DNA of 64,000 nucleotides from Octopus vulgaris. Taxonomy: Eukaryota. Positions 1-64,000 of this stretch are shown piece by piece. How positions within the stretch are numbered: the stretch's first letter is position 1; each line of letters opens with the position of its first letter. Where the stretch lies: assembly GCA_951406725.2 (NCBI GenBank), contig OX597816.1, positions 163,804,001 through 163,868,000 of the forward strand, read 5' to 3'. Position numbers and translations under genes: made by a program. The notes under the pieces are model-generated. The model ran no database searches. It was given only the letters and a program-made list of their open reading frames with translations, and had not been told where the DNA came from.

Positions 1-70
1 AATCAGTTTGCAGTAATTTTTCTGAAGACTCCACTTTACCATCGTAATTTATGGTTTCTCCGACTGGAAT
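1..70 (-). CDS. Candidate internal coding exon, running off the window edge (IPVGETINYDGKVESSEKLLQTD...)
   Basis: Minus strand shows a strong acceptor, tttctttctttctttcatcctctgcag|, ending at 71. Only phase 0 is open to the window edge. Product not recognised. Confidence 0.35.
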   Translation of the reverse strand, partial: MPVGETINYDGKVESSEKLLQTD

Positions 71-203
71 CTGCAGAGGATGAAAGAAAGAAAGAAATCA
101 TTTTTGAATAAAAATATAAATAGTGCCAGAAAGAAGCACATAAAAGGCGGGAAATAGATCATAATTCACATTCACTCTCTGATATGTGGGCTCCCTTTAT
201 GTG

Positions 204-254
<51 letters not shown>

Positions 255-269
255 GTGTGTCTGTATATT

Positions 270-317
<48 letters not shown>

Positions 318-393
318 TTTTTATCCCTGTATACATATACATAAATTACATATATATATATATACTTACACACGCACATATACATATATATAT

Positions 394-436
<43 letters not shown>

Positions 437-508
437 CATACATACATGCATACATACATACATACATACATACATACATACATACATACATAGAATAGAG
501 AGAATAGA

Positions 509-550
<42 letters not shown>

Positions 551-551
551 T

Positions 552-683
<132 letters not shown>

Positions 684-1164
684 AGGGAAAGTGTGAGAGA
701 GAGAGGTTGATATATATATATATATAACTTCGCAGAACTTTCTATTGGTGTATTTCGGTTCCAGTCTTCGGACGATAGTGAAGAAAAAAGCAAGAAATAT
801 CGCAAGTACCACCCTAGGGCCTAGACTTCCACCAACGACACCACACTTGCGTCTTTCCAAACAACACATTGGACGATGCCAAACAACACATTGGACGATA
901 CATTATATCAAAATAGACTGGATGGCTACGAGTGGATTTCCATTACCCATGTAAGTGATCACAGGTTATATATGTACATATGTGTGCAAGAGAGAGAGAG
1001 GGAGATGGAGAGAAAGAGAAAGCTTTTGTGTGTGTGTGAGTATGTGTATCTTTGTGTGTGTGCGTGTGTGTGTGTGTATTTGCGTACATATGTGTCATTT
1101 AATGCCCGTCTATGTTCAGGCTTTATCTTACTTTAGATATTTTTGTATTTTGTTTTTTCTTTAC

Positions 1165-1440
1165 AGTTTGGAACCGTAAAGTATCTAAATCTATATTCGA
1201 TGTTTCCAGTATTTCACAGTCTAATTTCCAAGATGTGGATACATATATCGTCTGTATATTAATTGAATCCATGAAGATTTTACAGCCAGAGATTTGTATG
1301 GTATTGTGTTTTGCGATTGCTCCTTGTTGTAATCTCCTTTGAGAGAGTGTTCTACTATGTTCAATGTGACAGTTGGAGTCCTGAGGTTTACAACTTTCAG
1401 TTTTACAATTAAATTTGTAGTTTCTTCTCGGGTTCACATG
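1165..1440 (-). mobile_element. Decayed LINE AP-endonuclease fragment (RTE-like)
   Basis: Frameshifted remnants resemble 'T-L-N-I-R-T-L' and 'DICIHILEIRL*NTGNIEY'. Homologous to 6400-6480. Confidence 0.4.
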
Positions 1441-1699
1441 TATAACAAATTTGATAGAGTTGCAGCCTTCAAATCTAATATTCGTCTTTCGAAGCCTGCA
1501 CTACGATTTGTTTGTGGAACTTCCCATCAATAGACCAAACTAAGTTTCTCTCATCCAACTTTTAGGGTTCTGTCTTGCTTCCATCTTCTGATTTTTGCCC
1601 GGGATAAAAGAAATATCAATCATTGTCGGGCTCAGCTTCATGAAAAACGTCATTTAGAATAACTGCTGACTTTTTATAAAAAAATATTTGTCAATTAAG

Positions 1700-2340
1700 A
1701 TGACAGCTCTTATGAAACTAGTCGTCATTTTCTTAAACAGTCGTCTCAGACGAAGAAAGGCAAACCATATTTGACAAATATTTTCTATAAAACACTGCAA
1801 CTGACTGCATTAAAAGCTTTTCCTTATAAGATCAACAATAATTGAGTAGAAGACCTCACTGTACTCTATACACTTCTCATGGCCTATCTTACATCTATAA
1901 AAAACAAGTTAGCTTTTTAATGTCTTACCAACATATTTCAGCTGGAATCGAATCTACTTGGTACCTTATTAAAGGACAGTGACCTTACAGTATCATAGGT
2001 TACAGTTGATTTGGTACCTTCATCCACAGCCATGCTGATAGGAATCTACTCCAAATTGTCAATAAATTCTTTGTTTATGTTCGATGGTTTGTTGAGAAGA
2101 TTGTCCATTTTCTGGTTTATGTCTGAGATGAAAGAAATATCAATCATTGGCGATTTCTGTTTCGTGGGAAAATTCTTTAAAACAACTAACTATTGACTTT
2201 TTTGTTCTCATTTCTTAGATGGAAAAGGAGGTGGATTGGTTATTCTACATATATTATGAATGGTTTGAGTTTCGACGATTTTCAAGAGATCCGGCATCTT
2301 TATTCAAGCAGTTCTTCTGGAATACTCTTGTCAATAACAT
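1700..2340 (-). mobile_element. Decayed RTE-like LINE reverse-transcriptase fragment
   Basis: Frameshifted 'IIVDLI-KAFNAVSCSVL*KIFVKYGLP' matches the FVDLxKAFDxV...KFGxP RT motif. Confidence 0.55.
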
Positions 2341-2363
2341 CCTGAAACAAATAAAAAAATAAA

Positions 2364-2628
2364 ATTATTCTATCGGTCATTGGGGCATAAACACACCAAC
2401 ATCGGTTGTCAAACGATGGTGGGGGACAAATACAGACACACAAACATACACATATATATATAAATAAATATATATAAGAAGGGTTTCTTTCAGTATCCAT
2501 CTACCAAATCCACTCACAAGGATTTGGTCGAGCCGAGGCTATAGTAGACGACACTTGCCCAAGGTGCCACGCAGTGGAACTGAACTCGGAACCATGCGGT
2601 TGGAAGGCAAGCTTCTTACCACACAGCC
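2364..2628 (-). mobile_element. SINE family S1 (tRNA head, CORE-like segment, internal microsatellite), partial
   Basis: Reverse complement of GGCTGTGTGGTAAG...GGCACCTTGGGCAAGTGTC...GGATTTGGTAGA, shared with about 20 copies in the window. Confidence 0.85.
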
Positions 2629-2842
2629 GAGAGAGGGAGAGAGAAGGTGACAGACAGAAAGATACACATAGACAGAGATGAGACACTGGGAGAGGGGAGA
2701 GTAGGGGAGAGAAAGAAAGAAGAGGGATAGGAAATAGGATTAGAGACTAGAAGTTGTTTATAGAAGCAGTTACGCGTTTGGGGGTGTTGTATTTTATCAA
2801 GTGTAGATAGATAAATACACAGACGGGGACAGACAGACAGAC

Positions 2843-2964
<122 letters not shown>

Positions 2965-3962
2965 GGATTGACACAAGTGCGAAGATGAACAATGAAGAAA
3001 AGCAAGATTATCAAAGAAAGAGAGAAGTGACAGAACTTGCAGAACATAGTCATTCACAAACATTGATAATGAGATAGATGGAAAGCGAAGGAGAGATAGA
3101 AAGAGGGAAAGAGGAGGGCATACAGAGCTTTTAGATGGGCACAGTAATTCATTGATAAAACCATTAAGAGAGAAAAAATGGTTAAAAGAAACATAACAGA
3201 TAGAATATGAACGTATGTATTTGAGAAAGAGACAGAGAGACAGAGGGAGAGACAGAGGGAGAGACAGGGGGGGATTTGGACGGAGAGAAGGGAGAGAGAG
3301 AGAGAATTGGAGAAGTCGGTGAAAAAGAAAGTCGGTGGAAGAGAACAAACAGTCAATCATAAGCCGTTAAACAAACCAACAGCAATCACACTTAGTGGAG
3401 CGGTCTGCATCAAGCGAGACAGCCTTTACCTGACATTACAACTGCATTCCTATGCACGCCGAGACAGCAAGACGGCGTAGCTATGTGGTTTTCGGTTTTC
3501 CCCCGTTAAGCTAACTTTTGTTTGTCTGTCAATCTGACTTTCATCGATTCATTACGATATATCTTTAACAACCTAACAACGAAAACAACATGTTAACACG
3601 CATCACGCAGTTTTATATATGCGTACAAAACATTTAAACGCATACACACGCATATATGTATGTATGTATATATATATATATATGTATGTATATATATACA
3701 TATATATATTCTTTTATTCTTTTACTTGTTTCAATCATCTGGCTGCGGCAATGCTGGAGTACCGCCTTTAGTCGAGCAAATACCGACATACATATATACA
3801 TACTTACATACATACATATATATAGAGATAGATAGATAGATAGATAGATATACATACGCACACACACATATATATGCACTCGGTTATATATATATATATA
3901 GATATGTATGCATATGTATGTGTGTATATATATATATATATGTGTGTGTGTGTATATGTATA

Positions 3963-4070
<108 letters not shown>

Positions 4071-4292
4071 AAATATTTTATAATTATATACATAATTATA
4101 ACAAGGGACCGGCTTTATGCCTCACCACGCACTGCAAGAAATAGACGCTAAAGTCCTTCTTACTACTTTAAAATCTCCGAGAACACTTTATTGTAGGCAA
4201 GCAAAAGAAAAATATTGAATCAATAAGGTTAGTTAAAATTAATACATATATATGTAATTATGTACGTACGTATGTATGTATGTATGTATGTA

Positions 4293-4359
<67 letters not shown>

Positions 4360-4444
4360 ATATGTATATATGTATATGGATACATATGTATGTATGTATA
4401 TATATATGTTCGTATGTATGCATATGTAGTCATTTGATTATTCA

Positions 4445-5232
4445 TCTGAGGTCATGGTGCGTGGGACAGAGAGGTAAAAGTATGTATCATCATAGGGTCA
4501 GCTGCCCTGCAGATATAAAAATCAAAGAAAAAGTGGATATCTATGGACAACTGGTTCAAAACCTCCAGCTTCTATATCCAAACTATGAATTCATATTCAT
4601 ACCAATATTGAAGCACTAGGTTTTTGTAGTAAATGCTTAAAAGAGAATCTGGATAAACTGGGATTTTCAGAAAGAGAAATTAACCGGTTCATTACAAGTG
4701 CAATCTGTGAGTGGAACAGGAAAAACATGCAAGACGTTTATCAAGTTCCAAATGTGAATTTGTCTGCGTTACCTACATCCCAGAGATAGAGCCTTGGGAA
4801 CCGGCTACCTCCTCGGTGGAAGATTTATAATAATTAAAAATTAGAAGAGACATACATACATACACACATACATACATACATACATACATACATACATACA
4901 TACATACATACATACATAAGCTAACTCAAAGACTACAGAACCAATCTGTAAAACTTTCCAGAAGTTTAACATTTAAATATATATGAACATGTAACTATAT
5001 GCATGAGAATACATACATAAAGCAACACATACAAATTTGCACATATACATACATACATACATACATACATACATACATACATACATACATACATACATAC
5101 ATACATACATACATACATACAAAAATACCCTGTTGTTGATGTTGAAATTTCAATGAAGGAGTCTTGAATGTAGGTTAGAAACCGGTTCTTTCTCTATTGG
5201 CAAGAAATCTTGAAATAAAACTGAACAATGAC
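4445..5232 (+). mobile_element. Two consecutive 3' ends of R4/Dong-clade non-LTR retrotransposons, separated by (ACAT)n
   Basis: Restriction-like endonuclease tail 'VSCPADIKIKEKVDIYGQLVQNLQLLYPNYEFIFIPI..LG...CKTFIKF*'. A second 3' end (CKTFQKF* plus UTR) lies at 4920-5232 and is homologous to 37070-37920. Confidence 0.75.
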
Positions 5233-5637
5233 ATATATACATACGTGTGTGTGTGTGCATGCGTGCATGCGTGCATGCGCGCGTGTGTGTGTGCGCGCGT
5301 GCGTGTGTGTGTGCGCGTGTGTGTCTGCGCGCGTGTGTGTGCGCGCGTGTGTGTGCGCGCGTGTGTGTGCGCGCGTGTGTGTGCGCGCGTGTGTGTGCGC
5401 GCGTGTGTGTGCGCGCGTGTGTGTGCGCGCGTGTGTGTGCGCGCGTGCGTGTGTATGATTGCGCGCACAAAGGTTAGATCCAAGGATCAATGTGTAGGAA
5501 GTTAGTAAGCTTCAAGGTATAAAAGAGAAAGAACTTTCAGGAACACCAGTGGTCTGTTGACGTAGAAGGTTGTAAACTTTTCCCGTATCGAAGTATATAC
5601 ATACATACACGCACACAGACACATATATATGTATACA

Positions 5638-6020
5638 TTCTTTTATTCTTTTATTCTTTTATTTGTTTCAGTCATTTGGCGGCGGCCATGCTGGAGCACC
5701 GCCTTTAGTCGGACAAGTCGACCCCAGAACTTATTTTTTGCAAGCCTAATAGTTACTTTATCGTTCTCTTTTGACGAACCGATAAGTTACGGGGACGTAA
5801 ACACACCAATATCGGTTGTCAAGCGATGATGGCGACAACACACACACACACACATACGACAGACTTCTTTCAATTCCTGTCTACCAAATCTACTAACAAG
5901 GCTTTGGTCGGCCCGAGGCTATAACAGAAGACATTTGCCCAAAGTGTCACGCAGTGGGACTGAACCCGGAACCATGTTTTTGGGAAGCAAGCTTGTTACC
6001 ACACAGCCACACCTGCACTT
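5638..6020 (-). mobile_element. SINE S1, near full length
   Basis: Head, CORE-like segment and GGCGGTGCTCCAGCATGGCCG tail are all present. Confidence 0.85.
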
Positions 6021-6719
6021 ATGCCACACAACTACGCCTACGCCTATGCCACACAGCCACGCCTGCGCCTATACTACACGGCCCTGCACACACACATATA
6101 TATATATGTACATGTATATATGTATATATGTATATATGTGAAGGTGAGGTGTTAGATGTGATTCCAAGTTAGAGCAAGAAAGTCTTAAGAAGAACACCAT
6201 GAAATGTAAAATAGGAGACTACATATAGTATTATGTACCTTCAAAGCTTTAAGTTATGAAAATTACAAATATATATTAAAACATGTTAATATTAATTAGT
6301 GCACGATTTTGTTTAATCTAATCTTATTCATTATAGACTTTTTCTTTTTTTTCTTATTAGTTTTCTTTGTTTTCTCTTACAGCTAGTTCATAACAAAATG
6401 TTCCTAAGTTCATATTCGACGTTTCCGGAACTTCACAGTCTCATTTCCAAGAATCGCTATATATTTGGTGCCTGTGTTGCTTTTTATATACTAGCTGAAT
6501 TCATTTAGACAGTTCTGCTGAAGGTTTTTTGCTTTCTTATTGTTAACTCTATAGCTAGATGTCGGTCTGTGAATGACTGCAGCGACCGTGTGGTATATAT
6601 AGATCATAAAAGAGACCTTTGAGATGCACAAATCTGTGCAATCCCCGTTAAGTCTATTCACGACAACCTCCACCTCATGCGACACATCTTAGAAGAATGG
6701 AACAGATCTGGCTTTTGCA

Positions 6720-7400
6720 GGACACTGGTCAATTTGAATCAGTCTATACCCCTTAACAGAGTAGTTTATTGCTATCTGGTAGCTATCCTGAGAGTTATTG
6801 GTGTCAGACACGTCTTCAGAGGTTGGGACACCTCAATATATAGGGGCAAATGCTTACTGATCAAATTAACAAGTCCACCTTTCAGAATTTTTCAGCATCG
6901 AACGCTCAGTCCGCCGTGGACGTCTCCTTCACTTGCTGTTATATGTATCAGCGTTGGGGCCTTTACTGCGAAGGCTGGCAAGTCTGATGGATATCTCGTT
7001 GGAACTCAGTCACACTAGAGCCGTGTCTGCATACGTGGATTACGTCATTGCTATGGTGTCAAATACTTCGAATACAGAAGCGATTGACACTCTGCTAAAA
7101 GAATGCCAGGTATTTCCAGGAGAAGACGTAAAATGAGGACAAATCGGTGGGTTTGCAACTAGATAATGAAAGAGGCAAGTCCATGTCACTGGATGGAGAG
7201 TCCGGTGAAAGTGCTCGGAGACTGGATCGGAAAAACCACAAGTTGGATAGGAAGTGAGAAGAGATCACGAACAGAGTGGCTAATCTTACTCAGAACCTGG
7301 CTGAGGTGAAGCTGTCTCTGAAATTCTGGGCGATATAACGAATGTATACATCGCTTCAGAGATATGCAACCATTTGAGTGTCGTCCCTTGTCCCAAAAAA
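6720..7400 (+). mobile_element. Decayed L1/Tx1-clade LINE RT fragment
   Basis: 'LVNLNQS..LNRV..CYL' (DQxKAFDRV motif) and 'VSAYVDYVIAMVS...LLKECQ' (YADD motif). Confidence 0.6.
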
Positions 7401-7702
7401 CTCTGACAAGATTACGCCGCTTCCTTTTCTAGTTTCTGCTGGACAGGAAATCCATATCTGCTGTAAGCACCCACTCCATTACATTTATATAAAACATTTT
7501 AATGACAGAGGAATGAGATATTGTATCATGGACTTCATTAGCTTACAGCCGTTTTTGCTGTATGATGAGATGCACCCATAGTTGAATGCTGGTGCAACTC
7601 CAAATAGTTTCATAGAAGCTGCGAAGACCGGCTATGAAGTGTATATCCATAATTTAGCTTATTAGCTTAAAGAAGAAAACAATTACATATATACATACAT
7701 TC

Positions 7703-8151
<449 letters not shown>

Positions 8152-8153
<2 letters not shown>

Positions 8154-8360
8154 CGAGAATGTTTACGCAAATAAACAAAAGACGAAGGCAGGTGGAATAC
8201 AAACAAACAAATGTATTAGTATGGCGCTCAGGAATAGAAATAGGACAAGTCTTTTACGTTTCGAGCCTACGCTCTTCGACAGAAAGATACACAGAAAAGA
8301 AACAAGGAGAGAAACAAGGAGAGAAAAAATGCGTGTAGGAGCTAACGGTCTATCATGGCG
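8152..8360 (-). mobile_element. Short (TA)n-abutting repeat family P1 with a variant minimal hammerhead (8250-8287)
   Basis: Copies at 16063-16252 (+) and 63452-63651 (-). Motif: TCTTT CTGTCGA A GAGC GTAG GCTC GAAA CG TA AAAGA. Confidence 0.75.
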
Positions 8361-8696
8361 TTCTAACTTCAGGCAGAGGTCAGAGGTCAGAGGTCAGAGG
8401 TCAGGCGTTAGACGCTAGAGGGATAGTAGAGGAGATAACAGGGTCAAGTGACTTCCAAAACGAAGGTGGTCCCAACACGAAGGTGCGTGTGTGTATAAGA
8501 GAGTATGTATGTGCGTGTGAAAGAGGGCTGGTGGTCTGGACGTGTGTATGTATGTATGTGTGTGTGGTGTGTTGTGATATGATATGTGTATGTATGTGTA
8601 GGTGTAAAGATGTGGGGATGGGTATGTGGGCGGTGTGCTGTGGGTGGTGTGTTGTGATGTGATGTGTAATGTCGTATGGTGTAGTGTAGTGTGGTG

Positions 8697-8738
<42 letters not shown>

Positions 8739-8872
8739 GAATGCATGTATGTATATATGTAACTGTTTTTTTATTTAAGCTAATAAGCTAAATTATGGAT
8801 ACTTTGTTTAAAAGCAGCAGAAATATATCAATAGCTGTAACTCAGAATTTTACGATCCCGTGTGAGTAGTAA

Positions 8873-9192
8873 AGGGGTGTGGCTTAGTGGTTACGGCATT
8901 CAGCTCACGATCGAAAGGTCGTGAGTTCAATTCCCGGCGATGCGTTCTGTACTTGAGCAGGACACTTTATTTTACGTTGCTCCCGTCCACTGATCTGGCA
9001 AAAATGAGTAGCACCTGTATTTCAAAGGACCGGCCTTGTCACTCTCTATGCCTCGTTGAATCTCCCTGAGAAATTCATTAAGGGTACACGTGTCTGTGGA
9101 GTGCTCAACCACTTGCACGTTAATTTCACGAGCAAGCTGTTCCGCTTGATTGTATCAGCTGGGACCTTCGTTGTTGTAACCTACGGAGTGCT

Positions 9193-9194
<2 letters not shown>
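8873..9194 (+). mobile_element. tRNA-derived CORE-SINE, tail type A
   Basis: A/B boxes (TGGCTTAGTGG; GAGTTCAATTCC), CORE-like TTGAGCAGGACACTTTA...AAAATGAGTA. The tail recurs at 25768-25882 and 29955-30170. Confidence 0.8.
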
Positions 9195-9251
<57 letters not shown>

Positions 9252-9303
9252 TGTATGTATATGTATATGTATATATATGTATTTGTGTATATACATTTAT
9301 ATG

Positions 9304-9362
<59 letters not shown>

Positions 9363-9449
9363 GTATATGTATATATGTATATATATATATATATATGTAT
9401 GAATGTATATGTATATATGTATACATATATGTAAATATATGTATACATA

Positions 9450-9505
<56 letters not shown>

Positions 9506-9544
9506 TTATATATATATATATATATATAGATATATTTTTATATA

Positions 9545-9731
<187 letters not shown>

Positions 9732-10291
9732 ACAAAACACACTCAAACATGAATGCAACAAATTACTGGAACACATTTATTTATTTACTAACTTTTTTTT
9801 TACTTATTTATTTATTTATTTATTTATTCATTCATTTATCCGACGTTTCCTGTAAACTGCCAGTTTCTGAGAAACCGAACAATGCAGTCATATAAAAAAG
9901 CAATATGGAAGTTCTCTTAATTCACAACAAACGCTCTAAGCTTTCTCTATGAGTGCTTTTTCTGCTGTCTGGTATTATTAGTTGCTCAATGGAAACAGCC
10001 ATCACTTTATAATTACGTCAGTTTCTGAAAATAGTAATCTATGAAACTGCGTTCCATTTATAAGCAACCCGAATAACGTGGTCAGATGATAAACAAGATG
10101 GCGTCTGTAGGTCAAGTTGTGCTCTGTACAAACATTATACTGCCAACTGTCTGATTTTAAAAACGACTTCTTTAGATTGCGCCCGTCTTCTTTCGTCGTC
10201 TTTCGTGTTTTGTAGCGCATAGGTGTCTGTTCGTGTGTGTGTTCGCCTCTGTGTGTATGCGTGGGTGTGCGCTTGTATGTACATATATTTA

Positions 10292-10326
<35 letters not shown>

Positions 10327-10556
10327 ATATACATTCATACATACATACATACATACATATATACATATATAATTGTATATGTATACGCACATTTCCCTAT
10401 ATACATACATATGCACAACACACACACACACACATATATATATATATGTATGTATGCATATATATTATATTATATACATATATTCATATACATTCATACA
10501 TACATACATGCATACATACATACATACATATATACATACATACATACATACATACA

Positions 10557-10592
<36 letters not shown>

Positions 10593-11168
10593 CACACACA
10601 CATATATGCATGCTTGTACGCTGAAAAAATATAAATACATGTATATGTATAAACATATATATAAACATTTACTTATATGTATGTATATATATATATGTGT
10701 GTGTGTATGTGTATTTGTGTGTGAGTGTGTGTTGAAGTGTGTTTATGAATATATAAGTTGTGTGCGTTTCGTGTTCCCTCAAGTTATATATATATATATA
10801 TAGATACATAAACACACACACTTACACACACACACACACACACATAGACACACATGTGTAACATGTATTTCGTAGCTGCGTCTGGTTTTCAAGAACACGA
10901 CATGTTTCAACGATGGCTTTACGGAGACACACCCGTGTTTATAAATTAAACGTTTATTTGATAAAGCACATACAAGGCGGCATGTATTACGGGTACATGT
11001 AACGAGTGTGTGAATGTGTGAATGTGTGAATCTGCGTGTGCGTGTGTGCGTATCTGTTAGTGAGTGTGTGTGTGTACTCTAAACCTCTATGTATAAGTTC
11101 ATAAGCAATATGTATAAGTGTGTGTGTGTGTATGTGTGTATGTGTCTGTATGTGCCTGTGTGTAACGT

Positions 11169-11250
<82 letters not shown>

Positions 11251-11319
11251 TAAATATGTATGTATCATATACAGAAGTACTATAAATACACAGATTCCTC
11301 ATATATCAATGCGTGTGTG

Positions 11320-11361
<42 letters not shown>

Positions 11362-12626
11362 AGTCTCTAAATATTCATATATGAAGTATATAAACTTATG
11401 CGTAATGTATACACTGATATTTATATACACACTCACACACACATATATATATATATATACGTTTATATATAGAGTTGTGCATGTACATATATATGTATGC
11501 AAAGTAGTGTGTATACATACATACATATAAATGTGTTTGTGTGTGTGGATATATGTATGTATATATAAATATATTATATATAATCGTATATAGTTCTTAT
11601 ATCTATGAGTATATGTCTCCTAATTACATACCATTCATTCTACTTAAATCAAGCATACAACCACAAAGATGTCTTATGTGCGACCGTGGTTTCATTTTCA
11701 CTCAATGGAAGTTATAAAGCGAAGGGTAACGGGTTCAAATTTCAAAGGTTCGTCCAATTCCTATTGTAATTAAATTGACAGCTCATTAACTGATGACGTG
11801 AAACGTTCCATAAATCTACCCTTACAAACTGTTTTTTTTGTGTTTTGTTTTGTTTTTGTCTTTTGTTGTTGTTGTTGTTGTTGTTTTGTTTTTTTGCATG
11901 TATCACACGATACCGAGAGAGCATGATGGCCTCCAAATATCACTGTCGAGTGTTATGACCGAGCAGATATTCTGACATTAAGGATTACATTGTGATAAAC
12001 GAATGAGATAAGAAACAAAAGCCGTGCGTTCACACGCATACGCACATAGGCGCGCACATGCACGCACACAAGCACGAAGCACACATGCTCATACAAACAT
12101 ATAGACGCATATGCAAACACGTACGCATACAAGTACCAGCAGATATACATACATACACATGCATACACATCCACACATATAAATAAACATACATAAATAC
12201 ACACACGTATTTATACTCACATTCACACACACATACATACATAATTACACACACACATACATACATAATTACACACACGCACATATATATATATATATTT
12301 ATGCGTGTGTGTGTGTGTATGTGTGAGTATGTATGTATGTATACATGTATGTATGTACTTATGTGAATGTGTCTTTGTGTCTGTGTTTGTCCACCGACCA
12401 TTGCTTGACAACCGATAGTGTGTGTTTACGTTCCCGTAACTTACCGGTTCGGCAAAATGGACCGATAGAATAAGTTCTAGGTTTACAAAGAACAAGTCCT
12501 AAGGTCGAGTTCTTCGACTAGAACCCTTTGAGGCGGTGCTCCAGCATGGTTGCCGTCAAAAGAGTGAAGGAAATAAACAATAAAAGAATGTATATGCGTG
12601 TATATATATATATATATATATATATA

Positions 12627-12795
12627 GTTAATCCAAACAAGAAAACACAGAAAAAAAGAGAAAAAAACACAGCAACGCAGGACGTGGAACAATTAAAGTA
12701 TTATTGACGCTCAGAAAAGAAGGGAAGGAGGGTTTAACGTTTCGAGCGGAGCTCTTCGTCGGAAACAAGGAGAAAGAAAGATCCCAAGGAGGGAA
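12627..12795 (-). mobile_element. Short (TA)n-abutting repeat family P2 with a minimal hammerhead (12732-12766)
   Basis: Near-identical to 34645-34815 in the opposite orientation. Motif: GTTT CCGACGA A GAGC TCC GCTC GAAA CG TT AAAC. Confidence 0.8.
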
Positions 12796-12836
12796 GACAT
12801 AGGAGACAATATTTGAGCTGGTGGTGCTTAAGGGAT

Positions 12837-12882
<46 letters not shown>

Positions 12883-14010
12883 CTAGATGTAACTGTGACC
12901 CATTGGGTCACAGCCACTCCAAGTTGAAAATGTCTAAGCACGGCGACAACGGAAAAAATACTATTTTGAACTTCATACAATAAAATTCTTAAATAATACA
13001 GTTCTCCTGCTTTTGGTGTGACAACATAAACATGACCAAGTGTTTCTTCTTTGAAAACGCTCAAATGACCTTCAACTTTTTTCTCGTTTTCTCCTTTGCC
13101 ATTCTTTGTTACCACTATTCCTAGTGAAATATATGCGTACTTCAGCATAATGTTTTTTGCAAAGTCATCATTACTGGAAAATGAAGAGAATTCTTTCAAT
13201 GTTGTTCACATAGGCGCAGGAGTGGCTGTTTGGTAAGTAGCTTGCTAACCAACCACATGGTTCCGGGTTCAGTCCCACTGCGTGGCATCTTGGGCACGTG
13301 TCTTCTGCTATAGCCCCGGGCCGACCAATGCCTTGTGAGTGGATTTGGTAGACGGAAACTGAAAGAAGCCTGTCGTATATATGTATATATATATATAAGT
13401 GTGTGTGAATATGTTTGTGTGTCTGTGTTTGTTCCCCTAGCATTGCTTGACAACCGATGCTGGTGTGTTTACGTCCCCGTAACTTAGCGGTTCGGCAAAA
13501 GAGACCGATAGAATAAGTACTGGGCTTACAAAAAGAATAAGTCCCGGGGTCGATTTGCTCGATTAAAGGCGGTGCTCCAGCATGGCCGCAGTCAAATGAC
13601 TGAAACAAGTAAAAAGAGTAAAAAGAGTATATGTCGTTCATATTCTCATTATTTCTGCCATATTCTCATTATTTCTGAGCAATATTCTTTGTTCAATTTG
13701 TTCGTCGCAGGTACACTTTCACGAATTGAATATCCTAAAATAGATACAAGTGCTTCGGATGGTTTCATATACCTACACATTAGATATTGACTAATTTCGT
13801 TATCCATTGTTTATTTGAACAGCAGCATGGTCATTTCCTTTCAGCGAATACTTCATGACGTACTTAATTGACCTCATGAGGCAACGTTTTCAGCGTTGCA
13901 ATGGCATTTGAATGCTCTTAAAAGAGTTTCATCATATGGTATAACCAATTTGTTCTTGATTGTCTTACCATTCTTATGAGATTCAACTTCTCCCAGTGCA
14001 ACTGATCTTC
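12883..14010 (-). mobile_element. Decayed, internally deleted Helitron (RepHel remnant with intact 3' end), interrupted by a SINE
   Basis: Rep motif 'LVIPYDETLLRAFKCHCNAE..SIKYVMKYSLKGND..NEISQYLMCRYMKPSEA' (13690-13980), then 'TLGHVYVVTPKAGELYYLRILLYEV' (12970-13050). The 3' hairpin 12893-12913 is followed by CTAG|T at 12886-12883. Confidence 0.85.
13213..13628 (+). mobile_element. SINE S1, full length (young subfamily)
   Basis: Nearly identical to 42969-43380; inserted into the Helitron remnant. Confidence 0.9.
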
Positions 14011-14785
14011 ATCTAAATAAATAATCTCTCTCTTTGTCGCTCACCCCATCTCTCTCTGTCGCTCCCCCATCTCTCTCTCTCTCTCTCTCTCTCCCTCTCT
14101 CTCTCTCTCTGCCTTTTGATTAAGACGATAAAGATTAATATTTCATTTTAAATAAAATAGTAGTTTTACCCTTAAAGAAAAACAAAAAGAATCTAGTACT
14201 CGAGATTCAAAAAATATCTCAGAAAAATATAGGAAGAATTTCTATCTCTCAGTCTATGGCACTCGAAAGTTGTATAAATGATTAAGGGAAGAAAAAAGAG
14301 AGTAAGGAAAAAGAACCGACGGCGGTAGCTGCGATGACTCTTTGAAGTGCCGCAAATCGACATTTGCAATTTGAGTTTTTCTTTTTTCCCAAAAGGGGAA
14401 ATGACTATTTTGTTTGTAATCTTTATCATCTTAATGAAAGGGCAAGAAAACAGACAAACGTTGTGTTTCACTAAAATAAGTGCTGGTGTCGATGTATTGG
14501 ACGAAAAATTCTATAAGGCGGTGCCCCAATATGGACAGAGTGTAATGACTGAAACAAGTAAAAGGTAAAGGATGTATACATATATATTACACATACATAC
14601 ATACATACATACATACATACATACATACATACATACATACATACATACATACATACATACATACATACATACATACATACATACATACATACACACATAC
14701 ATACATACATACATACATACATTCATACATACATACATACATACATACATACATACATACAAACATAGATACGTACATACATACA

Positions 14786-14818
<33 letters not shown>

Positions 14819-14855
14819 GTGTGTGTGTATGTGCGTGTGTATGTATGTATGTGTG

Positions 14856-14899
<44 letters not shown>

Positions 14900-14983
14900 T
14901 ACACGCATGCATACATACATACATACATACATATATACATACATACATACATACATTCATACATTCATACATACATACATACA

Positions 14984-15016
<33 letters not shown>

Positions 15017-15049
15017 GTGTGTGTGTATGTGTGTATGTATGTATGTGTG

Positions 15050-15108
<59 letters not shown>

Positions 15109-15110
<2 letters not shown>

Positions 15111-15416
15111 AGGCGCAAAGACCCAGTGGTTAGGGCAGCGGACTCGCGGTCGTAGGATCGCGGTTTCGATTCCCGGACCGGGCGTTGTGAGTGTTTATTG
15201 AGCGAAAAGACCTAAAAGCTCCACGAGGCTCCGGCAGGGGGTGGTAGTGATCCCTGCTGTACTCTTTCACCACTCTTTCTCCCACTCTTTCTTCTGTTGG
15301 CCTGCTCGCTTAGCCAGCGGGGTGGCGTCATTCGAAGGCTAAAACAATGCGAACGCATTGTGACCAGCGATGTGTAACTACATCTGATGGACTGGTCGGT
15401 CACGTGATCACGTGAT
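15109..15416 (+). mobile_element. tRNA-derived SINE family S3, tail type C
   Basis: Head GGAGGCGCA...CAGTGGTTAGGGCAGCGGACTCGCGGTC...GGTTTCGATTCC is shared with 31700. Confidence 0.85.
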
Positions 15417-15477
15417 ATATATATATATATATAAGGAAATAAGCAGAAATTAGGTGTAGTACTCAAAGCTTTATAGT

Positions 15478-15558
15478 ACATACGCGCATTTCTTTAGAAT
15501 GCTGAAATAATTACATAAATAAGGACAGTATGCAATTGTGCATTCACTTCATCAGTCT
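15478..15558 (-). ncRNA. Degenerate type I hammerhead motif in a (TA)n-flanked segment (15433-16002)
   Basis: AGA CTGATGA..GAATGC[...]GCATTC..GAAA TGCGCG TA TGT. Stem I has one mismatch and the base of stem II is weak. Confidence 0.45.
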
Positions 15559-15999
15559 CATAAATACAACATCCGATGTTGGATTTCCAAAAATATACAG
15601 ATATATCACAAAAATTGTGGTGAGTTTCAGATGTTACAATGGATCATCTTAAATACACCCATTTACTTTAATAATGTTTAAAAATGTTGAATCGATATTT
15701 GACAGTCTAAGAGGGTAATGTCCTATGATGATAGGCAGCTACGATCTCAATAATGAACAGACAGAAAGTTTGAGCTAATATCAACTTGCAAACAGCGTAT
15801 GAAGTTTTTGTTACCTTTTTCTTCTTTCGGGCAATAGACGAAATACTGGTGATATCTTATCTTTTGCTTCCATAAGATCGAAAAAAATACATTTAAGATT
15901 GAACCAACCGAATTTACGGCTGGATATATGAAACCATTGTAGAGATTTATGAAACAAGGCCTCAAATGGTATATATTACAAGGAAATTTAGCACCACCT

Positions 16000-16035
<36 letters not shown>

Positions 16036-16248
16036 TGTGTGACCCTTCTGTCCGAGTCAGTCGACATGATAGATCGTTAGCCACTACACACATTTTTTTC
16101 TCTCCTTGTTTTTTCTGTGTCCCTTTCTTATAGAAGAGCGTAGGCTCGAAACGTAAAAGACTTTTTTCAATTCCTGAGCGGTTATACAAATACATCTGTT
16201 TGTTTTGTACACCACCTGTCTTCGTCTTTTGCTTTTTTCGTAAACTCT

Positions 16249-16299
<51 letters not shown>

Positions 16300-16303
<4 letters not shown>

Positions 16304-16980
16304 GTGGGGGCGCTCGCGAAGTCTCTCGTGAGTGCTACTGGTAACATGGAATCCAGAACAACCAGCTGCATGGTCGTGTCGTCGGTGATTAAACCAGCAT
16401 CATCACTATGCTTGCCCGGTGAAGAGGATTGCTAGAAACAAGACTTGTCAAAAGACGGATAAACCTAGCGAAGGCTCAAGGATTATCTAACAAAAGCATG
16501 GGCCCACAGAAATTCGGAGTTGGTATCGATATACTGGAAAATCACTGGCAGTGAGACAACGCTAAGTTTTTGTAAAAGTACGTCTCTAGGAGAAGGACAC
16601 TCTGATATGAAATCAGATACACAAAGAATGACTTTAAACATTCTGAGGATCTTTTGATTGCATTTAAGATCATGGTGCTTCCACATTCCTGGCTCTGCGA
16701 CTCACATTTGTACAGGGTGTCTTACAGTAGCTTGTCTCTAGATCATCCCAGTGGTGTGGAGAGGGTCTGTGAGGTGTTGTGCAAGTCCTATAGGACCTAA
16801 ACCTTTAGGTTGAGCCATCACCGGCGAGGTGGCTATCCGATGTGTGGTAGAGTAGGAAGGCGCCGCGGCGAGCATGGGAGCCGCGGGTGCGAACTGGGGA
16901 GAACCTATTGCTGGTGCAATAACATCGTGCACGGCCTTGCTGGCATTTTGCATGGACAATAGTCAGTGTTGGTCTGTTTC
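16300..16980 (-). mobile_element. Probable decayed LINE (ORF1 end and endonuclease start)
   Basis: 'MILNAIKRSSECLKSFFVYLISYQSVLLLETYF' resembles the N-terminal xNxxG...LQETH endonuclease motif; multiple stops. Confidence 0.3.
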
Positions 16981-17661
16981 GGTCACAGCCATCACATATA
17001 CATAATACATACATGCATACATACATACATACATACATACATACATACATACATACATACATACATACATACATACATACATACATACATACATACATGC
17101 ACAAACATATTTTTCTTAGTTTCTCCTTTTTGCAATTTCATTATAAGACGTAGATTGGATTGATAAAGACACACACACACACGTGTGTGTGTGTGTGTAT
17201 GTGTATGTGTGTGTCTGTACGTATGCGTATATACATATATAGATATGAATGTGTGATTGTGTGTGTATGTATGTGTGTATGTATGTCTGTGTATGTGTGT
17301 GTATATGTGTGTTTGTGTGTGCGTTTTTGTGTGTATTTGTGTATGTATGTATGTGTGTGTGTGTATGTTTGTGTGTATGTTTGTGTGTGTATTTGTGTGT
17401 GTATGTATGTGTGTATGTATGTCTGTGTATGTGTGTGTATATGTGTGTTTGTGTGTGCGTTTTTGTGTGTATTTGTGTGTATATTCGTGTGTTTGTGTGT
17501 ATATGAGTGTGTTTGTGTGTACGTTTGTGTATGCATTTGTGTGTGTATGCTTATATACATATATACGTACGAATGTGTGTGTATGTATATATATGTGTGT
17601 ATTAGTATATGTGCGTGTGTGTGTATGTGCTTGTATGTATATGAGTGTGTGTGTGCTTGTA

Positions 17662-17692
<31 letters not shown>

Positions 17693-18118
17693 ACTCATCA
17701 TTAATGCTGTATACACACAGAGATTCCTTGGCCACACAACAGTGTTATGTAAGTGTATCTCCTGGCAAAGTGAGTTATCAAACAACAGTGAAATTGTTTC
17801 TCTCCATGTTGACACAACTAAGACAAGCTGTTCCTTCTATTCAACTATCTCCCTCCTCGTTCAGCACAACACAACTTGAGATATCACCCTTCCTTTCATT
17901 TTACCACCTCCTACGACATGTAGGTTTTTTTCTGTTTCTTCTTTTTTTTTTTTAATTTGGTATTTTCATTTTGAACCTCTTTTTTTTTTTTTTTAATTGG
18001 GTGAGAGCAAGAAAACTGTGGGATATAGGAGAAAGGGTGAAAGGAAAGGAATGCGGGGACGCATGCGTATTTGTGTTACTATATGTGTGTATGTATGTCA
18101 ATGTGTATTTATATGTAT

Positions 18119-18272
18119 GTGGTGGTGGTGGTGGTGGTGGTGGTTCTGGTGGTGGTGGTTCTGCTGGTGGTGGTGGTGGTGGTGGTGGTGGTGGTGGTGG
18201 TGGTGGTGGTGGTGGTGGTGGTGGTGGTGGTGGTGGTGGAGGTGGTGGTGGTGGTTCTGGTGGTGGTGGTGG
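18119..18272. repeat. (GGT)n triplet microsatellite
   Basis: Directly visible. Confidence 0.95.
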
Positions 18273-18354
18273 GTGCTATGTGTGATATTCATGAAGTATA
18301 TTTATCCCTTCTGTAACAATTAAAAGGCCCGGGATCTGGGTGGGGAGAGGGGTT

Positions 18355-18522
18355 ACTCGATGACATCGACCCCAGTGTTCAACTGGTACTCATTTTATTG
18401 ACCCCGAAAAGATGAGAAGCATAGTCGAATTCGGTAAAATTTGAAACTTAGAAGGTCAAGACAGACGAAATGCCGCTAAGCATTCGGTCCGGCACGCTAT
18501 CGATTCTGCCAGCTCGCCGCCT
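18355..18522 (-). mobile_element. SINE S2 (tRNA head plus Nin/Deu-like domain), diverged monomer
   Basis: GGCGGCGAGCTGGCAGAA head and CTTTTCGGGGTCAATAAAATGAGTACCAG domain. Confidence 0.75.
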
Positions 18523-18635
18523 TCATATCTATATACACATAGACGTAAATACAAACATGTGTGCGTGTGTATGTGTGCATGCGTGCGAGTGTGTGCGTGC
18601 GTGTGTGCGTGCATGCGTGCCTGTGTGCGTGTATG

Positions 18636-18704
<69 letters not shown>

Positions 18705-18766
18705 GGTCCCGTGTTGAGTCGGGGTTAACCACAGTAAATAAGGTACTCAATACATAGCAGAGAAAT

Positions 18767-18815
18767 GCTTCCTGATGATTTCATTTGAATGAAGCAGTTC
18801 TAGTCCTGTAGAAGC
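18767..18815 (+). ncRNA. Type I hammerhead motif with an A15.1G change, in a (TA)n-flanked insert of about 125 bp
   Basis: GCTTC CTGATGA TTTCATTTGAAT GAA GCAG TTCTAGTC CTGT A GAAGC. Stems I and III pair. Confidence 0.65.
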
Positions 18816-18927
18816 TCCTTCTATAAAATATATATATATATATATATAACACTTACTTGGAAAAGGATGCGTGGCGTTCAATCATATAATAATATAAATA
18901 ATATATAAATATATGCATATATATATT

Positions 18928-19017
<90 letters not shown>

Positions 19018-19024
19018 TACATAT

Positions 19025-19330
19025 ATATGTATATATACATGCATATATGGATACAGGACATCAAAAAACGTTGAACACAATGAAAAACGAAAACATAAAA
19101 ACAAAAACATAGAAACGAATTTTTTTAGAACAACGAAAAACACAAACAGAGAAACGAGACATACAACGTAAAGAATATTCCCCTTCTTCAGTTGTCCCTG
19201 TTTCATCTACTCCACGTTTGAAGGTAAGGACAAGACGCGACTTCGTTGAAACAGTCCTTCCCGCAAAGCAAATTAAATAAAATTTGGAATTTTTTGCGGA
19301 GGATGAAAGTGGCAACAAGAACAGGACAGT
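19025..19330 (-). mobile_element. Repeat family P3, (TA)n-associated
   Basis: Homologous segments at 28635-28840, 40215-40860, 40935-41030 (inverted) and 18850-18905. A conserved CTGA(A/T)GAAGGG motif is present. Confidence 0.7.
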
Positions 19331-19804
19331 GAGAAAAAAACAGTAACAACAAACAGTGAAGGCTGTTAAGCCAAGACGATAGAAAAATTATTATGAACGC
19401 TAGGAAGACGAGCTTGTGAAGGAGACAGTATAAAAGCAGGGTTTTTTTGGACTGAAATGAGGCAAAATTAAAAATCTAGAAAATCTAAATAAAACCAAAC
19501 CTGCAAGACATATTTTACTATTTAAACCCATGCAAGCAGCATTCTTGTCGCAAACTGAACGAAGAAACGATATATATCACCAAGGACTCGAACTATCTTT
19601 CAAAGTTATGACAAATAAATTCGGCAGATTATGTTCAATTTAATGATGGTTAAGTTCCATTCACTGATGGTTAATAGCTTCAAATTTTAGCACAATGCCA
19701 GCAATTTCAGTGGTTGTAGTAAGTTGATTACATCGACCTCAGTGCTTTTTGGTACTTTGAGCACATTCAAATTCCGATATGTATATTATATATATTGATT
19801 CCAG

Positions 19805-20355
19805 TTCCGAGTTCATCATCCCTACTATTGTGTCCTAGTAAATTTGGCAGTTTAAAGGAGGAATCGCTAATGCGCAAGTTAACTGGAGGATTGTTGATAA
19901 CGTCGCCATACAAAATAGGCATCCAAAAACGCAATCTGTGTATTACAGAAAAGTGTAATATGTTCTCATCGGGTATTATTTTAAACACTATGGTCGACAC
20001 ATTTCCAACAAGGTCGCTCAGAAATTACAATATTACATCTATCAATGACATTTTTCTACAGGGTTGGTTTTATTCATTAATGAAGATAAACCATATTTCT
20101 TTAAAATTTTTCAGTGAATTATATAAAATCTCTGAGCAAGGGGATGTCATCCAGGGGCTAAAAACAATTTTTATATCGTCCTCTATGGGACCGTCACATT
20201 TAGTTAGCAAATATATTTTACTGTTCAGTGAATTATTTCAATATATATTTAGAATTTCACATGTAAATAATTATATGTTTCATCGTTCCGACGATATTGT
20301 GATAATTGAAATATCGTCCAGAAGATCACATGCATATAGCTCATGCCAGCGTTGA
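19805..20355 (+). CDS. Unexplained stop-free reading frame of about 183 codons; possible terminal exon, product unknown
   Basis: Longest non-repeat ORF in the window, with a possible acceptor ttgattccag| at 19804. The composition (I/S/F/L-rich, one Ala) resembles AT-rich noise. Confidence 0.2.
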
Positions 20356-20732
20356 AAACCCCGTGCAACAATCGTCTTAATTACAGTCCGTTTTCCGGAG
20401 GCAGGTGAATAATATTCCATAAATAAGGAGTTCGGTTCCCGCGCGCGATCTTGCTTCCTTTTTCATCCTATGTTGTACTTACAAAGGTACTTTGAACCTT
20501 AAGAGCTTACTCTATATGTTATATAATATATTACGCACACACTTGTGTGTGTTTGTGTATTTGTGTGTATGTATGTGTGTTTGTGTGTGTTTGTATGTGT
20601 GTGTGTATGTGTTTTTACGTGTGTATGTGTGTGTATGTGCCTGTGCATGTGTGTATGTGTACGCGTGTGTGTTTGTGTGTGTATGTGCGTGCATGTGTGT
20701 TTATGTGTGTATGTGTTTGTACACATACAGAC

Positions 20733-20763
<31 letters not shown>

Positions 20764-20790
20764 CAAATAGATAAAGAGAGAGAGAGAGAG

Positions 20791-20830
<40 letters not shown>

Positions 20831-20919
20831 GATACATAGATAGAGAGAGAGAGATAGAAAGATAGATAGGCACAGAAGAATATACAGACAGACAGACAGA
20901 CAGACAGACGGACAGATAA

Positions 20920-20999
<80 letters not shown>

Positions 21000-21410
21000 G
21001 CGGACGGACAGACAGACAAACCAGCATTCATACATATGCACATATTCCAAGATACATTTTTATACAGATACATTTTCACACGCATGATATATGCATACAT
21101 TTACACACGCGCGCGCACACAAACTCACACACACATTTATGTATATTTATATATGCATGCATGCATGTATGTGCGTATGTATGCATGTAAAGGTATGTAG
21201 CAGTTTATAGCCTGTTACGTAACGGAGTCAGTATTTACTCTTCTCCTACAGCTTTTGGTGAAGCTGTCATTTTATGAGCAATTACTGCGCAAGACAAATA
21301 ATGATGCATTCATTTTGTACAAATAGCAAAACCTATTTTGAGAGAGAAACAATAGTCGAGAGAGATAGAGAGAAAGGGGTGATGGGGAGGGGGGTGATGG
21401 GGAGGGGAAG

Positions 21411-21760
21411 AGAAGAAGAAGAAGAAGAAGAAGAAGAAGAAGAAGAAGAAGAAGAAGAAGAAGAAGAAGAAGAAGAGAAGAAGAAGAAGAAGAAGAAGAA
21501 GAAGAAGAAGGAGAAGAAGAAAGAAGAAGGAGAAGAAAGAAGAAGGAGAAGAAGATGAAGAAGAAGAAGAAAGAGGAAGAACAAAAAGAAGAAGTAGAAG
21601 AAGAAGAAGAAAAAGAAGAAGAAGAAGAAAAAGAAAAAGGAGAGGAAAGAAGGAGAAGAAGAAGAAGAAGAAGAAGAAGAAGAAGAAGAAGAAGAAGAAG
21701 AAGAAGAAGAAGAAGAAGAAGAAGAAGAATTGAAGAAGAAGGAGAAGAAGAAGAAGAGGG
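21411..21760. repeat. (GAA)n-rich polypurine tract
   Basis: Directly visible. Confidence 0.95.
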
Positions 21761-22550
21761 GGGCAGTGAGAAAGGATTATGGAGTCACAGAAAGTGAAAG
21801 AGGGGTGAAACGAAAGAGAAAGAGAAAGAGAACGTGAAACACCGATGAGAAACAGGCAGATAGAAATGAAGAGAAAGGAGACGTAGGGAAACTAAGGGAG
21901 AAAGCGGAAGGATACGAAAGAGGGAGAAGCGAGAGTGCAAGCAGACAACATGGCGTCCTAACTTCATGCATACACGCTCCGTTTCTTCCCTTTTTCTCGT
22001 TAACGTTGCTGCTTTATTATTGTTAGTATTATTATTATTATTATTATTATTACTAACGTTTGTTTGTTGGGTGTGTTTCGTGTGTACTTATTGCGGTTAT
22101 TATTTTGGTTGTTGTTGTTGTTGTTGTTATCGCTGTTATTGTTCTTGCTGTTGTTGCACACAATTGTTCTTAATTGTCTCATCCCCCACCACCACCACCA
22201 CCACCCCGTAATACCTTAATGGAGTAACAAAACTATGCAACATGCAGTATAGCTTCTTTGCTTTAACAAAAAAAAGCAATGTTTCGCCTTCCCTTTCGAT
22301 TCTTTCTTAATAGAATCTTTGAAATGGTACGATGGAATGGTAACAATATATAATACGTAATATATTTGGGATTGTTTTAAACACTTTCATTTTTTTCCTT
22401 TACTTTTTACTTTTTTTTTATTGGTATTATAGTGTTTTTGTTTAACGTTTGTAGGGTATACGATCTTTGGTTTAACCTACCTATGCGTATATAACATGCA
22501 TAAATGCTCATACGAGAGCAATTCCACATAAATGTATATTCTGGTATATT

Positions 22551-22595
<45 letters not shown>

Positions 22596-22629
22596 ATACA
22601 TACATACTTATATATATATATATATATCC

Positions 22630-22667
<38 letters not shown>

Positions 22668-23117
22668 CCATACATACATACTTATACATATATATATATA
22701 CACCTAAACATATATATATATGTGTGCATATATATATATACACACACACACATATACAGATACGTATTTATGCATATACATATATATACATATATACACA
22801 CATATACACATACGTATTTATGCATATATATATATATATACATATATACACACATATTCATATATATATATTTATACATATATACGTACATACATATCAT
22901 GCATACACATACACTCACACACACACACACACACACACGCGCGCACACACACATATATGCTTATATGTATATAAATATATATATATGATCAAACAGTCTG
23001 AAGTGAGGCTGGTTTTGTTTGGTTTTGGCATGACTTATATTATGTAGGAATATCGACAAAACGAGTACAACGGACTTACTGTGAGAAGATATTCGAACGC
23101 TTCGGTCACAGGTTCTT

Positions 23118-23523
23118 ATTTCTTTATTGCCTACAAGGCGCTAAACACAGAAGGGACAAACAAGGACAGACAAAGGAATTGAGTCGATTACATCGACCCC
23201 AGTGCGTAACTGGTACTTTATTAATCGACTCCGAAATGATGAAAGGCGAAGTCGATCTCGGCGGAATTTGAACACAGAACGTGTAACGACAGACGAAATA
23301 CCTATTTCTTTACTATCCACAAGGGGCTAAACACAGAGAGGACAGACAAACGGATTAAGTCGATTATATCGACTCCAGTGCGTAACTGGTACTTATTTAA
23401 TCGACCCCGAAAGGATGAAATGCAAAGTCGACCTCGGCGGAATTTGAACTCAGAACGTAACGGCAGACGAAAAACGGCTACGCATTTCGCCCGGCGTGCT
23501 AATGTTTCTGCCAGCTCGCCGCC
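23118..23523 (-). mobile_element. Dimeric SINE S2 (Nin-domain) with a 17-bp TSD
   Basis: Full monomer plus 5'-truncated monomer. TSD ttcggtcacaggttctt (23101-23117) / ttcgctcacagtttctt (23524-23540). Confidence 0.9.
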
Positions 23524-23849
23524 TTCGCTCACAGTTTCTTCTTCAGAGGAAAAGTAGAAAGTAGAGAAAAGAATGCAAAACAGCAGATTTCTACTTTCTC
23601 CCAATTAAAAAAAATTAAACTGGCTGCAACTGATAAGGAACGCAGGGCCACGTAAGCCTCATACGTCAGCAAGAAGTGACAGTGGAACAGTGTAAGAAGA
23701 GAACAAAGAGTAATAGAACAGTGTAAGAAAGGAACAAAGAGAGTAATGGAATGAGGAGAAGAATGCGAAGTCAGGAGTGAGATGGAAGGGAAAAGATGAG
23801 AAGAGGGGGAAGTTAAAGGATAAAAAAAGGGTTTAGAGAATTAAGAGGA

Positions 23850-24085
23850 GGTGCAGGAGTTGAAGGGAAAACTTTCTTTTAAAACTGTGGGTGACATGGT
23901 GCCAAGTTTTTCCGGTTCCTTGAGAATGTGGATCCCTGGTGTGCAGTGATGGACACACAGATAAGTGAGTAACGGAATGGCCTGTAGTGCTGAAGTCGAT
24001 GGCGACAGGTTGACCAGGCATACGTAGGAGAATGCTTTGAATATGCTCCAGAAAGCCATCATCCAGACGTTAGCTTATTTTCTCC
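23850..24085 (-). mobile_element. Probable decayed LINE ORF2 C-terminal fragment
   Basis: Weak resemblance to the RTxxLWNxLP-type C-terminus ('TGKTWHHVTHSF'). Confidence 0.3.
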
Positions 24086-24104
24086 AAAGTACAATAATCC
24101 AGTA

Positions 24105-24325
24105 CAATAATCCCTCGACTATCACGGGTGTTACGTTCCAAAAACCCCGCGGTAGGTAAAAATCCGCGAAGTAGAAATAGTACTGTACTGTAAATTTTTT
24201 ATTATCATTTTTATAAATTGTATATATTTATTTTATTATAAATGCAATGCAACACCACAGAGGAATCGACGTAAGCTTAAATAATAAACCGCGATAGTAA
24301 ACCGTGATATGGAGAGCGATTACTG
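24105..24325. mobile_element. Tigger/pogo-like MITE
   Basis: Imperfect TIRs CAATAATCCCTCGACTATCACGG / CCGTGATATGGAGAGCGATTACTG with TA on both sides. Confidence 0.75.
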
Positions 24326-25925
24326 TATGTGAATATTTTTTGAAAAATGAATAAATAAGAAATTCACAGTACTGGAAATCAGAGCCTTTCATTGATAATG
24401 TATTAAAAAATATTCGAACACTCTACATTTGTATTGAGTCCTGTAATTTATCGCTTCTGGCGAATATACACACACAGAGTCACAAACACATGCAAACACA
24501 CACATATACACACATGCTCACAGGAATACACATACACACATACACACACACACACACACGTGATCACACATGCCCACACGAATACATATACACACACTCA
24601 CACATGCAGATATCCATCCATTAATGCATGAAACACCGATGAAAGGAAAAGAGTTAACGCTGATATTCAGAGGAAAATATCACAAGACGCAAAGATCAGC
24701 GGGTGTAATTGTTGGGAAATTGCAGACAATACAGTGTTTGAAAAGTGTAATCTGTAGAGAGAAACCATTAATCTTGTTCTCTCTAATATGTTTATTCTGT
24801 TATTCTGTAATTCCCTTTGAATACCATGACATCTGTTTAACCTGAATAAATGTCTAGTTAGATTTTCCTTTTTTCGCCAGTCTCATTTCATTTCGTTTCA
24901 CACACTCACACACAGACAAACATACACATACATTCATATGTATGTATGTGAGTAAGTATACACGTAAGTCCTTCATAGATGCATTCACAGACGCATGTAT
25001 TATATGTATGTGACGGGGTCTTTGTGTCTGAATATATATTAATCGCTGGTACAGACAAAATATTTCGGTTAGCAACTATAATATACTAGAAAGTATATCA
25101 GATGTTTATAAGTGAATGCTGTGCCTTATTTTTGTGTTAGCAGTGCGATGTTTCATTTCTAAGTTTATCTCTACAGATTTTTCTATGGAATTCATATGCA
25201 GCACTGATTTCCTCTTCGAATACTGTTATGTCAACGAAGTGATCGAAGATAGAAAAAAATCAGGCTATGGGTGTATATGCATATTTCAGAAGTTATTGCT
25301 CTTTCATCAGTCATTGCTCTTTCATTGGCACTGCATCCAAACCATTAACCATCCATAAACACATTGCTTAAATAGCCATTATGTGAAGCAGTATAACACT
25401 ATTGGAGAGACCAATTTACATATAAAACACATTCCTGATAAGTAGTACGTACATATAGTTTGCTAGCAAAGACAGTTTAGTAACCATGGCATACTACAAA
25501 GTACATTAGATGTTTCCAGTTCAACGTTGTGCCTTACCTATGTGTCCGCAGTGCAATGATTTCATTCTAAAGATTGTCTCTACCGATTTTCTATTGAATT
25601 CATAGTCAGCACTTGAAAGTTATGACGTTTTGTATACAAATAAATCAACGTTAACAATGCGATCGAAGGTGGGAAAAAATAGGTAATGAATGTCAGCTTC
25701 CAGGAATGCGTTTTAGTATGCAAATTCATCAATCCAACAGCGTTACATCCTTAAACTTAGTGGCCGTTAAAGGTACACGTGTCTTTGGAGGGCTCAGCCA
25801 CTTGCACGTCATTTCACGAGCAGGCTATTCCGTTGATCTATCAGCTAGGACCCTCGTCATCGTGACCGACGGAGTGCTCCAGCTAGACACACACACACAC
25901 ACATACACACACACCTATATATATA

Positions 25926-25967
<42 letters not shown>

Positions 25968-25985
25968 CCTACACAATATACATAT

Positions 25986-26141
25986 AGGAGTGGCTGTGTG
26001 GTAAGTAGCTTGCTTACGAACTACATGGTTTCGGATTCAGTCCCAGCGCGTGGCACTTTGGCAAGTGTCTTCTACTATAGTCTCAGGCCAACCAAAGCCT
26101 TGTGAGTGGATTTGGTAGACGGAAACTGAAAAAATCCCGAC

Positions 26142-26186
<45 letters not shown>

Positions 26187-26390
26187 CTTGTTACCCCCAA
26201 CATCGCTTGACAGTCGATGCTGGTGTGTTTACGTCCCCGTAGCCTAGTGGTTCGGCAAAAAGAGACCGAAAGAATAAGTACTGGGCTTACAAAAGAATAA
26301 GTCCCGGGGTCGATTTGTTCGACTAAACGGCGGTGCTCCAGCATGGCCGCAGTCAAATGACAGAAACAAGTAAAAAGAATAAAAAGAAAA
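25986..26390 (+). mobile_element. SINE S1, full length
   Basis: Head, internal (TA)n and tail all present. Confidence 0.9.
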
Positions 26391-26509
26391 GAATAAACAT
26401 ATATAGAGAGTGTGGGGGGAACCTAAGATGTATATTATATACATATTGTTGTAGTCATTATGTATTGTAGATATATTACATACGTGTGTGTATATATATA
26501 TGTGTGTGA

Positions 26510-26575
<66 letters not shown>

Positions 26576-26727
26576 GAACACACACACATAGATGTATGTA
26601 TTTATGTACGATTTTATTGTTTATACGTTTACGTATTGTATCCTTTTAAGGGTTTTTCCGTGTTTCTCACCGCTCCACCCTTCTCACCACCACCGTCACC
26701 CACGCACACCCAAAACACACACACACA

Positions 26728-26785
<58 letters not shown>

Positions 26786-27315
26786 ACATTAAACACCTCG
26801 ATCGTGGGTGGCACGAAATCTGAGCTCGACAGAATCCGTTGCTTTTTATTTATTATATTGAATGTCAATTGTGGAATTTCGCCAAATCTTTTATTGCCTC
26901 TTGGTCTCCATTAATATTCCAAACACCAAGGAGGGGGCAGGTGTGGTTGGAGCGTTATTGGGTAGAATAGAAAAAGGCGGGAAAGGATTGAACGTAGGTG
27001 TATATGCGACCAACACTCTACAACCTTACAACGTTCGGTTTGATCATTCTGCGTTCAAATCACAGCGTGATATAATTTTCCCGCCTTTGATAATTTATTC
27101 TTCCACTTGTTTAAGTTATTCGATTACGGCCATGCTGGAGTCTAAAGAAGTTTTGCCGGTTAAATCAACCCAAGTATTTTCCTTCAAGCCTGATTGGAAC
27201 TTGTTGTGCCTGTCTTTTGTTACCGAAGCCCAAGGTAACGGTGAGTTAAACAAACCAACACCGGCTATCATACTATGAGAAATACAAACACAAGGACGCA
27301 AACACACGCATGTAC

Positions 27316-27351
<36 letters not shown>

Positions 27352-27573
27352 TAATCAATATAGGGTGGCAAAAAATTTCGTAGAATTTTTTTGCCACCAG
27401 CGGCCTAGTGGGAAAAAATTAAATAGTCATAGACCATTTATAAATTCAACATCAAAATCAAGGAACGGCCATAATAGGCCATTCACCAACTAGAAATAAC
27501 AGACAAAGCTTCAACCGCAAAACAACATTAATTCCGCAAACCAGGAGAAAATTTTAAAAACATTTACCCTGTA

Positions 27574-27679
27574 GTTCCTTATACGATGCACCGTTTCATC
27601 TATTGTTTAATGGTAAACCAACCTGATTAAATTAAATCAAGCTAGTCTTCCATAGGCCGATAGATTCGTCAGTAAGAAC
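27574..27679 (-). ncRNA. Type I hammerhead ribozyme, core intact (copy 1)
   Basis: GTTCTTA CTGACGA ATCTAT[...]ATAGAT GAAA CGGTGCATCG TA TAAGGAAC. Confidence 0.85.
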
Positions 27680-27806
27680 AGCCAGATCGGAGCAGATATT
27701 TCCACGAGGCACTTCTATCCCTGTCTCGGCAATATCTGACCTAAAATTTTCAAATCATCGCACTCGCGCCAAATTTATCGGCAGCAAATATACAGCCGAT
27801 CTGGCT

Positions 27807-27912
27807 GTTCTTACTGAAGAATCTATCGGCCTATGGAAGACTAGCTTGATTTAATTTAATCAGGTTGGTTTACCATTAAACAATAGATGAAACGGTGCAT
27901 CGTATAAGGAAC
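27807..27912 (+). ncRNA. Type I hammerhead ribozyme, core intact (copy 2); predicted cut after 27904
   Basis: Stem I 27807-13/27905-12; CTGAAGA 27814-20; stem II 27821-26/27883-88; GAAA 27889-92; stem III ACGG/TCGT; GUA site. Confidence 0.85.
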
Positions 27913-28290
27913 TACAGGGTAAATGTTTTTTTAATTTTCTCCTGGTTTGCGGAATTAATGTTGTTTTGCGGTTGAAGCTTTGTCTGTTATTTCTAGTGGG
28001 TGAATGGCCTATTATGGCCGTTCCTTGATTTTGATGTTGAATTTATAAATGGTCTATGACTATTTAATTTTTTCCCACTAGGCCGCTGGTGGCAAAAAAA
28101 ATTCTACGAAATTTTTTGCCACCCTATATTGATTAATTATGAATTTTCTGGTTAATTCCGTAATGGAATCGGCGGCTTATATTTGCTGCCGATAAATTTG
28201 GCGCGAGTGCGATGATTTGAAAATTTTAGGTCAGATATTGCCGAGACAGGGATAGAAGTGCCTCGTGGAAATATCTGCTCCGATCTGGCT

Positions 28291-28396
28291 GTTCTTACTG
28301 ACGAATCTATCGGCCTATGGAAGACCAGCTTGATTTAATTTAATCAGGTTGGTTTACCATTAAACAATAGATGAAACGGTGCATCGTATAAGGAAC
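28291..28396 (+). ncRNA. Type I hammerhead ribozyme, core intact (copy 3); predicted cut after 28388
   Basis: Same fold as copy 2, with CTGACGA at 28298-28304. Confidence 0.85.
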
Positions 28397-28511
28397 TACA
28401 GGGTAAATGTTTTTTTAATTTTCTCCTGGTTTGCGGAATTAATGTTGTTTTGCGGTTGAAGCTTTGTCTGTTATTTCTAGTGGGTGAATGGCCTATTATG
28501 GCCGTTCCTTG

Positions 28512-28582
<71 letters not shown>

Positions 28583-28842
28583 AAATTAATAAATAAAACA
28601 TATATACATACATATATGTACGTAATTACATCTACATGTATATATACATGCGTATATGGGTACAGGACACTCAAAAATCGTCGAACACAATGAGAAACGA
28701 AAACATAAACACAAAACCAAGGAACTGGACATTTTTCTTAAACAACGAAAAAATAGAGTACAGGACATACAACACAAGGAAAATTCCCCTTCTTCAGTCG
28801 TCATGGTTTCATCTACTCCGCGTTTCGAAGGTGAAGGCGATA

Positions 28843-28877
<35 letters not shown>

Positions 28878-28878
28878 A

Positions 28879-29252
28879 ATGCCAGAACCGGCGCCACTGC
28901 GTGGTGCCTAGGACTCCAAATTTGCCATCAAGATGTAGGACAAGATACTGTGATAGCCTGGGCTTCCGAGGCCCACAGCTCCTCAATATCCTACCAAAGA
29001 ACCTAAGAGACCTGCATGGGGTGGATGCAGATGACTTTAAAATGAAACTGGATCTCTTCTTGTCAGGTATCCCAGATGAACCAACTTCACGGCAGGAGGT
29101 GCAGATGAGGGCAGCTGCATCGAACTCTCTCATGCACCAAATGGCAGTTGCTAAAAAGCATGCGTGAAGTAAAACCATGTAGCAACACCAAATGGCGGTG
29201 CCCCAGCATGGCCATAGCTCGTGAGCTGAAACTAGAATCAATCAATCAATCA
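28879..29252 (+). mobile_element. 3' end of a CR1/L2-like LINE
   Basis: 'RGPQLLNILPKNLRDLHGVDADDFKMKLDLFLSGIPDEP', then a GGCGGTGCCCCAGCATGGCC tail and an (AATC)n terminus. Confidence 0.8.
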
Positions 29253-29329
29253 TTTATATATATTTGCACGTTAATTCCACTGCCTGCACGTGGAATTAAC
29301 GTGCAAATGGCTGAGCACTCCACAGTCAT

Positions 29330-29732
29330 ACTCTTTTACTTGTTTCAGTCATATGACTGTAGCCATGCTGCAGCACTGCCTTTAGTCGAGCAAATCGACC
29401 CCAGGACTTTATTCTTTGTAAGCTTAGTACTTATTCTGTCGGCCCCTTTTTACCGAACTGCTAAGTTACGGGGACTTAAATACACCAGCATCGGTTGTCA
29501 AGCAATGCTGGAGGAGGACAAACACAGACACACAAACACATACACACACACATATATATATATATGTATATATACATATATACGATGGGCTTCTTTCAGT
29601 TTTCGTTTACCAAATCCACTCACAAGGCTTTCGTCGGCCCAAGGCTATAGCAGAAGACACTTGCTCAAGGTGCCCCGCAGTGGGACTGAACCCGGAACCA
29701 TGTGGTTGGTAAGCAAGCTACTTACCACACAG

Positions 29733-29787
<55 letters not shown>

Positions 29788-29950
29788 TACGATGGGCTTC
29801 TTTCAGTTTCCGTTTACCAAATCCACTCACAAGGCTTTGGTCGGCCCAAGGCTATAGCAGAAGACACTTGCTCAAGGTGCCCCGCAGTGGGACTGAACCC
29901 GGAACCATGTGGTTGGTAAGCAAGCTACTTACCACACAGCCACTCCTACA
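29330..29950 (-). mobile_element. SINE S1 with a locally duplicated head (29575-29730 and 29783-29945)
   Basis: Two near-identical head segments in tandem. Confidence 0.85.
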
Positions 29951-30253
29951 CCTATGTGTGCCTTCAACGTAGTTCTCAAGGATATGCAGCGTGATACAGA
30001 ACGTGACAATGCTGGGCCCTTTGAAATTACAGGTACAACTCATTTTTGCCAACTGAGTGGAGTGGAGCAACATGAAATAAAGTGTCTTGCTCAAGGACAC
30101 AACGCATCGCAGGGAATCGAACACACACTTTACGATTGCGTGCCGAACACTCTACCCACTAAACCACGTTCCTCCACTAGTCTTAGCGACAATGGTAGTT
30201 CTAAACGTACAAAAAAGACGAGACGGTCACAGCTGGAGCGTCTTTCATCATAC

Positions 30254-30327
30254 CTCACATCACTCATGGTAGACGTGAGACCATACAACAACGACAACAA
30301 CAAGACCAGCATGGAGTTAGTTTTCAT
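30254..30327 (-). CDS. Candidate first coding exon encoding a signal peptide (MKTNSMLVLLLSLLYGLTSTMSD/V)
   Basis: ATG at 30327, with an in-frame upstream ATG at 30375. A basic-hydrophobic-small pattern is followed by two overlapping donor candidates, GAT|GTGAGG (exon end 30259, phase 0) and AG|GTATGA (exon end 30254, phase 2). Confidence 0.45.
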
Positions 30328-30737
30328 GTAATTCGTCGAAGAGTGTGGCGTGACTTGAGAGATCGAATATCGCATTTCCTGTAAACCGATCGCAAATCCG
30401 GCTTAATGCTGGAATTTCATTTAATTTTCGGTTTAGTATTTTTACGTTTTTTTGGGGGGGGTCTTTTTTTGGGGGGTGTCTTTTTTTGGGGGGGGGGGGG
30501 GGGACTTTATTTTTTTATCGTTTCGCGATTTTTCTTCAAACATGTGAAATAGTTTGCAAAATTCTTATTTTTTTTTTGTTTTCACATTTTCTGTTAAGAA
30601 AAAAATACTTTATTTTTAAAAAAATTAGAATGTCATTAAAATTTTTGTCGCTGTTGTTTGTTTGTTTGTTTGTGTTGTGTTGTCGTCGTCATCGACGTTG
30701 TAGTTGTTGTTGTTGTTGTTGTTGTTGTTATTGTTAC

Positions 30738-30842
30738 TGATAATGATGACTATGACGACGATGATCATATTCGTCATCCATCCTGATGATGATGATGATG
30801 ATGATAATGATGATGATGATGAGGAGGATGATGATGATGATT

Positions 30843-30883
<41 letters not shown>

Positions 30884-31130
30884 CAGGGTGATGATGATCA
30901 GGATGATGCTGATGCTGATGATCAGGGGGATGATGGTGATGGACGTGGTGGTGGTGGTGGTGATGATGATGATGGTGGTGGTGATGATGATGATGATGAT
31001 CAGGATGATGATGAGGAGGAGGAGGATGACGATGATGATTATGATGATAATGAGGAGGAGGAGGAGGAGGATGAGGAGCGTCGACGACAGCGAAGACGGT
31101 GATGATGGTGATGACGATGATGATGATCAT
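30738..31130. repeat. Compound (GAT)n/(GAG)n/(GGT)n triplet tract
   Basis: Directly visible. Confidence 0.9.
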
Positions 31131-31669
31131 CTGGATCAGCCCTTTCCTAACCCCCGAGGGGAACATTGATATTTAAGATACACACACACACACACACACA
31201 CACATGCACACACACACACACACACACACATACACATGTGCAGGCATTTTCTTAGATGACACGCAATTAAGACTATATAGAAGAACAGAATGGACTAAGA
31301 CGGGAAGTGTCACTGAAGAGGTCACAGATGTGTGACGAAAGATTTTCGGGCAATGGACATGAGTTAGATTAAGAACAGTGATAAATGAGAGAAGAACGAA
31401 TATACAGTGTGTGTGTTTATTTGGCAAAAAGAAAAAGAAGACCGTCCCGAAATACAACAATATCTGTTTCAACACACGGTTTCACATCAGGAATTTTGCA
31501 ACACAAATTGATAAACGTAATTTAGAATATAGTTATGTATAAAGACCTCATCGAGATAAATCATCTGAGGTTCTGAAGCTTAACATTTATAGGAATGCAG
31601 AGGGTTTTAATTGTGAGTCATCTAAGAATATACCTGCATATGTGTATGTGTATATACACGCATACATAC

Positions 31670-31699
<30 letters not shown>

Positions 31700-31700
<1 letters not shown>

Positions 31701-32005
31701 GAGGCACAATGGCCCAGTGGTTAGAGCAGCGGACTCGCGGTCGGAGGATTGCGGTTTCGATTCCCAGACCGGGCGTTGTGGGTGTTTATTGAGCGAAAAC
31801 ACCTAAAAGCTCCACGAGGCTCCGGCAGGGGTTGGTGGCGACCCCTGTTGTACTCTTTCGCCACAACTTTCTCTCACTCTATCTTCCTGTTTCTTGAGTA
31901 ACGCTGCGATGGACTGGCGTCCCGTCCAGCTGGGGGGGGGGGGGGACACATACGCCACAGAAACCGGGAAACCGTGCCCATGAGCCTGGCTAGGCTTAAA
32001 AAGGA
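31700..32005 (+). mobile_element. SINE S3 head with tail type B
   Basis: Head as at 15109; tail GAGTAACGCTGCGATGGACTGGCGTCCCGTCCAG as at 38130-38245. Confidence 0.85.
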
Positions 32006-32019
32006 CGACGTTTAACGTC

Positions 32020-32061
<42 letters not shown>

Positions 32062-32198
32062 GAGAGAGGGTGAGAGGGATTATTTTTCTTAGTCATTGCA
32101 CGATAATCGCCATAAGCCTTAAGCTTATATAAAAATACCATTATTATTATTTACAGGATTGTAAAATACGGTGCTGTATAACAAAACCATTCGAAACA

Positions 32199-32257
<59 letters not shown>

Positions 32258-32418
32258 GTGTGTGTGTGTGTTATATCTGCTCACACACGACCTGCATTAG
32301 ACTCCTCATTCGTATTATCCTCGAACCGAGAGTCTAACTATGGTCCTCCCGTAGCACTTACATAGCCTTACCTTCCACGTTGGGTCTTCTGGATACCAAA
32401 TCTCTCTTAATATATATA

Positions 32419-33446
32419 TCTATATATATAAAACTGTAGTTGTGTGAGTGTCTGTCCCCTTCGATTTAGATTCCTAACTATTCCCACATTTTGCGGTGCA
32501 GTTTAACCAAATTCGGTTTAACCATATAGTCGTGATTCATATCGAGCCCGTCTGGCTATTAGCGCGTGTCAACGATGAGTCTACGATTTTAAAAATAAGT
32601 TAACATCATTTTTTATTCCATTTTAATGCATAATTTTTCGTGTGTCGATGGCGGCGGAGTTGGCGTTCACGCTCACAGCTGCACCTGTTTGCTTCTCCCC
32701 CTTCCCTCCCTCGTGAAGCTGTGGGGAAGGGAGTGTAAAGAAATCAACGTCGTAATGCGTTGTCAAGGAGACCAGCGTTCTTTTAGAACAACGACTTCAT
32801 GGCTTGAAGACACCAAAACAGAAATGGCTAAGAAAGCCCGAATTGGCATCTATAAGGGAAGTAACTCTCTAAAAATTCTTATATAGTTATTTCCCTTACA
32901 AACCCGAGCAACGCCGGGCGATACTGCTAGTATATATATAAAACTGTAGTTGTGTGAGTGTCTGTCTCCTACGATTTAGATTCCTAACTCCTCCCACATT
33001 TTGCGGTGCAGTTTAACCAAATTCGAGTATCTTATAGTCGTGATTAATATCGAGCCCGTCTGGCTATTAGCGCGCGTCTACGATGAGTCTACGATTTTTA
33101 AAATAATTTAACATCATTTTTTTATTCCATTTTAATGCATAATTTTTCGTGTGTCGATGGCGGCGGAGTTGGCGTCCACGCTCAAACACCTGCACCTGTG
33201 TTTGCTTCTCCCCCTTCTTCCCTCCCTCGTGAAGCTGTGGGGAAGGGAGTGTAAGGAAATCAACGTCGTAAAGCGTTGTCAAGGAGACCAGCGTTCTTTT
33301 AGAACAACGACTTCATGGCTTGAAGACACCAAAACAGAAATGGCTAAGAAAGCCCGAATTGGCATCTATAAGGGAAGTAACTCTCTAAAAATGCTTATAT
33401 AGTTATTTCCCTTACAAACCCGAGCAACGCCGGGCGATACTGCTAG
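32419..33446 (+). mobile_element. Head-to-tail dimer of a non-autonomous Helitron (32419-32930, 32931-33446)
   Basis: A|TC 5' end. Each unit ends with the hairpin CCCGAGCAACGCCGGG, 8 nt, then CTAG, followed by T. Confidence 0.9.
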
Positions 33447-33495
33447 TAATATATATAAAGAAAAAGGGGGCAGTCAGAATTTTTGGATAATTCTG

Positions 33496-33536
33496 TATTT
33501 AGCGCTTTCGTCCATTCGTTGGGACTCTTCAGAATA
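33496..33536 (-). ncRNA. Minimal type I hammerhead ribozyme, core intact
   Basis: TATT CTGAAGA GTCC CAACGAAT GGAC GAAA GCGC TA AATA, with a palindromic helix III (AGCGCT). Confidence 0.8.
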
Positions 33537-33760
33537 AATATTAAAGGTCATTACTTTCTATACGGATTGTAAAGAATGCAAAAGGAGAAAGTGAGAGGGG
33601 GGAAGGAAGTGGAGAGAGGAGAAGGGGAAGATACAGAGAATGAAGAAAAGAAAAGATAGCAGGAAGGAAGGAGGAAAGAATGTATTTGGGGATTGTTTGA
33701 AATTCACAGGTGGTTAGTGCTAATGACATTTCAAGAAGTCAATTTCGGTTTTTAAGAGCT

Positions 33761-34320
33761 GCAGGTGTGACTGTGTGGTAAGAAAGCTTGCTTCCTAACC
33801 ACATGGTTCCGGGTTCAGTCCCACTGTGTGGCACCTTGGGTAATTGTCTTCTGCTTATAGCCTCGTGCCGCACAAAGCCGATTTGGTTGACGGAAACTGA
33901 AAGAAGCCCGTCGTAATTATATATATGTGTGTGTGTTTGTGTGTGTGTGTGTGTTTGTGTGTGTCTGTGTATGTGTGTGTGTGTATGTATGCGTGTATTC
34001 CTGTTAGAATTAAACACACTGTTCACCTGTGTGCATTCATGTATATATTAAGTGTGTACGAGTATGTGTGTGTGTGTGTGTGTGTGTACACTGGTGTGTA
34101 TACACACACACAGGTATATATATGTCTGTGTTTGTTCCTCCACCATCGCTTGACAATCGATGTTGGTGTGTTTACGTCCCCGTAACTTAGCAGTTTGGCA
34201 AAAAAAGAACGATAGAATAAGTACAAAGAATAAGTTCTCGAATTGATTTGTTCAACTAATGGTGGCGCTCCAGCGTGGCCACAGTCAAATGACTGAAACA
34301 AGTAAAAGAAAAAGAAAAAA
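33761..34320 (+). mobile_element. SINE S1 with extra sequence in its central microsatellite
   Basis: Head 33761-33915, tail 34120-34320. Confidence 0.8.
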
Positions 34321-34338
34321 AAAATATATATATATAGC

Positions 34339-34621
34339 TTGAGTTTCAGGGGCCCACATCTGTTTAATTGTCTGCCGAAACATCTGAGGGGCCTTCATGG
34401 AGTGAATGTAGACGTTTTCAAATGTGAACTTGACCTCTGGCTCACCGAGATCCCGGATGAGCCAATATCTAGGAAAGAAACTCAAAAGCGGGCAGTAACA
34501 TGGAACTCCATCCTTCACCAAAAGCCGCTCCGATAAAAGTGGAAAGTGGAAAGATGATCACAATGGCGGTGCTCCAGCATGGCCACAGTCATTGGACTGA
34601 AACATATAAAAGAATAAAAGA
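34339..34621 (+). mobile_element. 3' end of a CR1/L2-like LINE carrying the S1 SINE tail
   Basis: 'RGPHLFNCLPKHLRGLHGVNVDVFKCELDLWLTEIPDEP', then GGCGGTGCTCCAGCATGGCCACAGTC...ACTGAAAC...(TAAAAGAA)n. Confidence 0.8.
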
Positions 34622-34644
34622 ATGTATATGTATGTATATGTATT

Positions 34645-34814
34645 CCCTTCTTGGGATCTTTCCTTCTCCTTGTTTCCGACGAAGAGCTCCGCTCGAAACG
34701 TTAAACCCTCCTTCCCTTCTTTCCTGAGCGTCAATAATACTTTAATTGTTCCACGTCCTCGCGTTACTGTGTTTTTTTTCCTCTTTTTTTCTGTGTTTTC
34801 TTGTTTGGATTAAC

Positions 34815-34815
<1 letters not shown>
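34645..34815 (+). mobile_element. Family P2 copy with a minimal hammerhead at 34672-34706
   Basis: Motif identical to 12732-12766; ends at (TA)n. Confidence 0.8.
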
Positions 34816-34882
<67 letters not shown>

Positions 34883-34901
34883 TGTATAAATACAGACATC
34901 T

Positions 34902-34951
<50 letters not shown>

Positions 34952-35483
34952 TCGCCAGTGTACACACACGTACTCATACACACCTAATATATACATGAAT
35001 GCATACAGGTGAACAGTCTGTTTAATTCTAACAGAAATAACCACTTCTATCGATTATTTTACCAATCGTCTTACAGTTCTTCGACCTAAGCAGGGCACCG
35101 AAACCTAGACAAGAATTATCAGACTATAAATGAAAGAATTCTCTTCTACCAAAAACACTTGGCACCACCATTTGTTCTCATCTATTATAATGTTCCTTCT
35201 TATCTTTAAATAGAATTGCTAAAAAATAATGGCCAAGAAAAAATGTTTATTTGTAGGTGTCGTTAAGAAGCTAGCTTCGCAGTTACAAGGCTTTGGGTTC
35301 AGTCCCGCTGCGAGGCACCTAGGACAAGTGCCATTCTTCTTTCCCTTTTACGATCCCTTTTGATCGAAAACCTACCCCCACTTTTTTTTTCTCTCCCCCA
35401 AAAAGAAAAGCTCTACTTTGTAATCTGTCCCGTCTGTGTGCAGCCCTGTGTCGCTAATAAAGAAACATATCTATCTATCCATC

Positions 35484-35564
<81 letters not shown>

Positions 35565-36189
35565 CTACCTATCTGTCTGTCTGACTGTCTACCCTCTGTC
35601 TATCTCTCTGTCTATCTATCTATCTATCAACTCCAAAGGAAGAAGCGAAGACCAAAAGGACTCATACCCACCCCCAAAAACCCATACACCACATCCCAAC
35701 TGCCACCAACCAGCACCAACACCAAGAACAAAACCAGCATACTCAGAAATAGACACTAATACTCTTCCCCCCTCCCACGTTCTAATTCCTCCGTTATGTC
35801 GTCAGAAGAAGACGACACAGAGAATTGGTAAGTAGCCACGTGGGGTGAGAAAAGGGGGTGGGGAAGAATAGAGAAGCAGACAAACAAAGCAGGGAGGTTT
35901 ACCACTCCCGAAGCCAAAACACATGCAGAAAACAAAAGCATTAATACAAACACACAAACACGAAATGGCCCAGCAATGTTGAAAGCTATAAACAATCCAT
36001 ACCTGATGAAATACATTAGGTCAAACACCAACATAACAGAAAACGATACCAAAACAAGTAATCACCCACGTACAACACCAAAACGCATTAAAATCACACA
36101 CAGAACACTGAAATCTCTCTACCTGGATGCTGTAGGGAGATTTCGAAAATATCTATCTAAAAAAACTGTACAAAAACCTTCTGGGAGAA

Positions 36190-36690
36190 GACTGTGAGGT
36201 GAAGGACAAACAACTTACGGGCAGTGACTCTCTCGATAATGACCAAAAGTCCCTGGCCTGGCAATGTTACAGAGGAACTTTACCGGTCGAGATATACTCT
36301 TTAGACATGGGTGTGCGCCTTGGCCGGTTTGTGCAATGCCCCAAGGTGACTGAACTCTGGGCTTATGTCGAACACCTACTGTCGCATTCAAGAAGAGTAC
36401 AACTGTCGAACGAACCTGTAATTAAGATCGTTCCGCCGACCTCCCTGAATAGGGAGGAGCGAGCCTGTTTTCTCTCGGTAGTTGCTGTGGCGTAAGAAGT
36501 AGTATGGAAGACGAGAGTAAAAGGAATTGCAACAGGCATGTTTATCTCCAGTCTCGGGCTAATCGACTTTTTCGTTTTCCACATGAAATGGAAAATAAGG
36601 CTGGAGAAGAAATGCCTGTCGCAAAGTGTGTTTCGTAAAAGATGGAAGTCTGTAGCAAGTATGTTGCAAGTGAAAGAACCTGTCTAATGG
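36190..36690 (+). mobile_element. L1/Tx1-clade LINE ORF2 C-terminal remnant
   Basis: 'QKSLAWQCYRGTLPV...FVQCPKVTELWAYVEHLL...VVWKTR...FRKRW'. Confidence 0.7.
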
Positions 36691-36704
36691 GTAATAAAGA
36701 AATT

Positions 36705-36826
<122 letters not shown>

Positions 36827-37069
36827 CACGCATCTAGACTACGTAAGCAGAGATAGTAACAGGAGGGGATGTAAATGCCTCAAAGACCTGCTCAGATGTT
36901 TCCAACTGTCTGACAGGTACGGACTGGACCCCCGAATGTGCCAATGTGAACATGGAGCCTTGCTCTCAAGCAACTCAGCCATCCGGGACCAAACTTGTGC
37001 GACTTCAATTCCACAAAGGCGTTCTATAGAGGATTAATGGAGGGGAGGTGCGACGACGTTTTCGGACAG

Positions 37070-37920
37070 ATTTGTATGTTTTATGTATATATTCTCATGC
37101 GTATAGTTATATATCTAGACATGCTCATATATATTTAAATGATAAACTTCTGGAAAGTTTTACAGATTTTTCCAGTTCCAGTGATGGCTTGGATCTGTAG
37201 TCTTCGAATTAGCTTTCTCTTTTCTGGTTTTGAGAAGCCTAATTTCTCAAGATTGGTATTTAGGTAGCGTGTTACATATCCCAGGACCCCAATAATTACA
37301 GGTATAAACCTGAACTTGTAATCCGGATAGAGAGTAACTACAGATTTCTCAATAGTTCAGCATAGGTGTTCTCCTTTTCTCTAATCTTCAGCTTTATGCT
37401 AACATCCGCTGGGCAGCTAATTTCCACAACTGTGCACAATTTCTTTTCTGTATCCTAAATCAGTGTTTACATTTTATTGAGGTTTTCACTGGGACATTCC
37501 ACCATTACTCCTTTTTATTTTGAGTGATTATGGCTTCCACCATACTGTGGGTTCTTATTTCTTTGTCCCGAGGGTTATCCTTCCGATGGATTTCGTTATA
37601 CAGTATCCTTGCTATATCATGCCTCATCGGTATGTATGTATGCATGGCTTTATTCAGATATATTTCAAGGATTTTTGGCGCAGGAGTGGCTGTGTGGTAA
37701 GTAGCTTGTTTACCAACCACATGATTCCGGGTTCAGTCCCACTGCGTGGCACCTTGGCCAAGTGTCTTCTACTATAGCCTCGGTGGTGCTCCAGCATGGC
37801 CGCAGTCAAATGACTGAAACAAGTAAAAGAGTAAAAGAGTAAATAGAAAAAGAACCGGTTTCTAACCTAGATCCAAGGTTCCTTCATTGGAATTTCAACA
37901 TCAACAGCAGGGTATTTTTG
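37070..37920 (-). mobile_element. R4/Dong-clade element remnants, with a deleted S1 SINE (37677-37843) between them
   Basis: 'RHDIARILYNEI...WW..PV...VEISCPAD...EKENTYAELLRNL*LLYPDYKFRFIPVIIGVLG...CKTFQKF'. UTR pieces match 4960-5030 and 5121-5190. Confidence 0.8.
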
Positions 37921-37989
37921 TATGTATGTATGTATGTATGTATGTATGTATGTATGTATGTATGTATGTATGTATGTATGTATGTATGT

Positions 37990-38245
37990 GGAGGCACGTG
38001 GCTTAGTGGCTAGGGTGTCAGCATCATGATTGTAAGATTGTGGTTTCGAATCCTGGACCGGGCGACGCGTTGTGTTCTTGAGCAAAAACACTTCATTTCA
38101 CGTTGCTCCAGTCCACTCAGCTGGCAAAAATGAGTAACGCTGCGATGGACTGGCGTCCCGTCCAGCTGGGGGGAGGGGGACACATACGCCATAGAAACCG
38201 GGGAAACCAGGCCCATGAGCCTAGCTAGGCTTGATAAGAACGCAT
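37990..38245 (+). mobile_element. tRNA-derived CORE-SINE, tail type B
   Basis: A/B boxes, CORE-like segment, and a tail shared with 31895-32005. Confidence 0.85.
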
Positions 38246-39560
38246 TTATTTATTTATGTATGTCTGTATGCCAGAAATGATAAAGTAAAGTGATATGATA
38301 AGCGGTGGTACTTATATATAAAAAATACTCCTTTCTCGTTAATGATAAATGCTGGAAGGTTAGCTGGACGGATGGATGGACGGCGAAGTATTTATTATAA
38401 CAAAGTAGAGACACAGAGAATCACACACAGGGACCCATCTTTCACTGTCTCTGGTTAATGGTATGTTTGACTACATAAACACCAACCTCAGTCGATTGCT
38501 GGAGATATTAACCTACGTTCAACTGTGTAGCCAATCCCCTATAACATTCCTGTACTTCTTTTGTTTTGTATTTTAATGGGCCCCGACTTTTATACATACG
38601 TACATGTGCGTATATATATATATATATATATGCATATAAACGCTTATATTAGATGTAGGTACGTTTGTTTTCGTTCAAGCTGTGAATGACTCGGTGGTAG
38701 GTGGAGCCGAGTAGACGAAGGGGAGGAAGAGGTAATGGGAGAAAGATAGTGAGAGAGGGAGGGAGGGAGGTCGACGTTTGAGGATTGATAAGAGGGAGAG
38801 CAGGAGGTAAAGCAAGGCGAGGGCGAAGAGTTAAGAAAGAAAACAATACAAATTACTTTGGACGAAGGGGAGGGGCAGAGTGATAGTGAGAGTGAGTGAG
38901 TGAGTATCAGAAAGACGGAGGGGGGTATATAGTTTGAGAACTGTTAAGAGGGAGAGTGAGAGGTAAACCAAAGGCAAAGGGTTGGGGAGGAAGAACTAAG
39001 ATTTGAGAGAGAGAAAGGGATAATAATAGTGAGAGTGAGAGTGAGTGAGAGAGTATTACAAAGGAGAGACGTATGTTTAAGGTCTACATGAGGGACAGTA
39101 GGAGGTAAAGCAAAGAGAAAACAAACATTACATGTTACCTTGAACGAAGGGGAGGAAGAAATTGTCGAGAGAGTAGGAGGCAAAGTGGTGGAAAGAGTGA
39201 GTGAACAAGGGAGTATCAAACAGCAAGAGAGAGGGGGATTTAGTTTACAAGTTGTTAAGAGGAAAAGTGGGAGGTAAAGGCAAAGATGAAAAAGAAACAA
39301 TGCAAATTATCTTGGTTTGCACTAACGATTGCGGTCGAAAGGCGCCCTAAAAAAATAAAACCTTAGTTTCGTTTGTCCCTTATCTTCCTTTAACAGAATG
39401 ATATATCCCACCATCCCTTCCTCTTCCTGCTATTATTCCCAGGGGTGTGAGAGGGCCCTTTATTTATCTACTTATTTATTTCATTTATCTAGCAGTTGTG
39501 GTCAACGTCGACCTTTACATAGACTGCGCCCATGCTGGGGCACAACCTTGAAAATTTTAT

Positions 39561-40195
<635 letters not shown>

Positions 40196-40648
40196 CACAT
40201 ATATATATATATATTATATAGTTATGCATATATGGGTACAGGACGTCACCAACTGCGAAAACATGAAGTACGAAAACAAATGAGTTAAAAACGCAAACAA
40301 CGAAAGAAAAAAATGGAAAATAGGACAAGTAACATAAAGAACTACCCTTCATCAGTTGTCGGCTGTCTACTCATTTCGAGCATTCAACGACAATATGAAT
40401 CTTTGAAGACAGTTGCCCCCATAAATTCTAAAATTATATTTTGGATTTATGGAAGGTCAAAGTTGGGAACAAAAAAAAAAAAATGACAGTGGAGACATAC
40501 AAGGAAACCGAACGAAAACAAACATGGAGGGTCGTTAGACCAGAACGAGAGGAAAATTTTCTTTGAAAAAAGAAAAGATAGAAGAGAGAGATTAGGATGT
40601 CGTGCATGAAAAAAGAAAGATGGACGATAGTCACGTGTAAGCAACGAG

Positions 40649-40706
<58 letters not shown>

Positions 40707-40866
40707 AGCTAGAAAATGGTCAAGTGGAGAAAAAGGGAATTAGAGAAGAATGGGACAGAAAAGAGTATAGGGTCGCATCAAAAAGATAAAGATAAACTTA
40801 CTTGAAAATGGATGCGTGGCTTTCAGGTAAATAATAATATAAATAATATATATATGTCCCAACTTA

Positions 40867-40932
<66 letters not shown>

Positions 40933-41068
40933 TATTCGTTTTCCATGTTTTTGTTTTTCATGTTCTCGTTTCTCATTTTGTTCATGTTTTCTACGTCCTG
41001 TACCCATATATGCATATATACATACATGTATATATATTTATATATATGTTGGTATGTACACATGTATG

Positions 41069-41124
<56 letters not shown>

Positions 41125-41168
41125 GCAAATGAAAGACAGAAGATGGAATATACGAGAATTTATTATTA

Positions 41169-41274
41169 ATCACGACAATTGTTTCGACACATCTAGCATC
41201 GATTCCTCTTGGGTGGGATACTCAACAACTGGTTCAGGAGCATCCGGTGGTGCAGATGTACCTCGTCGGGTGAT
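41169..41274 (-). ncRNA. Type I hammerhead with U4C core variant and extended stem II
   Basis: ATCAC CCGACGA GGTACATCT[...]AGATGTGTC GAAA CAATTG TC GTGAT, followed by AATAAA and (TA)n. Confidence 0.8.
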
Positions 41275-41701
41275 AAACAAATACAACTCGTTAAAATGAC
41301 TGTATGTATGTATGTATATACCCCCCATATAAATAAATATATATATATATATATACACATACATATCAAGGTGGTGGTGGAAACAGTGAAAAACGGTATG
41401 TCTTACATCTATATAATTATGCGGATGTCTCCGAATTTGTAGGTATGCGCGTGCACGTTAGAGGGCGAGCGGTCGCGTATCTGTGCATGCAAACTTGTGA
41501 ATACGTATGTGTATATGTGTGTGTGTATGTGCGTGTGAAAGTATGCATATGTGTACTTGTAAATGTCTATATGTGCATGTGTATACATGTATGTATGTAT
41601 GTTTGTTATTGAGAGAGTGTTTGTGCGCGTCCGTTTACGTATCTGATGTATTAACCATCGCAAGCCATAAAATATATTTATATAAAAAAACAAAAATAGC
41701 A

Positions 41702-41732
<31 letters not shown>

Positions 41733-42105
41733 CGCCCGTTTGTCGACAGACATGCGAGTGATAAACAGCTTAATGTGTGGCCGACAGAGACAAGATGGTC
41801 TTCACAATCTTCCCAGTGTTATGCAGGGAATACAATGGCTGTAGTGAGTGGAGCCGAAATAACCAACGTTTAAGCCAACATCATTAAACTACACGTTGCT
41901 TCTTTCTTGTGTGGCTTATTAAGAGCTATTTATAGTTGCAAGCGTGGTCGTGTGGTTAAATAGCTTCGTTTCCGGCGAATGAGGTTTCGGGTTCTGTCCC
42001 AGTGCATAGCATCTTGGGCAAATGTTTTCTCCTCTAGCCTGGGCTGGCTGATCAATCAATGATTGTCAGTGAATTTGGAAGACGGAAACTGTATGGAAAC
42101 CCTTC

Positions 42106-42145
<40 letters not shown>

Positions 42146-42968
42146 ATATCATTTAATATACACAGTCGTGTTCCATTGGAATACTCTCCTTCCCTCGTGG
42201 TTTCTGGTTCAAATCCACTGCGTGGCATGTCTCGCCCATGGGTTGATCAATGACTTGTGAGTGAATTTGGTAGACAGAAACTGTACGGAAGCCATTCCTT
42301 TACACACACACACACAAATATATATAATTTAATATACACAGTAGACGGGCGGTGAGTTGGTCGAATCATTAGCATATCGGACAAAATGCTTCGCAGCATT
42401 TCATCCGTTTTTACATTCTGGGTTCAAATTCCGCTGTGGTCGATCCGGATAGGATGAAAGAGCAAATGTTTTTATCCTAGTTCGTGGGCCGACTAATATC
42501 TTGTGAAAGAACGGAAGCCACGTGAAAATAAAGTATCATGCTCAAGAACATCACACACAGTCCGGGAATCGAACTCAATACCTCATGATCGTGAGCCCGA
42601 CGCTTTAACCACTGAGCCATACGGTTCTTACTAATATATTCTTTTACTTGATTCATTCATTTGACTGCGGCCATGCTGGAGCACCGCCTTTAGTCTAACA
42701 CACACGCACACACACAAACACATATATATATATACGACGGGCTTCTTCCAGTTTTCCGTCTACCAAATCTTCCCACAAGGCCATGGTCGGCCCGAGGCTA
42801 CAGTAGAAAATACTTGCCCAAGCTGCCGCGTTTTGGGACTGAACTCGGAAACATGTGGTTGGGAAGCAAGATACTTACCACACAGCCACTCCTGTAAAAA
42901 TATATTAGGATCTAAAAAAAAAAAACATGGAGGGCTATAAGGGTCTACCGAGTAAGTGAGGAATCAAA

Positions 42969-43125
42969 GGTGGCTGTGTGGTAAGTAGCTTGCTAACCAA
43001 CCACATGGTTCCGGGTTCAGTCCCACTGCGTGGCATCTTGGGCAAGTGTCTTCTGCTATAGCCCCGGGCCGACCAATGCTTTGTGAGCGGATTTGGTAGA
43101 CGGAAACTGAAAGAAGCCTGTCGTA

Positions 43126-43170
<45 letters not shown>

Positions 43171-43380
43171 TTGTGTGTCTGCGTTTGTTCCCCTAGCATT
43201 GCTTGACAACCGATGCTGGTGTGTTTACGTCCCCGTCACTTAGCGGTTCGGCAAAAAGAGACCGATAGAATAAGTACTGGGCTTACAAAAAGAATAAGTC
43301 CCGGGGTCGAGTTGCTCGACTAAAGGCGGTGCTCCAGCATGGCCGCAGTCAAATGACTGAAACAAGTAAAAGAGTAAGAG
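42969..43380 (+). mobile_element. SINE S1, full length (young subfamily)
   Basis: Nearly identical to 13213-13628. Confidence 0.9.
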
Positions 43381-44407
43381 TATGGGCAAATAGAGACTAA
43401 GAACCTATGGTCTACAGCAAGAAATTTTCTCTCAGACAAAATACATCGAAAGTTTTTTCTTGAGGGGTTCGAATATACCTTCAGCATATTTGGGCTGGTA
43501 ACGAGTTTGTATTTTTACGCATCGTTGCTTAGCACTCTCACTCCGTATCATAAATTATATGTTTATACGTTTATGAATTTCCATGCTATTTTTCAAGTTT
43601 CTCGGCTTAATCCGGCATTAAACCGCCGACACCAAATCCGGTCGTACGCTACCAGCTCTAAATTGAATCACAATACTTTCGGCCCTAAACCCAGACGTAT
43701 TTAACGGGCCCTTACATTCAACCATCTACGTTACTTAGCCAGCCTTAAATTCCGTCATACATGGCTGACCCTAACTTCACCAAAACACACCTCAGCTTAT
43801 ATTCAGTCACGCGTCACTGGGCTTAAGTCTGGTCATATAAAGGTTGCTTTTTTATGTCTCAAGGCCAAGGCGTGGCTGTGTGGTAAGAAACTTGCTTCTC
43901 AACCACACGGTTCTGGGTTCAGTCCTACCGCGTGGCATCTTGGGCAAGTGTCTTTTTTCTACAATAGCTTCGAGCTGACTAAGGCCTTGTGAGTGGTAGA
44001 CGGAAACTGAAGGAAGCTCATCATGTATATAGATGCAAGGCCGGCCCTAAGATTGTTGGCACCCGGGCGCAAAATTCTTTTCCCACGAGAGTTCCGGACC
44101 CCAGTTATGAAGTCATTTACATACGGCCAATCAGAGCTCAGCTATCAAACTAATTTATGGGCGCATAACAAGTGATGGGCAATAAAATAAGGTCACTTGG
44201 GTAAGGAATGACCATGCTTCTTTTCTCTTTCGATAATGCTTGTTGTTCTTGTTCTTGTTTCATCCATGGCTGCTTCTGCGTAGTTATCTGTGTTGCTTTG
44301 TGGGAACGACTGTTTTAACCCTTAACGTAGGTTTCAGGGAGATTCAACGTGACCCATTCAGAGAGGAGACAGGAGAGGGAATGAAGACAACGTGAATGCA
44401 AGCAGAG

Positions 44408-44490
<83 letters not shown>

Positions 44491-44542
44491 CAATAGATAG
44501 ATATGTTTCTTTATTAACCACACAGGGCTGAACACAGAGGGG

Positions 44543-44662
<120 letters not shown>

Positions 44663-44667
44663 TAGAA

Positions 44668-44708
<41 letters not shown>

Positions 44709-44711
44709 CAC

Positions 44712-44773
<62 letters not shown>

Positions 44774-44779
44774 TCAGTG

Positions 44780-44889
<110 letters not shown>

Positions 44890-45130
44890 CAGACAGGTAA
44901 AGAATAATAATGAATGATGTGGGGGTAAATAGAGGGAAGGGAAGAGGAGAAAAGAAAGCAGATTCAGAGCGAAAGAGAGAGAGAGAGAGAGAGTAGGGGA
45001 GTGAAAGAGACAGACAGACAGGCAGGCTGAAGAAATGACAGAAAAAATAAATGACAAAAAGGAAGAACAGAAGAAAATGAAGAAAGGAAAATCGATAATT
45101 ATAGTCGAGATTGGTTATTGAACAGTGTGA

Positions 45131-45170
<40 letters not shown>

Positions 45171-45465
45171 CGAAGGAGGAAGGGTGTTTGGTAAATGTGT
45201 AGAACGTGATGTCAATATGGAGGTCAGGGTTAGTGGGCGGGAAGTGGTTGGTGGGTGGGTGTGTCTGTATGTGTGTGTGTAGGGGGGAACAGAAGAGTCT
45301 AGACGGAGCTGATGAAGGGATGATTAGGTGGGGGCGGAGGATAGGGTGAGTGAGGTGAAGCAGTGCATGTGTACATGTAGACACACTCACACAGACATAC
45401 ATACGCATATATATATATATATATATATACATGTATATATATACATATTTATACATATATATATA

Positions 45466-45509
<44 letters not shown>

Positions 45510-45618
45510 TATACATATATATATATGTGTGTATGTATGTGAAGAAGATTGCCATTTTCTGATGTCCTACATATTGATGAGCCTTGATTCTTAAGGAATC
45601 CATACAACAAATTTCTCC

Positions 45619-45691
<73 letters not shown>

Positions 45692-45716
45692 ATTATATAT
45701 ATATATATATATATAT

Positions 45717-45795
<79 letters not shown>

Positions 45796-47372
45796 TGATC
45801 ATACATACATACATACATACATACATACATACATACATACATACATACATACATACGTACGTACATGCATATTCACACACACCGATTCACATACACGCAC
45901 ACACTGATACACATCACACATGCACCCATGCATACATATATAATACATACATACATACAAGCATGCGTACATGCATACAAACATACATACGTACATACAA
46001 ACATACATACATACATATGCATTTATACATACATACATTCACATCCACACACACACGGACACACACATACACGCACACAAACACACATAAATGCGACGGG
46101 CTTCCACCCAGTCTCAGCCTCCCCAATTCGTTCACAAAGCATTATTCGGTCCCGACTCATAAAACACCTCGTTTCATGTTTTACGAGTTTGTTGTCCACG
46201 AAATTCTAAGTGATGCACAGTTAAGTCAAATTGCTTGACGTCCTTCCGATCTCAGCGCGACAAAGTGAAGACATTTGAAAGAAACACTTAAATATAATTT
46301 GTAGAACTTTATACATGTTGGATTTCGGTTGAGCGTTCTGTATGTAGTTCTAGAAATTGTGTTTTGTAAACGACAGACTATACTGATGATCTTAAACCAA
46401 TGGTACATAGGTAATCGTTTTTAATTTCGTATATTTTCATTTGTCTTGCTTATTTTTACATTTTGGTTTTGTACTGATATTTTTCTTGAGAACACATTCT
46501 TCGCGGTAATGGCGATTTGAGTCTATATTTAGCATATAGGCGGTCCACTTTTAGTGGTCAGTCCTCTAAATTTTATATATGTATGTATGCATGTATGTAT
46601 GTTGCATGGTTGGGTCGTCGGCGACTAAACCGGCAACCCCACCAAGCTTGCTTGGTGAGGAGGGTGTTTATTGGACACCCTGCGGGATGAAAAACAAAAC
46701 CCGTCAAAAGGCGGAGGAACTCTTGAGAGTCAACGGCCATCCAATAAATGTCTTAAGGCTGTATCATGCGCGGGGACATAGAAATAATCGGACTGAATAC
46801 CCGATCGCGCGGTCAAACCATTGGGAGTGAAGGACTCCTTGCCTTTGTTAGGGCATCCTACTAGGAGAAATTACCTCAGGTATCTGGGATAACTCCGACA
46901 TAAAAATCTGCGGCTCAGTGGTTACCGATGATGTTGACTTGTTCTTCTTTTCGGATTATGGCTGCTGTTGCTTAGGGAGTGGGATTGCCTCAGTGCAGAG
47001 CCTTTCCTCACTTTAAAAAAAAATCTTGCACAGGCATTGCACGATAACAACATTGATTAAGCTTCGTGCAATGGCCATACTCGATAACGAGGGGGCAGAC
47101 CCCCATGTATATACGACGGGCTTCTTTCAGTTTTTGTCTACCAAATCCACTCACAAGGCCTTGGTCGGCCAGAGGCTATAGTACAAGACACTGGCTCAAG
47201 GTGCCACGCTGTGGGACTGAACCCGGAACGAAGTGGTTGGGAAGCGCGCTTCCTACCACACAACCACGCCTGTATGCGGTTTTTATGTCAATTATTTACA
47301 AGGCATTTTTTCATTTATGTGTTTATATAAATATATGCCCCAGCATGGCCACAGCTCATGAGCTGAAACTAG

Positions 47373-47405
<33 letters not shown>

Positions 47406-47831
47406 TATATATATATATATATACATACCGCGACCGCTGCCAGACCCAAAAAGGCCCGGTCGCGGTAACATCAACATTTTTTCTCTGCCGTAAGGCTCAA
47501 TTCCTAACACGCCAGCTGAATTCATTTCATCTCTAGTCGAAAGACGCCTGTTGTGATGTCCTGTTATTATTATTATTATTGATTTTTCGCATTATTTTTG
47601 TATTTATATTCGTGTAACATCGTCCATTTTTTTTCCGTCCTTGTTTTTGTATACATTCGAAACTTTTTTCCAAGGAATCTAATGCTCTTAGCTTAGTTTT
47701 TCCTTGGGGCTGGTCAGATTGGAGCAATCTCAAGATTAATCAGCCGAAATTGACTGAAGATTAAGGGCTTCGAATGACCCGTCCGTGGTTTTTGTATCGT
47801 CTTCTGGATGTTTTGCGTTCTTGTCCCATTT

Positions 47832-47878
<47 letters not shown>

Positions 47879-47920
47879 CGGCGTACGTACACTTTGTTCT
47901 CCCTCTATATATATATATAG

Positions 47921-47987
<67 letters not shown>

Positions 47988-48279
47988 CATATGCCTGTGA
48001 GTGTGTATATATTTATGTGTCTGTGTTTGTCCTCCCCCCCCCCAGCATCGCTTGACAACCGATGCTGGAGTGTTTGCGTCCCCGTAACTTAGCGGTTCGG
48101 CAAAAGAAACCGATAGAATAAGTCCTAGGTTTTTACAAAGAACAAGTCCTGGGGGCGATCTGCTCAACTAAAGGCGGTACTCCAGCATGGCTGAACAAGT
48201 AAATATATGTATATGTGTGTGTGTGTGTGTTATGTGTGTATATATATATATATGTGGGTGTGTGTGTGTGTGTATATGT

Positions 48280-48327
<48 letters not shown>

Positions 48328-48329
48328 CC

Positions 48330-48803
48330 CCTCACCACCGCTGCCATCACCACCACCCATATTAAGAAGATTAACACTCGTAACACCTTCACACACTAAC
48401 AAAACAATAGCAGAAAGAACAACATCAATATGAAAACTGCCAGCCTCGCTCCAACCCCGCCACACACATCGGCAACATTATTAACAAGTGCAAAAGTAAC
48501 GCCATAATCACCACCACCACTACCACCAAGAACGGCACTGCTTTCGCCTCCACCGTCACCAACCAATGCGAACAACAACAACAGCACCTCCACCACCACC
48601 ACCACAACATCCACCGTCACCGCCGCCAACACCTGTTCCAGTTCTACGGCTGATATATTTCCACCACCACCACTATCACCGTTTCTTACGCGCCCACTAC
48701 CACAGCCACCGTATACATGTATGTGTATTGAATGTGTATGTGTGTGTGTGTGTGTGAACGTTTCTGTATGTGCGTGCGTTTGGTATTTTTTAAATACGGA
48801 ACG

Positions 48804-48846
<43 letters not shown>

Positions 48847-49483
48847 AGTGGTTATGGTGAGTCTGTCTCACTCTGTGTCTGTGTGTGTGTGTGTGAACGT
48901 ATGTGTGCGTAGTTGAATACATCTGTTTGTGTGTAAATATATGTGTGTGGGTGCTGGCGTATCAGTGGTTGCGATATGTATCATTATATATGTATACGTA
49001 CATATCTGAATGTGTGTGTGTGTGTGTATGTGAATGTGTGTTTTGTCTGTGTGTGCGTGAATGTGTGCTGTTGATAGTATATGTCTGTATCTGTATTTAT
49101 GGGTTTGTGTATGTGTATATATATATATATATGTATGTATATATACATATCTGAATGTGTGTGTGTGTATGTGAATGTGTGTTTTGTCTGTGTGTGTGCG
49201 TGAATGTATGTGTGCTGTTGATAGTATATGTCTGTATCTGTATTTATGGGTTCGTCTACGTGTATTTATGTATATGTGTTGGTGTGTTTGTGTGTCAGTT
49301 ATATTTGATGGTAGTGGTTATGGTACGTCTGTCTTACTCTGTTTGTGTGTGTGTATGTGTGTGTGTGTGTGTGTCGGCGTATGTGTGCGTAGTTGAATAC
49401 ATCTGTCTGTGTGTATATATATATATGTGTGGTGGGGAGGGGGCTGGCGTATCAGTCGTGGCGATATGTATCAGTATGTGTAT

Positions 49484-49521
<38 letters not shown>

Positions 49522-49729
49522 CGGTGTATGTGTGCGTAGTTGAATACATCTGTCTGTGTGTATATATATATGTGGGGGGAGGGGCTGGCGTATCGGTCGT
49601 GGCGATATGTATCAGTATGTGTATACGTGTGTGTGTGTGTGTGTATGTGCGTACGTCAACCACTACCCCCTTCTCCACCACATCCAGTACCGCTATATAA
49701 ATACCGTCACCACCAACACCAGCTGCACC

Positions 49730-49761
<32 letters not shown>

Positions 49762-50497
49762 CAACAGCAGCAACAACGCCACCGCCGCCGCCATATACAT
49801 GCCACCAACTGCAACACCGCTGCCATTTTAATATCGCCACAACATACAAAGCAACAAATATCACAGCCACCACCACCACCACCACCACCACCACCACCAC
49901 CACCACCACCGCCGCCGCCGCCGCCACCACCTCAACGTAACGGCCAACCACACCCTAACACAATCACACAAACACACACACACACACACACACAAACACA
50001 CATGCACATCAACGCCTACGTCACCATACCCACCAACCACCAACCACCACCACCACTACCACCATCACCTTCGATGCAGAACCATTCCCCCTTCCCCCCA
50101 CAACCCCCTCCGTCTACAGCTTAATCACTCTCACCCTCTTCACCGCCACCGCCACCACTTTCGCCACCGTTAATTAAATCCTTACATCCCCCTTTCCCCA
50201 CACACGAATTAACAAGACCAACACACACACATACATGTATGCACACATACAAACATACGCACATATACACTTGCACACACACACACACGCTCACACACAC
50301 ACACACACACACATACATGCACACGATAACGCCATTACTTTCAACTACAGCACCATCAACCTCACACACACACATACACATACGCATACACATACACGTC
50401 GTCACTAGCAGTCCTACGACATACACACGCACAAACACACACTCACACACACTGACGTATACACCGCCACCAATTGCTTACCTTCCCAATACCACAC

Positions 50498-50533
<36 letters not shown>

Positions 50534-50703
50534 CAAACACACATACACGCCATTTTTGCACTTTCACACACGCGCACACACATACGCACACACACACATA
50601 CACGCGCGTACGCACGTACCAACACTGGCACCTCCTCCACCAACCCCATCAACACCTATTGTTTCTTCACTCCCACTACCACCACCCATCGCCAACCACA
50701 AAC

Positions 50704-50744
<41 letters not shown>

Positions 50745-51556
50745 CTACGCCACTACAAACAATTATTTCCACCTCCCCTACTCTCACACATCCATCAACC
50801 TAACGCCCTACATAGCGCCACACACACACACACACACATACACACACACACACCCAGACACATACACACACATTACCCTCGCCGTGTCTTCGCCTAACTA
50901 CGCACACAGAAATACACACCGCTACAGACAATAGATATAGACACATACGACGTATATACATACACTAACACACACACACACACATACAGAGGTACACATG
51001 CAACAACAGAGATATGAACATAGACACATATACACATACGACATATTTACGAACACACATACAAACACACTAACGCTGGCACACACACATACAAACACAG
51101 ACACATACGACATAGACAAACATTCTGATAGACAGATGAACGCATACACATACACACACAAAGCCGCAAACAGACACATACGATATAGATACATATGCTC
51201 ACTCACATAGACACATACCACCACACATACAGACAGATACGCATATAGATAAACATAGATACATACCATCACACACACACATACATATGAGCGTAATACT
51301 AAACACACACAGAGAGAAACACACGCAGACAAACACACGCACACATATACATACTGACGCATATCGCCACTTCTGTTGACCACATATGCCAAAACCCACA
51401 TACATACATACATACATACATACATACATGTACAAATACACGCACACACTAACAGACGTATTCAACTACGCACACATATACGCCGTCACACATACAGACA
51501 GTGAGACAGACACATATACCCACTACCATCAAATACAACAGACACACACAACAACA

Positions 51557-51624
<68 letters not shown>

Positions 51625-51724
51625 CATACATACATACTCACAAACACATAAATACAAATACAGACATACACGTTCACACATGTACAGACAAGACACACAC
51701 ACACATTCAGACGTATATAGATTG

Positions 51725-51761
<37 letters not shown>

Positions 51762-53230
51762 ACAAACACACACTCACACACTCACACACACACTCATACG
51801 CACGTTAACACAGACATATACTAACACGCACACACACGCGCAATTATAGACATTTTATCACATAGCAGCTACACGCACAGACACATACAAACACACACAC
51901 ACACATACTCACACATAAACACACACAAAACAATACAGGGACACACACACACACACACACACAGTCTGACAGACATATCACCACATTTACAAAAGCCACA
52001 CATACAGGCTTACAGTAGACACAAACACACTCACATATACATGTCACTTATACATACGCAAACACACACACAGACACACGCGCGCACATATACGCTTTAT
52101 GAATGTCTCCGTTACGTACCACTTGTTACTACATCCTAAACCATCACCACCACCACCACCACCACCACCACCACTACCACAAAAAAGCCCCACCTCTACC
52201 ACTTCAACTGTGACCTATACCCTACCATGTACCACATACTAACACATATACACAACCGCTAACCAGGCGCCGCCGCCGCCGTCACCATCATGATGTGGAC
52301 GCCACCACCGCCGCCGCCATCGTCATAATACAATCACCGCCACCGTCGCCCTTATCTTTATTGCGCAGTCGTTGTCGTCACCACTGCCGCCACCGCCACC
52401 ACTATTGTTATGTACAAACATCATCACCGCCATCGCCACCATTATCTTTATAGTGCAGTCAACGTCACCACCGCTTCCCTCGCCATCATATAACACAAGC
52501 ATCGCGTTAGCCACCGTCGCCCCTGCCACCATGGACGATATCAACAGTACTATTACCACCGTCGACACCACCTTCAAACAAACAGCAGCTTAACCACCAC
52601 CCTCACCGACATTCTCAACGCCATCACCACCGTCGCCACCATGTAATGCAACAATTATCAACACCACCTCCACCACCACTACCACGTAATAATAATAATA
52701 CAACGCCCCGGCGCCACCACCAGCATAAGCGTTACCCCATCATCAACCTCCCCACCATCACCAAGTGTATTCTCCGCCACCACTTTCATATAACACAATC
52801 GCCGTCACCGCCACTAGCGGACGCACAATGCAACCACCCCCTACCACCACCATTCTCTCACCTACCATTCACATCAACACTACCTCTACCACCCCCATTC
52901 CACTAATATCATCCCCCCTTCCCATCACCCCCGCCGCCACCAGCAACAATGCAGTCATCCACCACCTCCACCGCCATCACTACCACAAACATCTTCGTTA
53001 CGACCACCTCCACCGCCGCCGCCAACAACAATGCAATCCACACACACACATCCTCCTCGAGCTCCGCCGCCACCATGTACATAACCACGATCACCTCCAC
53101 CACCGCCACCAACAACGTTACAATCAGCGCCAGCACCTTCCGCACCACCACCACCATCACTATTACGACCACCACCACCGTCGCCGCCAGCTTCACCGCC
53201 ACCACCACTACACACTTCTCTCTCTGGTCA
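48330..53230. repeat. Cryptically simple region of decayed (CCA)n/(CCG)n and (CA)n with minisatellite-like duplications
   Basis: Marker GCGTAGTTGAATACATCTG at 48907, 49387 and 49534, and inverted (one mismatch) at 51453-51471. Confidence 0.75.
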
Positions 53231-53571
53231 TGGCCGCCATTAAACGCCAAGTCAAACTGTTTGGCTGACTGCCAGTCCTGCCCTTCATCACCCCCTCCCT
53301 TTGTTTAACATCTCACTCCTCTGTCTCTCTCTCGTTCTCCCGCTTCCTCTCTCACTATCTTTCACCCTTTCTTTCTCCAAGCAATTGTCTTCACATTTAA
53401 CTCTTCTCCCCCCGCTCTTTCTTCCTCTCCCCACTTCCCGCCGTTTCTCCCCGCTTCCTTCTTCCCCTTCTCTCTCTCTCTCTCACACTATAAATATATA
53501 TTTATGTATATCTAAATACACACACATACTTATATACACATCTTCAAGCTTATATATACATATACATAAAT

Positions 53572-53640
<69 letters not shown>

Positions 53641-53914
53641 AACAGTCATCCGAACGTACAACTTACAAAACATATGCAGGTACAACCAAGCACACACAAG
53701 TAGAAATGCACACACACACATATATATAATATGCGTATACGCATACATTTCTATAAATGTATTTATATATATATATATATATGGGAGAGATAAACGTATA
53801 CATATGCCGTTACATACTTACATATGTACACACATTTAACGAAATACCTTCACACACACACAGAAACGTCTAAAGACACACATACATAGAAATACATATA
53901 TATATATATATATG

Positions 53915-53963
<49 letters not shown>

Positions 53964-54053
53964 GTATATTTGTATGTCACAGCCATCGTCCCACCACCTC
54001 TACCACCGCGAGATAATATTATGTATATGTATATATATGTATGTATTGTTTAC

Positions 54054-54091
<38 letters not shown>

Positions 54092-54352
54092 GTTTATAAA
54101 TAGTATAAATTATATATGTATATACATATACATAGATATATATACACGTATATATATGTTTATAAATAGTAGAAATTATATATGTATATACATATAAATA
54201 GATATGTACACGTATATATACATACATATATATATATATATATATGTATACATACGTGGACACGCTCTAGGAAACACACGCACACACGCACATATACAGA
54301 TATAAAGACACGTATACATCGATACACATATATACGTGTGTGAGAGAGAGAA

Positions 54353-54392
<40 letters not shown>

Positions 54393-54826
54393 GATATATA
54401 TATATATGTATCTATATATATATATATATACAATTACCTATACACAACACGTTCTGACACACACATACACACACACACACACGCTGGACGTACACATTTA
54501 GACACAGATACACACACAAAACACACACACAAGCTCATACATAAATACAGATTATACACATACATAAATACATACGAAACGATATAGAGACACACACATA
54601 CGGACATTTCAACATACATATATACATACATACATACATACATAAACGCGCATACATTTACAAATAGAAACACATACGAATATATACACACACACGCATA
54701 CAGTCATTCACACACAAATTATTGACATAAACATACACAAACATACCAATACACACACACAGATACATACTTACATACATAGACGCATACACACATTCAC
54801 ACTGTCAAGAATCAAACACACATTCG

Positions 54827-54857
<31 letters not shown>

Positions 54858-54943
54858 CATACATACATACATACATACATACATACATACATACATACAT
54901 ACATACATACATACATACATAAATACATACATACATACACACA

Positions 54944-54977
<34 letters not shown>

Positions 54978-55067
54978 CATAAATATACACATACATACAT
55001 AAATACATAAATACACACATACATACATACATACATACATACATACATACATACATACATACATACA

Positions 55068-55101
<34 letters not shown>

Positions 55102-55115
55102 CATACATACATACA

Positions 55116-55149
<34 letters not shown>

Positions 55150-55155
55150 CATACA

Positions 55156-55187
<32 letters not shown>

Positions 55188-55652
55188 GACAGACGGACAC
55201 ATTTACGACATAGACACATACGCACTTACATACATAAACACACACACGCACACACTCATATACATGCATAAACAGGCACTCATACACACGGATGAAACAC
55301 ACATACTCAATCAGACACGCATTCGTAAAAACACACATATACGCATACATACAAGAACATACACACACATACAATAACGCACATAGTCTCTGCCTCACAC
55401 ATACATACAACCACAATAACGCACACAGCCTCTGCTTCTCACACACACACACACCGTACGTGTTCTGCCATCGTTGTCTGTCGATTCTTCCATTGCTGTT
55501 ATGTAGTACAGATAGCAATTAACTTTCTTAGTAGCAGGCCTCCTTAAGAAATATATACGTTACAATACACCGACCGCTCGGTTCACCACTGTTATCACAT
55601 CTACACACATATACTAGACATGTAGATTCATATATACATATAATATATAAAA

Positions 55653-55689
<37 letters not shown>

Positions 55690-55776
55690 CTGTATACATA
55701 TATATACATATGTATACATATATACATATGGTTATATATGCATATATATATATGCATATGTATATACATATGTATA

Positions 55777-55823
<47 letters not shown>

Positions 55824-55901
55824 AAATATATATATATATATGTATACTGTATATACATATAAATATATATATATATGTATGTAAATACATATGTATATCA
55901 G

Positions 55902-55936
<35 letters not shown>

Positions 55937-55969
55937 AAATATATCTGTGCATATGTGTAAACATGTATA

Positions 55970-56043
<74 letters not shown>

Positions 56044-56109
56044 AATACATATTTATATCAGTATATATATATATATTTATACAAATATAAACATGTATAC
56101 TGTATATGT

Positions 56110-56161
<52 letters not shown>

Positions 56162-56328
56162 AAATATATCTGTGCATATGTGTATACATATGTATATCTG
56201 TAAAAATATATATATGTTTATATTTGTATACATATATCTATATATCTATATATATATATATATGTATATGTATACAAATATAAACATATGTATACTGTAT
56301 TTTGTATATATGTATACATACATATGTA

Positions 56329-56373
<45 letters not shown>

Positions 56374-56412
56374 GTATACATATATAAACATATGTATACT
56401 GTATTTGTGTAC

Positions 56413-56480
<68 letters not shown>

Positions 56481-56716
56481 GTGATGTGTGTGTGTGTGTA
56501 TACTACGCTATTTTACACATGTCTACTTCATCTCTCCTCCTATCATTTAACCAGTATTTATGTATCTCTCATTCACTCAACATCTTTCTTTCCTCCGCTC
56601 TCTCACTCTATCTATCTATCTAACCTCTCTCTCACTCTCTCTTTGTGTATCTCTCTCTAATATTCTCATTTAACCCGTATTTGTGTATCTCTCACTCAAA
56701 CATAATCTCCCTATAA

Positions 56717-57120
<404 letters not shown>

Positions 57121-57278
57121 CTAACCCTAGGTCTGTGAGTGTGTGTAGATATATATATATATATATCACTATTTCTATATGCCTCACTTTATGCTCCTCA
57201 CAGCTCAAGCAAATACACATGCATTACACACACACACACACACAAACAAACAAACACACACACACACACACAAACAAA

Positions 57279-57315
<37 letters not shown>

Positions 57316-57589
57316 ATTACATAAACACGCAGAAACACAGCCACTCACAAACGCTCACACAAATTGAAATGAACTTCTGGGAGAATTCCCAAATGGGTGA
57401 GATTTGACTGTGTGTGCGTGTGAGTGTGTGTGTGTGTGAGTGTGTGTGCGTGTGAGTGTGTGCGTGTGTGTGTGCGCGTGTATGTGTGTGTGTTTATGGT
57501 TGTAGATACCCGTAAGAACTAATAATAGGAAAATTAATAAAAAAAGAAAATCAAACATCAACACAGTCGTGCTTTTAATATAACCTTTA

Positions 57590-57912
57590 TTACTTTATTC
57601 TTTTACTTGTTTCAGTCATTTGACTGCGGCCATGCTGGAGCATCGCTCTTTAGTCGAGCAAATCGACCCCCAGGACTTTATTCTTTGTAAGCCCTTGTAC
57701 TTATTCTAGCGATCACTTTTTTGCCGATGCGCTACGTTACGGGGACGTAAACACACCAACATCGGTTATCAAGCGATGGTGTGATGGGGGGGGCAAACAT
57801 AGACACACACACATTGATATATATACTCTTGCTCAAGGTATTTCGCAGTGGGACTGAACCCGGAACCATGTGGTTGGGAAACAAGCTTTTTACCACACAG
57901 CCACTCCTGCGC
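57590..57912 (-). mobile_element. SINE S1, internally deleted
   Basis: Head and tail present, CORE-adjacent part missing. Confidence 0.8.
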
Positions 57913-57981
<69 letters not shown>

Positions 57982-58074
57982 CGTGTGTGTGTGTGTGCAT
58001 GTGTACATATATATATATATATGTATGTAAATATTTGCATTGGGACCCCTTCGCATCGAAGACCGGTGATTGTT

Positions 58075-58117
58075 GTGCGCTGACGACGGGTAAATACCCA
58101 GAAACCCGGGTCCGTGC
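58075..58117 (+). ncRNA. Type I hammerhead ribozyme, core intact; predicted cut after 58112
   Basis: GTGCG CTGACGA C GGGT AAAT ACCC A GAAA CCCGGG TC CGTGC, with a palindromic helix III (ACCCGGGT) and a GUC site. Confidence 0.85.
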
Positions 58118-58574
58118 GTATCACGTCAGGTCGACGATGGAAAGGATGGCTTCTCTTTGCAAATACTGATAGGGTACAGAAAGTGTGTCAATAGCCAGCT
58201 GGAGAAGATGTTCTCCTGGGGCTACAAGCTACAGTTGCATCCACCCTTTGTGGTTAGCCACATTTAAGTGGCAAATATACTTCACATTGTCGTGTAGCTA
58301 CTGTTTATACTTCGTTTACATATTTATTATATATTCATACACATATGTATGTATTTACAAGTATATATAACTTTAAATTCGACTAATTCGTTACTAGTGG
58401 CCACATGTTTCTGTGTGAACGTTAAAAACCAAGGACTTATTTAGTACTTATGGGCGTGACGATTTAAAAACAATGGTTTGCTAAATAATTATGACCGAAT
58501 TTACAATTGTAAATAACGGCGAGAATAAAATAAGGGAGGTGAATGAGAGAAATACTAACTCTTCACCTCTTTAA

Positions 58575-60465
58575 CAACTTACAGCTGGAGAGTTGTAGCC
58601 GTGATGGGGAACCGCAGTTAGCTTTGCTACACTTTCACCACTGGCAACCTCATCTGATATGCGGCATTTGATGAAAGATCGACTTTGATGTTGCTGTCCT
58701 CATCTGTTTTTGTTGCCATGAAGTAGGCTCATCCGGAACTCTAAGTGGAGGAGATCCAGTATATTTTTTAAGACACCTACATCCACACCATGCAGAGAAT
58801 ACTGGGGAGCTATGGGCCCTTGAAACCCAAGCTGTTACAGTATCTGGTCCTCTGTCTTGATGGCGATCTTTTGCTGTTTGTGTAACTATCAGTGCCAAGG
58901 GTTCTCCAGATCTATATTACTGCATACCTTTCCCGCCCTTGTTCGAGGAGGTAGAGTCTTAACTTTTTCAGCCTTTTCCAGTAGCTGACATGTTGCATTG
59001 AGACGATCTTCTTTGTGTAGCTTCGCTGGCTTGCTTCGAGTCCCGTCGTCAATTTTACACTGTATGGTGAACATAGTTGGGAACGGTAATCTAAATGGCT
59101 GAGGGTAAATGTCCGCCAGGGGACCATCATGGTTTCTTGTTCTCTTATTTCTTTATTGCCCATAAGGGGCTAAACATAGAGGGGACAAACAAGGACAGAT
59201 AAAGGGATTAAGTCGATTACATCGACCCCAGTGCGTAACTGGTACTTAATTTATCGACCCCGAAAGTATGGAAGGCAAAGTCGATCTCGACGGAATTTGA
59301 AATCAGAACGTAACGGCAGACGAAATACCTATTTCTTTACTACCCACAAGGGGCTAAACACAGAGGGAACAAAAAAGGACAGACAGACTGATTAAGTCGA
59401 TTATATCGACCCCAGTGCGTAACTGGTACTCAATTTATCGACCTCGAAAGGATGAAAGGCAAAGTCGACCTCGGCGGAATTTGAACTCAGAACGTAGCGG
59501 CAGACGAAATACCGTTCAGCATTTCGCCCGTGCTAACGTTTCTGCCTGCTCGCCGCTCGTTTTCCTGTTCTCTTGTTCTGCATTTTATTGCCAACTTATC
59601 GATATGCACCCGGAAAGTTACATCATTACTCATGTCGATGCCCAGATCAAGCATTGATTGATGTCCTGATCGATGTTCTGATTGATGCCCAAGGTCGATG
59701 CCCAAATCACGCAATTTAAGGGTGGCTATCTGAGCAGCTGAGAGCGTGTCTGAAAGGGCTACTATGAATAGCAGTGCCTTCAGGACAGTGACCTATAGAA
59801 CAACACTCATTATTTGTGTTTCCTTGGAGGTGGCCCCTTTGACCACCGTTGGCACCGTTGAACTTATTCAAATGTACACATCCAAGCACACAAAACACAC
59901 ACAGACACATATACATAACAGAATAACACACACAATGTCAAAGACCACCACTATCTGACTTCTATCTTTTAGAAAGTCATGTAGCCCCTCTCAAAGATTT
60001 TCCAACTATGACTACGTAGTTTGTGAGATATCACACCATGGTCGACTTTATCAGAGGCTTTTGCAAAGTCGAGATATATCAGATCCACACTTGAGTTGTT
60101 GAGTAACTGCTTTAACACACAGTCGTACTGCGACAAAAGCTGTGTCAGGCAGGTTCTACCTAGTCGAAAGCCGTGCTGGGTGTCAGTCAGCAAGTCATTC
60201 TTTTCAAGGAATGCAATTGGTTTTCTTCGGACTATTCGCTCCTTGAGTTTGCTGATGTGAGGGTGCAGAGAGATAGGCTTTTAATTTTCATCATCTTCTC
60301 TGCTTCCTCTTTAATGGATAGGGCATAGAGAGCTTACCACTTGCAAGGAGGCTCTGAAAAAGAAAGTACAGTGATTTTGCAAGAGCTTGTTTGAATGATT
60401 TGAGGATTGCTGGGAATCCATCAGGACCAGCTGCTGAGCCAGCATCTACCTCATTTACGGCCAAT
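58575..60465 (-). mobile_element. Decayed CR1/L2-like LINE (RT domain to 3' tail), interrupted by a SINE
   Basis: 'SAAGPDGFP', 'QHGFRLGRTCLTQLL...VDLIYLDFAKASDKVDH', 'SHLDY', 'VPDEP' and a degenerate 3' tail. Confidence 0.9.
59147..59556 (-). mobile_element. Dimeric SINE S2 with a TSD of about 14 bp
   Basis: Same dimer junction as 23118-23523. TSD tttcttgttctctt (59133-46) / tttcctgttctctt (59561-74). Confidence 0.9.
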
Positions 60466-61065
60466 GTATATGAAAGTATTCACAATTAAATCGAAATGAT
60501 TCATTACAAATGTCCACATGTTTCGCTCTGTACAAGCTTTAGAAATCAATAGAATATATGGTGTAGTTGACAGAATTTATAATCAAAAATGGAAGACTAT
60601 TTGAAAAAAAAAAGGGGTTCTATAGAAATTGAAGCAATTAACACTTTTATATAACGGCTGAATGAGAGATACAGAATGAAGGGGAACGAATAGTAAATAT
60701 ATGAACGCAAATATATTATTTCACTTGCAAGGAACAGGAAATGAGATATAAAAATTCAAAAATAAACTATAAACTATTAAGGAGGTTAAGGGTCAAGGAA
60801 AGAGCATCTACGTTTCTAGAAGTAATAAGTATCAAGAAAAGAATTTGGTTGGTCACTTCTGTAGGAAGTATATAACTTGTAGTGACGTCACATCGTAAAG
60901 AGCGGAATATAAGGTCATTTGTAACAAATCATCTAAATTTAATGTTATATGTATGTGTGTGTGTGTGGGGGGGGGTATGTACGTATGTACGTATATATGT
61001 ATGTATTACTTTTGACATGTACGCACAGTTTTGAGCTATTTAATTAACACTGGAATATAGTTTAC

Positions 61066-61137
<72 letters not shown>

Positions 61138-61595
61138 CACATGCATACATATCTCCATGTTTGTATGTGTGTGTATTTGTGCCTGTATGTATATACATGT
61201 ATTGATGCACATATATACATACATACGTATTAATGCATATATATACATACATGCATACATATTACACGTATACATGCATGTATGATTATGTGTATTCATG
61301 CATGTATGTATGTATGTATGTATGTATGTATGTATGTATGTATGTATGTATGTATGTATGTATGTATGTATGTATGTATTGCGAGTGTTCGCATATACGG
61401 GTATATGTCATACAGCGAATATACCTTATCTCATGTAGGACTCGACACATAATGTAGAGTATATATTATTTTATATCATAAATGCCTGATAGTTACTTCG
61501 AAGTTTCGGTGCACAGCTCCTCTTAAGTGCCACAAACCAGGAGGAAACTTGGCCCTTCATGATGTGTGAGTGTGTGTGTTCGTACGTGCGTTTGA

Positions 61596-61628
<33 letters not shown>

Positions 61629-61701
61629 TGTGCGTGTTTGTGTATGTGAGTGTGTGTGTGTGAGTGTGTGTGTGTGTGAGTGTGTGTGTGTGTGCGTGCG
61701 C

Positions 61702-61832
<131 letters not shown>

Positions 61833-62174
61833 GGAGTGGACTCCTTCATCCACAGACATCTTTGCCCTGCACGTACCACGACACAGTGTAAACATATTTC
61901 GAGCTTGTTTGCAATTTTCTCTAAGTACCACCATTAAAATCTCTCAGCAGCCAGGCGAAACTAAGCGAAAGCAAATCCTGGGCGGTGTTTTTTTTTATAG
62001 AAGTAGAAACTAATCGATGTGAATTGTCTTCGCTGTTTGCTGGGAGGACTAAGTTTGAACCACGGGGTCTATCTTCACAATGAGGATCTCCATATGTCTT
62101 TTCAAACATATGGAGGTAACTGTGTTTAGAAATTTAATCGAAAGCGCCGCATGCATGCACAAGCTCATGTAGGC

Positions 62175-62304
<130 letters not shown>

Positions 62305-62359
62305 GAACAGAGACAAACTGACACACATATACATGTATATATTTGTATACATAAGTATA

Positions 62360-62439
<80 letters not shown>

Positions 62440-62440
62440 C

Positions 62441-62472
<32 letters not shown>

Positions 62473-62706
62473 GTTTGTGTATATATATATATATATATAG
62501 GTACATAGGTACATAGAGAGATAGAAATAAGTACATATACACGTACAGGCACGGGCGCATGCGCATACAGATATACCAACATAAACAGACATTTGTTTAC
62601 ATAGACAACGTGGTTAGATGCTGTTTTATGTGAAACACGTAAGTGCTTACTTAATATGCACTGGCAGAAGATCGTCCCATGTGTAGTGTGTGTATAGAGA
62701 TATATA

Positions 62707-63080
62707 GTGGCTGTGTGGTAAGTAGCTTGCTTACCAACCACATGGTTCCGGGTTCAGTCCCACTGCGTGGCACCTTAGGCGAGTGTTTTCTATAGCCTTG
62801 TGATTGGATTTGGTAGACGGAAACTGAAAGAAGCCCGTCGTATAATATATGTGTGGGTGTGAGTGTGTGCATGTGTGTGTTTGTGTGTCTGTGTTTGTCC
62901 CTCCACTATCGCTTAACAACCGATGTTAGTGTTTACGTCCCCGTAACGTAGCAGTTCGCCAAAGAGAGCGATAGAATAAGTACTAGGCTGGCAAAAAATA
63001 AGTCCTGGGATCGATTTTCCCGACTAAAAGGGGTGCTCTATCATGGCCACACTCAAATGACTGAAAGAAATAAAAGAATA
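62707..63080 (+). mobile_element. SINE S1
   Basis: Head and tail present. Confidence 0.85.
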
Positions 63081-63098
63081 TATGTATATATATATATA

Positions 63099-63436
63099 AA
63101 GGGTAAAGACCCCCTTCGGTCATGAATGACCATGGGATTGCACCTAGAAAGTTACCCTCCTAGACACAAGTCCGGGCAAGGTTGTTTATGGAAGGCCAGC
63201 AGTCGCCCATGCATACCGGCCTCCCCTCTCCACGCCACCAGTGTTATTCAAGGGAAAGACAAAGGTCGATACAGCTTGGTACCAGTGACGTCGCAACTCA
63301 TTTCTACAGCTGAGTGAACTGGAGCAACGTGAAATAAAGTGCCTTGCTCAAGAACACAACACGCAGCCCGGTCCGGGATTCGAGCTCACAACCTCACGAT
63401 CGTAAGCTCGACGCTCTAACCACTGAGCCATGCGCC
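63099..63436 (-). mobile_element. tRNA-derived CORE-SINE, tail type D
   Basis: GGCGCATGGCTCAGTGGTTAGAGCG head, CORE-like TTGAGCAAGGCACTTTA...GAAATGAGT, and a distinct tail. Confidence 0.85.
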
Positions 63437-63648
63437 TATATATATATATATAGGGAGAGTTCACGAATAAAAAAAAAAACAAAAGACGAAGACAGGTGGT
63501 GTACAAAATAAACAGATGTATTAGTATAACGCTCAGGAATTGAAAAAGTCTTTTACGTTTGGAGCCTACGCTCTTCTACAGAAAGGGACACAGAAAAAAA
63601 CAAGGAGAGAAAAAAAAATGTGTGTAGTGGCTACCGATCTATCATGGC

Positions 63649-63695
<47 letters not shown>

Positions 63696-63744
63696 TTAAA
63701 ATTACTAAGTCTCTCTAAAGGAGATTACGACAGCGTTACTGGAA

Positions 63745-63817
63745 ATTAATAGTTATCGCCATACTAATATGGCAGTCTTATATTTATAAGACTGCCATAT
63801 TAGTATGGCGATAACTA

Positions 63818-63822
<5 letters not shown>
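63745..63822. repeat. Perfect 38-bp inverted repeat with a 2-nt spacer, in a (TA)n-flanked insert
   Basis: 63745-63782 is the exact reverse complement of 63785-63822. Confidence 0.95.
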
Positions 63823-63877
<55 letters not shown>

Positions 63878-64000
63878 TGAAAATGGAGATATATATATAA
63901 TAATTGCCAATTAACGTTTATTAACATAATATTATGTTATATTCTTATGATAATATAACATAAAACAATAAATAATTAATATTAAATACAAATTACATAG

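Follow-up and report, generated by a model that had tools for sequence, protein, structure and literature searches.

The block of direct and inverted repeats at 27349-28516 of the 64-kb window (the whole stretch of Octopus vulgaris DNA analysed here) raises the question of what kind of element it is, and by which enzyme and from which template it was copied. An earlier note on this stretch described a 484-bp unit present about 1.5 times on the forward strand, preceded by an inverted copy joined to it at a CCG microhomology, all inside (TA)n, and proposed a non-LTR retrozyme with a link to Penelope-like elements (PLEs). That proposal is borne out by copy number, tandem units, a covarying hammerhead, the absence of an ORF and a PLE-type insertion anatomy, and we consider it likely (probability roughly 0.8) that the locus is a recent insertion of a non-autonomous, non-coding non-LTR retrozyme copied by a PLE reverse transcriptase (RT)-endonuclease.

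Metazoan non-LTR retrozymes are already known, a mollusc included (Cervera and de la Pena 2020, PMC7229834). In the accessible portions of the literature, the case for how animal retrozymes move still rests on their co-occurrence with PLEs and on resemblance between pLTRs (Cervera 2020; Li 2026), their origin from PLEs has been argued from 35 genomes, mostly vertebrate (Li 2026, bioRxiv 10.64898/2026.07.22.740005), and the formation of tandem and inverted PLE insertions is named as an open question (Craig 2021, PMC8557442). The octopus family offers a short, ORF-free RNA with hundreds of young insertions, a strict two-start-site rule and intact candidate enzymes in the same genome, and is a compact substrate for work on trans-mobilisation, template form and dimer asymmetry.

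Layout of the Element

The element lies between two stretches of its target microsatellite, (TA)16 at 27317-27348 and (TA)32 at 28517-28580, within which a target-site duplication would be indistinguishable. Counting unit positions from the cleavage site, the inverted arm (27349-27798, minus strand) is 5'-truncated at position 269 and ends 3' at what we call site B (234) against (TA)n, and the forward arm (27796-28516, plus strand; 721 nt or 1.49 units) is 5'-truncated at position 376 and ends 3' at site A (position about 128), again against (TA)n. The inverted arm shows 4-5 differences from the forward copies over 27349-27792 and extends to 27798 given one extra base, and the CCG that joins the 5' ends of both arms head to head is therefore 27796-27798. 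The forward-strand direct repeats (27796-28035 and 28280-28519, spacing 484) differ at two positions: 27818 A vs 28302 C, at the variable N7 of the hammerhead core, and 27842 T vs 28326 C, a U-G vs C-G pair in the stem II insert. The arrangement described in the earlier note was thus reproduced coordinate by coordinate, together with both of the differences that it had placed within the ribozyme.

The cleavage-to-cleavage monomer (27905-28388, plus strand) is a predicted circular RNA of 484 nt, non-coding (longest ATG frame 18 aa) and highly structured: the unit folds far better than shuffled sequences, with z scores of -5.4 (linear) and -4.3 (circular). A "tail" of ~105 nt (28033-28138, plus strand) separates site A (~28032-28035) from site B (~28138-28140), which we infer to be reverse-transcription start sites. 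Conserved hairpins stand immediately upstream of site A (28003-28022) and of site B (28088-28123), and a third, also conserved, lies at 28168-28193, all on the plus strand; the latter two had been picked out beforehand as examples of hairpin-rich sequence, and the last shows a compensatory G-C to A-U change in a sister family. Within the window, a Pfam scan of 13 frames gave no match, and neither a PLE protein remnant (RT or GIY-YIG ORF) nor a tRNA gene was found; the element also shows no flanks of LTR type.

A Hammerhead Maintained across Two Families

A descriptor search over the full 64 kb, on either strand, returned exactly three type I hammerheads, all inside the element: one in the inverted arm (27568-27684, minus strand; CUGA at 27672, GAAA at 27597, predicted cut after 27582) and two in the forward arm (27802-27918, plus strand, with CUGAAGA at 27814, GAAA at 27889 and a predicted cut after the GUA ending at 27904; 28286-28402, plus strand, with CUGACGA at 28298, GAAA at 28373 and a predicted cut after the GUA ending at 28388). 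The forward arm thereby contains two complete motifs in a row in tandem units, as is usual for a non-LTR retrozyme. CUGANGA, GAAA and a UH core with three stems, stem I being open, are present in all three copies; stem I, previously drawn as a bulged helix of 7 bp, does have the bulge and is better drawn as a proximal helix of 4-5 bp, the bulge and a distal helix of 4 bp.

The earlier note called these hammerheads intact, a word that on the predicted folds applies to the motif alone. For the window copy, the lowest predicted energy (-35.7 kcal/mol) belongs to a competing fold in which CUGA is base-paired, the hammerhead fold reaching -32.2 kcal/mol, and stem I is almost never paired in the circular ensemble. 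Activity of the window hammerhead is not guaranteed, because the CUGA-blocking fold is predicted to be more stable by 3.5 kcal/mol. The Rfam models suggested as a check gave no match on the window, either at gathering score or at E up to 10, probably owing to the long stem II insert; on the genome, RF00163 matched six loci, none of them the window element.

The core pattern is intact in 74/74 main-family copies, chosen for similarity, in which stem I variants stay paired. Among 18 units (nine of the main family, nine of the sister family), 213 of 216 cells of the core-anchored stems I-III are paired, against 58-90 with slid partners, and the exchanges include A-U/G-C, U-A/A-U and G-C/U-A/A-U; the covariation across genomic copies that the earlier note had looked to is therefore present. 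Over the whole-unit structure there are 52 two-sided changes vs 22.7 in shuffles (none of 500 shuffles as high); counted by pairs, those that changed on both sides hardly exceed the shuffles (11 vs 8.3; 42/500 shuffles). Most of the covariation is a single split between the two subfamilies, and further changes occur inside each (L120, L238, L239, L242); among 100 listed sister matches, one stem III pair is T-A or A-T in 97 and A-A in three. CCGA replaces CUGA in seven of the nine sister copies, and CCGA-type core variants may still be able to cleave. The hammerhead is supported by covariation in all three stems and has been maintained across 30% divergence.

Family Size and Relatives

Searching the 2.8-Gb genome with the 484-nt unit gave 1,484 candidate places, 40 of which were scored, with full-length matches at 95-98% identity. 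A 19-mer spanning the cleavage site has 994 exact matches in the genome (control, 0); 81 core matches on contig C1 correspond to 39 loci, and scaling this ratio to 994 puts the family at ~480 loci as a lower bound, which supplies the copy number that the earlier note had wanted. Contigs of X1, X3 and X7 (RNA only by guess) and of X15 span all 29 bins of the unit.

The sister family (L227:227-822; L235-L242) shares 70% identity over the whole unit, with 2,457 candidates and 243 core matches; it has a GUC site, mostly a CCGAUGA core, and the same pairing of 3' ends as the main family. A third, distant retrozyme-like family (L169:205-760, minus strand; also L188:5867-5999 and L204:3013-3323) has a unit of ~440 nt with a GUC hammerhead and stops at a site-B-like end against (TA)n. 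More type I hammerhead families, unrelated to these, occur at L062:6030-6454, L228:917-1211 and L150-L155, some as inverted pairs beside (TA)n. Retrozyme and PLE copies are often nested in the (TA)n tails of other PLE insertions (L101, L104, L137, L039).

Two Fixed 3' Ends and Their Strict Pairing

We mapped arms in 72 distinct loci, comprising 22 from the 30 best unit matches, nine from a pattern search covering one stem I variant only, and 41 from the core search taken in positional order; all 39 loci of contig C1 are included. The 3' ends of the 123 arms fall at site A in 64 cases (~128-131 nt past the cleavage site), at site B in 50 (~233-236 nt past it) and elsewhere in nine. The end-class windows (116-148 for A, 226-242 for B) were fixed once the first 30 loci had been seen, and their width reflects the extension of BLAST alignments into TA; the actual end sequences are tight, and 112 of the 114 A or B ends adjoin (TA)n. 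More than one arm is present in 48/72 loci. The 49 head-to-head junctions comprise 41 that join an A end to a B end, none A+A, none B+B and eight with one atypical end. If each end were chosen independently at even odds, 41/41 A+B would have a probability of about 1e-12. The window copy follows the rule, as does the sister family, where a hand count of 19 two-strand loci among 40 gave 16 A+B, one atypical and two unreadable; across both families A+B holds in 57/57 readable cases. Three single-arm A loci (L087, L126, L147), excluded from this count, carry a site-B stub of 10-25 nt, below BLAST length.

The 5' side is irregular. Junctions show overlaps of 1-12 nt (25/49) or inserts of up to 21 nt. 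Breakpoints are scattered over the unit, with one of 123 at the cleavage site vs ~172 crossings of it, of which one per core-search locus is built in because those loci were selected for an intact core; the accumulation of 5' ends there that a cut linear monomer template would produce was not seen among the 123 arms. Arms cross the cleavage site without stopping, and the template was therefore a circle or an uncut multimer. Divergence is 0.72% within an arm and 0.92% between the arms of a locus, against 5.1% between loci, so both arms of a locus derive from the same variant.

Partial tandem copies, an inverted 5'-truncated copy, a tail at one end and a microsatellite target together constitute the insertion anatomy of PLEs. 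The retrozyme class and the tail at one end, as a qualitative feature, are already in print; the strict A+B signature is unusually clean for PLE-type mobilisation. This anatomy also recasts an earlier suggestion that the inverted arm would give a foldback double-stranded RNA of about 340 bp: the arms of the window element do form an inverted repeat of 342 nt at 99% identity, but the inverted arm is a by-product of insertion, as in the other multi-arm loci, and a foldback RNA from the window element would need read-through transcription.

Template Form and Proposed Mechanism

As a mechanism, we propose that tandem copies are transcribed and that their hammerheads excise the 484-nt monomer, which a host ligase would be able to close. 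A PLE protein, probably a dimer, would bind the structured region around the tail, nick both (TA)n strands and prime two cDNAs, one subunit starting at site A and the other at site B on the same RNA. Each cDNA would copy back through the unit and the cleavage junction, often repeatedly, and halt at a random point, after which the two cDNA ends would be joined via microhomology or a short fill-in to give the tandem-plus-inverted shape. For coral, mussel and axolotl retrozymes, closure of the monomer by host ligase is reported in the accessible text of Cervera and de la Pena (2020, PMC7229834), and by analogy the window copy would self-cleave and circularise; release of a monomer from the window locus itself depends on a transcription start upstream of 27802. 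Reads joining 28388 to 27905, proposed earlier as a test for the circle, do not serve, as the genomic sequence of a tandem array presents the same junction letter for letter; the tandem join that we see in X1 and X15 contigs would likewise look alike in a circle and in genomic DNA.

We modestly favour a circular template: a linear array that is primed internally would lose length with every round of copying, whereas tandems are restored when a circle is copied. The alternative, which we think doubtful and yet the strongest of those considered, keeps the same PLE-driven spread and takes as template a linear multimer, left uncut and transcribed from a small number of long tandem source loci, with any circles as by-products and the ribozyme as a trimmer of transcripts. 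Arrays of seven units exist (C1:68.70 Mb) and could act as such sources; the nearest other locus (median 0.70%) is as close as units are to each other within a locus; and the main substrate used in vitro by the anole PLE was RNA that had not been cleaved, in the portions available of that study (PMC11167929). The private alleles of single loci, at sites with at least three units, cut both ways: six are shared by every unit of both arms, which is hard to reconcile with an uncut multimer, 13 occur in some units of their locus, as an uncut multimer would give, and 68 in one. A single monomer circle therefore does not account for every locus. Further weight against the multimer comes from the rare alleles, 51/179 of which are found on both arms, from loci that are <1% divergent inside yet 5% apart, which would require repeated monomer bottlenecks, and from the maintenance of the hammerhead by covariation over 30% divergence.

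Taking the favoured template together with a particular enzyme, we tentatively suggest that the self-cleaved, circular 484-nt RNA is captured by a dimer of a Hydra-clade PLE protein, the two RT sites of the dimer sitting at two fixed points of one RNA fold, each priming from one strand of the (TA)n double nick and copying the circle repeatedly, a combination that we rate somewhat below even odds. If so, A+B pairing would record in the genome an asymmetric dimer bound to one RNA molecule, the PLE tail and inversion could be explained in general by this asymmetry, and there would be direct anatomical evidence that animal retrozymes are PLE cargo recognised by structure and not by shared sequence.

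Candidate Enzymes

The genome holds two kinds of candidate, both young autonomous PLEs. Hydra-clade PLEs comprise several families (L223-L234, L188-L192; 19,794 endonuclease candidates), one of them with a 947-aa open frame that carries RWK, DKT, YRDD and CxCX5C and long Asn-rich inserts, in copies ~97% identical. Their proteins go unrecognised by a Pfam search, and a protein search for a longer homologue of the Hydra endonuclease found none; RWK, DKT and CxCX5C match the published marks of the clade (PMC8557442, accessible text). The copies carry a type I hammerhead with a long stem II insert, target (TA)n, have ends 76-121 nt apart and show A+B pairing in 4/4 distinct two-arm loci. Of the PLEs here, Hydra resembles the retrozyme element most, and we put a Hydra-clade PLE, the likeliest enzyme donor, at about even odds.

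A donor from outside the Hydra clade, above all a very young Neptune-type PLE (L061-L068, e.g. L064:744-5960), is unlikely by our estimate. It has two ORFs, the first of ~466 aa and of no known family, the second of 765 aa encoding RT-GIY-YIG with a CX4CxxC linker; a 781-codon frame is open in many of its copies, which are ~98% identical. It also targets (TA)n, has the two-end signature and shows A+B-type pairing in the one readable two-arm locus (L066), all of which would suit a donor. However, its (TA)n ends are only ~38 nt apart, and downstream of its ORF no canonical hammerhead was detected, merely a possible degenerate core, where Hydra instead has tails of 76-121 nt and long-insert hammerheads.

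An autonomous partner sharing sequence with the unit was not found by blastn at word size 7 and a profile search among 123 PLE-side loci, a small part of the candidates (of the endonuclease candidates, ~150/6,136 and ~150/19,794 were scored); the Neptune family shares no sequence with the unit at word size 7. The matches consisted of independent retrozyme insertions and a single weak case (L192, E 0.001), in which a hammerhead 3' half and retrozyme-like sequence (L192:2740-2925, minus strand) stand head to head with a 5'-truncated Hydra arm. This is possibly a mixed retrozyme/Hydra insertion, with no TA between the arms; as proof of a partner we rejected it, a single weak case with both ends site-A-like. 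As to adjacency of the unit to a PLE RT/GIY-YIG ORF, which the earlier note wanted checked, PLE protein matches occur in 1/72 loci and lie 400 nt away.

That scarcity bears on a further alternative, that the copies are 5'-truncated pLTR ends of an autonomous PLE, without an independent small-RNA life. There is a precedent: a hammerhead family beside L039, at first taken for a second retrozyme, was rejected as such when an endonuclease ORF traced upstream identified it as the 3' terminus of a Hydra PLE, and the PLE candidates scored are only a fraction of the total. In the octopus family, by contrast, what stands upstream of a unit is another unit, never an ORF, in pure repeat that attains 2.3 kb or more; 66/123 arms are longer than one unit; and these statements include inspection of all 39 core-bearing loci of contig C1. 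We regard the pLTR-end reading as improbable.

Least probable is that the tandem and inverted shape arose locally in the DNA, by slippage, unequal crossover or template switching within TA tracts, or through misassembly: the surroundings are long (TA)n, and gene conversion could give some allele sharing within a locus, but dozens of dispersed loci have the same two 3' ends, strict A+B pairing and differing 5' breakpoints, and the tandem join recurs in independent short-read contigs (X15, X1), as does the site-B/TA end (X7), so that the assembly artefact named in the earlier note as a possible refutation is largely excluded.

All that the Hydra PLE beside L039 has in common with the unit is a motif of 15 nt plus a short end rich in AT. 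The sequence TGATTTGAAAATTTT, at 28213-28227 in the window, also occurs in a Hydra pLTR upstream of its hammerhead; nearby, TTGGCGCG (28196-28204) is retained in the sister family. The two resemble CHR and E2F promoter sites, and this region may be an internal promoter.

Relation to Known Systems

The comparisons that follow draw on the accessible portions of the cited papers. Like metazoan retrozymes, the octopus element is built of tandem units that lack coding sequence and carry a single type I hammerhead apiece; low GC, dispersal in many copies, strong self-pairing and co-existing PLEs are further common features. It departs from them in its 484-nt unit (170-400 nt in PMC7229834, although 51-972 in Li 2026, bioRxiv 10.64898/2026.07.22.740005) and in the long hairpin insert that replaces loop 2. 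Two-arm (TA)n insertions with two fixed ends are unmentioned for retrozymes in those portions of PMC7229834 and Li 2026, and the failure to find partner pLTR homology here contrasts with 21/57 Xenopus families with such homology (Li 2026). In Xenopus, one of nine predicted retrozymes cleaved in vitro (Li 2026, bioRxiv 10.64898/2026.07.22.740005).

PLE insertions are described as partial tandems accompanied by an inverted copy that is truncated at its 5' end, with a 30-40 bp tail that is often one-sided, and the (TA)n bias of PLEs and an octopus Hydra family are reported in the same work (Craig 2021, PMC8557442). Like EN+ PLEs of the Hydra clade, the element combines tandem and inverted truncated copies, a tail at one end, a (TA)n target and a hammerhead upstream of the 3' ends; unlike EN+ PLEs, it lacks an ORF and its tail is ~105 nt rather than the published 30-40 nt (PMC8557442). 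Hydra copies of the same genome have a tail similar in length to that of the element, which itself has no detectable homology to the Hydra or Neptune pLTRs examined.

The closest biochemical parallel is the anole Poseidon element PAc, whose PLE protein, a predicted dimer, nicks and extends both strands from two internal RNA starts that define the tail (Frangieh 2024, PMC11167929); insertion there did not need hammerhead cleavage, and both strands used the same start sites (PMC11167929). Two internal starts downstream of a hammerhead, an AT-rich target, extension of both strands and a predicted dimer are common to both systems. PAc, however, is autonomous, and its choice of start site was strand-independent in vitro, whereas A is paired with B here. 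Chlamys PLEs such as MRC1 offer another likeness, being non-autonomous head-to-tail multicopy insertions made by PLE machinery (PMC8557442); unlike the octopus element, they as a rule have 3' sequence in common with their partner, and a hammerhead is absent from most Chlamys (PMC8557442).

No published account of a retrozyme from cephalopods, or of A+B pairing as a strict rule, came up in our literature searches, and Repbase, supplements or subscription papers may contain either; the word ribozyme is absent from the accessible main text of a recent octopus repeat annotation (PMC13282606).

In the window itself, an inverted pair of a dispersed SINE-like repeat flanks the element (26056-26327 and 29381-29943) and is separate from it, and the repeat on the right includes a 207-bp tandem duplication at 29522-29943. 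Contigs under four organism labels contain parts of the 64-kb stretch.

What the first reader, a model, noticed from the sequence alone, without database searches (positions are those of the whole stretch)
58030..58167. Intact GUC hammerhead at the tip of a long rod-like fold
The core-perfect HHR (58075-58117) has stem I extended by nested complementary blocks: GTGAT/ATCAC, GACC/GGTC, CATCG/CGATG and TATTTGCA/TGCAAATA. It begins right after a TA tract. Inference: a separate retrozyme or pLTR family, and a good candidate for activity.
Basis: partly seen in the sequence, partly recalled or inferred. Interest (0 to 1): 0.7.

Follow-up and report, generated by a model that had tools for sequence, protein, structure and literature searches.

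The report
Truncated retrozyme copy with self-blocked hammerhead
This is one shortened copy of an abundant, protein-less jumping repeat whose self-cutting RNA motif is predicted to fold shut when alone and to open only in tandem pairs, a known kind of element that is likely copied into the genome by a Penelope-type enzyme.

Summary
They are the middle of a 299-nt, 5'-truncated copy (58032-58330) of a dispersed, non-coding repeat with a 352-364-nt unit and at least 928 copies. The rod covaries between subfamilies.

Three corrections. (1) The base of stem II is a family-wide C·A mismatch, not G-C. (2) The TA tract is the insertion target, not the element's start. (3) This lone copy is predicted to fold its core shut (hammerhead fold +11.7 kcal/mol), whereas a young tandem array of a sister subfamily folds as a double hammerhead.

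Insertion ends look Penelope-made: 120 of 147 3' ends fall at two sites, 5' ends are scattered, (TA)n is the common target, and 23 of 24 head-to-head pairs use one site each. No linked Penelope ORF was found. Cleavage and circular RNA were not shown.

Verdict: a new member of the animal non-LTR retrozymes. Earlier scan notes describe similar elements elsewhere in this genome.

The parts
58032..58330 (+). 5'-truncated copy (299 nt) of a ~357-nt non-coding retrozyme unit, subfamily A; no tandem or inverted partner in the window
   Evidence: only family segment in the window; 96.3% to subfamily majority, 11 mismatches
58074..58118 (+). Type I hammerhead: stem I 58074-79/58113-18, CUGACGA 58080-86, C10.1·A11.1 mismatch (58087/58100), stem II 58088-91/58096-99, GAAA 58101-04, GUC 58110-12; predicted cut between 58112 and 58113
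   Evidence: cleavage not tested
58104..58111 (+). Palindromic stem III (ACCCGGGU; ACUCGAGU in subfamily D): predicted dimer helix, and partner of 58087-91 in the predicted closed monomer fold
   Evidence: (C-G 17, U-A 8 of 27)
58032..58165 (+). Rod extending stem I: 58066-70/58120-24, 58061-64/58129-32, 58054-58/58135-39, 58032-39/58158-65
58180..58286 (+). Branched hairpin domain ending at the first common insertion end (site 1, about 58286)
58287..58330 (+). Optional ~45-nt 'tail' between the two common insertion ends; this copy ends at site 2 (58330)
58008..58031 (.). (TA)n / TATG microsatellite abutting the truncated 5' end: likely target site, not part of the element

Best explanation
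This is a 5'-truncated copy of a high-copy, non-coding repeat of the animal non-LTR retrozyme kind, whose type I hammerhead is predicted to fold shut as a monomer and which was likely inserted by a Penelope-like reverse transcriptase/endonuclease. Likely cycle: (1) Tandem source loci are transcribed (inferred). (2) Two neighbouring hammerheads pair through their 8-nt palindromes and cut as a double hammerhead, releasing a unit-length RNA (fold predicted; cleavage untested). (3) A host ligase closes the RNA into a circle (by analogy with mussel and axolotl retrozymes). In the circle the rod forms and the 5' strand of stem II pairs with the palindrome, keeping the ribozyme off (predicted). (4) A Penelope-type protein cuts AT-rich DNA and primes reverse transcription at two fixed internal sites about 45-50 nt apart (end pattern shown; enzyme inferred). 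This gives truncated, partial-tandem and head-to-head copies. The window copy was primed at site 2, read across the cut site and stopped after 299 nt. It is probably an inert product.
For: Copy number: 43 matches from 40 scored of 1785 candidates; 271 exact core-plus-palindrome hits, control 0; 928 hits of a 19-mer, control 0. Unit: 352-364 nt, GC about 0.46, longest stop-free stretch in the array 81 codons. Tandems: 9 cores at 352-nt spacing in L136, two-core copies L034, L038, L061. Covariation over 27 chosen copies: 59 cells changed on both sides against 24.0±5.4 in shuffles (0/500) and 5-19 in slid controls; the palindrome changes C-G to U-A in 8 of 27. Folding: closed tip P>=0.76 in 17 of 27 monomers, stem III P<=0.03 in all 27; the L136 tandem's unconstrained minimum-energy fold is the double hammerhead, P 0.85-0.91. 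Ends: 120 of 147 3' ends in two 21-nt windows against 17.5 expected; 5' ends spread; 71 of 120 3' flanks carry (TA)3 against 9% background; 37 head-to-head pairs, and 23 of the 24 with both ends at the sites use one of each (p 8e-7). These match the Penelope signatures in PMC8557442 and PMC11167929. Young Penelope-like RT plus GIY-YIG elements exist in the genome.
Against: No homology between the unit and any pLTR in the 42 Penelope loci fetched, so the driver is unidentified. No pile-up of copy ends at the predicted cut (1 of 147 5' ends within 3 nt, 2.9 expected), so the genome gives no direct trace of cleavage. The double-hammerhead fold was not predicted for 3 of 4 real tandems (L034, L038, L061) or for 4 of 4 single subfamily-A units doubled in silico. 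For the A majority unit it depends on one stem II base (cross-palindrome P 0.94 against 0.01). The closed fold has no covariation support (351/500 shuffles). No A-type tandem with two perfect palindromes was found. The count of pairs with two-sided change (14) is not above shuffles (142/500). Related sequences inflate the cell count.
Confidence: 0.8

Rival explanations
1. The repeat is the detached pseudo-LTR of an autonomous Penelope-like element. The copies are 5'-truncated stubs of that element's RNA, not an independent retrozyme.
For: The insertion signatures are those of Penelope elements. In Xenopus, 24 of 57 retrozyme families matched known transposable elements, mostly Penelope pLTRs (10.64898/2026.07.22.740005). 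Only 42 Penelope loci were examined.
Against: Copies longer than one unit continue upstream into the unit itself, never into an ORF: 25 of 147 segments exceed 360 nt. tblastn of two Penelope proteins against 96 family loci found one separate remnant 2.2 kb away on the other strand and one weak 38-residue hit. The hammerhead is canonical-sized, not the minimal pLTR type (PMC4209133).
Confidence: 0.1
2. The hammerhead is catalytically dead or nearly so in the whole family. The rod and palindrome are kept for RNA stability or protein binding, and copies are made from uncleaved tandem transcripts.
For: C·A at 10.1/11.1, the most conserved stem pair after A15.1-U16.1 (PMC3088659). U4C in 18 of 101 cores, a change reported to lower activity in vitro (same paper). 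No copy ends at the cut. Cleavage was dispensable for Penelope insertion in vitro (PMC11167929). 8 of 9 Xenopus dimers did not cleave.
Against: Core bases stay fixed across subfamilies 70-80% alike while stems covary. The palindrome is kept through a two-sided change. The axolotl HHR_Amex2, with a U·U mismatch there, cleaves, more so as a dimer (PMC7229834).
Confidence: 0.2
3. This window copy is itself an active monomeric ribozyme, helped by loop I / loop II tertiary contacts that folding programs do not score.
For: Helix sizes and the six-base loop II resemble canonical type I motifs. Coral and mussel monomers cleave (PMC7229834). This copy keeps all core bases.
Against: The hammerhead fold is 11.7 kcal/mol above the minimum. 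A private C>T at 58074 weakens stem I. There is no tandem partner, and two whole copies in trans stay closed (cross-palindrome P 0.03).
Confidence: 0.15

Closest known systems
Metazoan non-LTR retrozymes (Cervera & de la Peña 2020, PMC7229834): mussel 350-390-bp repeats, axolotl Rtz_353 / HHR_Amex2
   Same: Non-coding unit of about 350 nt, GC under 50%, one type I hammerhead per unit, short palindromic stem III, dispersed and tandem copies, highly paired predicted circle; HHR_Amex2 also has a mismatch at the base of helix II.
   Different: The mismatch is C·A, not U·U. One subfamily has a CCGAUGA core. The monomer circle is predicted to block its own hammerhead, which that paper says most animal retrozyme circles do not. 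Expression, cleavage and circles are not shown here.
Penelope-like elements (Poseidon PAc, PMC11167929; insertion structure in PMC8557442; min-HHRs in PMC4209133)
   Same: 5' truncation, partial tandems, inverted 5' copies, an optional tail at one end, AT-rich / (TA)n targets, two internal priming sites downstream of a hammerhead.
   Different: No ORF and no homology to the pLTRs sampled. The tail is about 45-50 nt, against 30-40. The hammerhead is canonical, not minimal. The two arms of inverted insertions almost always use different sites, whereas PAc showed no strand difference in vitro.
Retrozymes as non-autonomous Penelope derivatives (bioRxiv 10.64898/2026.07.22.740005)
   Same: Co-occurrence with Penelope elements; monomer, dimer and multimer forms.
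   Different: Their evidence is distribution and pLTR homology in vertebrates. Here it is the insertion-end footprint, with no homologous pLTR found.

Membership tests
Type I hammerhead ribozyme | Core CUGANGA ... GAAA ... UH at a three-way junction, open stem I | tested here: met
Type I hammerhead ribozyme | Paired 10.1-11.1 (usually G-C) | tested here: not met
   C·A in this copy and in 85 of 101 cores (that pattern favoured C/T at 10.1). In the 100 listed hits, which left these positions free, I counted by eye 88 C, 10 T, 2 G at 10.1 and 99 A at 11.1. Natural mismatches here are known (PMC3088659, PMC7229834).
Type I hammerhead ribozyme | Covarying stems I-III | tested here: met
   two-sided changes in stems I and III, one-sided only in stem II
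Type I hammerhead ribozyme | Match to an Rfam hammerhead model | tested here: not met
Type I hammerhead ribozyme | Self-cleavage | not testable with these tools
   folding predictions only
Metazoan non-LTR retrozyme | Non-coding unit of 150-450 bp, GC under 50%, one type I hammerhead per unit | tested here: met
   352-364 nt, GC 0.46
Metazoan non-LTR retrozyme | Tandem dimers to multimers in the genome | tested here: met
   Met for the family (L136 nine cores; L034, L038, L061). The window copy is single, and no perfect A-A pair was found.
Metazoan non-LTR retrozyme | Expressed as linear and circular unit-length RNA | tested here: inconclusive
   no raw RNA reads for the best-matching organisms; no ends or circle junctions in a relative's RNA-seq
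Metazoan non-LTR retrozyme | No LTR, primer-binding site or polypurine tract | not tested
   No dedicated search; the end pattern is not LTR-like
Penelope-like element pLTR | Flanks an RT + GIY-YIG ORF | tested here: not met
Penelope-like element pLTR | 5' truncation, partial tandem, inverted copy, one-sided tail, AT-rich target | tested here: met

The most novel reading that the evidence does not exclude
The family carries a built-in conformational switch. The conserved C10.1·A11.1 mismatch frees the 5' strand of stem II to pair with the stem III palindrome, locking the ribozyme in the monomer circle and releasing it only when two units pair in a tandem transcript. The Penelope enzyme, working as a dimer, then primes each cut DNA strand at its own dedicated site on the retrozyme RNA, which would explain why the Penelope 'tail' appears at only one end of an insertion.
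Probability: 0.35. Interest if true: 0.55.

Novelty: new member of a known kind. Interest (0 to 1): 0.32.

Why it matters
Retrozymes have long been proposed to ride on Penelope enzymes, with little mechanistic evidence. This family shows the Penelope insertion footprint on an ORF-less circle-like RNA and gives two testable predictions: a monomer-off, dimer-on fold, and one priming site per DNA strand. The particular copy flagged is an ordinary, probably inert member. Three literature searches listed no paper whose title or abstract start describes an octopus or cephalopod retrozyme. Repbase and Dfam could not be searched, and supplements were not read, so the family may already be catalogued.

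Tried and rejected
Rfam, whole window at gathering score and 57800-58500 at E<=10: no hammerhead, only microsatellite-driven miRNA/snoRNA hits.

Tandem search for two perfect GAAACCCGGGTC 332-348 nt apart: 0. This spacing would miss the 364-nt subfamily.

Autonomous partner: a GIY-YIG search gave 150 scored hits, mostly one young 781-aa family. Two of 12 longer loci held a family copy nearby (L098, L102), but each is separated from the Penelope element, so I rejected a chimeric junction.

Expression: no RNA holder was listed. RNA-seq of a related organism gave 211-351 reads per run at mostly under 90% identity, on both strands, with no start or end pile-ups and no joints. Putative RNA contigs hold family sequence but do not cover this copy's unique 3' flank. 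None of this is evidence for or against.

Same-template test for the two arms of inverted insertions: 7 of 27 pairs are closer to each other than to any outside copy, and 17 of 27 share at least one private variant, with no null model: inconclusive.

Automatic RNAalifold missed the outer stem because of a misalignment. My first alignment had one row on the wrong strand and was redone. In one search the L018 unit was mis-extracted (1710 nt) and is dropped from the count. No clean target-site duplication could be read in the microsatellite flanks.

Full report
OBSERVATION. The window is G000:C3:163804001-163868000 of a 2.8-Gb, microsatellite-rich animal genome. That it is octopus-like is my inference from recall and from earlier scan notes, not a tool result. 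The stretch folds better than shuffles (-57.1 kcal/mol, z -3.16, 3 of 200). A scan of both strands of the window for type I hammerheads found only this one and one at 33500-33532. Rfam has no match.

CORRECTIONS. The first pair of stem II is C58087·A58100. This is not decay. It is C·A in 85 of 101 cores pulled from the fetched loci (the sample was biased by my queries and the pattern favoured C/T at 10.1). Among the 100 listed hits of a pattern that left those positions free I counted by eye 88 C at 10.1, 99 A at 11.1 and no G-C pair. The predicted monomer tip is not a hammerhead: CGGGU pairs with the palindromic stem III (P 0.94-0.99), GAC pairs with the GUC triplet, and forcing the hammerhead costs 11.7 kcal/mol. 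These energies ignore tertiary contacts. The TA tract marks a truncation: other copies continue upstream, and this one continues to 58330.

THE FAMILY. A search of the genome scored 40 of 1785 candidates and gave 43 matches at 88-100% identity. Exact patterns gave 271 and 928 hits, both with 0 in the reversed control; these are lower bounds. The unit is 352-364 nt (about 357 in subfamily A), GC about 0.46, with no coding capacity. There are at least four subfamilies, 70-95% alike. A younger one (D) often has a CCGAUGA core (U4C in 18 of 101 cores, 9 of them from one array) and the palindrome ACUCGAGU. It forms a nine-core array at 352-nt spacing whose units differ by 0-4 bases. The array's outer partial units differ by eye from the inner ones, so local DNA amplification may have built it. 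The window copy is 96.3% identical to the subfamily A majority. Its 3' junction is also seen in one contig of run X17, which may be the same sample.

STRUCTURE. I chose 27 of the 101 cores, with intact upstream arms and spread over the subfamilies. The hammerhead-plus-rod structure, drawn from the window copy, is paired in 87.5% of cells. 59 cells changed on both sides, against 24.0±5.4 in shuffles (0/500) and 5-19 in slid controls. The number of pairs with such changes (14) is not above shuffles (142/500), and relatedness inflates cell counts. Clear subfamily swaps include G-C/A-U in stem I, in the GACC/GGUC helix and in the outer stem, and C-G/U-A inside the palindrome. Units of A and D fold as circles at z -4.2 and -6.2 (0 of 60 shuffles each), with the hammerhead region at the tip of the rod and a branched domain at the other end.

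The closed tip is predicted in 17 of 27 monomers, and stem III has P<=0.03 in all 27. Its pairs are conserved but show no covariation. For the real L136 tandem the unconstrained minimum-energy fold is the double hammerhead. Against this: three older real tandems and four doubled single A units do not fold that way (a fifth was mis-extracted and dropped). The A majority unit, which lacks a 4-nt insertion seen in read-through copies, pairs its palindromes across units at P 0.94 with one common stem II base and at P 0.01 with the other; the fully constrained form is 5.6 kcal/mol above the minimum. Two whole window copies in trans stay closed (P 0.03), although the isolated 145-nt rods pair their palindromes (P 0.93).

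INSERTION FOOTPRINT. Among 147 segments in 97 loci, 120 3' ends fall in two 21-nt windows about 174 and 218-224 nt after the predicted cut, against 17.5 expected. 5' ends are spread evenly. 71 of those 120 flanks carry (TA)3 within 25 nt, against 9% of background. 25 segments exceed 360 nt (longest 579). There are 37 head-to-head pairs; 13 have an end elsewhere, and of the other 24, 23 use one site each (expected fraction 0.49, p 8e-7). In the sample anchored downstream of the cut, 29 of 45 segments read across it and 1 starts within 3 nt of it. The template is therefore circular or uncleaved, not a cut-to-cut linear monomer.

These are the signatures described for Penelope elements: truncation, partial tandems, an inverted 5' copy, a tail at one end and a (TA)n bias (PMC8557442, passages), and AT-rich cutting of both strands with priming at two internal sites (PMC11167929, parts 1-2 of 4). 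The genome holds young Penelope-like elements: a 781-aa RT plus GIY-YIG ORF with copies up to 99% alike. None of 42 such loci shows pLTR homology to the unit, and none of 96 family loci is joined to such an ORF. The enzyme is inferred, not identified.

MECHANISM. Shown: sequence, copy number, unit, tandems, covariation, end pattern. Predicted: closed monomer, open dimer. Inferred by analogy: transcription of tandems, double-hammerhead cleavage, ligation to circles (RtcB in vitro in PMC7229834; passages and parts 2-4 of 6 read) and Penelope-driven insertion (also argued in bioRxiv 10.64898/2026.07.22.740005, parts 1-3 of 5; PMC4209133, parts 1-2 of 4). RNA data gave no verdict. Mismatches at 10.1/11.1 and U4C have precedents as weakened but functional variants (PMC3088659, passages). 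A search for the mismatch terms led only to that paper, whose passages mention U·U, not C·A. Supplements of these papers were not read and may show mollusc hammerheads like this one.

NOVELTY. It is a new member of a known kind. I stated my reading before opening earlier scan notes. Those notes then showed similar 359-492-nt Penelope-footprint retrozymes elsewhere in this genome; they are unchecked and not independent support. One of them suggested that both arms come from one RNA circle; my test was inconclusive. The self-blocking fold tied to the C·A mismatch and the one-site-per-arm rule are the points worth a bench test. The flagged copy itself is ordinary. Interest 0.32.

Noticed in passing
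window 33500-33532, minus strand: A second type I hammerhead of an unrelated, older repeat family: canonical G-C at the base of stem II, palindromic AGCGCU stem III. 46 matches at 75-92% identity apart from the self hit, some as close inverted pairs.
   Followed up: partly
L136:4029-6900 (G000:C2 about 14086500-14089500): Nine-core tandem array of subfamily D, 352-nt period, units 0-4 bases apart, CCGAUGA core; best candidate for a cleavage test.
   Followed up: yes
L094-L099 (e.g. G000:C6:133343700-133349200): Young Penelope-like family with an upstream 479-aa frame and a 781-aa RT plus GIY-YIG frame, a long repetitive 3' region, copies up to 99% alike, ending in (TA)n. My scans found no clear hammerhead in its 3' region.
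   Followed up: partly
window 57594-57900 and 59140-59560: Very high-copy SINE-like repeats next to the element; contig depth is far above that of the retrozyme.
   Followed up: no
L045:1487-1916: Two family segments of different subfamilies (92% and 81% to the A unit) lie tail to tail within about 10 nt, suggesting repeated insertion into the same (TA)n tract.
   Followed up: no
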